Assembly: GCA_964016885.1 (NCBI GenBank)
Contig: OZ024753.1
Location: forward strand, 24,614,001-24,678,000
Direction of reading: 5' to 3'
DNA length: 64,000 bases
Source: Eledone cirrhosa
Taxonomy: Eukaryota
Positions 1 to 64,000 of the stretch are shown here, one piece after another. The notes under the pieces are model-generated. The model was given only the letters and a program-made list of their open reading frames with translations, was not told the origin of the DNA and made no database searches. Each line of letters starts with the position of its first letter. Within the stretch, counting starts at the first letter, position 1. A program made the position numbers and the translations under genes.

Positions 1-12466: not shown

Positions 12467-15016
12467 GATAACATGGTACATATTACAGTAATACAATGGT
12501 TCTATTGATAACATAGTACTGTGTGTTCATTACAGTAATACACTGGTTCTATTGATAACATAGTACTGTTCATTATAGTAATACACTGGTTCTATTCATA
12601 ACATAGTACATATTACAGTAATACAATGGTTCTATTGATAACATAGTACTGTGTGTTCATTACAGTAATACACTGGTTCTATTGATAACATAGTACTGTT
12701 CATTATAGTAATACACTGGTTCTATTGATAACATAGTACTGTTCATTATAGTAATACACTGGTTCTATTGATAACATAGTACTGTTCATCAGTAATACAC
12801 TGGTTCTATTGATAACATATTACTGTTCCTTATAGTAATACACTGGTTCTATTGATAACATAGTACTGTTCATCAGTAATACACTGGTTCTATTGATAAC
12901 ATATTACTGTTCATTATAGTAATACACTGGTTCTATTGATATTTGCTGGCCTTGTGCCTAAAGTAGAAACAATTATAGTAATACACTGGTTCCATTGATA
13001 ACATAGTAGTGTTTATTACAGTAATACACTGGTTCTATTGATAACATAGTACTGTTCATTATAGTAATACAGTGGTTCTATTGATAACATAGTACTGTTC
13101 ATTATAGTAATACACTGGTTATATTGATAACATAGTACTGTTCATTATAGTAATACACTGGTTCTCTTGATAACATAGTACTGTTCATCAGTAATACACT
13201 GGTTCTCTTGATAACATAGTACTGTCCATTATAGTAATACACTGGTTCTATTGATAACATAGGACTGTTCATAAGTAATACACTGGTTCTATGGATAACA
13301 TAGTACTGTTCATTATAGTAATACACTGTTTCTATTGATAACATAGTACTGTTCATTATAGTCATACACTGGTTCTATTGATAACATAGTACTGTTCATC
13401 AGTAATACACTGGTTCTATTGATAACATAGTACTGTTCATTATAGTAATACAGTAAGGCGGTGGATTGGCAGTATCGATAGAGGGTCGGATGCCATGCTT
13501 TCCAGCATAGTTACGTCCCTTTACGAGCTGAGTTCAAATCCCGCCGAGGTTGACTGTGCCTTTCATCCTTACGGGGTCGATAAAATAAAGTACCAGTAAT
13601 GCACTGGGTAATTGCTGGCCTTGTGCCTAAAGTAGAAACAATTATAGTAATACAATAGTTCTATTGATAACATAGTACTGTTCATTATAGTAATACACTG
13701 GTTCTATTGATAACATAGTACTGTTCATTATAGTAATACACTGGTTCTATTGATAACATAGTACTGTTCATTATAGTAATACACTGGTTCTATTGATAAC
13801 ATAGTAATGTTCATTATAGTAATACACAGGTTCTATTGATAACATAGTACTGTTCATCAGTAATACACTGATTCTATTCATAACAGAGTACTTTTCATCA
13901 GTAATACATTGGTTCTATGCATAACATAGTACTGTTCATCGGTAATACACTGGTTCTATGGATAACATAGTACTGTTTGTTATAGTAATACACTGGTTCT
14001 ATTGATAACATAGTTCTCTTCATCATTAATACACTGGTTCTATTGATAACATAGTACTGTTCATAAGTAATACACTGGTTCTATTGATAACATAGTGCTG
14101 TTCATTATAGTAATACACTGGTTCTCTTGATAACATAGTACTGTTCATTATAGTAATACACTGTTCCTATTGATAAACATAGTACTGTTCATTATAGTAA
14201 TACACTGGTTCTATTGATAACATATTACTGTTCATTATAGCAATACACTGGTTCTATTGTTAACATAGTACTGTTCATTATCGTAATACACTGGTTCTAT
14301 CGATAACATAGTATTGTCCATTATAGTAATACAGTGGTTCTATTGATAACATAGTACTGTTCATTATAGTAATACACAGGTTCTATTGATACCATAGTAT
14401 TGTTCATTATAGTAATACACTGGGTCTATTGATAACATAGTACTGTTCATCAGTAATACACTGGTACTATTGATAACATATTACTGTTCATTATAGTAAT
14501 ACACAGGTTCTATTGATAACATAGAACTGTTCATTACAGTAATACACAGGTTCTATTGATAACATAGTACTGTTCATTACAGTAATACACTGGTTCTATT
14601 TATAACATAGTACTGTTCATTATAGTAATACACTGGCTCTATTGATAACATAGTACTGTTCATTATAGTAATACACTGGTTATATTGATAACATAGTACT
14701 GTTTATTATAGTAATACACTGGTTCTATTGATAACATAGTACTGTTCATTATAGTAATACAGTGGTTCTATTCATAACATAGTACTATTCATTACAGTAA
14801 TACACTGGTTCTATTCATAACATAGTACTGTTCATCAGTAATACACTGGTTCTATTGATAACATATTACTGTTCATTATAGCAATACAGTGGTTCTATTG
14901 ATAACATAGTACTGTTCATCAGTATATACACTGGTTCCATTGATAACATAGTACTGTTCATTATAGTAATACAGTGGTTCTATTGATAACATAGTACTGT
15001 TCATTATAGTAATACG
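12467..15016. repeat. 43-bp satellite array (~55 copies, with 41-bp variants)
   Basis: Consensus ACTGTTCATTATAGTAATACACTGGTTCTATTGATAACATAGT; period 43 checked at 13681/13724. Confidence 0.97.
13453..13640 (+). mobile_element. tRNA-derived SINE family B (Meta-domain-like core), inserted in the satellite
   Basis: B-box GAGTTCAAATCC; core GCCTTTCATCCTTACGGGGTCGATAAAATAAAGTACCAG; flanked by 14-bp direct repeat ATTATAGTAATACA (13439-13452, 13641-13654). Confidence 0.88.
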
Positions 15017-15025
15017 CTGTTTCAG

Positions 15026-18000
15026 AGACAGAAGTGGAAGACTGAAACAGAGGCTGAAGACTGGAACAGAAGGGGAAGATTGAAACAGAGGCTGAAGACT
15101 GAAACGGAAGGGGAAGACTTAAACAAAACGGGAAGACGGAAACAGAAGCGGAAGACTGAAACAGAAGCGGAAGACTGAAACAGGAGCGGAAGACTGAAAG
15201 AGAGGTGGAAGACAGAAACAGAAGAGGATGACTGAAACAGAAGGGGAAAACTGAAAGAGAAGGTGAAGACTGAAAGAGAAGCGGAAGACTGAAAGAGAAG
15301 GGGAAGACGTAAACAGAAGCGGAAGACTGAAACAGAAGCGGAAGACTGAAACAGAAGCGGAAGACTGAAAGAGAGGTGGAAGACAGAAACAGAAGGGGAA
15401 GACTGAAACAGAAGGGGAAACTGAAAGAGAAGGTGAAGACTGAAAGAGAAGGTGAAGACTGAAACAGAAGGGGAAGACTGAAACAGAAGCGGAAGACTGA
15501 AACAGAAGAGGGAGACTGAAACAGAAGGGGAAGACTGAAACAGAAGGGGAAGACTGAAACAGAAGCGGAAGACTGAAACAGAAGCGGAAGACTGAAACAG
15601 AAGGGGAAGTGGAAGACTGAAACAGAGAGGAAGACTGAAACAGAAGGGGAAGACTGAAACATAAGTGGAAGACTCAAGCAGAAGTGGAAGACTGAAGCAG
15701 AAGGGTAAGACAGAAACAGAAGTGGAAGACTGAAACAGACGATGAAGACAGAAACAGAAGGGGAAGACTGAAAGAGAAGAGGAAGACTAAAACAGAAGGG
15801 GAAGACTGAAACAGAACCTGCAGACTGACACAGGAGCGGAAGACGGAAACAGGAGCGGAAGACTTAAACAGAAGTGGAAGACTGAAACAGAAGAGGAAGA
15901 CTGAAGCAGAAGGGGAAATCTGAAACAGAAGGGGAAGTCTGTAACAGAAGAGGAAGACTGAAACAGAAGTGGAAGACTGAAAGTAGAAGACTGAAACAGA
16001 AGTGGAAGTCTGAAACAGAAGGCGAAGACTGAAGTAGAAGGGTAAGATTGAAGCAGAAGGGGAAGACTGAAACAGAAGTGGAAGACTGAAACAGAAGGGG
16101 AAGACTGAAACAGAAGAGGAAGCCTGAAACAGAAGGGGAAGACTGAAACAGAAGGGGGAGAAGGAAACAGAAGGGGAAGACTGAAACAGAAATGGAATAC
16201 TGAAACAGAAGGGGAAGACTGAAACACAAGCGGAAGACTGAAAGAGAAAGGGAAGTGAAAGACTGAAACAGAAGAGGAAGGCTGAAACAGAATGGGAAGA
16301 CTGAAACAGAAGAGGAAAACTGAAACAGAAGCGGCAGACTGAAACAGAAGGGGAAGACTGAAACAGAAGCGGAAGACTGAAACAGAAGGGGAAGTGGAAG
16401 ACTGAAACAGAAGAGGAAGGCTGAAACAGAAGGGGAAGACAAACAGAAAGGGAACACTGAAACAGAAGGGGAAGACTGAAGCAGATGGGGAAGTGGAAAA
16501 AGGAAACAGAAGTGGAAGACTGAAATAGAAGAGGAAGACTGAAACAGAAGTCGAAGACTGAAACAGAAGGGGAAGACTGAAACAGAACGGGAAGTGGAAG
16601 ACTGAAACAGAAGAGCAAGACTGAAACAGAAGGGGAAGGCTGAAACAGAAGGGGAAGAAGGAAACAGAAAGGGAAGACTGAAACAGAAGCGGAAGACTGA
16701 GACAGAAGGGGAAGTGGAAGACTGAAACAGAAGAGGAAGACTGAAATAGAAGGGGAAGACAAACAGAAGAGGAAGACTGAAACAGAAGCGGAAGACTGAA
16801 ACAGAAGGGGAAGTGGAAGACTGAAACAGAAGAGGAAGACTGGAATAGAAGGGGAAGGCAAACAGAAGAGGAAGACTGAAACAGAAGGGAAAGACTGAAG
16901 CAGAAGGGGAAGTGGAAGAAGGAAACAGAAGTGGAAGACTGAAATAGAAGAGGAAGACTGAAACAGAAGTGGAAGACTGAAACAGAAGATGAAGACAGAA
17001 ACAGAAGGGGAAGAGTGAAACAGAAGGGGAAGTGGAAGACTGAAACAGAAGGGGAAGACTGAAACAGAAGGGGAAGACTGAAACAGAAGAGGAAGACTGG
17101 AGCAGGAGCGGAAGACTGAAACAGAAGGGGAAGACTGGAGCAGAAGGGGAAGTCTCAAGCAGAACTGGAAGACTGAAGCAGAAGTGGAAGACTGAAACAG
17201 AAGTGGAAGACTGAAACAGAAGTGGAAGACTGAACGTGAAACAGAAGTGGAAAACTGAAACAGAAGATGAAGACAGAAACAGAAGGGGAAGAGTGAAACA
17301 GAGGGGGAAGTGGAAGATTGAAACAGAAGGGGAAGCCTGAAACAGAAGGGGAAGACTGAAACAGAAGGGGGAGAAGGAAACAGAAGGGGAAGACTGAAAC
17401 ACAAATGGAATACTGAAACAGAAGGGGAAGTGGAAGACTGAAACAGAAGAGCAAGACTGAAACAGAAGGGGAAGGCTGAAACAGAAGGGGAAGAAGGAAA
17501 CAGAAGGGGAAGACTGAAACAGAAGTGGAATACTGAAACAGAAGGGGAAGACGGAAGCAGAAGAGGAAGACAGAAACAGAAGGGGAAGACTGAAACAGAA
17601 GGGGAAGACTGATACAGGAGGGGAAGACTGAAACAGAAGGGGAAGAAGGAAACAGAAGTGGAAGACTGAAACAGAAGGGGAAGACTGAAACAGAAGGGGA
17701 AGAAGGAAACAGAAGTGGAAGACTGAAACAGAAGAGGAAGACTGAAACAGAAGGGGAAGACTGAAACAGAAGGGGAAGACTGAAACAGAAGGGGAAGACT
17801 GAAACAGAAGCGGAAGACTGAAACAGAAGGGGAAGTGGAAGACTGAAACAGAAGAGGAAGACTGAAACAGAAGGGGAAGACTGAAACAGAAGGGGAAGAC
17901 TGAAACAGAAGTGGAAGACTGAAACAGAAGGGGAAGACTGAAACAGAAGTGGAAGACTGAAGCAGAAGGGGAAGTGGAAAAAGGAAACAGAAGTGGAAGA

Positions 18001-21000
18001 CTGAAATAGAAGAGGAAGACTGAAACAGAAGTCGAAGACGGAAACAGAAGATGAAGACAGAAACAGAAGGGGAAGGCTGAAACAGAAGGGGAAGACTGAA
18101 ACAGAAGTGGAAGAAGGAAACAGAAGGGGAAGACTGAAACAGAAGGGGAAGAAGGAAACAGAAGGGGAAGACTGAAACAGAAGTGGAATACTGAAACAGA
18201 AGGGGAAGTGGAAGACAGAAGCAGAAGAGGAAGACAGAAACAGAAGTGGAAGACTGCAATAGAAGAGGAAGACTGAAACAGAAGTGGAAGACTGAAACAG
18301 AAGATGAAGACTGAAACAGAAGGAGAAGAGTGAAACAGTAGGGGAAGTGGAAGACTGAAACAGAAGGGGAAGACCTATACAGAAGGGGAAGACTGAAACA
18401 GAAGGGGAAGAAGGAAACAGAAGTGGAAGACTGAAACAGATGAGGAAGACTGAAACAGAAGCGGAAGACTGAAACAGAAGCGGAAGACTGAAACAGAAGG
18501 GGATGACTGAAACAGAAGGGGAAGACTGAAACAGAAGCGGAAGACTGAAACAGAAGGGGAAGTGGAAGACTGAAACAGAAGAGGAAGACTGAAACAGAAG
18601 GGGAAGTCTGAAACATAAGTGGAAGACTGAAGCAGAAGGGGAAGACTGAAGCAGAAGGGAAAGACAGAAACAGAAGTGGAAGACTGAAACAGACGATGAA
18701 GACAGAAACAGAAAGGGAAGACTGAGACAGAAGCGGAAGACTAAAACAGAAGGGGAAGACTGAAAGAGAAGGGGAAGACTGAAACAGAAGGGGAAGACAG
18801 AAACAGAAGGGGAAGACTGAAACAGAAGAGGAAGACTAAAACAGAACAGGAAGACTGAAACAGAACCTGCAGACTGACACAGGAGCGGAAGACTGAAACA
18901 GGAGCGGAAGACTAAAACAGGAGCGGAAGACTGAAACAGAAGTGGAAGACTGAAACAGAAGAGGAAGACTGAAGCAGAAGGGGAAGTCTGAAACAGAAGG
19001 GGAAGTCTGAAACAGAAGGGGAAGTCTGTAACAGAAGCAGAAGACTGAAACAGAAGTGGAAGACTGAAAGTAGAAGACTGAAACAGAAGTGGAAGTCTGA
19101 AACAGAAGGCGAAGACTGAAGTAGAAGGGGAAGACTGAAGCAGAAGGGGAAGACTGAAACAGAAGTGGAAGACTGAAACAGAAGGGGAAGTGGAAGACTG
19201 AAACAGAAGAGGAAGGCTGAAACAGAAGGGGAAGACAAACAGAAGGGGAACACTGAAACAGAAGGGGAAGACTGAAGCAGATGGGGAAGTGGAAAAAGGA
19301 AACAGAAGTGGAAGACTGAAATAGAAGAGGAAGACTGAAACAGAAGTCGAAGACTGAAACAGAAGATGAAGACAGAAACAGGAGGGGAAGACTGAAACAG
19401 AAGGGGAAGTGGAAGACTGAAACAGAAGAGCAAGACTGAAGCAGAAGAGGAAGGCTGAAACAGAAGGGGAAGAGGGAAACAGAAAGGGAAGACTGAAACA
19501 GAAGCGGAAGACTGAGACAGAAGGGGAAGTGGAAGACTGAAACAGAAGAGGAAGACTGAAATAGAAGGGGAAGACAAACAGAAGAGGAAGACTGAAACAG
19601 AAAAGGAAGACTGAAACAGAAGCGGAAGACTGAAACAGAAGGGGAAGTGGAAGACTGAAACAGAAGAGGAAGACTGGAATAGAAGGGGAAGGCAAACAGA
19701 AGAGGAAGACTGAAACAGAAGGGGAAGACTGAAGCAGAAGGGGAAGTGGAAGAAGGAAACAGAAGTGGAAGACTGAAATAGAAGAGGAAGACTGAAACAG
19801 AAGTGGAAGACTGAAACAGAAGATGAAGACAGAAACAGAAGGGGAAGAGTGAAACAGAAGGGGAAGTGGAAGACTGAAACAGAAGGGGTAGACTGAAACA
19901 GAAGGGGAAGACTGAAACAGAAGGGGAAGACTGAAACAGAAGGGGAAGACTGAAACAGAAGAGGAAGACTGGAGCAGGAGCGGAAGACTGAAACAGAAGG
20001 GGAAGACTGGAGCAGAAGGGGAAGTCTCAAGCAGAACTGGAAGACTGAAGCAGAAGTGGAAGACTGAAACAGAAGTGGAAGACTGAAAGTGGAAGACTGA
20101 AACAGAAAGGGAAGACTGAAACAGAAGAGGAAGACAGAAACAGAAGCGAAAGTGGAGGACTGAAACAGAAGGGGAAGACTGAAACAGAAGGGAAAGACTG
20201 AAACAGAAGGGGAAGACTGAAACAGAAGCGGAAGACTGAAACAGAAGGGAAAGACTGAAACAGAAGGGGAAGACTGAAACAGAAGCGGAAGACTGAAACA
20301 GAAGAGGGAGTGGAAGAAGGAAACAGAAGTGGAAGACTGAAATAGAAGAGGAAGACTGAAACAGAAGTGGAAGACTGAAACAGAAGATGAAGACAGAAAC
20401 AGAAGAAAACTGAAACAGAACCTGCAGACTGAAACAGGAGCGGAAGACTGAAACAGAAGAGGAAGACTGGAGCAGAAGGGGATGTCTGAAGCAGAAGTGG
20501 AAGACTGAAGCAGAAGTGGAAGACTGAAACAGAAGTGGAAGACTGAAAGTGGAAGACTGAAACAGAAGTGGAAGATTGAAACAGAAGGGGAAGACAGAAA
20601 CAGAAGGGGAAGACAGAAACAGAAGCGAAAGTGGAGGACTGAAACAGAAGTGGAAGATTGAAACAGAAGGGGAAGACTGAAACAGAAGGGGAAGATTGAA
20701 ACAGAAGGGGAAGTCTGAAACAGAAGGGGAAGACTGAAACAGAAGGGGAAGTCTGAAACAGAAGGGGAAGACTGAAACAGTAGGGGAAGACTGAAACAGA
20801 AGCGGAAGACTGAAACAGAAGGGGAAGTGGAAGAAGGAAACAGAAGTGGAAGACTGAAATGGAAGAGGAAGACTGAAGCAGAAGGGGAAGTGGAAGAAGG
20901 AAACAGAAGTGGAAGACTGAAATAGAAGAGGAAGACTGAAACAGAAGTGGAAGACTGAAACAGAAGATGAAGACAGAAACAGAAGGGGAAGAGTGAAACA

Positions 21001-24000
21001 GAGGGGGAAGTGGAAGATTGAAACAGAAGAGGAAGCCTGAAACAGAAGGGGAAGACTGAAACAGAAGGGGGAGAAGGAAACAGAAGGGGAAGACTGAAAC
21101 AGAAATGGAATACTGAAACAGAAGGGGAAGTGGAAGACTGAAACAGAAGAGCAAGACTGAAACAGAAGGGGAAGGCTGAAACAGAAGGGGAAGAAGGAAA
21201 CAGAAGGGGAAGTGGAAGACGGAAGCAGAAGAGGAAGACAGAAACAGAAGGGGAAGACTGAAACAGAAGGGGAAGACTGATACAGAAGGGGAAGACTGAA
21301 ACAGAAGGGGAAGAAGGAAACAGAAGTGGAAGACTGAAACAGAAGAGGAAGACTGAAACAGAAGGGGAAGACTGAAACAGAAGCGGAAGACTGAAACAGA
21401 AGGGGAAGACTGAAACAGAAGGGGAAGACTGAAACAGAAGCGGAAGACTGAAACAGAAGGGGTAGTGGAAGACTGAAACAGAAGAGGAAGACTGAAACAG
21501 AAGGGGAAGACTGAAACAGAAGGGGAAGACTGAAACAGAAGTGGAAGACTGAAACAGAAGGGGAAGACTGAAACAGAAGTGGAAGACTGAAACAGAAGGG
21601 GAAGTGGAAGACGGAAGCAGAAGGGGAAGACAGAAACAGAAGGGGAAGACTGAAAGAGAAGAGGAAGACTGAAACAGAAGGGGAAGACTGAAACAGAAGG
21701 GGAAGACTGAAACAGAAGGGGAAGACTGAAACAGAAGCGGAAGACTGAAACAGAAGGGGAAGTGGAAGACTGAAACAGAAGTGGGAGACTGAAATATAAG
21801 AGGAAGACTGAAACAGAAGTGGAAGACTGAAACAGATGGGGAAGACAGAAACAGAAGGAGAAGACTGAAACAGAAGGGGAAGACTGAAACAGAAGGGGAA
21901 GACTGAAACAGAAGCGGAAGACTGAAACAGAAGGGGAAGTGGAAGACTGAAACAGAAGTGGAATACTGAAACAGAAGGGGAAGTGGAAGACGGAAGCAGA
22001 AGTGGAAGACAGAAACAGAAGTGGAAGACTGAAACAGAAGAGGAAGACTGAAAGAGAAGGGGAAGACTGAAACAGAAGGGGAAGACTGAAACAGAAGGGG
22101 AAGACTGAAACAGAAGCGGAAGACTGAAACAGAAGGGGAAGTGGAAGACTGAAACAGAAGTGGAAGACTGAAATATAAGAGGAAGACTGAAACAGAAGTG
22201 GAAGACTGAAATAGAAGGGGAAGACAGAAACAGAAGGAGAAGACTGAAACAGAAGGGGAAGTGGAAGACTGAAACAGAAGGGGAAGAATGATAAAGAAGG
22301 GGAAGACTGAAACAGAAGGGGAAGAAGGAAACAGAAGTGGAAGACTGAAACAGAAGAGGAAGACTGAAACAGAAGCGGAAGACTGAAACAGAAGGGGAAG
22401 TGGAAGACTGAAACAGAAGAGGAAGACTGAAACAGAAGGGGAAGACTGAAGCAGAAGGGAAAGACAGAAACAGAAGTGGAAGACTGAAACAGACGATGAA
22501 GACAGAAACAGAAGGGGAAGACTGAAAGAGAAGGGGAAGACTGAGACAGAAGAGGAAGACTAAAACAGAAGGGGAAGACTGAAAGAGAAGGGGAAGACTG
22601 AAAGAGAAGGGGAAGACAGAAACAGAACGGGAAGACTGAAACAGAAGAGGGAGACTAAAACAGAACAGGAAGACTGAAACAGAACCTGCAGACTGACACA
22701 GGAGCGGAAGACTGAAACAGGAGCGGAAGACTAAAACAGGAGCGGAAGACTGAAACAGAAGTGGAAGACTGAAACAGAAGAGGAAGACTGAAGCAGAAGG
22801 GGAAGTCTGAAACAGAAGGGGAAGTCTGTATTAGAAGTGGAAGACTGAAACAGAAGTGGAAGACTGAAAGTAGAAGACTGAAAGTAGAAGACTGAAACAG
22901 AAGAGGAAGTCTGAAACAGAAGGCGAAGACAGAAGTAGAAGGGGAAGACTGAAGCAGAAGGGGAAGACTGAAACAGAAGGGGAAGACTGAAACAGAAGTG
23001 GAAGACTAAAACAGAAGAGGAAGACTGAAACAGAACCTGAAGACTGAAACAGGAGCGGAAGACTGGAGCAGCAGCGGAAGACTGAAACAGAAGAGGAACA
23101 CTGGAGCAGAAGGGGAAGTCTGAAGCAGAACTGGAAGACTGAAGCAGAAGTGGAAGACTGAAACAGAAGTGGAAGACTGAAAGTGGAAGACTGAAACAGA
23201 AGTGGAAGACTGAAACAGAAGTGGTAGACTGAAACAGAAAGGGAAGACTGAAACAGAAGGGGAAGACAGAAACAGAAGGAGAAGACTGAAACAGAAGGGG
23301 AAGTGGAAGACTGAAACAGAAGAGGAAGGCTGAAACAGAAGGGAAAGAAGGAAACAGAAGTGGAATACTGAAACAGAAGGGGAAGTGGAAGACGGAAGCA
23401 GAAGAGGAAGGCAGAAACAGAAGGGGAAGACTGAAACAGAAGAGGAAGACTGAAACAGAAGGGGAAGAAGGAAACAGAAGTGGAAGACTGAAACAGAAGA
23501 GGAAGACTGAAACAGAAGGGGAAGACTGAAACAGAAGCGGAAGACTGAAACAGAAGGGGAAGACTGAAACAGAAGGGGAAGACTGAAACAGAAGCGGAAG
23601 ACTGAAACAGAAGGGGAAGTGGAAGACTGAAACAGAAGAGGAAGACTGAAACAGAAGGGGAAGACTGAAACAGAAGGGGAAGACTGAAACAGAAGTGGAA
23701 GACTGAAACAGAAGGGGAAGACTGAAACAGAAGTGGAAGACTGAAACAGAAGGGGAAGTGGAAGACGGAAGCAGAAGGGGAAGACAGAAACAGAAGGGGA
23801 AGACTGAAAGAGAAGAGGAAGACTGAAACAGAAGGGGAAGACTGAAACAGAAGGGGAAGACTGAAACAGAAGGGGAAGACTGAAACAGAAGCGGAAGACT
23901 GAAACAGAAGGGGAAGTGGAAGACTGAAACAGAAGTGGGAGACTGAAATATAAGAGGAAGACTGAAACAGAAGTGGAAGACTGAAACAGATGGGGAAGAC

Positions 24001-27000
24001 AGAAACAGAAGGAGAAGACTGAAACAGAAGGGGAAGACTGAAACAGAAGGGGAAGACTGAAACAGAAGCGGAAGACTGAAACAGAAGGGGAAGTGGAAGA
24101 CTGAAACAGAAGTGGAATACTGAAACAGAAGGGGAAGTGGAAGACGGAAGCAGAAGTGGAAGACAGAAACAGAAGTGGAAGACTGAAACAGAAGAGGAAG
24201 ACTGAAAGAGAAGGGGAAGACTGAAACAGAAGGGGAAGACTGAAACAGAAGGGGAAGACTGAAACAGAAGCGGAAGACTGAAACAGAAGGGGAAGTGGAA
24301 GACTGAAACAGAAGTGGAAGACTGAAATATAAGAGGAAGACTGAAACAGAAGTGGAAGACTGAAATAGAAGGGGAAGACAGAAACAGAAGGAGAAGACTG
24401 AAACAGAAGGGGAAGTGGAAGACTGAAACAGAAGGGGAAGAATGATAAAGAAGGGGAAGACTGAAACAGAAGGGGAAGAAGGAAACAGAAGTGTAAGACT
24501 GAAACAGAAGAGGAAGACTGAAACAGAAGCGGAAGACTGAAACAGAAGGGGAAGTGGAAGACTGAAACAGAAGAGGAAGACTGAAACAGAAGGGGAAGAC
24601 TGAAGCAGAAGGGAAAGACAGAAACAGAAGTGGAAGACTGAAACAGACGATGAAGACAGAAACAGAAGGGGAAGACTGAAAGAGAAGGGGAAGACTGAGA
24701 CAGAAGAGGAAGACTAAAACAGAAGGGGAAGACTGAAAGAGAAGGGGAAGACTGAAAGAGAAGGGGAAGACAGAAACAGAACGGGAAGACTGAAACAGAA
24801 GAGGGAGACTAAAACAGAACAGGAAGACTGAAACAGAACCTGCAGACTGACACAGGAGCGGAAGACTGAAACAGGAGCGGAAGACTAAAACAGGAGCGGA
24901 AGACTGAAACAGAAGTGGAAGACTGAAACAGAAGAGGAAGACTGAAGCAGAAGGGGAAGTCTGAAACAGAAGGGGAAGTCTGTATTAGAAGTGGAAGACT
25001 GAAACAGAAGTGGAAGACTGAAAGTAGAAGACTGAAAGTAGAAGACTGAAACAGAAGAGGAAGTCTGAAACAGAAGGCGAAGACAGAAGTAGAAGGGGAA
25101 GACTGAAGCAGAAGGGGAAGACTGAAACAGAAGGGGAAGACTGAAACAGAAGAGGAAGACTAAAACAGAAGAGGAAGACTGAAACAGAACCTGAAGACTG
25201 AAACAGGAGCGGAAGACTGGAGCAGCAGCGGAAGACTGAAACAGAAGAGGAACACTGGAGCAGAAGGGGAAGTCTGAAGCAGAACTGGAAGACTGAAGCA
25301 GAAGTGGAAGACTGAAACAGAAGTGGAAGACTGAAAGTGGAAGACTGAAACAGAAGTGGAAGACTGAAACAGAAGTGGTAGACTGAAACAGAAAGGGAAG
25401 ACTGAAACAGAAGGGGAAGACAGAAACAGAAGGAGAAGACTGAAACAGAAGGGGAAGTGGAAGACTGAAACAGAAGAGGAAGGCTGAAACAGAAGGGAAA
25501 GAAGGAAACAGAAGTGGAATACTGAAACAGAAGGGGAAGTGGAAGACGGAAGCAGAAGAGGAAGGCAGAAACAGAAGGGGAAGACTGAAACAGAAGAGGA
25601 AGACTGAAACAGAAGGGGAAGACTGAAACAGAAGGGGAAGACTGAAACAGAAGGGGAAGACTGAAACAGAAGCGGAAGACTGAAACAGAAGGGGAAGTGG
25701 AAGACTGAAACAGAAGTGGAAGACTGAAATATAAGAGGAAGACTGAAACAGAAGAGGAAGACTGAAACAGAAGGGGAAGACTGAAACAGAAGGGGAAGGC
25801 TGAAACAGAAGGGGAAGACTGAAACAGAAGCGCAACACTGAAACAGAAGGGGAAGTGGAAGATTGAAATAGAAGAGGAAGACTGAAACAGAAGGGGAAGA
25901 CTGAAACAGAAGGGGAAGTGGAAGAAAGAAACAGAAGTGGAAGACTGCAATAGAAGAGGAAGACTGAAACAGAAGTGGAAGACTGAAACAGAAGAGGGAG
26001 ACTAAAACAGAACAGGAAGACTGAAACAGAACCTGCAGACTGACACAGGAGTGGAAGACTGAAACAGGAGCGGAAGACTAAAACAGGAGCGGAAGACTGA
26101 AACAGAAGTGGAAGACTGAAACAGAAGAGGAAGACTGAAGCAGAAGGGGAAGTCTGAAACAGAAGGGGAAGTCTGTAATAGAAGTGGAAGACTGAAACAG
26201 AAGTGGAAGACTGAAAGTAGAAGACTGAAACAGAAGAGGAAGTCTGAAACAGAAGGCGAAGACAGAAGTAGAAGGGGAAGACTGAAGCAGAAGGGGAGAC
26301 TGAAACAGATGGGGAAGACTGAAACAGAAGAGGAAGACTAAAACAGAAGAGGAAGACTGAAACAGAACCTGAAGACTGAAACAGGAGCGGAAGACTGGAG
26401 CGGCAGCGGAAGACTGAAACAGAAGAGGAACACTAGAGCAGAAGGGGAAGTCTGAAGCAGAACTGGAAGACTGAAACAGAAGTGGAAGACTGAAAGTGGA
26501 AGACTGAAACAGAAGTGGAAGACTGAAACAGAAGTGGTAGACTGAAACAGAAAGGGAAGACTGAAACAGAAGGGGAAGACAGAAACAGAAGGAGAAGACT
26601 GAAACAGAAGGGGAAGTGGAAGACTGAAACAGAAGAGGAAGGCTGAAACAGAAGGGGAAGAAGGAAACAGAAGTGGAATACTGAAACAGAAGGGGAAGTG
26701 GAAGACGGAAGCAGAAGAGGAAGACAGAAACAGAAGGGGAAGACTGAAACAGAAGAGGAAGACTGAAACAGAAGGGGAAGACTGAAACAGAAGGGGAAGA
26801 CTGAAACAGAAGGGGAAGACTGAAACAGAAGCAGAAGACTGAAACAGAAGGGGAAGTGGAAGACTGAAACAGAAGTGGAAGACTGAAATATAAGAGGAAG
26901 ACTGAAACAGAAGAGGAAGACTGAAACAGAAGGGGAAGACTGAAACAGAAGGGGAAGGCTGAAACAGAAGGGGAAGTCTGAAACAGAAGTGCAACACTGA

Positions 27001-30000
27001 AACAGAAGGGGAAGTGGAAGACTGAAATAGAAGAGGAAGACTGAAACAGAAGGGGAAGACTGAAACAGAAGGGGAAGTGGAAGAAAGAAACAGAAGTGGA
27101 AGACTGCAATAGAAGAGGAAGACTGAAACAGAAGTGGAAGACTGAAACAGAAGATGAAGACAGAAACAGAAGGAGAAGAGTGAAACAGAAGGGGAAGTGG
27201 AAGACTGAAACAGAAGGGGAAGACTGAAACAGAAGGGGAAGAAGGAAACAGAAGTGGAAGACTGAAACAGATGAGGAAGACTGAAACAGAAGCGGAAGAC
27301 TGAAACAGAAGGGGAAGACTGAAACAGAAGGGGAAGACTGAAACAGAAGTGGAAGAATGAAACAGAAGAGGAAGACTGAAACAGAAGTGGAAGACTGAAG
27401 CAGAAGGGGAAGTGGAAAAAGGAAACAGAAGTGGAAGACTGAAATAGAAGAAGAAGACAGAAACAGAAGGGGCAGACTGAAACAGAAAGGGAAGTGGAAG
27501 ACTGAAAAAAAAGAGCAAGACTGAAACAGAAGGGGAAGTGGAAGACTGAAACAGAAGGGGAAGAATGATAAAGAAGGGGAAGACTGAAACAGAAGGGGAA
27601 GAAGGAAACAGAAGTGGAAGACTGAAACAGAAGAGGAAGACTGAAACAGAAGGGGAAGACTGAAACAGAAGCGGAAGACTGAAACAGAAGGGGATGACTG
27701 AAACAGAAGGGGAAGACTGAAACAGAAGCGGAAGACTGAAACAGAAGGGGAAGTTGAAGACTGAAACAGAAGAAGAAGATGAAACAGAAGGGGAAGTCTG
27801 AAACAGAAGGAGAAGACTGAAGCAGAAGGGGAAGACTGAAACATAAGTGGAAGACTCAAGCGGAAGGGGAAGACTGAAGCAGAAGGGGAAGGCTTAAACA
27901 GAAGGGGAAGACTGAAACAGAAGCGCAAGACTGAAACAGAAGGGGAAGTGGAACACTGAAACAGAAGAGGAAGACTGAAACAGAAGGGGAAGACAAACAG
28001 AAGAGGAAGACTGAAACAGAAGGGGAAGTAGAAGAAAGAAACAGAAGTGGAAGACTGCAATAGAAGAGGAAGACTGAAACAGAAGTGGAAGACTGAAACA
28101 GAAGATGAAGACAGAAACAGAAGGAGAAGAGTGAAACAGAAGGGGAAGTGGAAGACTGAAACAGAAGGGGAAGACTGATACAGAAGGGGAAGACTGAAAC
28201 AGAAGGGGAAGAAGGAAACAGAAGTGGAAGACTGAAACAGATGAGGAAGACTGAAACAGAAGCGGAAGACTGAAACAGAAGCAGAAGACTGAAACAGAAG
28301 GGAATGACTGAAACAGAAGGGGAAGACTGAAACAGAAGCGGAAGACTGAAACAGAAGGGGAAGTGGAAGACTGAAACAGAAGAGGAAGACTGAAACAGAA
28401 GGGGAAGACTGAAGCAGAAAGGAAAGACAGAAACAGAAGTGGAAGACTGAAACAGACGATGAAGACAGAAACAGAAGGGGAAGACTGAGACAGAAGAGGA
28501 AGACTAAAACAGAAGGGGAAGACTGAAAGAGAAGGCGAAGACTGAAAGAGAAGGGGAAGACAGAAACAGAAGGGGAAGACTGAAACAGAAGAGGGAGACT
28601 AAAACAGAACAGGAAGACTGAAACAGAACCTGCAGACTGACACAGGAGCGGAAGACTGAAACAGGAGCGGAAGACTAAAACAGGAGCGGAAGACTGAAAC
28701 AGAAGTGGAAGACTGAAACAGAAGAGGAAGACTGAAGCAGAAGGGGAAGTCTGAAACAGAAGGGGAAGTCTGTATTAGAAGTGGAAGACTGAAACAGAAG
28801 TGGAAGACTGAAAGTAGAAGACTGAAAGTAGAAGACTGAAACAGAAGAGGAAGTCTGCAACAGAAGGCGAGGACAGAAGTAGAAGGGGAAGACTGAAGCA
28901 GAAGGGGAAGACTGAAACAGAAGGGGAAGACTGAAACAGAAGAGGAAGACTAAAACAGAAGAGGAAGACTGAAACAGAACCTGAAGACTGAAACAGGAGC
29001 GGAAGACTGGAGCAGCAGCGGAAGACTGAAACAGAAGAGGAACACTGGAGCAGAAGGGGAAGTCTGAAGCAGAACTGGAAGACTGAAGCAGAAGTGGAAG
29101 ACTGAAACAGAAGTGGAAGACTGAAAGTGGAAGACTGAAACAGAAGTGGAAGACTGAAACAGAAGTGGTAGACTGAAACAGAAAGGGAAGACTGAAACAG
29201 AAGGGGAAGACATAAACAGAAGGAGAAGACTGAGACATAAGGGGAAGTGGAAGACTGAAACAGAAGAGGAAGGCTGAAACAGAAGGGCAAGAAGGAAACA
29301 GAAGTGGAATACTGAAACAGAAGGGGAAGTGGAAGACGGAAGCAGAAGAGGAAGGCAGAAACAGAAGGGGAAGACTGAAACAGAAGAGGAAGGCAGAAAC
29401 AGAAGGGGAAGACTGAAACAGAAGGGGAAGACTGAAACAGAAGGGGAAGACTGAAACAGAAGCGGAAGACTGAAACAGAAGGGGAAGTGGAAGACTGAAA
29501 CAGAAGTGGAAGACTGAAATATAAGAGGAAGACTGAAACAGAAGAGGAAGACTGAAACAGAAGGGGAAGACTGAAACAGAAGGGGAAGGCTGAAACAGAA
29601 GGGGAAGACTGAAACAGAAGCGCAACACTGAAACAGAAGGGGAAGTGGAAGATTGAAATAGAAGAGGAAGACTGAAACAGAAGGGGAAGACTGAAACAGA
29701 AGGGGAAGTGGAAGAAAGAAACAGAAGTGGAAGACTGAAACAGAAGAGGAAGACTGAGACAGAAGCGCAACACTGAAACAGAAGGGGAATTGGAAGATTG
29801 AAATAGAAGAGGAAGACTGAAACAGAAGAGGAAGACTGAAACAGAAGGGGAAGACTGAAACAGAAGTGGAAGACTGAAACAGAAGAGGGAGACTAAAACA
29901 GAACAGGAAGACTGAAACAGAACCTGCAGACTGACACAGGAGCGGAAGACTGAAACAGGAGCGGAAGACTAAAACAGGAGCGGAAGACTGAAACAGAAGT

Positions 30001-33000
30001 GGAAGACTGAAACAGAAGAGGAAGACTGAAGCAGAAGGGGAAGTCTGAAACAGAAGGGGAAGTCTGTAATAGAAGTAGAAGACTGAAACAGAAGTGGAAG
30101 ACTGAAAGTAGAAGACTGAAACAGAAGAGGAAGTCTGAAACAGAAGGCGAAGACAGAAGTAGAAGGGGAAGACTGAAGCAGAAGGGGAGACTGAAACAGA
30201 GGGGGAAGACTGAAACAGAAGAGGAAGACTAAAACAGAAGAGGAAGACTGAAACAGAACCTGAAGACTGAAACAGGAGCGGAAGACTGGAGCAGCAGCGG
30301 AAGACTGAAACAGAAGAGGAACACTGGAGCCGAAGGGGAAGTCTGAAGCAGAACTGGAAGACTGAAGCAGAAGTGGAAGACTGAAACAGAAGTGGAAGAC
30401 TGAAAGTGGAAGACTGAAACAGAAGTGGAAGACTGAAACAGAAGTGGTAGACTGAAACAGAAAGGGAAGACTGAAACAGAAGGGGGAGACAGAAACAGAA
30501 GGAGAAGACTGAAACAGAAGGGGAAGTGGAAGACTGAAACAGAAGAGGAAGGCTGAAACAGAAGGGGAAGAAGGAAACAGAAGTGGAATACTGAAACAGA
30601 AGGGGAAGTGGAAGACGGAAGCAGAAGAGGAAGACAGAAACAGAAGGGGAAGACTGAAACAGAAGAGGAAGACTGAAACAGAAGGGGAAGACTGAAACAG
30701 AAGGGGAAGACTGAAACAGAAGGGGAAGACTGAAACAGAAGCAGAAGACTGAAACAGAAGGGGAAGTGGAAGACTGAAACAGAAGTGGAAGACTGAAATA
30801 TAAGAGGAAGACTGAAACAGAAGAGGAAGACTGAAACAGAAGGGGAAGACTGAAACAGAAGGGGAAGGCTGAAACAGAAGGGGAAGACTGAAACAGAAGC
30901 GCAACACTGAAACAGAAGGGGAAGTGGAAGACTGAAATAGAAGAGGAAGACTGAAACAGAAGGGGAAGACTGAAACAGAAGGGAAAGTGGAAGAAAGAAA
31001 CAGAAGTGGAAGACTGCAATAGAAGAGGAAGACTGAAACAGAAGTGGAAGACTGAAACAGAAGATGAAGACAGAAACAGAAGGAGAAGAGTGAAACAGAA
31101 GGGGAAGTGGAAGACTGAAACAGAAGGGGAAGACTGATACAGAAGGGGAAGACTGAAACAGAAGGGGAAGAAGGAAACACAAGTGGAAGACTGAAACAGA
31201 TGAGGAAGACTGAAACAGAAGCGGAAGACTGAAACAGAAGGGGAAGACTGAAACAGAAGGGGAAGACTGAAACAGAAGTGGAAGACTGAAACAGAAGGGG
31301 AAGACTGAAACAGAAGTGGAAGACTGAAGCAGAAGGGGAAGTGGAAAAAGGAAACAGAAGTGGAAGACTGAAATAGAAGAGGAAGACTGAAACAGAAGGG
31401 GAAGACTGAAACAGAAAGGGAAGTGGAAGACTGAAAAAAAAGAGCAAGACTGAAACAGAAGGGGAAGGCTGAAACAGAAGGGGAAGAAGGAAACAGAAGG
31501 GGAAGACTGAAACAGAAGTGGAATAGTGAAACAGAAGGGGAAGTGGAAGACGGAAGCAGAAGAGGAAGACTGAAACAGAAGGGGAAGACTGAAACAGAAG
31601 AGGAAGACTGAAACAGAAGGGGAAGACTGAAACAGAAGGGGAAGTGGAAGACTGAAACAGAAGAGGAAGACTGAAACAGAAGGGGAAGACAAACAGAAGA
31701 GGAAGACTGAAACAGAAGGGGAAGACTGAAACAGAAGGGGAAGTGGAAGAAAGAAACAGAAGTGGAAGACTGCAATAGAAGAGGAAGACTGAAACAGAAG
31801 TGGAAGACTGAAACAGAAGATGAAGACAGAAACAGAAGGAGAAGAGTGAAACAGAAGGGGAAGTGGAAGACTGAAACAGAAGGGGAAGAATGATACAGAA
31901 GGGGAAGACTGAAACAGAAGGGGAAGAAGGAAACAGAAGTGGAAGACTGAAACAGATGAGGGAGACTGAAACAGAAGCGGAAGACTGAAACAGAAGGGGA
32001 TGACTGAAACAGAAGGGGAAGACTGAAACAGAAGCGGAAGAGTGAAACAGAAGGGGAAGTGGAAGACTGAAACAGAAGAGGAAGACTGAAACAGAAGGGG
32101 AAGTCTGAAACATAAGTGGAAGACTGAAGCAGAAGGGGAAGACTGAAGCAGAAGGGAAAGACAGAAACAGAAGTGAAAGACTGAAACAGACGATGAAGAC
32201 AGAAACAGAAGGGGAAGACTGAGACAGAAGTGGAAGACTAAAACAGAAGGGGAAGACTGAAAGAGAAGGGGAAGACTGAAACAGAGGGGGAAGACAGAAA
32301 CATAAGGGGAAGACTGAAACAGAAGAGGGAGACTAAAACAGAACAGGAAGACTGAAACAGAACCTGCAGACTGACACAGGAGCGGAAGACTGAAACAGGA
32401 GCGGAAGACTAAAACAGGAGCGGAAGACTGAAACAGAAGTGGAAGACTGAAACAGAAGAGGAAGACTGAAGCAGAAGGGGAAGTCTGAAACAGAAGGGGA
32501 AGTCTGTAATAGAAGTAGAAGACTGAAACAGAAGTGGAAGACTGAAACAGAAGGCGAAGACAGAAGTAGAAGGGGAAGACTGAAGCAGAAGGGGAAGACT
32601 GAAACAGAAGGGGAAGACTGAAACAGAAGGCGAAGACAGAAGTATGAGGGGAAGACTGAAACAGAACAGGAAGACTGAAACAGAACCTGCAGACTGACAC
32701 AGGAGCGGAAGACTGAAACAGGAGCGGAAGACTAAAACAGGAGCTGAAGACTGAAACAGAAGTGGAAGACTGAAACAGAAGGGGAAGACTGAAGCAGAAG
32801 GGGAAGTCTGAAGCAGAACTGGAAGACTGAAGCAGAAGTGGAAGATTGAAACAGAAGTGGAAGACTGAAAGTGGAAGACTGAAACAGAAGTGGAAGACTG
32901 AAACAGAAGTGGTAGACTGAAACAGAAAGGGAAGACTGAAACAGAAGGGGAAGACAGAAACAGAAGCGAAAGTGGAGGACTGAAACAGAAGTGGAAGACT

Positions 33001-36000
33001 GAAACAGAAGGGGAAGACTGAAACAGAAGGGGAAGACTGAAACAGAAGGGGAAGACTGAAACAGAAGCGGAAGACTGAAGCAGAAGGGGAAGTGGAAGAA
33101 GGAAACAGAAGTGGAAGACTGAAATAGAAGAGGAAGACTGAAACAGAAGTGGAAGAATGAAACAGAAGATGAAGACAGAAACAGAAGGAGAAGACTGAAA
33201 CAGAAGGGGAATACTGAAACAGAAGGGGAAGTGGAAGACGGAAGCAGAAGAGGAAGACAGAAACAGAAGGGGAAGACTGAAACAGAAGGGGAAGACTGAA
33301 ACAGAAGGGGAAGACTGAAACAGAAGGGGAAGACTGAAACAGAAGCGGAAGACTGAAACAGAAGGGGAAGTGGAAGACTGAAACAGAAGTGGAAGACTGA
33401 AATATAAGAGGAAGACTGAAACAGAAGTAGAAGACTGAAACAGAAGGGGAAGACAGAAACAGAAGGAGAAGACTGAAACAGAAGGGGAAGTGGAAGACTG
33501 AAACAGAAGGGGAAGAATGATAAAGAAGGGGAAGACTGAAGCAGAAGGGGAAGTGGAAGAAGGAAACAGAAGTGGAAGACTGAAATAGAAGAGGAAGACT
33601 GAAACAGAAGTGGAAGAATGAAACAGAAGATGAAGACAGAAACAGAAGGAGAAAACTGAAACAGAAGGGGAATACTGAAACAGAAGGGGAAGTGGAAGAC
33701 GGAAGCAGAAGAGGAAGACAGAAACAGAAGGGGAAGACTGAAACAGAAGAGGAAGACTGAAACAGAAGGGGAAGACTGAAACAGAAGGGGAAGACTGAAA
33801 CAGAAGTGGAAGACTGAAACAGAAGATGAGGACAGAAACAGAAGGAGAAGACTGAAACAGAAGGGGAAGTGGAAGATTGAAACAGAAGGGGAAGACTGAT
33901 ACAGAAGGGGAAGACTGAAACAGAAGGGGAAGAAGGAAACAGAAGGGGAAGACTGAAACAGAAGGGGAAGACTGAAACAGAAGGGGAAGACTGAAACAGA
34001 AGCGGAAGACTGAAACAGAAGGGGAAGTGGAAGACTGAAACAGAAGGGGAAGACTGAAACAGAAGCGGAAGACTGAAACAGAAGAGGAAGTGGAAGACTG
34101 AAACAGAAGAGGAAGACTGAAACAGAAGGGGAAGACTGAAACAGAAGGGGAAGACTGAAACAGAAGTGGAAGACTGAAACAGAAGGGGAAGACTGAAACA
34201 GAAGTGGAAGACTGAAACAGAAGATGAGGACAGAAACAGAAGGAGAAGACTGAAACAGAAGGGGAAGTGGAAGACTGAAACAGAAGGGGAAGACTGATAC
34301 AGAAGGGGAAGACTGAAACAGAAGGGGAAGAAGGAAACAGAAGTGGAAGACTGAAACAGAAGAGGAAGACTGAAACAGAAGGGGAAGACTGAAACAGAAG
34401 CGGAAGACTGAAACAGAAGGGGAAGACTGAAACAGAAGGGGAAGACTGAAACAGAAGCGGAAGACTGAAACAGAAGGGGAAGTGGAAGACTGAAACCGAA
34501 GAGGAAGACTGAAACAGAAGGGGAAGTCTGAAACAAAAGGGGAAGACTGAAGCAGAAGGGGAAGACTGAAGCAGAAGGGGAAGACAGAAACAGAAGTGGA
34601 AGACTGAAACAGACGATGAAGACAGAAACAGAAGGGGAAGACTGAAACAGAAGAGGAAGACTAAAACAGAAGGGGAAGACTGAAACAGAAGGGGAAGACT
34701 GAAACAGAAGAGGGAGACTAAAACAGAACAGGAAGACTGAAACAGAACCTGCAGACTGACACAGGAGTGGAAGTCTGAAACAGGTTGGGGAAGACTGAAA
34801 CAGAAGTGGAAGACTGAAACAGAAGGGGAAGTGGAAGACTGAAACAGAAGTGGAAGACTGAAATATAAGAGGAAGACTGAAACAGAAGAGGAAGACTGAA
34901 ACAGAAGGGGAAGACTGAAACAGAAGGGGAAGGCTGAAACAGAAGGGGAAGTCTGAAACAGAAGTGCAACACTGAAACAGAAGGGGAAGTGGAAGACTGA
35001 AATAGAAGAGGAAGACTGAAACAGAAGGGGAAGACTGAAACAGAAGGGGAAGTGGAAGAAAGAAACAGAAGTGGAAGACTGCAATAGAAGAGGAAGACTG
35101 AAACAGAAGTGGAAGATTGAAACAGAAGATGAAGACAGAAACAGAAGGAGAAGAGTGAAACAGAAGGGGAAGTGGAAGACTGAAACAGAAGGGGAAGACT
35201 GAAACAGAAGGGGAAGAAGGAAACAGAAGTGGAAGACTGAAACAGAAGTGGAAGACTGAAAGTAGAAGACTGAAACAGACGATGAAGACAGAAACAGAAG
35301 GGGCAGACTGAAACAGAAGAGGAAGACTAAAACAGAAGGGGAAGACTGAAACAGAAGGGGAAGACTGAAACAGAAGAGGGAGACTAAAACAGAACAGGAA
35401 GACTGAAACTGAACCTGCAGACTGACACAGGAGTGGAAGTCTGAAACAGGTTGGGGAAGACTGAAACAGAAGGGGAAGACTGAAATAGAAGGTGAAGACT
35501 GAAGCAGAAGGGGAAGACTGAAACAGAAGTGGAAGACCGAAACAGAAGGGGAAGACTGAAACAGAAGAGGAAGATAAAACAGAAGAGGAAGACTGAAACA
35601 GAACCTGAAGACTGAAACAGGAGCGGAAGACTGAAACAGAAGAGGAAGTCTGGAGCAGATGGGGAAGTCTGAAGCAGAACTGGAAGACTGAAGCAGAAGT
35701 GGAAGACTGAAACAGAAGTGGAAGACTGAAAGCGGAAGACTGAAACAGAAGTGTAAGACTGAAACAGAAGTGGAAGTGGAAGTCTGAAACAGAAGAGGAA
35801 GGCTGAAACAGAAGGGGAAGACTGAAACAGAAGAAGAAGCTGAAACAGAAGGGGAAGACTGAAATAGAAGTGGAAGGCTGAAACAGAAGGGGAAGACTGA
35901 AACAGAAGAGGAAAACTGAAACAGAAGGGGAAGACTGAAACAGAAGGGGAAGACTGAAACAGAAGGGGAAGACTGAAACAGAAGGGGAAGACTGAAGCAG

Positions 36001-39000
36001 AAGGGGAAGTGGAAGAATGAAACAGAAGCGGAAGACTGAAACAGAAGGGGAAGACTGAAACAGAAGGGGAAGACTGAAACAGAAGCGGAAGACTGAAACT
36101 GAAGGGGAAGTGGAAGACTGAAACAGAAGTGGAAGACTGAAACAGAAGGGGAAGTTTGAAACAGAAGGGGAAGACTGAAACAGAAGAGGAAGACTGAAAC
36201 AGAAGGGGAAGTCTGAAACAGAAGGGGAAGACTGAAGCAGAAGGGGAAGACTGAAACAGAAGTGGAAGACTGAAACTGAAGGGGAAGACTGAAACAGAAG
36301 GGGAAGACTGAAACAGAAGGGGAAGACTGAAGCAGAAGGGGAAGACTGAAACATAAGTGGAAGACTCAAGCAGAAGGGGAAGACTGAAGCAGAAGGGGAA
36401 GACAGAAACAGAAGTAGAAGACTGAAACAGACGATGAAGACAGAAACAGAAGGGGAAGCCTGAAACAGAAGAGGAAGACTAAAACAGAAGGGGAAGACTG
36501 AAACAGAAGGGAAAGACTGAAACAGAAGGGGAAGACAGAAACAGAAGGGGATGCCTGAAACAGAAGAGGTAGACTAAAACAGAACAGGAAGACTGAAACA
36601 GAAGCGGAAGACAGAAACAGAAGCGAAAGTGGAGGACTGAAACAGAAGTGGAAGACTGAAACAGAAGGGGAAGACTGAAACAGAAGGGGAAGACTGAAAC
36701 AGAAGGGGATGACAGAAACAGAAGCGGAAGACTGAAGCAGAACAGGAAGACTGAAACAGAACCTGCAGACTGACACAGGAGTGGAAGTCTGAAACAGGTT
36801 GGGGAAGACTGAAACAGAAGTGGAAGACTGAAACAGAAGAGGAAGTCTGAAGCAGAAGAGGAAGTCTGAAACAGAAGGAGAAGTCTGTAACAGAAGAGGA
36901 AGACTGAAACAGAAGTGGAAGACTGAAAGAAGAAGACTGAAACAGACGATGAAGACAGAAACAGAAGGGGCAGACTGAAACAGAAGAGGAAGACTAAAAC
37001 AGAAGGGGAAGACTGAAACAGAAGGGGAAGACTGAAACAGAAGAGGGAGACTAAAACAGAACAGGAAGACTGAAACTGAACCTGCAGACTGACACAGGAG
37101 TGGAAGTCTGAAACAGGTTGGGGAAGACTGAAACAGAAGGGGAAGACTGAAATAGAAGGTGAAGACTGAAGCAGAAGGGGAAGACTGAAACAGAAGTGGA
37201 AGACCGAAACAGAAGGGGAAGACTGAAACAGAAGAGGAAGATAAAACAGAAGAGGAAGACTGAAACAGAACCTGAAGACTGAAACAGGAGCGGAAGACTG
37301 AAACAGAAGAGGAAGACTGGAGCAGATGGGGAAGTCTGAAGCAGAACTGGAAGACTGAAGCAGAAGTGGAAGACTGAAAGCGGAAGACTGAAACAGAAGT
37401 GTAAGACTGAAACAGAAGTGGAAGTGGAAGTCTGAAACAGAAGAGGAAGGCTGAAACAGAAGGGGAAGACTGAAACAGAAGAAGAAGCTGAAACAGAAGG
37501 GGAAGACTGAAATAGAAGTGGAAGGCTGAAACAGAAGGGGAAGACTGAAACAGAAGAGGAAAACTGAAACAGAAGGGGAAGACTGAAACAGAAGGGGAAG
37601 ACTGAAACAGAAGGGGAAGACTGAAACAGAAGGGGAAGACTGAAGCAGAAGGGGAAGTGGAAGAATGAAACAGAAGCGGAAGACTGAAACAGAAGGGGAA
37701 GACTGAAACAGAAGGGGAAGACTGAAACAGAAGCGGAAGACTGAAACTGAAGGGGAAGTGGAAGACTGAAACAGAAGTGGAAGACTGAAACAGAAGGGGA
37801 AGTTTGAAACAGAAGGGGAAGACTGAAACAGAAGAGGAAGACTGAAACAGAAGGGGAAGTCTGAAACAGAAGGGGAAGACTGAAGCAGAAGGGGAAGACT
37901 GAAACAGAAGTGGAAGACTGAAACTGAAGGGGAAGACTGAAACAGAAGGGGAAGACTGAAACAGAAGGGGAAGACTGAAGCAGAAGGGGAAGACTGAAAC
38001 ATAAGTGGAAGACTCAAGCAGAAGGGGAAGACTGAAGCAGAAGGGGAAAACAGAAACAGAAGTAGAAGACTGAAACAGACGATGAAGACAGAAACAGAAG
38101 GGGAAGCCTGAAACAGAAGAGGAAGACTAAAACAGAAGGGGAAGACTGAAACAGAAGGGAAAGACTGAAACAGAAGGGGAAGACAGAAACAGAAGGGGAT
38201 GCCTGAAACAGAAGAGGTAGACTAAAACAGAACAGGAAGACTGAAACAGAAGCGGAAGACAGAAACAGAAGCGAAAGTGGAGGACTGAAACAGAAGTGGA
38301 AGACTGAAACAGAAGGGGAAGACTGAAACAGAAGGGGAAGACTGAAACAGAAGGGGATGACAGAAACAGAAGCGGAAGACTGAAGCAGAAGGGGAAGTGG
38401 AAGAAGGAAACAGAAGTGGAAGACTGAAATAGAAGAGGAATACTGAAACAGAAGTGGAAGACTGAAACAAAAGATTAAGACAGAAACAGAAGGAGAAGAC
38501 TGAAACAGAAGGGGAAGTGATAGACTGAAACAGAAGGGGAAGACTGATACAGAAGGGGAAGACTGAAACAGAAGGGGAAGAAGGAAACAGAAGTGGAAGA
38601 CTGAAACAGACGGGGAAGACTGAAACAGAAGGGGAAGACTGAAACAGAAGCGGAAGACTGAAACAGAAGGGAAAGTGGAAGACTGAAACAGAAGAGGAAG
38701 ACTGAAACAGAAGGGGAAGTCTGAAACAGAAGGGGAAGACTGAAGCAGAAGGGGAAGACTGAAACAGAAGAGGAAGACTAAAACAGAAGGGGAAGACTGA
38801 AACAGAAGGGGAAGTGGAAGACTGAAACAGAAGAGGAAGACTGAAACAGAAGGGGAAGACTGAAACAGAAGGGGAAGACTGAAACAGAAGCGGAAGACTG
38901 AAACAGAAACAGAAGGGGAAGGCTGAAACAGAAGGGGAAGGCTGAAACAGAAGGGGAAGTCTGAAACAGAAAGGAAAGACTGAAACAGAAGTGGAAGACT

Positions 39001-40525
39001 GAAACAGAAGGGGAAGACTGAAGCAGAAGGGGAAGACAGAAACAGAAGTGGAAGACTCAAGCAGAAGGGGAAGACTGAAGCAGAAGGGGAAGACAGAAAC
39101 AGAAGTGGAAGACTGAAACAGACGATGAAGACAGAAACAGAAGTCGAAGACTGAAACAAAAGAGGAAGACTAAAACAGAAGGGGAAGACTGAAACAGAAG
39201 GGGAAGACAGAAACAGAAGGGGAAGACTGAAACAGAAGCGGAAGTGGAAGACTGAAACAGAAGGGGAAGACTGAAACAGAAGTGGAAGACTGAAACAGAA
39301 GTGGAAGTCTGAAACAGAAGTGGAAGACTGAAACAGAAGGGGAAGACTGAAACAGAAGTGGAAGACTGAAACAGAAGAGGAAGTCTGAAACAGAAGTGGA
39401 AGACTGAAACAGAAGAGGAAGTCTGAAACAGAAGGGGAAGACTGAAACAGAAGTGGAAGACTGAAACAGAAGAAGAAGCTGAAACAGAAGGGGAAGGCTG
39501 AAACAGAAGAGGAAGGCTGAAACAGAAGGGGAAGACTGAAACAGAAGGGGAAGACAGAAACAGAAGGGGAAGACTGAAACAGAAGGGGAAGACTGAAACA
39601 GAAGCGGAAGACTGAAACAGAAGTGGAAGACTGAAACAGAAGCGGAAGACTGAAACAGAAGTGCAAGACTGAAACAGAAGGGTAAGACAGAAACAGAAGG
39701 GGAAGGCTGAAACAGAAGGGGAAGACTGAAACAGAAGCGGAAGGCTGAAACAGAAGGGGAAGACTGAAACAGAAGGGTAAGACAGAAACAGAAGGGGAAG
39801 GCTGAAACAGAAGGGGAAGACTGAAACAGAAGCGGAAGTGGAAGACTGAAACAGAAGGGGAAGACTGAAACAGAAGGGGAAGACTGAAACAGAAAAGGAA
39901 GGCTGAAACAGAAGGGGAAGACTGAAACAGAAGGGTAAGACAGAAACAGAAGGGGAAGGCTGAAACAGAAGGGGAAGACTGAAACAGAAGCGGAAGACTG
40001 AAACAGAAGTGGAAGACTGAAACAGAAGCGGAAGTGGAAGACTGAAACAGAAGGGGAAGACTGAAACAGAAGTGGAAGACTGAAACAGAAGAGGAAGTCT
40101 AAAACAAGTGGAAGACTGAAACAGAAGAGGAAGTCTGAAACAGAAGGGGAAGACTGAAACAGAAGTGGAAGACTGAAACAGAAGAGGAAGACTGAAACAG
40201 AAGGGGAAGACTGAAAGTGAAAGACTGAAACAGAAGGGGAAGTCTGAAACAGAAGTGGAAGACTGAAACAGAAGCGGAAGTGGAAGACTGAAACAGAAGG
40301 GGAAGACTGAAACAGAAGGGGAAGTGGAAGACTGAAACAAGAGGAAGACTGAAACAGAAGGGGAAGCGGAAGACTGAAATAGAAGAGGGAGACTGAAGCA
40401 GAAGGGGAAGTGGAAGAAGGAAACAAAAGTGGAAGACCTAAATAGAAGAGGAAGACTGAAGCAGAAGGGGAAGACAAACAGAAGAGGAAGACTGAAACAG
40501 AAGTGGAAGACTGAAGCAGAAGGGA
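15026..40525. repeat. 19-bp purine-rich satellite, ~25.5 kb, roughly 1,300 monomers
   Basis: Monomer GAAGACTGAAACAGAAGNG with 25-bp (+GAAGTG) and 13-bp variants; three monomers = 57 bp = the 19-aa repeat SVSVFPFCFSLPLLFQSSP in the minus ORFs. Confidence 0.99.
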
Positions 40526-41673
40526 GTTGGCTTATATTTGAGCATATACAGAATGTCTGAATAAAAGTTTTTCTCTATGATGTCTCAGCTACAATATTAT
40601 ACAGCAACTTAACGCTTTCTATACCAACCTACCTAAAATCACTTCTGGTTTTATCTAATCACCCATCATTCTAAAGGTATTTTATGGAAATTAAAGCCTT
40701 CCATCTTAATTTGATATAATAAGAATCTTTTATGTTATGAAAACCATCTGCAATGTGGCGACCAAGGACACCAGAGGTTTTGACAGGAGTCGTATAATCT
40801 CTGGTATTTGTTGACCTTCTTCTCCTCAGCATTGCTGCAGAAGCAACAAGTTTGGAGGCAAAAACGAGTCCCAATATCTCACTTCCCAGATTAGGGATTT
40901 ACCAATTTGAAGTTGGTTCATCATCAAAATATTGAGCCCAAATATAACCCATCCGTTTTCTTCCATTGATTTTTTGTTACATATTCACCAGTTTATATTC
41001 AAGTATACACAGTAACTCCCTGGAATGGGAAGAGGGTTATTTCATCAGGATGTTTACCATTGTCACAAGATCAGCTGGCTCCAGCTGTGACAGGAAAGCT
41101 GGCTGCATTGAGGCTCCTCAGTAATGAAATTAAAATTTAGTAAATCCCTCGAAATTCTTCATTAATTAAATGCAAAAAATTGCATTGGAAATATAGCGAT
41201 GAAAGAGTTAATACTACCAGACTGACTGATTACATATACCTCAATCTATTTAGTTGCCACTCTATAATCTACATGGCAGTCAGTCTGTCATATTTTAGTT
41301 TTACCATTCTCCTGTATTAGTTAATTAAAAATGGTATTTTTGCTTTTATCTGTTGCAGTTTCTTACCAATAGTCTTTGATTTTAGAATGCAATCAAAAAT
41401 AACCCCAGTCATTCGTTTGATCTGTTATCTATTTTAAATTCCAATCTTCTTATAAAATTTTATTGTATTCACCTCATAACATTTCAAAAGAATCTCGTGT
41501 TTTATTTTTCTGTTATGTGTTTAGCTTTTAGCATTTTCCAGCAATTAGTTTGTAAAGCACTATTTCCTAAGAACATTTAAAGAGTTTATATATGTGTATG
41601 TATGTGTTCATGTGTGTGCATATGCTTATGTGTATGTATATGGGTATAAGTATACACACCCCCACACACACAA

Positions 41674-41733
<60 letters not shown>

Positions 41734-42164
41734 AGGCACATATGATTTAGATTATGGCAGCGATTGAACTATTTTATTTTCAATAAACCTTGTTGCCTTG
41801 AAATTGAGACAAAGTGTGAGTGTATATGAAATTCAGAGAAGTAATTTGAAGAAGACTGAAACACAAGAAATAGCTGTTAAAACAGATGAATGCTCTTAAT
41901 GACAGCATGAAAGTGGGGTAAAAATACATCTAAGGACAGAAATCAATGGCCAATGGGTGGTAAAAAGAAAAGTTGTGAGGTGGGGTGACAGGTAGATGAA
42001 ACAGAAAAGAATGAGAGAGAAGAACTGTGTCGTCATAGAGAAATGATAAGAAAAATAGAATTAGAAGCTTTCACTGAATTTTTATTACAGAAAATAGTCT
42101 AATAACAAGGCATGCTCTATTTTTTTCCACATGACCATACTAATGCAGTCTCCTTTCCTGCACC

Positions 42165-42350
42165 CTACATCTTTTTCCTCTTAGCTTATCCATGCTTTGT
42201 TGTTAATGCACCTTATCAGTGCACATCCATCAGAGCATGCTAGCTTCATTTCTCTGTAGCCTTCACATATATCCTCTGCATTCATTGCTTATATGTCTCA
42301 CTGCCATGCAACATCACACATCACACACATGCATCATATAACTGGTTTTT
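42165..42350 (-). mobile_element. Degraded RTE fragment
   Basis: GAGCATGCTAGCTTCATTTCTCT...GTCTCACTGCCATGCA matches the MLHGSET / RNEASML region of the other RTE copies. Confidence 0.65.
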
Positions 42351-42706
42351 GTTTGTAGAGAGAGAGAAAGACTGCTGAAAATAGTCAATTCTTTCAGATA
42401 ATTAGGCAGTGTAATATTGTAGCATCATTTGATAGCACCTGAGACAAATTTTGTCTAGAATCAGCATGGCAATCAAGCATTTTGATCGTGCTCTGCTTCA
42501 ATGCTGACTCATCTAAAAATCAGATTGTCAACAAATTTGAAAATATACAAAACTATTAAAATATCCAGTCTAGTCTTTAGTTGTCTTGAAAACACAAATA
42601 CCATCATCTTGAAACATTCCACATGCTCCTTGTGTTAGTGTATAATGGCTATATATTGATATTGATAGGACTGGCTTCTCAATTGGGGGATACTAGATTT
42701 ATTTAA

Positions 42707-42881
42707 CCCTTTAGCATTTTGTATTTTATCTTACATAATATCAAATCTATGAGATTTTGAGGTTATTTATTTTGAAAACAATACCTTAATGTCAGTGTGA
42801 GTGGCCAGTTACAGTCAGTTTGAAGAGAAACAGGTGAGAGAATTCTGGCCAGATACGGCAGCCAGTTTAAATGCTAAAGGG
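42707..42881. mobile_element. piggyBac-superfamily MITE (175 bp)
   Basis: Perfect 13-bp TIRs CCCTTTAGCATTT / AAATGCTAAAGGG with TTAA target duplication at 42703-42706 and 42882-42885. Confidence 0.88.
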
Positions 42882-43204
42882 TTAAATTCAGAAACATTAT
42901 AAGGCAATAGTTTGTAAATCACAGAATGTAATCTGGATAGATAATACAAGCTATTCTGTCAGAAGTCCAAAGGAGCCTATGGGTGTCACCAAATATAGAA
43001 CATCTTGTACCAGTGAGAGTACAAGTTGGTGTAGTGTTATGTGTGAGAGACAGTCAGCTAATTTGAGGAGTTCAATATCCCTTAAGTCTGTACCAGTAAT
43101 AGTATAAATTAGTGCAGTTATATGAGAGAGGAAGAGAGAGAGAGGGGGAGAGTTAGCTGTTTTAAGGAGCTCAATGGAAGCAGGATTCTCAGTAACATAG
43201 TAAT

Positions 43205-43539
43205 GGAGGCACATGGCTTAGTGGTTAGAGCATTGGCCTTGCAATCGAAAGGTTGTGAGTTCAATTCTCAGACCGGGTCATGTGTTGTTTCCTTGAGCAA
43301 GACACTTTATTTCACATTGCTCCAGTTTACTCAGCTGTAGAAATGAGATGATAGGGACTTGGGTCCCTATCATTCCACTGCAAAGTGGTCGTGGAGGTGC
43401 CACGGCAAAAAAGCACCCAGCACTCACTGTAAATGAGGTTGGTGTTAGGAAGAGCATCCAGCTGTAGAAATCAAGCCAGTATCAGTTCCCGTCCCACCCT
43501 TGCAAGCAGAGAAAAGCGGACGTAAAATGAAATGATGAT
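43205..43539 (+). mobile_element. tRNA-derived SINE family A with RTE-derived 3' end
   Basis: A-box TGGCTTAGTGG, B-box GAGTTCAATTC, central TCCTTGAGCAAGACACTTTATTTCAC, tail near-identical to the RTE 3' end. Confidence 0.93.
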
Positions 43540-44319
43540 AGTTTATCTCTTGTACATCTTTTTACTTACAGAAAGCAATCTAAATATATAAATGCTTGGA
43601 TTTATTTACTAAAAACCAGATTCCATTAGTGATCACAAATATTTTAAAGTGATATCACCCATCAATTTTATTGGCAGGTTTTTTTCTAATTCTTATTGAG
43701 TTTGGGTTATTTTGTAAAAGTAATTCTTTTGTTTATAACACGATTCTTCTCTCTCAATCTTTTCTATGTTTCATCTACCTGTCACCCCACCTCACAACTT
43801 TTCTTTTTACCGCCCAGTGGCCACTGATTTCTGTATTTTTACCCCACTTACATGTTGTCATTAAGAGCATTCAGTTGTTTTAACAGCTATTTCTTGTGTT
43901 TGAGTCTTCAAATTATTTCTCTGAATTTCATATACACTGGAGTGAATTGACAGAATAATTACAGTAGACAAAATTGTAGTATTTTGTTTAGAGCCGTTTA
44001 CACTCACAGTTCAAACCCAACTGAGGTCAACTTTGCCCTTCATTCTTCCAATGTTGACAATTCTTGGGAATTCCGAATAACAATTATCATTCCAGTGAAA
44101 TCTAATTATTTAGGCACAAGACCATGGGTGGGTGGTAGTAGGGGGGTGTTGAAATCAATTATAAAGACCACAGTACATCACTGGTACTCCCAGGAATGTC
44201 AGAAAGATGAATTGTAAAAAGTGCGTAACTATTATAATTAAATTACTTCAGTTTTGGTGATGTTGGTGAGTTACAGATTATTTCAAGTTACTTTTAAGAG
44301 AGTTGTATCTTTTTTTTTT

Positions 44320-44680
44320 CATCATCTGGTCATCTGGTTCCTCCAGCCTCACAGCAATGGGCCACTAAGATCTTCCATTGTTCTGCCTCTCGCAAGGGTT
44401 GGTTGCTGCTTGAGACCAGTTTGTGCCACAATTGCACAGGTTCTTTTTTAGAGAGGATCTCCGGGTCTTCTTTGGTCTACCCCTTTGGTCTTTTCTCACC
44501 AGCTGACACCCTTGTCATTGCAGTTCTTGCTGGTATATTATCCTCTACTTGTAGGACATACCCTGCCATTTGCATTCTTCTGCTCTTGATAAAACCCAGG
44601 CATGTGGCATTGGCTCTTCAAAGCACATCTTCACTTGTGATCTTGTATTCCCAGCTAATGCCTACAATCTTTCTTCTGTA
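44320..44680 (-). mobile_element. Degraded RTE-clade LINE 3' remnant
   Basis: Minus strand gives KSRRMQMAGYVLQ...EKRPKGRPK, a degenerate form of the RRLRWAGHV...GRP motif. Confidence 0.55.
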
Positions 44681-45064
44681 GCTTGTCCTAAGTCGTTGAG
44701 AAAGGAAGAATGTTGAACATAGAGCTGGTGTCTACACACTCCTCCTTCCAGTGTGTCACTCTCCTCTGACTATTCCTCAACATGCCAGTCGTCATCACAT
44801 GTCCCCATTTTCTGAGATCTTTTACCAATACTTCCCAACAATTAACATCTAATATTTAATTTATTGTGGTTTTATCATCATCAGAAAAGTTACTGATAAT
44901 AGAAGTTTACTGAGAAAATGTCGGGATGGGGGGAGGGTCTTTCTTTTCCTTGGAGATGCAGATTGTTATTAAAACACCCAGTTTAGATAAAAATAAAAAA
45001 TGCTGACATCTTTCTCATAAATATATTTTCATTAATGCAATCAATTAATGACTACAACTTTAAT

Positions 45065-45410
45065 GGAGGTACATGGCTTAGTGGTTAGAGCATTGGCCTT
45101 GCAATCGAAAAGTTGTGTGTTCAATTCTCAGACCGGGTGATGTGTTGTTTCCTTGAACAAGACATTTTATTTCACATTGCCCCAGTTTACTCAGCTGTAG
45201 AAATGAGATGAGAGGACTGGGGCCACTATCATTCCACTGCAAAGTGGTCGTGGAGGTGCCACGGCAAAAAAGCACCCAGCACTCACTGGAAATGAGGGTG
45301 GTGTTAGGAAGGGCATCCAGCTGTAGATATCAAGCCAGAATCAGTTCCCGTCCCACCCTTGCAAGCAGGGAAAAAGCGGAAATGAAATGAAATGAAATGA
45401 ATGAAATGAA
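45065..45410 (+). mobile_element. SINE family A copy
   Basis: Near-identical to the 43205 copy; (GAAAT)n tail. Confidence 0.93.
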
Positions 45411-46275
45411 CTTTAATATATAACAGATGGCAAAAGTGGGACAAAAGAAAGATAAAACAAAAATATTGAGAAAAAAGAGAAGGGGTAAAGAAGGACAGAT
45501 CTGATTGTATGGGAAAGTAGGGAAAAAGCTAGGACTTTTAGGCCACAGAAGTGGGTAGGAGAGGGAAGAGGGTGATGGGCTAGGGTGGGACAGTGTTTGG
45601 CCTGCACCCCAAGGACAAAGCTGCAAAGGCAATCAACTATACCAAAATCTTAGAAATAAGATAGCAATGAGAACTAGAATGAGTTTATAAACATTTAAAG
45701 TGCTTGAAATTGTCTGAATGAAAATCATAATAAAACTGTAAATTTGCCTCACTGAATTTCATTGTAGTTTAGATATGAAATGAAAATATTTCACAGCTTC
45801 TCTGAGAGGATATTGCAGTGAAATATGACAGCTAAATAGGCAATTTTACCTTCAAGCAATATAACAACTCAAAGTCACATTATAAAATAGACAGAAAATA
45901 TAATAGTCAACAAATGAATGGTGTGAAGTAAAATGAGTAAAAGAGACAATATGAAAGAATAGAGAGAAAAGTGAAGACAAAACACAAGCAAATGGTATAG
46001 GGGAAATACCAAGTGAATAATCACAAAAGAAAATGAAAAAGAAGAGAGATAACTAAAATACATGAAATGACAGTGAGAGGAGAGCTATGTCTGTATATAT
46101 TTTAGTCTCAGACCCCTGATGATGATGATGACTGTTGGTACCATTAGGTTCAAACTTCTCACTGAATTACTATAATTCAATCATATTAATTACCATAATT
46201 TCAACCAACAGTAGCTACTTATGTTCTTCAAATCAGATTGCCAACTACTATCACTTATTACATTATTTATACGTG

Positions 46276-46320
<45 letters not shown>

Positions 46321-46337
46321 ATAATATATATATAATA

Positions 46338-46525
46338 ATAATTGTTTCTACTTGAGGCACAAGGCCAGCAATTACCCAGTGCATTACTGGTACTTTATTT
46401 TATCGACCCCGTAAGGATGAAAGGCAAAGTCAACCTCGGCGGGATTTGAACTCAGATCGTAAAGGTACGTAACTATGCTGGAAAGCATGGTGTCTGACCC
46501 TCTACCGATACTACCAATCCACCGC
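46338..46525 (-). mobile_element. SINE family B copy
   Basis: Reverse complement of 13453-13640. Confidence 0.9.
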
Positions 46526-46527
46526 AT

Positions 46528-46558
<31 letters not shown>

Positions 46559-46561
46559 TAT

Positions 46562-46907
46562 GGAGGCACATGGCTTAGTGGCTAAAGCATTGGCCTTGCA
46601 ATCAAAAGGTTGTGAGTTCAATTCTCAGACCGGGTGATGTGTTGTTTCCTTGAACAAGACACTTTATTTCACATTGCTCCAGTTTACTCAGCTGTAGAAA
46701 TGAGATGATAGGGACTGGGGTCCCTATCATTCCACTGCAAAGTGGTCGTGGAGGTTCCATGGCAAAAAAGCACCCAGTACTCACTGTAAAATGAGGTTGG
46801 TGTTAGGAAGGGCTTCCAGCTGTAGAAATCAAGCCAGAATCAGTTCCCATCCCACCCTTGCAAACAGGGAAAAGCGGACGTAAAATGATGATGATGATGA
46901 TGATGAT
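46562..46907 (+). mobile_element. SINE family A copy
   Basis: Near-identical to other copies; (ATG)n tail. Confidence 0.93.
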
Positions 46908-47000
46908 ATATATAAATATATAACGAAGGAGATGTGGTAAGGAACCAGATAATGCACCAGAGTACTCAATACTTAGGGTAGTAGAGAGGGTAATAGGAAA

Positions 47001-47108
47001 AAGTATGACCTCGACGGCAGAGCTCAAGCCCTTTCAACGGTTATTTCTGGACTAAATTATAATTTTTAGCCTGGTAAATAAATAGCAGAACTTATCAAGG
47101 GGGTACTT
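47001..47108 (-). ncRNA. Second, more damaged copy of the U3-A8 hammerhead in the left arm
   Basis: Minus strand keeps UUGAUAA, GAAA and GCCGUC, but stem III starts GGGC (mismatch). Confidence 0.5.
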
Positions 47109-47623
47109 CCTTATATGGGAAGATTGTAGTTGTCAAGAGGATTAGTCAAAAATTTGTTGTAAACACAAGTGTCTATCATGGCATTTGGTGGGAGGTAGGG
47201 GTGGATAACTTGCCTGTAGAACAATGAAGGAGTGGGTGGAGCCGGTCAAGCGTTGAAAATGAGATCTATACAGCAGATTCTAAGGATAGTGTATGAAAAG
47301 TCAAAGAACTTTCTCACTATCTATTTTATATATTTTTTTATATTTCTTTCTATTATTTTTTATTGTCTCCTACTCTCATCTGATTTACCTATTCTATACC
47401 CTCCTCCATTTTCTCCAGAACAATTCTTTGACTTTTCATACACTATCCTTAGAATCTGCTGTATACATATCATTTTCAACGCTTGACCGGCTCCACCCAC
47501 TCCTTCATTGTTCTACAGGCAAGTTATCCACCCCTACCTCCCACCAAATGCCATGATAGACACTTGTGTTTACAACAAATTTTTGACCAATCCACTTGAC
47601 AACTACAATCTTCCCATATAAGG

Positions 47624-47732
47624 AAGTACCCCCTTGATAAGTTTGGCTATTTATTTACCAGGCTAAAAATTCTAATTTAGTCCAGAAATAGCTGTCGAAA
47701 CGGCTTGGGGCTCTGCCGTCGGAGTCATACTT
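47624..47732 (+). ncRNA. Type-I hammerhead motif with variant core UUGAUAA (U3-A8)
   Basis: AAGUACCCCC-UUGAUAA(47634-47640)-long stem II (GGCUAUUU/AAAUAGCU)-GAAA(47697-47700)-CGGC-uuggggcucu-GCCG-UC^(47720)-GGAGUCAUACUU; stem I imperfect. Confidence 0.7.
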
Positions 47733-47754
47733 TTTCCTATATATATATATATAT

Positions 47755-48092
47755 GGAGGCACATGGCTTAGTGGTTTGAGCATTGGCCTTGCAATCGAAA
47801 GGTTGTGAGTTCAATTCTCAGACCAGGTGATGTGCTGTTTCCTTGAGCAAGACACTTTATTTCACATTGCTCCAGTTTACTCAGCTGTAGAAATGAGATG
47901 ATAGGGACTGGGGTCCCTATCATTCCACTGCAAAGTGGTCGTGGAGGTGCCACAGCAAAAAAGCACCCAGCACTCACTGTAAATGAGGTTGGTGTTAGGA
48001 AGGGTATCCAGCTGTAGAAATCAAGCCAGAATCAGTTCCCGTCCCACCCTTGCAAGCAGGGAAAAGTGGACGTAAAATGAAATGATGATGAT
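47755..48092 (+). mobile_element. SINE family A copy
   Basis: Near-identical to other copies; inserted in (TA)n. Confidence 0.93.
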
Positions 48093-48138
48093 ATATATAT
48101 ATATATGAACTATGTAAATTTCACTATATATATATATA

Positions 48139-48855
48139 TCATCATCATCATCATTTTACGTCCGCTTTCCCCTGCTTGCAAGGGTGGGATGGGTCTTATT
48201 CAGCACAGCATCTCTCCACTTGTCATGGTCCTTCGTCATCTCCACCATGAGCTTCAGCGATCTGAGTTCTGTTCTCACCACCTCCGCCCATGTTTTTCGT
48301 GGTCTACCTCTACCATGTCTTCCTTCAACTGGCATTTCCTGGCACTTCTTCACCCATCGGTCATCCTCCATGCGCATCACATGTCCATACCATTCAGTCT
48401 CCTCTCTCGCATACTACATTCTATCCCTCTCAGACACAGTTTCTCTCTCAACACATTCATGCTGGGTCGTTCATGCACATTGACATTGCACATCCAATGG
48501 AGCATGCTTGCCTCATTTCTCTCGAGCCGTCGCATATCCTCTGCAGTTGCTGCCCATGTCTCACTACCATGCAGCATCGCGCTCCTCACAAAGGCATCAT
48601 ATAACTGGCCTTTCGTACGCAGAGGAAGCAGCTCCCTAAACTTTTTCCAATCCGTCCTTATTCTAGATACTATGGCCTCAGAACACCCCCTTCCATGCTA
48701 GTCTCATCTCCTAGGTACCGGAAGCTATCCACCACTTCTATAGCACCCGCCTGCATTTGAAAAATGTGTCTATCAATGCGACTTCTACTGTCTGGTTTCC
48801 CTGTACATCTACTGCATACATATTTCTCCCTACCTGTTAGTTTGCCTGCTATCCC
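48139..48855 (-). mobile_element. RTE-BovB-like LINE 3' fragment
   Basis: Close match to 3935-4675; ORFs 48377..48589 and 48156..48380; short internal deletion near 48620. Confidence 0.92.
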
Positions 48856-49176
48856 ATATATATATATAAATAAATAAATATATAAGTTGGAATAGAATGA
48901 AACGAAATTTCATTTCTCACTCTTAGTACGGCACTTACTTAAATGTAAGTATGTATGTATACGTACATACATATATGTATACAGACGTACAGTAGCATGT
49001 ATATATATATATATATATATATACATACAGGCACACATATATACATGTACGTATCAGTTTAGCGAATATTTATTATAACATTCGCTTTGTTCGTTTGTAA
49101 ACAAACGGACAGCCTGATTTATGCCGTACGGTGTTAAGGCAACCACGTCACCTTTTTGTTCAACACTGACACAGGA

Positions 49177-49219
49177 ACGATGTACTAGTTTCAAGCTTGT
49201 TAGCTATCGTCAGCACCGT
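49177..49219 (-). ncRNA. Very compact (43-nt) type-I hammerhead motif
   Basis: Minus strand: ACGGUG-CUGACGA-U-AGCU-aaca-AGCU-U-GAAA-CUAG-UA^-CAUCGU; 6-bp stem I, palindromic stem III, U.U at the base of stem II. Confidence 0.7.
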
Positions 49220-49948
49220 ATACCCTTCTGCCAGATGGTTGAACGTTCGAAAGTATATACTTTCCTTATGAAAATTAACGGCTGAGCAGCCTAATTTGCA
49301 TATCGAGTGAGTTCAGTCGGCCAGGCGCACCGATGTAGCACCCATCCACCATCTGAGTGAGTTTCTTGGTCAGTGTCCAAGTCTTAGACCTTTAGTATAT
49401 TGACCACTATAGAAAATGAATGCTTTGGTCATTTTACTATTTTATTTACTCCAATTTAGAAATAGTATCAGAAGCCGATAGGCTGCATTTAATGTCAATT
49501 GGATTGGAACAACAAAATCTAGTCGAAGTATTTTTGAACATAATATTTATTTGTGTGAACGTATTCTCCAAGTGTGTTTGCAGATGTCATCAAAGAAATA
49601 CTTATTTGTGTGGCAAAGATTACAAAGTGTATGCATATAATACTAGATTACCTTGGTAAGTTGTCGAGAGTTTATAGACATAATATTTTCCGTACCAAGA
49701 TTAACATAGACATTTGTTGGGTTATAGTCGAACCCAAGTCGAATTGATGAGGACAGCAGAATTTAATGTGTTCTCATTTGAGAACTATCTGTTGAACTGT
49801 AGAGATCAGAGTTATGACGTAATACATTAGTCATTGACTGATATGTTGAACTGGCTCGTGATTGGCCAGTTTCTAGGTAAGGTCAGTTAGTACAATAGCA
49901 GTCAGTTTCCAAGAATTCCAGGGGAAATTTACTGCTTACTACAGACCC

Positions 49949-52860
49949 CTACAGTAGCCCAGACTTCAATGTAGCAAAGAAGAGACTGATCCTCAGGTCT
50001 TTACGAAGGCCCAACTTCCACACCAATCTGTGGTATGTTGCCCAGGCTTTGCTCTTCCTCTCGACCACATCATCTTCTGTATTCCCAATCTTTGCTCCCA
50101 GATACAGGAAGTCCTCAATCAACTCTAGTGGCTTCCTGCCTACATTCGTAATCTTCTCTGGCTTCTTAATATTCTCTACCAGATACTTCATCTTACTCTC
50201 ATTGATTCTCAGCTCCACACTCATCGACAGTCTCCACCTCCTGCATCAAATCCTCTGCCTCCTTCACTGTGTTTGTCACCAGAACTATGTCGTCGGCAAA
50301 TTCAGCATCCGATATCTATTTTGCCTTAACTCTCCTGCTCTGAGCCGATGTTACAGTAAAGCCGGAGTCCTGGTGTTTCTCTAACGCAAAGCGCATACAA
50401 TAATCCACTGCGATGATAAAAAGGTAGGGAACCAATGTATCTCCCTGGAGCACTCCAGCCAGTATCTCAAAGAACTCTGTCATCCCACCAGGTGTAATGA
50501 CTTGGGCTTTGGTGTTGGTGTAGAGAAGTGATATCAGGTCCACTATCTTCTTGGGGATTCCATAAGCCTGTAAGATCTTCATCAGGCAGTGACAGTCCAC
50601 AGAATCAAAGGCCTTCCTAAAGTCAATGAAAACCATGACAACAGGAAGGCTCTTTGCTCTAGCTCCCTTTAATATGCTCTTCAGCATCAGGATGTGACTG
50701 GTAGTTGATCTACCATCTCTGAAGCCATACTGATTGTCCCTGAGCTTCTTCTCCATCTCGGGCTGGATCCTGTTAAGAATCATCATCCTGTTGAGGGTCT
50801 TTGCCACAAGTGACGTCAGTGAGATCCCCCTGTAGTTGTTGATGTTAGAGAGATCTCCCTTCTTTGGCACTGGGATGATGTTACTGATCCTCCACTGATT
50901 CGGGGCAACTTCTTTCTCCAGTGCCTGGTTACAGAACCCCAGGGTGATATCATCAAAATCACACCTCTTCATCACCTCTGATGCCACTCCATCTTCTCCA
51001 TGAGCCTTTACCTCATTGATCTTCTTCTTGGCTCTCTGAAGCTCCTCTCTGGTGAAGGGTCCTGTCTCAATATCCAGTTCCTCAAACAGCCGTCTAATCT
51101 CCCCAGTGTTCTGGGCTGTGGAGGGCTGCTCTCTTAGTAAGGTAATAAAATAATCTAACCATTTCCTCTTCCTATCCTCAGGCCCTGTTCCATAGATCTG
51201 ACTCGAACACCTACTCTTCCTCCCTGTGATCTCGATGATCATCCAGCTCTCCCTACACCCAGACCTGTCAACTGCTCTCTCCACACTTCTGATCTTCTCT
51301 AGCAGTACACCCTCTCTGGCCTCAGTATAAGCGGTACAGAGTTCATCCCTCATCACCTCCATATTCTCCTTTCTCTCCTCCGTAAGATCAGCATGGAATT
51401 GGACCTTGGCAGCTTTCAGGTGTTCTCTGGCTGCACACACTTTTGGGTTTGCAGAGTTGACGTTCTTCCTCTTCTTCTCTCTCCTTGGCACCAGAGTCTC
51501 ACTTGCTTCCGCCACTGCAGTGGTGAAGTACCCGTACCTCCTCGTCACACTCTCCTCAATCCCTCCAATCTCACTCTCCTCAGTCCCTCCAATCTCTCTC
51601 TCCTCTCTCTCTCCACACAGAGCACTGAACCTGTTCCTCACTTCTACTGTGAACCTCTCCTGTAGCTTATCATCTTCCTTGAAAGCTCCCCAGTCATAGA
51701 TTGCTCTCCGGGGCTGAGCCTTGCTCTTTCTTAAGCTCACCCGGACGTCACTCATAACAAGTCGGTGGTCACTACCCAGTGTACTGAAATAGTTGTATGG
51801 TTCTGTGTTCAGAACACTATTCTGCCAATTTTTCCTCACCAGAATGAAATCAATCTGGGACTTGGACAGGTGCATATCTGAGATGTAGGTCCACATCTTC
51901 CCCGGATTATTCCTAAACGTTAGGTTGGTCGCCATCAAGTTTGCCTCCAGCAGGGTGTCTCTCAGTAGTCTTCCATTTCGGTTGGTGTTGTTATGGAAGT
52001 ACCAGAAAGGATCTTCACTGCTCTCCTTACTCAGATGTGCATTGAAGTCTCCCAGAACAAGCAGGATGTTGTGAGCTTGTGTGGTGTTGACAGCTCTACA
52101 CACCTCCTCATAGAATTCCTCTGCACTCACATCACTGTCTCCCTCGGTTGGTCTATAGGCTGAGATGACTGTCAGTCTTGGGTTTCCCTTGAAGGTCAAC
52201 CTCAACACTTGTGGGGAGACATGTATGATTTCCCTCACCAACAGATTGGTTTTTGGCTGAAAACAAAACCCACTCCTCCTACTGCAGCATTCGCTGTGTT
52301 CTTCACTGCTGATGTGGTGATGAGCTGGCTCCTCTTCCCAATCATCACTCTCTTCACGGGCTCATCATGTAGGATGCTGTGTTCTTGGATCGCAAGTATC
52401 TGCATACCACTCTCCTCGAACATATGACCCAACTCCTCTCTTTTCTCCAACGTCCGAACAGTCTTCATATTCAGAGTGCCCATGTTAATGGCTCTTCTGC
52501 AGGACAAAACTGTATTCTTTATATTTGTCTCAGAGACAGCTGATCCATCATCCACAGGCCCTCCCTGTGGTTCTAAGCCAGCAGAGTCATAACGACCAGA
52601 CTGCTCCTTGACAGTGTAGTTAGAGGCTCTAACCCTAATGCTGTTAAATCGACTCTCCATGGTTCTTTTCAGTGGCTGATAATACCTTACCAGCGTCACT
52701 CGAATAAGGTAATTATTTAACCCATAAATGGGGCCCTAACAGGTACTACAACACCGGGCCAGAGCAGACCTGCGAGTAGTAACAACTAAGGGGTAACTCC
52801 ACATTCCCCACAGCTGCTGAACTCCTGAACTGGAGCCATGCTACTGGATAACTGAGTTAT
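49949..52860 (-). mobile_element. RTE-clade (RTE-X-like) LINE with APE endonuclease and reverse transcriptase, frameshifted, 3' end missing
   Basis: APE motifs GTLN, AIQEH, GGVGF, SAY.PT, LGDFNA, QIDFIL, SDHR; RT motifs PKKGDL..NYRGISL, FIDFRKAFDS, GVLQGDTL.PYLF, FADD (~50290), FLYLG; split over ORFs 52235..52699, 50316..52241 and 49949..50224; 5' boundary approximate. Confidence 0.93.
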
Positions 52861-52997
52861 GTTCATAACAGATACAAAATACTCAACAGATAAATTTATC
52901 TGGAGTATCTAAACTATAATGAAGGGAGGAGCGCAGGAGTGTACAGAACATATTTTTTATCCTGTTTGTAAAATAAATTGGATTCTTTGAATAAATA

Positions 52998-53165
52998 ATT
53001 GTTTCTTCTTTAGGCACAAGGCCAGCAATTATCCAGTGCATTACTGGTACTTTATTTTATCGACCCCGTAAGGATGAAAGGCAAAGTCAACCGCGGCGGG
53101 ATTTGAACTCAGACCGTAAAGGGACGTAACTATGCTGGAAAGCATGGCGTCCGACCCTCTACCGA
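52998..53165 (-). mobile_element. SINE family B copy, slightly 5'-truncated
   Basis: Reverse complement of 13475-13640. Confidence 0.9.
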
Positions 53166-53554
53166 AATGAATGAATATTACGATAAAATATAAATAATTT
53201 TTTCGCTTATTTAAAGATTCACTTCTTTAAAATTTACAAATATCAACACTTCTGGTATAGTGCCTGTCATATTGTAACACTTATCACATCACTTATATAA
53301 ACATTCATATATTTCCATCACTAATTTTCTCCTAATGTAGTTTATCCTCTTTTTTTGATGTATCATGGATTACGTGACTGATTACATAAGACAGTGTAAC
53401 GCAGTCTTCGTTCAATTTCTGTGTATATTGTCAATTACGATTTTATTTGATGTATCATATCTACATGTATATATACTTGCGTATAATATTAATATGCACA
53501 TTACACATGCCAGCAGAAAAACAGCCAAAAGGTGGTTTTTCTGCTAATTATGAT

Positions 53555-54087
53555 AATAATAATAATAAACGAAAGATATAATTTTATCACTAACATCATT
53601 ATTTATTTCATTATATATATTTCGGAGATGCAAAAATTTATGTTTGACAAATTATAGCATATATAGATAAAACACAAATTATAGTATATATAGATAAAAT
53701 ACATGAGGTGTATAAAATGTTTGATGGCAATAAGCTATACACATTTAACAGTTTTTTCTGATGAATCTAATTATGCAATTTAAAAAAAAACATATGAAGC
53801 CTTTATATTAACTGTCTTTATTTCTTTTTTTTTATCTCTCCCAATAACATTACATCCTAGAAAATTTTAAGATTTTGAATCGTATACCCACTTGTAATTG
53901 ATCTGTTAAGGTCACTCTTGTGAGTATGTCCTCAAACATTTTAAACATCACATGTATTTTATCTGAAGAAGGCATGCTATAATTTATGTCAAACATAAAT
54001 TTTTGCATCCCCAAAATATATATAATGAAATAAATAGTGATGTTATAAAATTATATCTTTCGTTTATTACTATTATTATTATTATTA
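53555..54087. repeat. Inverted repeat, arms ~53555-53725 and ~53930-54087
   Basis: AATAAACGAAAGATATAATTTTAT...ATTTATTTCATTATATATATTT..G.GATGCAAAAATTTATGTTTGACA is mirrored on the right. Confidence 0.88.
53955..54032 (+). ncRNA. Hammerhead family HH-A copy with damaged core (GAAA to AAAA)
   Basis: UAUUUUAU-CUGAAGA-AGGCAUGC...GCAUCCCC-AAAA-UAUAUA-UA-AUGAAAUA; the opposite arm keeps CGAAA but has lost CUGANGA. Confidence 0.65.

Positions 54088-64000: not shown

What the first reader, a model, noticed from the sequence alone, without database searches (positions are those of the whole stretch)
47624..47732. Hammerhead with a naturally compensated catalytic core (UUGAUAA, U3-A8)
Seen: where CUGAUGA is expected the sequence is UUGAUAA in both arms of the hairpin (47634-47640 plus; 47092-47098 minus). 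In the plus copy it is followed by a long stem II, GAAA, a 4-bp stem III (CGGC/GCCG) and a GUC site. Known: C3 and G8 form a Watson-Crick pair in the active hammerhead, and U3-A8 is a tolerated, uncommon swap. Inference: two changes that exactly preserve this pair argue for function, and standard CUGANGA motif searches would miss this family. Stem I is imperfect in both copies (GGAG vs GAGG, suggesting an ancestral GGGG).
Basis: partly seen in the sequence, partly recalled or inferred. Interest (0 to 1): 0.82.

Follow-up and report, generated by a model that had tools for sequence, protein, structure and literature searches.

The report
Retrotransposon hammerhead with wandering core pair
This is a decayed copy of a likely self-cutting RNA at the end of a known kind of jumping gene; its swapped core base pair is already published, but older and younger copies in this genome show that pair drifting through paired and mismatched states while the element kept spreading, which would make the role of the cutting testable.

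Summary
In detail: a type I hammerhead with a UUGAUAA core lies in both arms of an inverted pair. It is the terminal ribozyme of a Hydra-clade Penelope-like retrotransposon; both window copies are decayed. U3-A8 itself is known (Perreault 2011; Schistosoma PLEs, Cervera 2014), and this scan found it before on other DNA of this genome. Of 5,178 genomic matches about 4,000 are U3-A8, about 1,100 carry a C3·A8 mismatch, and an old subfamily is U3·G8 (22 of 24); the oldest relatives are canonical C3-G8. Two trees place the C·A subfamilies on the trunk between older and younger U-A subfamilies, so the pair went C-G, U·G, U-A, C·A, U-A. Twelve other core positions and a loop III palindrome never changed. 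Best reading: a conserved but probably slow, assisted ribozyme whose 3-8 pair tolerates any pyrimidine-purine combination, and whose cleavage is not strictly needed for copying. No cleavage or expression data exist. I found no paper reporting such natural intermediates.

The parts
47310..47738 (+). Direct, 5'-truncated arm of a Hydra-clade Penelope-like element (end of 3' UTR plus pseudo-LTR), ending 18 nt 3' of the cleavage site in (TA)n
   Evidence: 76+35 sampled copies end at +17 or +19
46922..47308 (-). Inverted arm of the same insertion, with the longer 'tail' end about 91 nt 3' of its cleavage site (family mode +97)
47614..47623 (+). CC(A/T)6GG box kept in 11 of 13 subfamily consensuses; CArG-like (label recalled), candidate promoter element
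   Evidence: in family G a similar box is seen further upstream
47630..47633 (+). Stem I, 5' strand (CCCC)
47634..47640 (+). Core positions 3-9, U3 U4 G5 A6 U7 A8 A9
47641..47696 (+). Long stem II: G10.1-C11.1, small internal loop, 9-bp helix, variable apical hairpin
47668..47680 (+). Zone where most genomic copies are cut off at their 5' side; inferred RNA start (initiator-like TTAGTC, label recalled) inside stem II
   Evidence: 35,616 / 12,400 / 5,272 matches as the pattern is extended 13 nt upstream
47697..47700 (+). Core G12 A13 A14 A15.1
47700..47719 (+). Stem III (5 bp) and loop III; the family loop is 9 nt with a GAGCUC palindrome, broken in this copy
47720..47720 (+). C17, predicted cleavage after this base
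   Evidence: hammerhead numbering
47721..47724 (+). Stem I, 3' strand (GGAG; family GGGG)
47001..47110 (-). Second, more decayed hammerhead copy (core 47092-47098, C17 at 47013; six private changes in the compared stretch up to stem I, including C11.1 and C15.2)

Best explanation
The motif is the terminal type I hammerhead of a Hydra-clade Penelope-like retrotransposon, and across the element's history in this genome its 3-8 core pair has been C-G, U·G, U-A, C·A and U-A again while the rest of the core stayed fixed, so it is likely a slow, assisted ribozyme whose cleavage is not strictly needed for copying. Shown: the element context, the subfamily states, their order on two trees, the two fixed 3' ends downstream of the cut site, the sharp 5' boundary inside stem II. 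Inferred working cycle: RNA starts inside stem II of an upstream pseudo-LTR, so only the downstream ribozyme of a transcript is complete; reverse transcription starts about 18 or 97 nt 3' of the cut site; running off the RNA start gives the tens of thousands of mini inverted pairs, whereas long copies such as the two window arms need a template that is continuous across the cut site (uncut, re-ligated, or reached by a template jump). Under that cycle a weakened 3-8 pair costs little and is repaired late. The two window arms were probably intact at insertion and have since decayed.
For: Element: full copy with two ribozymes 3.1 kb apart around an RT + C-terminal GIY-YIG frame (L035); intact 784-aa frames and 3,542-bp tandem units in the youngest subfamily; Hydra motifs match PMC8557442 section 11. 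States: (5,178 total; 53 not A8; 1,123 not U3 with A8, 97 of 100 listed C3); free-core pattern in register: 22 C3, 77 U3, 98 A8, 0 C3-G8 of 100 listed; E 24 of 24 U3, 22 of 24 G8, 0 A8; F about 94 U3 and 93 A8 of 100 listed of 168; G 10 of 12 C3 and 12 of 12 G8 among cores read from similarity hits. Order: endonuclease DNA tree and non-coding tree with positions 3-9 removed give the same ladder; a single U-A clade is rejected (p-AU 3e-55; 3e-5). Arm-to-arm divergence broadly follows the ladder (G 0.18, A 0.040, AC 0.044, C 0.021, B 0.004). Constraint: 0 changes at 12 other core sites and at the 6-nt palindrome over 10 consensuses, 86 changes at 110 non-core columns, 4 at N7. Literature: catalytic mutants of a PLE hammerhead did not affect insertion in vitro and cleavage needed the protein (PMC11167929); PLE minimal hammerheads cleave poorly (PMC4209133).
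Against: No cleavage, expression or RNA-end data: no RNA run was listed. [quoted passage not shown] Core invariance could partly reflect overlapping promoter or initiation signals, since the 3' half lies at the inferred RNA start. Several subfamilies (AC, C, Cp, D) were first found with patterns that demanded core bases; free-core patterns showed no altered subfamily but only the first 100 places are listed. Stem covariation is modest (score 0.145, 3 of 500 shuffles; pairs with double changes 4, 224 of 500; family G is out of register in that alignment). The deepest steps rest on one G and two F endonuclease copies with a long G branch, so whether U-A arose once or twice from U·G is unresolved. 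Age estimates use 1 to 22 pairs per subfamily and non-random loci.
Confidence: 0.6

Rival explanations
1. Strict compensation: fast cleavage needs a Watson-Crick 3-8 pair; mismatched subfamilies survived only because an active partner RNA cut them in a dimer formed through the palindromic loop III.
For: Each non-Watson-Crick state was followed by a return to U-A; about 77% of matches are U-A; the GAGCUC palindrome is invariant and two stem III strands are predicted to pair 13-17 kcal/mol more stably than two hairpins; U-A subfamily A and C·A subfamily AC have similar ages (0.040, 0.044). Single C3G or G8C changes abolished cleavage of a PLE hammerhead (PMC11167929).
Against: The C·A state spans several successive starred trunk nodes and roughly a quarter substitution per site of neighbouring non-coding DNA; subfamily C (0.021) is younger than A; only transitions occur at 3 and 8, and two sites drifting between C/U and A/G would be paired half the time by chance; positions 3 and 8 changed at least as often as non-core sites. 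Any self-complementary hairpin gives a favourable dimer energy.
Confidence: 0.2
2. The fold is kept as a scaffold (protein binding, promoter, reverse-transcription start) and catalysis is vestigial; the 3-8 pair drifts because cleavage no longer matters.
For: Over a thousand C·A copies; both insertion ends lie 3' of the cut site; unprocessed RNA was the dominant substrate and no reads ended at the cut site in PMC11167929; several consensuses have a competing hairpin as MFE (AC, C, Cp, D).
Against: U4, G5, A6, A9, G12, A13, A14 and C17 stayed fixed from family G to B while N7, the one free core position, took all four bases; U4-A9 lie upstream of the inferred RNA start, so they are not part of the 5' start region; the hammerhead fold is within 0-3.5 kcal/mol of the MFE for nine of eleven consensuses.
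Confidence: 0.2

Closest known systems
U3-A8 minimal hammerheads of Schistosoma mansoni Cercyon PLEs (Cervera and de la Pena 2014, PMC4209133; parts 1-2 of 4 read)
   Same: Type I hammerhead in a PLE pseudo-LTR; U3-A8 instead of C3-G8 (about 1,300 hits there); short stem I; G10.1-C11.1; palindromic helix/loop III; copies on opposite strands 100-700 bp apart.
   Different: Here stem III is a 5-bp helix with a 9-nt loop and stem II spans 56 nt; no extra base between 9 and 10.1; the paper text read does not describe U·G or C·A subfamilies. Its figures and supplements were not seen.
Hydra clade of C-terminal EN+ Penelope-like elements (Craig et al. 2021, PMC8557442; section 11, passages, supplementary files S1/S2 and Fig. 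S7 text read)
   Same: RWR (RWK-like), DKT, CxCX5C linker, CxxC and CxH around the conserved E and N, no CCHH, (TA)n targets, inverted 5'-truncated copy with a one-sided tail, hammerhead at the 3' end.
   Different: All Hydra hammerheads tabulated in File S2 have C3 and G8 and a tiny stem III; Hydra-1_Obim has a different ribozyme and protein; units here are 3.1-3.5 kb (most Hydra under 3 kb); tail about 80 nt rather than 30-40.
Poseidon PLE of Anolis carolinensis, PAc (Frangieh et al. 2024, PMC11167929; passages and main text part 2 read)
   Same: Two internal reverse-transcription starts 3' of the hammerhead that define the tail; AT-rich targets; extension on both strands.
   Different: Other clade; canonical C3-G8 core; ORF starts inside stem II there, well downstream of the ribozyme here.
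Natural U3-A8 core covariation (Perreault et al. 2011, PMC3088659; passages read)
   Same: Reports U3-A8 in several natural hammerheads and cites in vitro activity.
   Different: Core mismatches were filtered out as cryptic mutants of repeats; no evolutionary series.

Membership tests
Type I hammerhead ribozyme | Three-way junction with stems I, II, III in type I order | tested here: met
   Constrained folds 0-3.5 kcal/mol above MFE for 9 of 11 consensuses (I 10.7, F2 8.5); window arms 6.5 and 16.3
Type I hammerhead ribozyme | Core U4 G5 A6 A9, G12 A13 A14, A15.1-U16.1, H17, free N7 | tested here: met
   0 changes at 12 sites, 4 at N7; free-core listings
Type I hammerhead ribozyme | Watson-Crick pair between positions 3 and 8 | tested here: inconclusive
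   Met in the window copies and about 4,000 of 5,178 matches; not met in about 1,100 C·A copies and in subfamily E
Type I hammerhead ribozyme | Match to an Rfam hammerhead model | tested here: not met
   No hammerhead family among 73 rows at E<=1
Type I hammerhead ribozyme | Self-cleavage after C17 | not testable with these tools
   No RNA run listed; needs an assay
Type I hammerhead ribozyme | Stem I-stem II tertiary contact | not tested
   A 6-8-nt bulge in stem I and an internal loop in stem II recur in the folds, contact not modelled
Hydra-clade PLE | Single ORF, RT followed by C-terminal GIY-YIG | tested here: met
   784-aa frame with DIESYY, GATDSAE, YRDDG and VIY..YIG; no Pfam or PDB hit; atlas neighbours carry HTH_animal, GIY-YIG, RVT_1 in part of their members; by-eye match to Fig. 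S7 rows
Hydra-clade PLE | RWK-like, DKT, CxCX5C, CxxC and CxH motifs; no CCHH | tested here: met
   RWR, DKT, CNCPDRSIC, CNLC, CKH, one Cys in the GIY-YIG core against section 11
Hydra-clade PLE | Insertion into (TA)n; tandem and inverted structures with one-sided tail | tested here: met
   same two ends in contigs of independent runs
Hydra-clade PLE | Placement in the Hydra clade on an RT tree with reference proteins | not tested
   Reference proteins were only readable in the supplement; no tree with them was built

The most novel reading that the evidence does not exclude
The genome preserves a complete fossil path of a compensatory change in a ribozyme active site, both intermediates included, and the path reflects tuning for slow cleavage: because copying starts downstream of the cut, a fast ribozyme destroys the template for long copies, so U·G, U-A and C·A cores are tolerated or favoured, with cleavage rescued when two element RNAs pair through a conserved 2+6+1 palindromic loop (the layout recalled for the HIV-1 dimerisation loop), the same dimer supplying the two templates of each inverted insertion.
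Probability: 0.2. Interest if true: 0.8.

Novelty: new variant of a known kind. Interest (0 to 1): 0.5.

Why it matters
What PLE hammerheads do is open: they are near-universal in canonical PLEs yet dispensable in the one in vitro system. Here one lineage offers four natural 3-8 states in an otherwise fixed core and nearly the same scaffold, each with known copy number and relative age, and a young subfamily with intact protein. Cleavage rates can be set directly against transposition success. It is also an unusually clear natural record of how a paired change in a catalytic RNA core crosses its unpaired intermediates. The U3-A8 swap alone would be ordinary.

Tried and rejected
Rfam scan: no hammerhead hit. 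Pfam: 0 families for five family fragments and the intact frame, one weak GIY-YIG hit for another element; PDB sequence search: nothing. Sequencing runs: no RNA holder listed; laying contigs of 2 of the 4 listed runs gave the two known 3' ends and no information on RNA. Rejected: that C3·A8 is a deleted T in a C-run (in-register C3 in 22 of 100; a few deletions do occur, e.g. L163); that in-lineage C3-G8 copies are an ancestral subfamily (5 of 5,178, scattered single changes on C·A backgrounds); that C·A came by recombination of another ribozyme onto the element (non-coding tree repeats the coding tree); a shifted register with N7 deleted (no support, N7 takes all four bases in place); Naiad, Neptune or Nematis assignment (domain order and motifs). 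The first subfamily classifier mislabelled groups ('C' is B/B0, 'C2' is C) and was replaced; core counts are biased by how loci were fetched and are not used as frequencies; C2 and B0 consensuses show G8 for that reason, so the position 8 count is not used. Papers not held: Przybilski and Hammann 2007, Martick and Scott 2006, Lunse et al. 2017; they may hold data on C3U, G8A or further PLE variants. Searches for prior reports: 'hammerhead + U3-A8' 1 paper; 'C3U + G8A' 1 unrelated use; 'C3-A8/U3-G8/C3A8/U3G8/U3A8' nothing relevant; 'hammerhead octopus Penelope' 5 papers, 4 listed.

Full report
1. Observation. The same motif lies on the minus strand (core 47092-47098) in the other arm of an inverted repeat. 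Rfam reports no hammerhead in the window.

2. What it belongs to. The window lies in a 3.0-Gb animal genome; a DNA search with the motif gave 3,133 candidates, 40 scored, at 95-96% identity. Longer copies extend into an RT plus C-terminal GIY-YIG frame, and L035 has two ribozymes 3.1 kb apart around it. A protein search revealed a younger sister subfamily with intact 784-aa frames and head-to-tail units of 3,542 bp. The motifs RWR, DKT, CxCX5C, CxxC, CxH, the missing CCHH and (TA)n targets match the Hydra clade (PMC8557442 section 11; Fig. S7 text). Pfam and PDB gave no hit; atlas neighbours are mostly unnamed, with GIY-YIG or RVT_1 in part of some clusters. The window locus is one insertion: a direct arm ending 18 nt past C17 and an inverted arm with the longer tail. 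In the sampled copies these two ends are the modes, +17/+19 (111 copies) and +97 (54 copies), and they recur in contigs of public runs.

3. The window copies are decayed. Against the subfamily A consensus the plus arm has two CpG-type changes in stem II, a broken loop palindrome and G1.3>A; the minus arm has six private changes up to stem I, including C11.1>U and C15.2>G. The hammerhead fold costs 6.5 and 16.3 kcal/mol above the MFE, against 1.1 for the consensus.

4. A pattern spanning the ribozyme with 3, 7 and 8 free matched 5,178 places, control 0. Position 8 is not A in 53 (5 C3-G8, 22 U3·G8, 11 C8, 15 U8). Position 3 is not U, with A8, in 1,123, of which 97 of the 100 listed are C3. That leaves about 4,000 U3-A8. 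A pattern with positions 3 to 10.2 all free and fixed flanks gave 5,206 matches; of 100 listed, 77 U3, 22 C3, 1 G3; 98 A8, 2 G8; no C3-G8. In subfamily A, 99 of 100 listed (of 559) are U3 and 99 are A8, with N7 65 C, 31 A, 3 U, 1 G. Older groups: E has U3 in 24 of 24, G8 in 22, A8 in none; F has about 94 U3 and 93 A8 of 100 listed of 168, with a small U·G/C-G branch; G, reached from a C3-G8 hit and then by similarity, has C3 in 10 and G8 in 12 of 12 cores read (query and one pattern-selected locus left out).

5. Order. A tree of about 700 nt of endonuclease DNA from 31 copies (of 36 picked; 5 too short or unalignable) is a ladder: G, F, E, A-type, AC, C2, C, then D and B. Holding A, B and D together is rejected (p-AU 3e-55; the group was named after seeing the tree and included one D copy with a private C3). 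A second tree from the 330 nt of non-coding DNA around the ribozyme with positions 3-9 removed, 36 copies, repeats the ladder, puts the window copy in the A grade, and again rejects a U-A clade (p-AU 3e-5; four rows have long branches from truncation). Arm-to-arm divergence of inverted pairs: G 0.18 (1 pair), F2 0.14 (1), F 0.059 (2), E 0.047 (1), AC 0.044 (2), A 0.040 (22), Cp 0.029 (2), D 0.023 (4), C 0.021 (4), B 0.004 (4). So the pair went C-G, then U·G, U-A, C·A and back to U-A; whether F reached U-A separately from A is unresolved. The C·A phase is on the trunk that gave the youngest subfamily.

6. What is conserved. Over ten consensuses on that ladder, the 12 other core sites and the GAGCUC palindrome of loop III show 0 changes, N7 4, position 3 two, and 110 non-core columns 86 (a Poisson estimate gives about 1e-4 for the core, 1e-2 for the palindrome, but stems are included among 'non-core' and some subfamilies were found with core-containing patterns). 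Free-core listing of the 3' half shows only scattered single changes (92 of 100 intact at 11.1-15.1, 96 at C17). Stem II has double changes between F and A (G-C/A-U, U-A/G-C, U-A/A-U) and stem I has G-C in G against C-G elsewhere; the formal score is modest (0.145; 3 of 500 shuffles; best of the slid controls 0.080).

7. Copy anatomy. The 3' half of the ribozyme matches 45,682 places, the 5' half about 5,200 in the comparable backgrounds. Extending one pattern upstream by 4 and then 13 nt drops the count from 35,616 to 12,400 to 5,272, after which it is flat. In 40 regions taken from the list, leaving out places already known to carry the 5' half, all 77 copies stop within 24 nt upstream of the stem II 3' strand, most as tiny inverted pairs. 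The simplest reading is an RNA 5' end at an initiator-like TTAGTC inside stem II (consensus recalled); a reverse-transcriptase stop at the apical hairpin is the alternative.

8. Mechanism. Both insertion ends lie 3' of the cut, as do the initiation sites of the anole element, where catalytic mutants still inserted and cleavage needed the protein (PMC11167929). Long copies therefore need RNA that is continuous across C17. A ribozyme that is useful but slow fits an invariant core with a loose 3-8 pair. In a type III scan only the G3-C8 swap was active (PMC9901934), so C·A and U·G are expected to be weak. Rivals are strict compensation with dimer rescue through the palindrome, and a catalytically vestigial scaffold. 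Nothing here shows cleavage.

9. Novelty. U3-A8 is in print for natural hammerheads (PMC3088659) and for PLEs (PMC4209133); Hydra hammerheads in File S2 of PMC8557442 are all C3/G8. The scan noted U3-A8 Hydra ribozymes in this genome before. The amplified C·A and U·G subfamilies and their order were not in the papers found nor in the short summaries of earlier notes shown; three relevant papers were not held, and figures and supplements of Cervera 2014 were not seen. Papers seen: PMC4209133 parts 1-2 of 4; PMC8557442 passages, section 11, supplement parts; PMC11167929 passages and main text part 2; PMC3088659, PMC9901934, PMC7151607, PMC6765202 passages; PMC2920678 part 1 of 2; bioRxiv 10.64898/2026.07.22.740005 part 1 of 5.

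10. Verdict. Real motif, known family, known swap, decayed copy; the worthwhile result is the natural series of core states. New variant of a known kind, interest 0.5.

Noticed in passing
window 58888-59151 and 60130-60393: Another inverted pair (98%) between (TA)n tracts carrying a minimal hammerhead with a canonical CUGAUGA core (60290 region) and a tiny palindromic stem III; probably a different Penelope-like family.
   Followed up: partly
window 54855-55166 (+): Fragment of a different Hydra-like GIY-YIG endonuclease, 40% identical to the family studied; weak Pfam GIY-YIG hit.
   Followed up: partly
window 50316-52735 (-): Broken LINE-type frame with endonuclease-like and RT-like motifs (681-aa open stretch); not examined.
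   Followed up: no
window 15028-40524, 12482-15023, 62717-64000: Satellites of 19 bp (about 1,310 copies), 43 bp and 46 bp; the last two contain TTGATAA or CTGATGA but no GAAA or stems in hammerhead order.
   Followed up: partly
window 43203, 45063, 46552, 47753, 55518: tRNA-like SINE heads flank the insertion and recur in the window.
   Followed up: no
genome-wide; L326-L365: Tens of thousands of mini inverted insertions hold only the 3' half of the ribozyme and stop within about 13 nt inside stem II.
   Followed up: yes
loop III of all subfamilies; L256-L285 for family G: 9-nt loop built as 2 + GAGCUC + 1; flanks vary (AA, CG/CA, UU), the palindrome does not; in family G the layout is AA-palindrome-A, as recalled for the HIV-1 dimerisation loop.
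   Followed up: partly
window 47614-47623 and relatives: CC(A/T)6GG box kept while its inner A/T bases vary between subfamilies.
   Followed up: partly
L070, L071: At least five head-to-tail 3,542-bp units of the youngest subfamily, several with intact frames.
   Followed up: partly
L082-L111: Several further hammerhead families with canonical cores and long stems II or III, unrelated in sequence to this one.
   Followed up: no
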